Positions 1 through 64,000 of a stretch of 64,000 nt of DNA are shown here, piece after piece. The notes beneath the pieces are model-generated. The model had not been told where the DNA came from. It made no database searches and saw nothing but the letters and a program-made list of their open reading frames with translations. Each line of letters opens with the position of its first letter. Positions within the stretch are counted from its first letter, which is position 1. Source of the stretch: Gammaproteobacteria bacterium (GTDB lineage Bacteria; Pseudomonadota; Gammaproteobacteria; CBDDKY01); NCBI GenBank assembly GCA_965230455.1, contig CBDDKY010000003.1, positions 430,948 to 494,947 on the forward strand. The letters are read 5' to 3'. Both the position numbers and the translations under genes were made by a program.

Positions 1-19578: not shown

Positions 19579-21070
19579 AACTCGACTATCAAGTTTTTGA
19601 AATTTTCATCACGCATCTAGCATTTGAAGTGCTCCTATATCAGCACCACGCATATGTTTTACGGAACTTTTAAGTTGAAAAAGCTGAGAAATTTTATCCG
19701 TATATTTTTTAAACATAGCCTGTGGGTCTTCACTTGTGACAATTTCCTCTATAAAAGCAGTCAACGACTCCATCATGACTTTCTCTCGTAGCGATCCAAC
19801 CGTAGCTGCTAGACCTTTGTTTTTATGCAAGTCCGTTTGATCCTGATGAAAATGGAGCGCATGGTCACTCAAGAGGCTGATTAACAATCCGTGCTCTGAG
19901 CCATCAACACCTCTTTGCATAGCCAGCTGGTTCCATCCTTCATAGGATTTCCAGTCTTGTATAAAAACCTCCACAAGCCAACGGAGCGAATAGGCTTTTA
20001 TAATGTCAACGTCAAGCCAAGTTGCATCATTGGCAACTAGATAGCGATAATCTTCTTCACCTTCATATTTTAATGCAATAACGCGCAACCTTTTATTATG
20101 TGCCTTTACCTTAAATTTAGCAGCGCGATAAGTTATTTTCTTTTTATTAAAACGCAGTGTGATTTCTTCAGTTTTACCCTGGTAGTTTTCAAAAAACTTT
20201 TGTACCTGAATAAAGCGACCATTAACATTAATCAGTTGAGTTTTTTTAATCTGACTTAATACCTGGGCTTGTCCAGTAGCAGCGACAGCACCATCAAAAA
20301 ATTCTTTGTTGCCATAAAAAGTATCTCCAATTACAGCTTTGATTTTTAAGTCACTAAAATTAGACGTAAAGTCACTAAGTGCCTCTATTGCCAATGATAT
20401 TTTAGTTGGGTAATTTGGATTGCGCCCCGGCATTTTTGGCCGGTATTTTTTTTGTATACCCTTCTTTCTTAGTCGTTTATCTTCTTTACGCCATGCTGAA
20501 ATATCTGGGTCTGGTTCATAAAATCTAAAACCAACAGGAATCGTTAACGTATCACTGACCAATAGTAAAAAAATAATGTTTTGGCCACTAAAAAAACCAG
20601 CATGCTTTTTGTCACGTATTTTATGCACCTTTGCAATTTCTGTTGTGTTTTTAGAGCGCTCACTATCTGTGTCATCAATCACAAGCACGCCTGATTTAAT
20701 GCCATATCGTTCTATTAATTTAATAACGCTGGCTTTTAACAATAACTCCCACGCAATTCTTGCTTTTTTAAACATCCAACACATGGCTGCTGCACTATAT
20801 TTTCCGCAACTAAATCGCTCAAATCGAGCCCAGCATAATGAATTAGTAATGATTAAGCCCAATATGACAAAGGATAACCAGTAACACTGTAGCTTGCTCA
20901 ATTTCTGTTCTGGAGAATGCTGCTTGATAGCATCATTGAGTAATTCTACATAATCTTTTATGAATGGTAATCCTTCGCCTATAATCATCCCGTGTCGCAC
21001 CCTGATATAAATTTGTGCGGAAAATAATACAGAATTCAGCCTACAGCGTCAAAAACTTGATAGTCGAGTT
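19579..21070 (-). mobile_element. IS4-family insertion sequence (about 1.49 kb) with 20-bp terminal inverted repeats AACTCGACTATCAAGTTTTT
   Basis: The inverted repeats sit at 19579-19598 and 21051-21070 and flank a single transposase ORF. Confidence 0.8.
19609..21000 (-). CDS. IS4-family DDE transposase
   Basis: 463 aa. The C-terminal YSLRWLVEVFIQDWK fits the Y(2)R(3)E(6)K signature of IS4 transposases. Confidence 0.75.
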   Translation of the reverse strand: MRHGMIIGEGLPFIKDYVELLNDAIKQHSPEQKLSKLQCYWLSFVILGLIITNSLCWARFERFSCGKYSAAAMCWMFKKARIAWELLLKASVIKLIERYGIKSGVLVIDDTDSERSKNTTEIAKVHKIRDKKHAGFFSGQNIIFLLLVSDTLTIPVGFRFYEPDPDISAWRKEDKRLRKKGIQKKYRPKMPGRNPNYPTKISLAIEALSDFTSNFSDLKIKAVIGDTFYGNKEFFDGAVAATGQAQVLSQIKKTQLINVNGRFIQVQKFFENYQGKTEEITLRFNKKKITYRAAKFKVKAHNKRLRVIALKYEGEEDYRYLVANDATWLDVDIIKAYSLRWLVEVFIQDWKSYEGWNQLAMQRGVDGSEHGLLISLLSDHALHFHQDQTDLHKNKGLAATVGSLREKVMMESLTAFIEEIVTSEDPQAMFKKYTDKISQLFQLKSSVKHMRGADIGALQMLDA

Positions 21071-21277
21071 AAAAAAATCAAACACGAATATGCTAAAAAG
21101 CTACGACAAATATTAACTATCCTCAATGCAGCAACTGTCATTGAGGATATTCAAAGTGTTAAGCCTCTACGCTGCCATGCCCTAACGGGCAATCGTAAAA
21201 AAGAGCATGCCGTGTGGGTTAATAAAAATTGGCGCGTTACATTTATTTTTCAAGATGGTAAATTAAGGAGATAGAGT

Positions 21278-21568
21278 ATGATGATGCACACCCCCCCCCA
21301 TGTTGGAGAAATACTATGGGACATGTATTTAGAGCCTTTAGAGGTATCTATAACCGATGCGGCTAAACATCTGGGTATTACTCGCCAAGCACTATCGCGC
21401 TTAGTGAATCAGCAGTCAGGGATTAGCGCAGAAATGGCTATTCGATTAGCTAAAGCCTTTGAAACCTCTCCTGATTACTGGATGAATATGCAAGCACAGT
21501 ATGATTTATGGAAAGCCCATAAATTTTCCAAAGACATTAACGTTAAGCCTTTTGATAAAGCTGCTTAA
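21278..21568 (+). CDS. higA: HigA-type HTH antitoxin (partner of the disrupted higB-2)
   Basis: 96 aa. The sequence LGITRQALSRLVNQQSGISAEMAIRLAKAF is a paralog of the antitoxin at 16096. Confidence 0.75.
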   Translation: MMMHTPPHVGEILWDMYLEPLEVSITDAAKHLGITRQALSRLVNQQSGISAEMAIRLAKAFETSPDYWMNMQAQYDLWKAHKFSKDINVKPFDKAA

Positions 21569-21764
21569 GCATTGTCGCGTGGGGATTTAATCTAAAATCA
21601 GAAGGACTGCGACAGGATGTCTGTGGCAGTCATTGCTTATTTCCCTTTTTAGTTTCCTTATCTAAATCAATCTGTTACACCAAAAAGATGCGATTTACTG
21701 CTGATTTTAGGTTAAATCGCTGTCCGCGCGGATTGATTCCGCGCAGGGTAAGCCCGTCTAAAAA

Positions 21765-22935
21765 AAGCATTGCCTTTCAATGGCTTACGTGCCACCTTAC
21801 TCGGATGTGCTTGTGCGTTCATCATTCCTTGTGAAGGCAAACCATCTTGAGTAATAAACTAACGGGTACACCATAACAGAAGCATTGCCTTTCACTGGCT
21901 TACGTGCTCTCTTACTCGTCCTTGCGAGCGGCAGCGCGGCAATCCAGGGTGGTAGGCTGACTTATCCTATTTTTTTAATAAATGACAAATGGGTATGCCT
22001 TCTCTTGAACAAGGCAAGGCGCTATGTGTGCAGAGTCCATAGCTTCGTGGTTTAAACTTTCCTAGGATTTAATTTGGATTGCCGCGCTGTCGCTCGCAAC
22101 GACGACTAAGGTGGTGCGTAACAAGTTGATGTAGAATGATTTTTTTAGGGTGTGCTTGTGCGTTCATCATTCAGCAGACGCACCTTTACCACAAAAAATG
22201 AACGGATGACGCAGGCTGCTCGCAACGACGAATAAGAGGGGTTGTAAGCTACTGAGAGAGTGTGTGAATTTTTTCGGATGTGCTTGGGCGTTCATCATTT
22301 CTTGTGAAAGCAAACCGTACTGAGTAATAAACTAACGGGTACACCATAACAGAAGCATTGCCTTTCAATGACTTACGTGCTCTCTTACTCGTCCTTGCGA
22401 GCGGCAGCGCGGCAATCCAGGGTGGCGGGCTGACGTGTCGCTGTTTTTTTGATGCGTGACGTATGGGTATGCCTTCTCTTGAACAAGGCAAGGCGCTATG
22501 TGTGCAGAGTCCATAGCTTCGTGGTTTAAACTTTCCTAGGATTTAATTTGGATTGCCGCGCTGCCGCTCGCAACGACGACTAAGGTGGTGCGTAACAAGT
22601 TGATGTAGAATGATTTTTTTAGCGTGTGCTTGGACGTTCATCATTCAGCAGACGTACCTTTACCACAAAAAATGAACGGATGACGCAGGCTGCTCGCAAC
22701 GACGAATAAGAGGGGTTGTAAGCTACTGAGAGAGTGTGTGAATTTTTTCGGATGTGCTTGGGCGTTCATCATTTCTTGTGAAAGCAAACCGTACTGAGTA
22801 ATAAACTAACGGGTACACCATAACAGAAGCATTGCCTTTCAATGGCTTACGTGCTCTCTTACTCGTCCTTGCGAGCGGCAGCGCGGCAATCCAGGGTGGT
22901 AGGTTGACTTGTTCTATTTTTTCAGTGAACTAGAA
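21765..22935. repeat. Tandem repeat array, about 474-bp unit, about 2.5 copies, with internal hairpin-forming inverted sub-repeats (CTTGCGAGCGGCAGCGCGGCAATCC / GGATTGCCGCGCTGCCGCTCGCAA)
   Basis: The period was measured from recurrent AGAAGCATTGCCTTTCA at 21878, 22351 and 22825. The sequence is non-coding and the ORFs called inside it are spurious. Confidence 0.8.
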
Positions 22936-22990
22936 ACAGGTATGCCCTATAATGCCATTGAGGTTATTAGTATTGAAGAGGTGAAAAAGC

Positions 22991-23331
22991 GTGATGAAAG
23001 GACATACTAACGTTCAAGTTATTAAGCAGAGCAATAAGCCTGCCTTTGTTGTCTTGCCCTACCAGGACTGGCTGGAAATAACAAAGGAAATGTCAAATGA
23101 AGCTGACTATATCCCTCACGAGGTTGTCGGGATCCAGCTTGAAGATTCTTGTAGTTTAATTGCTGCATGGCGGAAATACCGCAAATTAACTCAATCGGAA
23201 CTTGGAAAAAAATTGGCGTTAGCCAGCCTGCAATGGCACAGATTGAAAGCAAAGACAGCTCTCCAAAACCTCAAACGTTGAGGAAGCTCGCCTCTGCTCT
23301 GAGTGTCAAAATAGAACAACTAATTGACTAG
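22991..23331 (+). pseudogene. Antitoxin-like HTH protein (Phd-like N-terminus + XRE HTH), frameshifted at an A7 run
   Basis: The ORF ends at 23281. The +1 frame continues as GVSQPAMAQIESKDSSPKPQTLRKLASALSVKIEQLID, a canonical HTH. An A8 instead of the A7 at 23206-23212 would restore one frame. Confidence 0.55.
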
Positions 23332-23454
23332 ACGTTAACTACCAACTTACTACTTTTTTATCAAATGCTAACGCACGATAAGTTGCCCTTTTTGCGCGTT
23401 AGGCACACCGTAAACTTACTCGTTATTAACGATAACTTTATTTATCATTAACAC

Positions 23455-24642
23455 ATGACAAAAGACATCAAAGTACCACATCATCAGCCTATATTTATCC
23501 TGACTTGCTTGACCATCTTCGTTAGTGGTGCGAGTGTCGATATGTTTGTGCCGTCATTACCGGCTATTGCAACTTTCTTTCATGTATCCAATAAAATGGC
23601 TGGTCTTATTGTTACTTTTTATCTGCTTTCTTGCGGTATATCTCAACTCTTTGCGGGTAGCTTATGCGATAGCGTGGGACGCTCTAAAGTATTAACGACA
23701 TCAATGTTTGCTTATGCTCTCATAACAGCAATGATACCTTTTTGTCATGAATTTAATGTTTTATTACTACTAAGAGTTCTACAAGGCATATTTGCCGCAG
23801 GTATTGGTGTCGCGGGACGCTCGGTATTGCCTGATTGCTATAGTGGCAAGACGCTAGCTAAGCGTTCCACCTATTATACTTTATCGTGGAGCACAGGCCC
23901 TGTGCTTTCTCCCTTTATCGGCGGTTATCTACAAGTACATTTTGGCTGGCGGGCTAGTTTTTATTGCTTGGCAGGCTATGCATTTATTGTTGCATTGTTA
24001 TTATTAAAATGGTTCTTTGAAACAGTGCCTAACAAGCATACCTTGAGATTTAAAACCTTTCTTGGTAACTATAAAACAGTTCTGCAATCAAGTGTTTTCT
24101 TTTATGCCACACTTTTATGTGGACTCGCTTATGGTTTTATTACCGCGTTTAATGTCTCAGGGCCTTTTTTAATTGAAACAGTGCTACATTACAGCCCCAT
24201 CGTATATGGACACATTGCCCTCATGTTGGGTATCGCTTGGATGCTGGGCAATATGGCTTGCCGCCTCATTATCAGCGGCTCTCAAGCGACACTTTATTTC
24301 AGCCTGAATGTAATGCTTGCAATTGTGCTCGCTTTGATTAGCCTTTTACTCGCGCTATTTTTTAATATGACACTTTGGTCTGTATCCACCCCAGCAATTT
24401 TATTGATGTTTTGTGGTGGTGTTTTATTTCCATTAGGATTCAGTCGTTGTTTAAGTTACTTTCCTCAAATTGCCGGTAGTGCAAGTGCGGCTATGGGTGC
24501 TATGTACTCTGTGTTTGCTGGTTCCATTTCAGCATTGGCAACCTTTACCAAAGCAAGTACTGCTATTAATGTTTCTATTATTTTCTTGATGAGCGCTTTG
24601 TTTATTGCACTGTTTTTCTTTTTGTTAACTAAAGAAAAATAA
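23455..24642 (+). CDS. MFS transporter (Bcr/CflA-like drug-efflux type)
   Basis: 395 aa with 12 predicted transmembrane segments and a GRSKVL-type motif after the second segment. Confidence 0.7.
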   Translation: MTKDIKVPHHQPIFILTCLTIFVSGASVDMFVPSLPAIATFFHVSNKMAGLIVTFYLLSCGISQLFAGSLCDSVGRSKVLTTSMFAYALITAMIPFCHEFNVLLLLRVLQGIFAAGIGVAGRSVLPDCYSGKTLAKRSTYYTLSWSTGPVLSPFIGGYLQVHFGWRASFYCLAGYAFIVALLLLKWFFETVPNKHTLRFKTFLGNYKTVLQSSVFFYATLLCGLAYGFITAFNVSGPFLIETVLHYSPIVYGHIALMLGIAWMLGNMACRLIISGSQATLYFSLNVMLAIVLALISLLLALFFNMTLWSVSTPAILLMFCGGVLFPLGFSRCLSYFPQIAGSASAAMGAMYSVFAGSISALATFTKASTAINVSIIFLMSALFIALFFFLLTKEK

Positions 24643-24966
24643 TACGAGAACACCACTCGTTTTATATAGTGCTCATCCACCTCAAAAACCCTCTTGATTG
24701 GTTTGCGTATAACCACATGCTAACGCATGATAATAGGTTTTTATCTACCGCTAGGAATCATGGCTATGACTGATGTTTGAATGGTTTCAAGCCCCTTTTA
24801 CTGGTCTCAATCGTACTGATATAACGATAAAATCACATAACATTTGTTCTTAATTTAACCCACAGAACTAATGCCCTATAATTACTCAATCAACTGTTTA
24901 TATTAGGCTTTTTAACGGTGCAGCCGACTTTATAAGCACAGAAGCCAAAGATCCAGATTGACAATA

Positions 24967-24983
24967 TTAACCTAATAGGTTAA
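24967..24983. promoter_or_regulatory. MqsA-type operator palindrome TTAACCTAATAGGTTAA (AACCT-N3-AGGTT) immediately upstream of mqsR
   Basis: The perfect palindrome matches the known MqsA recognition motif ACCT(N)AGGT. It lies 10 bp upstream of the mqsR ATG. Confidence 0.6.
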
Positions 24984-24992
24984 TATTAAACT

Positions 24993-25288
24993 ATGGAGAA
25001 AAGCACACCACATACAAAGCTTATAGCTGTTAAAGCCCTGCTTGAGGAAGGCAAGGTGCGTACAACGCGAACGGCTTTGGTGGGTCAGCAGCGTTGGGGA
25101 TGAACGTCGATGACATGCTTGAATGCGTCATGGCTCTGACTATGGAAGACTTTTATAAAAGCATGACGACTTATGCCGATCATACTCAATGGCAAGATGT
25201 TTATAAGCCTCAAACTGCATACGGAGAAATTTATTTAAAATTGATGGTAGACAACGATGTACTAATTGTCTCTTTCAAGGAGTTGTAA
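24993..25288 (+). pseudogene. mqsR: MqsR-family toxin, frameshifted (or sequencing error)
   Basis: MEKSTPHTKLIAVKALLEEGKVRTTRTALVGQQRWG* is followed in the +1 frame by SAALGMNVDDMLECVMALTMEDFYKSMTTYADHTQWQDVYKP...VLIVSFKEL. Together they reconstitute full-length MqsR. One base is missing near 25065-25080. Confidence 0.7.
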
Positions 25289-25289
25289 T

Positions 25290-25736
25290 ATGAAATGTCC
25301 TAACTGTTCTAATTCACAATTAATATATGATACAAGGGATATACCTTATACATACAAAGGTGAATCAACCACTATCCCGAAGGTTACTGGGCATTTTTGT
25401 TCGTCCTGTGATGAAATTATTCTTGATGTCGAAGAGTCGAAGTGTCTTAATCAATTAATGCAGGCCTTTAACCGGGAAGTCAACCAAGCCAGCATTAATC
25501 CGCAATTTATTGCTGATGTCAGAAAAAAATTATCACTTAACCAGAAACAAGCGGCAGAAATGTTTGGCGGCGGTGTTAATGCTTTTTCACGCTATGAAAA
25601 TGGTCAGACCAAACCACCACTAGCACTGGTAATCCTGTTAAAACTTCTCAACCAAAAACCTGAGTTGTTACACGATATTGATTCACTCCTAGTAAAAAAT
25701 GCAAAACACCACAGAAATAAGCATCGTAGGTACTAA
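25290..25736 (+). CDS. mqsA: MqsA antitoxin (zinc-ribbon N-terminus + HTH C-terminus)
   Basis: MKCPNCSNSQLIYDTRDIPYTYKGE...FCSSCDEI... is followed by LSLNQKQAAEMFGGGVNAFSRYENGQTKP, the MqsA architecture. The ORF-track start at 25266 is probably spurious. Confidence 0.8.
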   Translation: MKCPNCSNSQLIYDTRDIPYTYKGESTTIPKVTGHFCSSCDEIILDVEESKCLNQLMQAFNREVNQASINPQFIADVRKKLSLNQKQAAEMFGGGVNAFSRYENGQTKPPLALVILLKLLNQKPELLHDIDSLLVKNAKHHRNKHRRY

Positions 25737-25994
25737 TTTAAAAGATAGCTTTTAACAGCATCGAAAGTCAAATTGAAAAGGTAAAATACAGTAATTCCCG
25801 CTGGGAATTGTTGCGGAAAATATAAGATCCTTCTCCCCAAAGGCCGCATGGTATTCGTTATAATTTGACGCTGCATGACAACCATAATAAACGTATTTTA
25901 GGATTTGATAACGCTCATGCTATTCGTGGGTCACGTGGTAAATATAAAGGACGTACTGTTGAGTATGATCACATACATAAAGATCTTTCGGACA

Positions 25995-26650
25995 AGGGAA
26001 CTGCAACTTGTTACGCACCACCTTAGTCGTCGTTGCGAGCGGCAGCGCGGCAATCCAAATTAAATCCTAGGAAAGTTTTAACCACGAAGCTGTGCATTTT
26101 GAATACATAACGCCCCACCTTGTTCAAGAAAGGACATACCCATTTGTAACTCATTAAAAAAATAGAACAAGTCAGCCTACCACCCTGGATTGCCGCGCTG
26201 CCGCTCGCAAAGACGAGTAAGAGGGGCTGCAAGCTACTGAGAGAGAGTGTATTTTTTCGGGCGTACCCGTTAGTTTATTACTCAATACGGTTTGCTTTCA
26301 CAAGGAATGATGAACGCTCAAGCACACGCTAAAAAAACCATTCTACATCAACTTGTTACGCACCACCTTAGTCGTCGTTGCGAGCGGCAGCGAAGCAATC
26401 CAAATTAAATCCTAGGAAAGTTTTAACCACGAAGCTGTGCATTCTGAATACATAACGCCCTACCTTGTTCAAGAAAGGACATACTTGTTTCTAGTTCACT
26501 GAAAAAATAGAATAAGTCAGTCTACCGCCCTGGATTGCTTCGCTGCCGCTCGCAAAGACGAGTAAGAGGGGCTGCAAGCTACTGAGAGAGAGTGTATTTT
26601 TTCGGGCGTACCCGTTAGTTTATTACTCAATACTGTTTGCTTTCACAAAA
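25995..26650. repeat. Second array (about 2 units, about 345-bp period) of the same repeat family as 21765-22935, in inverted orientation
   Basis: It is the reverse complement of units from the first array, for example GGACATACTTGTTTCTAGTTCACTGAAAAAATAGAA versus TTCTATTTTTTCAGTGAACTAGAAACAGGTATGCC. Confidence 0.75.
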
Positions 26651-26924
26651 AAGATGGAAAAAAATCCTTTATCTTCAGCGAATTAGTCAGCCTCGCGACG
26701 ATTCCAACGGCGGAATTTAGCATAATCAAAAACGATGATTCTTTTATGGGGTCGATGAGACGCTTACAACGCGAGTGCTTCATAAGGAAAAATACAGTCA
26801 ATGTCTATATCTTTGATCAAAACAAGATCAGGCTTGAGTGGTGACGGCATGCATGGCAGGAAGACTTAATGCGTATGAGAAGTGGGGCTGCGATGTGCTC
26901 GCAGCCCTAGGAAGTTCCAATAAA

Positions 26925-27395
26925 TTAGGAGTTAGCGCCAGCTGGTTTTGGCATCATGGCACGCAATTCTTTGCGTTGTGCAGCTGTTAACACTTGAGAG
27001 ATTTTGTGTTGTAAGTTAGCACTTTGGATAAGCATTTTGGAGACAGTTTGGCCTTGCTGATTAGCGAGGTTTTGGATTTTGCCTTCATTGAAGCTATCGC
27101 TATGAACCGCTTGGAAAAAATTACGACGTTGCATTAGCATTTGGCGGTTTAAAGCACGAGCCTCTGCATCACTTGCTTGAACTAAAGATTTGATTTGTGC
27201 TTTTTGAGCATCAGTCAATTTCAAGTTTTGGCTTAATTTAGCGATAAGTGGGCCCGCAGAACCTTGTTGCTGAGACGCAGATGGCTGATTATTAGAAGCG
27301 CCATTTGTGTTGCTCGTGGGGGTTGCCATAGCAGAACCTGCAGCGATAAGACCCGCAGCAGTAAAGCCTAGTACTAATTTAGAGATTGATTTCAT
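26925..27395 (-). CDS. Spy/CpxP-family periplasmic protein (LTxxQ motifs)
   Basis: A signal peptide MKSISKLVLGFTAAGLIAAGSAMA, a Gln/Asn-rich linker and LTDAQKAQI-type helices. Confidence 0.6.
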   Translation of the reverse strand: MKSISKLVLGFTAAGLIAAGSAMATPTSNTNGASNNQPSASQQQGSAGPLIAKLSQNLKLTDAQKAQIKSLVQASDAEARALNRQMLMQRRNFFQAVHSDSFNEGKIQNLANQQGQTVSKMLIQSANLQHKISQVLTAAQRKELRAMMPKPAGANS

Positions 27396-27504
27396 CGTAT
27401 AACTCCTAGAGTTGTGGTGTTGCAAACGGGCTTAATCAATAGCAATAACGTGTTGTTCAATGCTACGATTGGCTCGCATATTGTCAAATTAAAAGGGGAA
27501 GATC

Positions 27505-27650
27505 CTAGGGCCTGTTGACAATTCATCTTTTTGCCCAAATACGGCGTTAAATTGCTCGCTCCGCAGCTCACGCATTACGTATACATTCCGCTGCTCGCAA
27601 GCAATTTGCCTTGTCTTTGGGCAAAAATCTTGAATTGTCAACAGGCCTCA
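27505..27650. repeat. MITE-like element, family A-related copy 2 (same TIRs, different palindromic interior)
   Basis: CTAGGGCCTGTTGACAATTCAT ... GAATTGTCAACAGGCCTCAG, with an interior palindrome TTTTGCCCAAA. Confidence 0.65.
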
Positions 27651-27725
27651 GCTTCCACTCAGAATAGACATCTTCGCAGTATATCTGTTTAGAAACATTT
27701 GGCAAGAGCTAAGGGCTGTTCAGCC

Positions 27726-28967
27726 TTAGTTCTGTGGGTGCGTTTTCTTCACCAAAGGCTTAATGGTCAATCCTTGAACTAAGATAGCGAAAACCACTAC
27801 GGCATAGGTCATGGTAATGATTAAATTACGGTCATTGCTCGCTGGCAGCGCCAACGCTAAGGCTACAGCTAAGCCGCCCCGCAACCCTCCCCAAACCATA
27901 ATATTGATGGTATGGGGTGCATATTTTTTGCGCAGCTTAAATAAGCTCATCGGCAATGCGACGATGACATAACGTACCAATAGCACCATGGGAATGGCTA
28001 ATAAGCCGGCCACAAAATACCAACGGTTAACCGGCAGCACTAAGATTTCAAAACCTATGATTAAAAACAGCAGCGCATTGAGAATTTCATCAACTAATTC
28101 CCAAAAATTATCCAAATTATCTCGGCTGGTATGGGACATGTTGAACTTGCGGCCTTTGTTACCGATAAAAATACCGGCGACCACCATGGCGAGTGGCCCA
28201 GAGATATCAATGGCTTGGGCAAGGGCATAACCGCCCGTAGCCACAGCCAGCGTCATGAGTATTTCAACCTTATGATTTTTCAGTGGGCGCATTAACCAAA
28301 AGGCTAAAAGACCTAATGCCGCGCCATAGAGAATGCCGCCGACAGCTTCGCGTAGGAAAAGCAAAGAGACGCTGGTAATACTGGGGTGGTGGCCAGAAAA
28401 GGCAAGCTCATAGAGCGTAATAAAAATAACAATCCCAACGCCATCATTAAACAGCGATTCGCCTGCAACGGTTACCTCCAGGGAGCGTGGTGCGTTGAGT
28501 TCTTTTAGCATGGCAAGGACGGCGATGGGGTCTGTGGGTGAGATCAAGGCGCCAAAAAGAAGGCAGTTGAGAAAGCTGATGTGGAAAGCCATGGCATTGA
28601 GCACATAATAGCTGAGGATACCCACCAAGAAGGTGGAGGCTAAGGTCCCCAAAAAAGCCAGGACACCTATTTCCCATTTTCTTTGCGCTAAATCATTAAT
28701 GTTGACAGTCAGCGCGCCCGCAAACAGCAAAAAACTCAGTAATCCATCCATCAGGAAGTGATGAAAATCTATGGCCGCCAAACGGTTAGCTGCAAAAGCC
28801 CCCACCTCATTAAAACCAAGCCGACTCAATACAATCAAACACAAAGAAATGCCCAACGAACCTGCCATGATAGCGATAGTGGTGGGTAATTTTATAAAGC
28901 GACAATTAAGATACGTCAGGGCGACTGCTACGGTAAAAAGCACCGCGATGACTGTATAAAGGCTCAC
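27726..28967 (-). CDS. CPA1-family Na+/H+ antiporter (NhaP-type)
   Basis: 413 aa with about 11-12 predicted transmembrane segments. Confidence 0.7.
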   Translation of the reverse strand: MSLYTVIAVLFTVAVALTYLNCRFIKLPTTIAIMAGSLGISLCLIVLSRLGFNEVGAFAANRLAAIDFHHFLMDGLLSFLLFAGALTVNINDLAQRKWEIGVLAFLGTLASTFLVGILSYYVLNAMAFHISFLNCLLFGALISPTDPIAVLAMLKELNAPRSLEVTVAGESLFNDGVGIVIFITLYELAFSGHHPSITSVSLLFLREAVGGILYGAALGLLAFWLMRPLKNHKVEILMTLAVATGGYALAQAIDISGPLAMVVAGIFIGNKGRKFNMSHTSRDNLDNFWELVDEILNALLFLIIGFEILVLPVNRWYFVAGLLAIPMVLLVRYVIVALPMSLFKLRKKYAPHTINIMVWGGLRGGLAVALALALPASNDRNLIITMTYAVVVFAILVQGLTIKPLVKKTHPQN

Positions 28968-29010
28968 AATTTACTCCTTGAAAGTTTGTCAATTAAGGTG
29001 GAGGTGGATT

Positions 29011-64000: not shown

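Follow-up and report, generated by a model that had tools for sequence, protein, structure and literature searches.

The two arrays of long tandem repeats at positions 21759-22956 and 26004-26650 of the window (the whole 64,000-nucleotide stretch of DNA that was analysed) are most probably non-coding clusters of repetitive extragenic palindromes (REPs), in which dimers of CGTC-tagged REPs were copied in tandem together with their flanking DNA, and we put the probability of this reading at roughly 70%. Because the arrays would then belong to a known and widespread kind of repeat, we would not regard them as a new system but as an ordinary, if unusually bulky, case of repeat DNA that is selfish or structural. 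Clusters of this type, made of REP dimers and flanking DNA in tandem, have already been described for REPs and resemble BIMEs.

It is clear from the repeat searches that both arrays are real, that they are mutually inverted and that they stand far above chance. Tandem Repeats Finder located array 1 at 21801-22922, with a period of 474, 2.4 copies and a score of 2032, and array 2 at 26004-26648, with a period of 345, 1.9 copies and a score of 1164; matches amounted to 94% in both, and module alignment refined the limits to the positions given above. Apart from slightly shifted ends this bears out the first-pass annotation, which had placed a tandem array of about 474-bp units at 21765-22935 and a reverse-complemented one of about 345-bp units at 25995-26650. 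The self-comparison that it had proposed revealed tandem as well as inverted structure: array 1 on the plus strand and array 2 on the minus strand are reverse complements of each other, with 79-91% identity over 137-344 nt in a repeat search of the window. The 25-mer CTTGCGAGCGGCAGCGCGGCAATCC occurs nine times at up to three mismatches, counting both strands, and is confined to the arrays, with 0 copies expected from 100 shuffles. A fragment of the same family had also been suspected ahead of array 1, at approximately 21700-21758, but this hairpin is unique within the window and unrelated to the arrays, its best local alignment scoring 15 where shuffled sequence scored 16.4 on average; the true leading fragment of array 1 is a solo outer arm at 21759-21803.

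The GC-rich inverted sub-repeats that had been noticed in each unit proved to be 11 copies of one 30-nt element, composed of CGTC, sTTGCGAGCG, GCAG, CGCGGCAAT and CCA in that order. The tagged core CGTCNTTGCGAGCRGC is found 11 times, against 0.12 expected in the 64-kb window, and only within the arrays; CGTC is followed by sTTGCGAGC in all 11 cores, and the terminal GCAATCCA is present in 9 of them. In the REP monomer the CGTC tag is unpaired, the short stem is imperfect (4-5 + 3 bp, bulged), the loop reads GCAG and the tail CCA, and its DNA-fold z-score of approximately 0 makes the monomer a poor stand-alone hairpin. In array 1 the core CGTCCTTGCGAGCGGCAGCGCGGCAATCCA lies on the plus strand at 21917-21946, with identical copies at 22390-22419 and 22864-22893, the core CGTCGTTGCGAGCGACAGCGCGGCAATCCA on the minus strand at 22075-22104, with a counterpart at 22549-22578, and a degenerate third REP, CGTCGTTGCGAGCAGCCTGCGTCATCCGTT, on the minus strand at 22201-22230 and again at 22675-22704. 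The cores of array 2 are found at 26028-26057 (+), 26186-26215 (-), 26373-26402 (+) and 26531-26560 (-).

The cores are paired in a hairpin element of approximately 278 bp, termed E, in which two REPs with their tags outward ("HH") surround a conserved spacer of 128-130 nt and are themselves surrounded by outer arms, specific to the lineage, with an A-run and a T-run as boundaries. The 345-bp unit consists of E and a 70-nt linker, Y, and the 474-bp unit is a unit of the 345-bp type with an extra 126-nt piece, Y', that carries the degenerate third REP. Array 1 reads solo outer arm, Y, E1, Y', Y, E2, Y', Y and a truncated E3, all on the plus strand. Its solo left arm runs from the A-run through GCTTACGTGCC to CTTACTCG, stops at the CGTC tag and joins Y directly. 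E1 (21874-22150) is a 277-bp dimer whose REP and inverted REP enclose a 128-nt spacer and lie between two outer arms, the second of which ends in T7; E2 (22347-22624) is a 278-bp dimer, and E3 (22821-22956) is limited to a left arm and the 5' portion of a spacer, within which the array ends. On the minus strand, array 2 reads truncated Y, E-B (26330-26603), Y and E-A (26004-26258), the outer right tail of E-A being cut at 26003/26004. Both REPs of E-B carry a GCGAAGC variant (CG to AA on one arm and CG to TT on the other), and these matched changes suggest that the dimer behaves as a unit. The Y linker at 22277-22346 (+) runs from GATGTGCTTGGGCGTTCATCATT to GGGTACACCA; other copies are found at 21804-21873, 22751-22820, 26259-26329 (-) and 26604-26650 (-, truncated). 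Besides the degenerate REP, Y' (22151-22276, +, with a second copy at 22625-22750) contains the start of Y, approximately 40 nt of unique sequence and a type-2 outer arm.

Folding of the unit arms, as advised in the first-pass annotation, predicted a long and very stable hairpin (RNA-fold z -6.6 and -7.6; for E2 a predicted stem of approximately 50-60 bp, -119.9 kcal/mol and z -6.6), and together with the divergence among units this agrees with its picture of the arrays as hairpin-forming and under turnover. Fold stability is one argument for regarding the units as tandem small-RNA genes or type I TA-like repeats (compare LDR/SIB of E. coli), each yielding a structured RNA or a small peptide. 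Others are the T-runs after hairpins on both strands, a terminator-like site at 22421-22442 (the only one in the arrays), a 21-codon frame in the spacer of four copies, and a 105-nt block, made up of the REP with the spacer's 3' end and the outer right arm, that is 97-100% conserved between the arrays, against 60-76% for the adjoining segments. We nevertheless regard this reading as very improbable. The fold owes its stability to a near-perfect stem of approximately 50 bp, as REP dimers typically have, and the start of the 21-codon frame shifts from ATG to GTG, with read-through to 49 codons in copy 2 and a product that is not hydrophobic. No ORF is conserved across the array copies, no sigma-70-like promoter site was found within the arrays, and they matched no tRNA and no Rfam family, even at E-values up to 10. 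Conservation is lowest in the spacer interior (71-76% between arrays), which has neither a conserved fold nor compensatory changes, and the option of a transcribed structured RNA family, raised initially, is thus left unsupported. Nor were CRISPR or attC features found in the arrays, in agreement with the initial view that they are not CRISPR. The conservation of the 105-nt block could reflect recent gene conversion or selection on an unrecognised function.

Identity is higher within the arrays (93-95%) than between them (80-85%), and spacer variants common to both are arranged as a mosaic, as expected from concerted evolution and gene conversion. The mosaic indicates past exchange between the arrays and would also suit an invertible or mobilisable cassette, with the arrays as ends of the approximately 3-kb module at 22957-26003 (+), which would be flipped by homologous recombination, excised or moved, thereby switching MFS and TA expression. 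Beyond the inverted identity of 79-91%, the arrays have stretches of 25 nt or more in common that match exactly in inverted orientation; there are 11 of these, and the longest three measure 75, 54 and 48 nt. The minimal length for RecA-dependent exchange in E. coli is approximately 25-30 bp, which these longest matches exceed, and because exact inverted matches reach 75 nt a RecA-mediated inversion of the module is possible as judged from the sequence. A cassette is, however, unlikely. The genes named at the outset, an antitoxin-like HTH, an MFS transporter and mqsRA, are all present, but only the transporter (23455-24642) and mqsA (25290-25736) are intact; the HTH gene (22991-23331) and mqsR (24993-25288) are frameshifted, and a TumE-like fragment (25826-26023) has its 3' end replaced by array 2 at 26003/26004. 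The module is thus partly decayed, with pseudogenes making up half of its genes. No recombinase or invertase gene was found in or beside it and no outward promoter in the arrays. Since array 1 ends in the spacer and array 2 at the outer arm, the ends do not line up, and no simple history of inversion rebuilds one array.

Both arrays lie at 3' ends of genes, array 1 between unidirectional and array 2 between convergent genes, and the same strand of both faces the gene reading in (higA for array 1, a cpxP-like gene for array 2). The surroundings are a decaying island rich in IS, TA and MITE elements, a setting where such repeats accumulate. The window holds at least three other MITE-like palindrome families; a half copy of one of these, family C (26639-26725, +; full copy at 15557-15755), is unrelated to the arrays and adjoins the outer end of array 2 via a shared GCTTTCACAA. 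The presence of these families favours a pile-up of MITEs, in which the approximately 278-bp E would be a non-autonomous transposon inserted repeatedly beside itself, analogous to the REP-containing QMITE2 of Coxiella, a precedent for a REP-centred MITE in a Legionellales genome. E measures 278 bp and has TIR-like arms of 47-75 nt; both of its tips show a TA, and they are of the A-run/T-run type (TAACAGAAGCATT ... AATGATTTTTTTA). We find this explanation doubtful, as the strictly periodic spacing and the identical Y linker point to tandem duplication and not to independent insertions. Recognisable target-site duplications are missing, no copy of E lies outside the two arrays in the 64 kb, and E gave no blastn match in plasmids or phages and its spacer no exact-pattern match in metagenome contigs.

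For clusters of REP dimers, a probable course of events is that one dimer with approximately 70 nt of neighbouring DNA was multiplied head-to-tail by unequal recombination or replication slippage. The 345-bp unit of array 2 would be the product of this reiteration, and in array 1 a later rearrangement would have caught an extra degenerate REP to give the 474-bp unit. We infer no dedicated cellular function, and the elements may be selfish or neutral repeat DNA. Transcription from the outer flanking genes would produce very stable 3' hairpins that might act as terminator, insulator or mRNA stabiliser, like other REPs, and as DNA the arrays may serve as substrates for homologous recombination, leading to expansion or contraction, inter-array gene conversion and possibly inversion of the 3 kb.

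The core itself is widespread. More than 114 loci contain the 24-nt core TTGCGAGCGRCAGCGNNGCAATCC exactly, nearly always with CGTCA directly before it. They represent at least 10 bacterial phyla and come from alpha- and gammaproteobacteria, Brocadia, cyanobacteria, Bacteroidota, Chloroflexota, CPR and other groups. Where such a locus has a partner, the inverted copy lies at a median distance of 28 nt; spacers of all dimers found by regular expression, the window included, range from 8 to 152 nt with a median of 28.5 nt, which places 128-130 nt towards the upper end. In 9-10 of the 114 loci that were fetched, the core is surrounded by tandem clusters whose periods range from 80 to 229 nt, and a Legionella lytica plasmid carries a REP of the same type between convergent genes.

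In their description (Di Nocera et al. 2013, BMC Genomics 14:522, PMC3733652), CGTC REPs are defined by a CGTC tag, a stem starting with AT, a loop of 4-5 nt and a CCA tail; the published families have stems of 8-9 bp and occur mostly as tags-outward dimers with 20-100-bp spacers downstream of ORFs, and clusters are rare. Measured against that account, the present elements likewise have an unpaired tag, a loop of 4 nt and a CCA tail, form HH inverted dimers able to fold as one large hairpin, lie between genes downstream of ORFs, and occur in "large clusters" of dimers repeated in tandem with flanking DNA. The family is spread across phyla and has no associated transposase. The present elements differ in the bulged stem of 4-5 + 3 bp instead of 8-9 bp, in a first stem base that is C, G or T and not A, in the 128-130-nt spacer against 20-100, and in the very large repeat units of 345 and 474 bp; the string ATTGCGAG...GCAAT is absent from the text and supplements of the paper, which covers four families. 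Unlike dispersed REPs, all 11 copies in the 64 kb searched lie within the two arrays. On these features the sub-repeat would be a member, or a close ally, of the pan-bacterial class of CGTC-tagged REPs.

Several other known systems are also similar. BIMEs of E. coli likewise combine opposed REPs with conserved linker motifs and are mosaic and tandem-amplified between genes, and a putative IHF-core-like site (ATCAACTTGTTA) once per complete unit recalls RIP/BIME-1 in a window where, being AT-rich, such cores are common (20 sites against 9 expected). BIMEs are, however, built from GTAG-type REPs, with linkers of tens of nt and units of approximately 100 bp. In REPINs (Bertels & Rainey 2011), too, two inverted REPs and a spacer form a single hairpin-forming unit, a behaviour matched here by the paired changes on both arms of one dimer. 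REPINs are GTAG-tagged and owe their mobility to a RAYT transposase, present in single copy with REPs on either side, whereas no RAYT is known for CGTC REPs. In the window, a scan of 28 ORFs and frames, which took in a minority of its 79 ORFs of 90 aa or more, turned up no Y1/RAYT gene. QMITE2 of Coxiella burnetii (Wachter et al. 2018) has a GTAG REP, direct repeats of 7-11 bp and dispersed copies, in contrast to the present arrays, which are tandem, have no direct repeats and lack both plasmid or phage blastn matches and exact-pattern matches in metagenome contigs. With QMITE2 and the dRS3/Correia mosaic regions of Neisseria the arrays nonetheless have in common that REPs lie inside a hairpin-forming repeat of 150-300 bp, at 3' UTR or intergenic sites, in Legionellales or host-associated genomes rich in IS elements and pseudogenes.

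It is clear from independent repeat detection that the two inverted arrays are real, and the feature is statistically unambiguous. Tandem Repeats Finder placed the first at 21801-22922 (period 474, 2.4 copies, 94% matches, score 2032) and the second at 26004-26648 (period 345, 1.9 copies, 94%, score 1164), and a repeat finder showed the two to be reverse complements with 79-91% identity over 137-344 nt, each unit containing arms of 36-47 nt that pair over approximately 128 nt. The GC-rich 25-mer that the first-pass annotation had quoted as a sub-repeat occurs nine times, on both strands with up to three mismatches, and is confined to the arrays, where chance would give none. On folding, the dimeric element E described below gave a predicted stem of approximately 50-60 bp with -119.9 kcal/mol and z -6.6 (z -7.6 for the opposite strand). 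The fragment upstream of the first array (approximately 21700-21758) had been assigned to the same family, but its alignment to the unit scores 15 against a shuffle mean of 16.4, and its hairpin occurs only once in the window. The true leading fragment is a solo outer arm of 45 nt at 21759-21803, detected by the repeat finder.

The modular picture that follows was obtained from sequence reading, alignment of the copies and a coordinate check. The basic module is a 30-nt core, CGTC-sTTGCGAGCG-GCAG-CGCGGCAAT-CCA, present in the 64-kb window in 11 copies (nine intact and two degenerate), all within the arrays, with the orientation order +,-,-,+,-,-,+ in array 1 and +,-,+,- in array 2. A pair of cores whose CGTC ends point outward, separated by a spacer of 128-130 nt and bordered by outer arms with an A-run at the start and a T-run at the end, makes up element E of approximately 278 bp. 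The 345-bp unit of array 2 consists of E plus a 70-nt linker, Y, while the 474-bp unit of array 1 consists of E, Y and a 126-nt module, Y', composed of the start of Y, approximately 40 unique nt, a degenerate third core and an outer arm of a second type. The spacer and Y linkers are conserved between cores. Array 1 terminates within a spacer, near 22948-22956. Array 2 breaks off at 26003/26004, where it has taken the place of the 3' end of a TumE-like fragment, and its outer end adjoins a half copy (26639-26725) of another palindromic repeat, family C, via a common GCTTTCACAA. We also noted an IHF-core-like site, ATCAACTTGTTA, once per complete E in the outer right arm (22119-22130, 22593-22604 and 26347-26358); since the IHF core pattern is common in the window, with 20 sites versus 9.2 expected, we regard these sites as a weak lead.

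The architecture of the core resembles the CGTC-tagged REPs of Di Nocera, De Gregorio and Rocco (2013; PMC3733652). According to that paper, such REPs carry an unpaired CGTC tag (or TGTC/CCTC), a stem of 8-9 bp opening with complementary A-T and T-A pairs, a loop of 4-5 nt and an unpaired 3-nt tail with the consensus CCA. They are found mostly as tags-outward (HH) dimers with spacers of 20-100 bp, are intergenic with a preference for sites downstream of unidirectional or convergent ORFs, and occur in several phyla, as multicopy families dispersed over the genome and without an associated transposase; bulged, atypical members were missed by the survey according to its authors (PMC3733652). In our window all 11 cores begin with CGTC, nine of them end in GCAAT-CCA (the two degenerate copies lack this tail), and a GCAG tetraloop is present in the minimum-energy fold of the left-arm core of array 1, the array 2 type of core folding otherwise, with a 5-nt loop. 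All four complete dimers are tags-outward, although their spacers exceed the 20-100 bp of the CGTC REPs. The positions also correspond, with array 1 lying between higA (+) and an HTH gene (+), and array 2 between the mqsA/TumE fragment (+) and a cpxP-like gene (-). The stem is different, pairing only 4-5 + 3 bp on either side of a bulge. In the predicted monomer fold TTGC/GCAA and GCG/CGC are separated by an internal loop (GA/G), which makes 7 bp in all, and the first stem base is C, G or T. The monomer fold is no more stable than its shuffles (z -0.6 to +0.7), and the cross-phylum consensus, CGTCATTGC...GCAATCC, which does start with AT, has an outer stem of only 5 bp (ATTGC/GCAAT) and is likewise no better than shuffles. 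No string matching the ATTGCGAG...GCAAT core type is found in the text or supplements of PMC3733652. Because tag, loop, tail, orientation and position fit and the stem does not, we class the core with the CGTC REP super-family, as a member or a near relation, the comparison with its four published families (CGTC-1 to CGTC-4) being one of described features. Our main reading, to which we assign a probability of roughly 70%, is that the arrays are CGTC-type REP dimers clustered in tandem together with flanking DNA that was amplified along with them, the cluster occurring twice and in inverted orientation.

The core is by no means restricted to this locus. In a scan of one genome per species the exact string TTGCGAGCGRCAGCGNNGCAATCC, whose copies in the window fall at 21917-26560, was found in at least 114 loci from at least ten bacterial phyla, the matches listed including alpha- and gammaproteobacteria, Brocadia, cyanobacteria, Bacteroidota, Chloroflexota, Desulfobacterota, Firmicutes, spirochaetes, Helicobacter and candidate-phyla bacteria; no low-GC gammaproteobacterial relative is among the loci listed. 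In the fetched loci CGTCA almost always stands before the core and CC(A) after it, and the dimers take the form GTCATTGCGAG...GCAATCCAG-loop-CTGGATTGC...CTCGCAATGAC. A strict search found an inverted partner for 44 of approximately 128 cores outside the window, and the spacing over all dimers found, window included, has a median of 28.5 nt (range 8-152). Tandem arrays of core-bearing units were present in 9-10 of the 114 fetched loci with periods of 80-229 nt. Such arrays with periods of 82-199 nt lie at 1791-2025 in locus L044, 7511-8000 in L055, 1-512 in L084, 3181-3820 in L038 and 3336-3590 in L067, in hosts belonging to Anaerolineae, Desulfoarculaceae, Christensenellaceae and Methylophaga, which shows that REPs of this type cluster in tandem repeatedly. 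Cross-genome covariation of the arms was analyzed with an over-strict regular expression and is informative only for AA/TT.

No protein family was tied to the core when 1,104 neighbouring ORFs from the 114 loci listed were clustered, the clusters being only translations of the repeat itself; the idea of a protein family enriched beside the core, as a candidate transposase, was discarded on this result. Among the plasmids searched, the megaplasmids that carry the core lack annotation for it, one example being a Legionella lytica plasmid with two unannotated copies between convergent genes. A metagenome scan gave no match to the spacer/REP junction and four matches to the REP variant specific to the window; the one examined (L115) has 56% GC and an unrelated context. 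Searching the literature for the sequence string returned unrelated matches only.

The identity of E is 93-95% within an array and 80-85% between arrays, which fits local amplification and homogenisation as the probable history of the copies. Three variants of the spacer's 5' part are seen, two of which are each common to one array 1 copy and one array 2 copy, and this indicates possible exchange between the arrays or ancestral polymorphism. In E-B, one of the two array 2 elements, the cores have GCGAAGC instead of GCGCGGC, i.e. CG>AA in one arm, matched by the complementary CG>TT in the other, and thus the dimer changes as a unit. A block of 105 nt, comprising the last 33 nt of the spacer together with the core and outer arm of the right side, is 97-100% identical between the arrays, as compared with 60-63% for the left outer arm and 71-76% for the middle of the spacer. 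We take this block as a putative trace of recent gene conversion because the longest exact inverted match (75 nt) falls there; alternatively, it may reflect selection on some function. A history by a single inversion or a mirror duplication was rejected, because the ends of the two arrays do not match in register and their spacer variants follow no mirror order. Eleven inverted matches are exact over 25 nt or more, the longest reaching 75 nt, and these bear on the suggestion that the bracketed segment, 22957-26003, could be inverted by homologous recombination between the arrays. Such an inversion is therefore mechanistically possible, but with neither an invertase in or next to the module nor an outward promoter found in the arrays, with array ends out of register and with several genes of the module already pseudogenes, we consider it unlikely.

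Both arrays lie at gene 3' ends, with higA running into the first and the cpxP-like gene into the second, and because the arrays are inverted, the same strand is presented to each outer gene reading in. By analogy with other REPs, as summarised in PMC3733652, the most likely effect of the arrays, once transcribed, would be that of a very stable 3' RNA hairpin serving as terminator, insulator or decay barrier, and at the DNA level they would presumably constitute a recombination hotspot. A promoter scan gave no site within the arrays, and the candidate promoter in Y (TTGTGA-17-TAATAA) was dismissed for its weakness and because the scan did not call it; a single terminator-like site is present at 22421-22442. 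Among the copies no ORF is conserved, the sole recurrent frame being one of 21 codons in the spacer that is not hydrophobic, varies in its start codon and in copy 2 is read through.

The arrays are situated in a decaying mobile island (approximately 12-26.7 kb) that also holds an OTU-like protease, a fragment of an IS110 element and a HigBA pair that is intact. Within 19588-21271, an IS4-like element has its transposase on the minus strand (19609-21000) and identical, inverted ATCAAGTTTTTG motifs at 19588 and 21061. It has truncated a second higB (21011-21271) at the 5' end; the higA that partners this gene (21278-21568) remains intact. The 5' end of higA contains nine consecutive C residues (21290-21300, ATGATGATGCACACCCCCCCCCATG), a possible slippage-prone tract or sequencing-error hotspot. 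Between the arrays, the HTH antitoxin-like gene (22991-23331) is frameshifted at an A7 run, mqsR (24993-25288) is frameshifted with mqsA intact, and the TumE-like fragment (25826-26023; weak Pfam match, E = 6.7e-4) has lost its 3' end to array 2. At least three further families of MITE-like palindromes are found in the window. Family A (6274-6438, 27506-27647 and 43776-43959) is approximately 140-185 bp long with terminal inverted repeats TAGGGNCTGTTGACAATTCAT, one of its three copies lying between the cpxP-like and nhaP genes. The three copies of family B (12266-12377, 33430-33560 and 60784-60914) are near-perfect palindromes of approximately 110-130 bp with arms of approximately 52 nt and a loop of 5-6 nt. 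Family C has a full palindrome at 15557-15755, adjoining the IS110 fragment and HigBA, and a short fragment at 51161-51185 in addition to the half copy that meets array 2. A host-associated, Legionellales-like gammaproteobacterium is suggested by the protease of the island (12403-14685), which is 760 aa long and has an OTU-like cysteine protease domain of a eukaryote-like effector type, and by an Hcp (type VI secretion) gene at 40608-41072. In a protein database the closest non-self NhaP homologue is 64% identical, the named NhaP matches further down (58-62%) are from Gammaproteobacteria or Legionellales MAGs, and three window proteins have no exact sequence on record; judged from these sequences, the lineage is isolated.

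The locus itself is of small import, being another REP cluster that is useful mainly for annotation: the arrays should be masked as repeat DNA and not regarded as a source of genes or sRNAs, and they mark a recombination-prone, assembly-fragile spot beside an MFS transporter that is still intact and toxin-antitoxin genes in decay. The core is among the most widely shared non-coding strings found and is absent from Rfam. If the core occurs only as bulky tandem clusters genome-wide in this isolated Legionellales-like lineage, it would provide a useful contrast for the spread and maintenance of REPs. The larger question of what spreads the 24-nt core over many phyla concerns the whole REP family and is beyond the reach of one window. 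It is conceivable, though we think it very improbable, that the arrays record a "copy-next-to-itself" spread of the CGTC-type REP dimer by a hypothetical single-strand DNA enzyme; CGTC REPs are not known to be linked to any transposase, even though their 24-nt core is the same in at least ten phyla. If true, the 105-nt block, at 97-100% identity versus 60-76% for its neighbours, would be the recognised or functional module, and the TA/MFS segment would be a REP-bounded invertible or mobilisable cassette.

Several other known systems were compared with the arrays. A CRISPR array, already rejected at first pass, is contradicted by the complete 345/474-bp unit repeats without unique spacers, and the neighbours have no cas domains; a sub-threshold CRISPR-DR63 match (E = 8.9) lies outside the arrays at 25780-25814. 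An integron attC array was rejected since the arm ends GCGTAAC/GTTACGC and GTTGATG misfit GTTRRRY and RYYYAAC/GTTRRRY boxes are missing, and no integrase or intI was found among the 28 ORFs and frames scanned. Rfam 15 gave no gathering-level match in the window or in 18 loci with the same core, and chance-level matches only at E up to 10. A tmRNA-like tag (GCAACGACGAATAA) was dropped when ARAGORN gave no tmRNA or tRNA, as was a type I toxin-antitoxin of the LDR/SIB kind, no ORF being kept in start, length and sequence across the units. A known IS, plasmid or phage sequence was likewise set aside, blastn with array 1 giving no match among 72,556 plasmids and 50,697 phages.

Of the features of MITEs, TIR-like arms are present, direct repeats do not flank the units and no dispersed copy occurs within 64 kb. 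The concerted change of the E-B dimer is REPIN-like. The single-copy Y1 (RAYT) transposase, flanked by REPs, of REPIN/RAYT systems was not found among the 28 window ORFs and frames scanned, and the genes bracketed by the arrays are HTH, MFS, MqsR/A and TumE. The arrays are BIME-like in the alternating REP orientation, conserved linkers, tandem amplification and mosaic make-up, and they differ from E. coli BIMEs in REP type and unit size. The arrays are not a new system; they are of a known kind, unusual in the size of their units, the length of the spacer and the weakness of the monomer stem.
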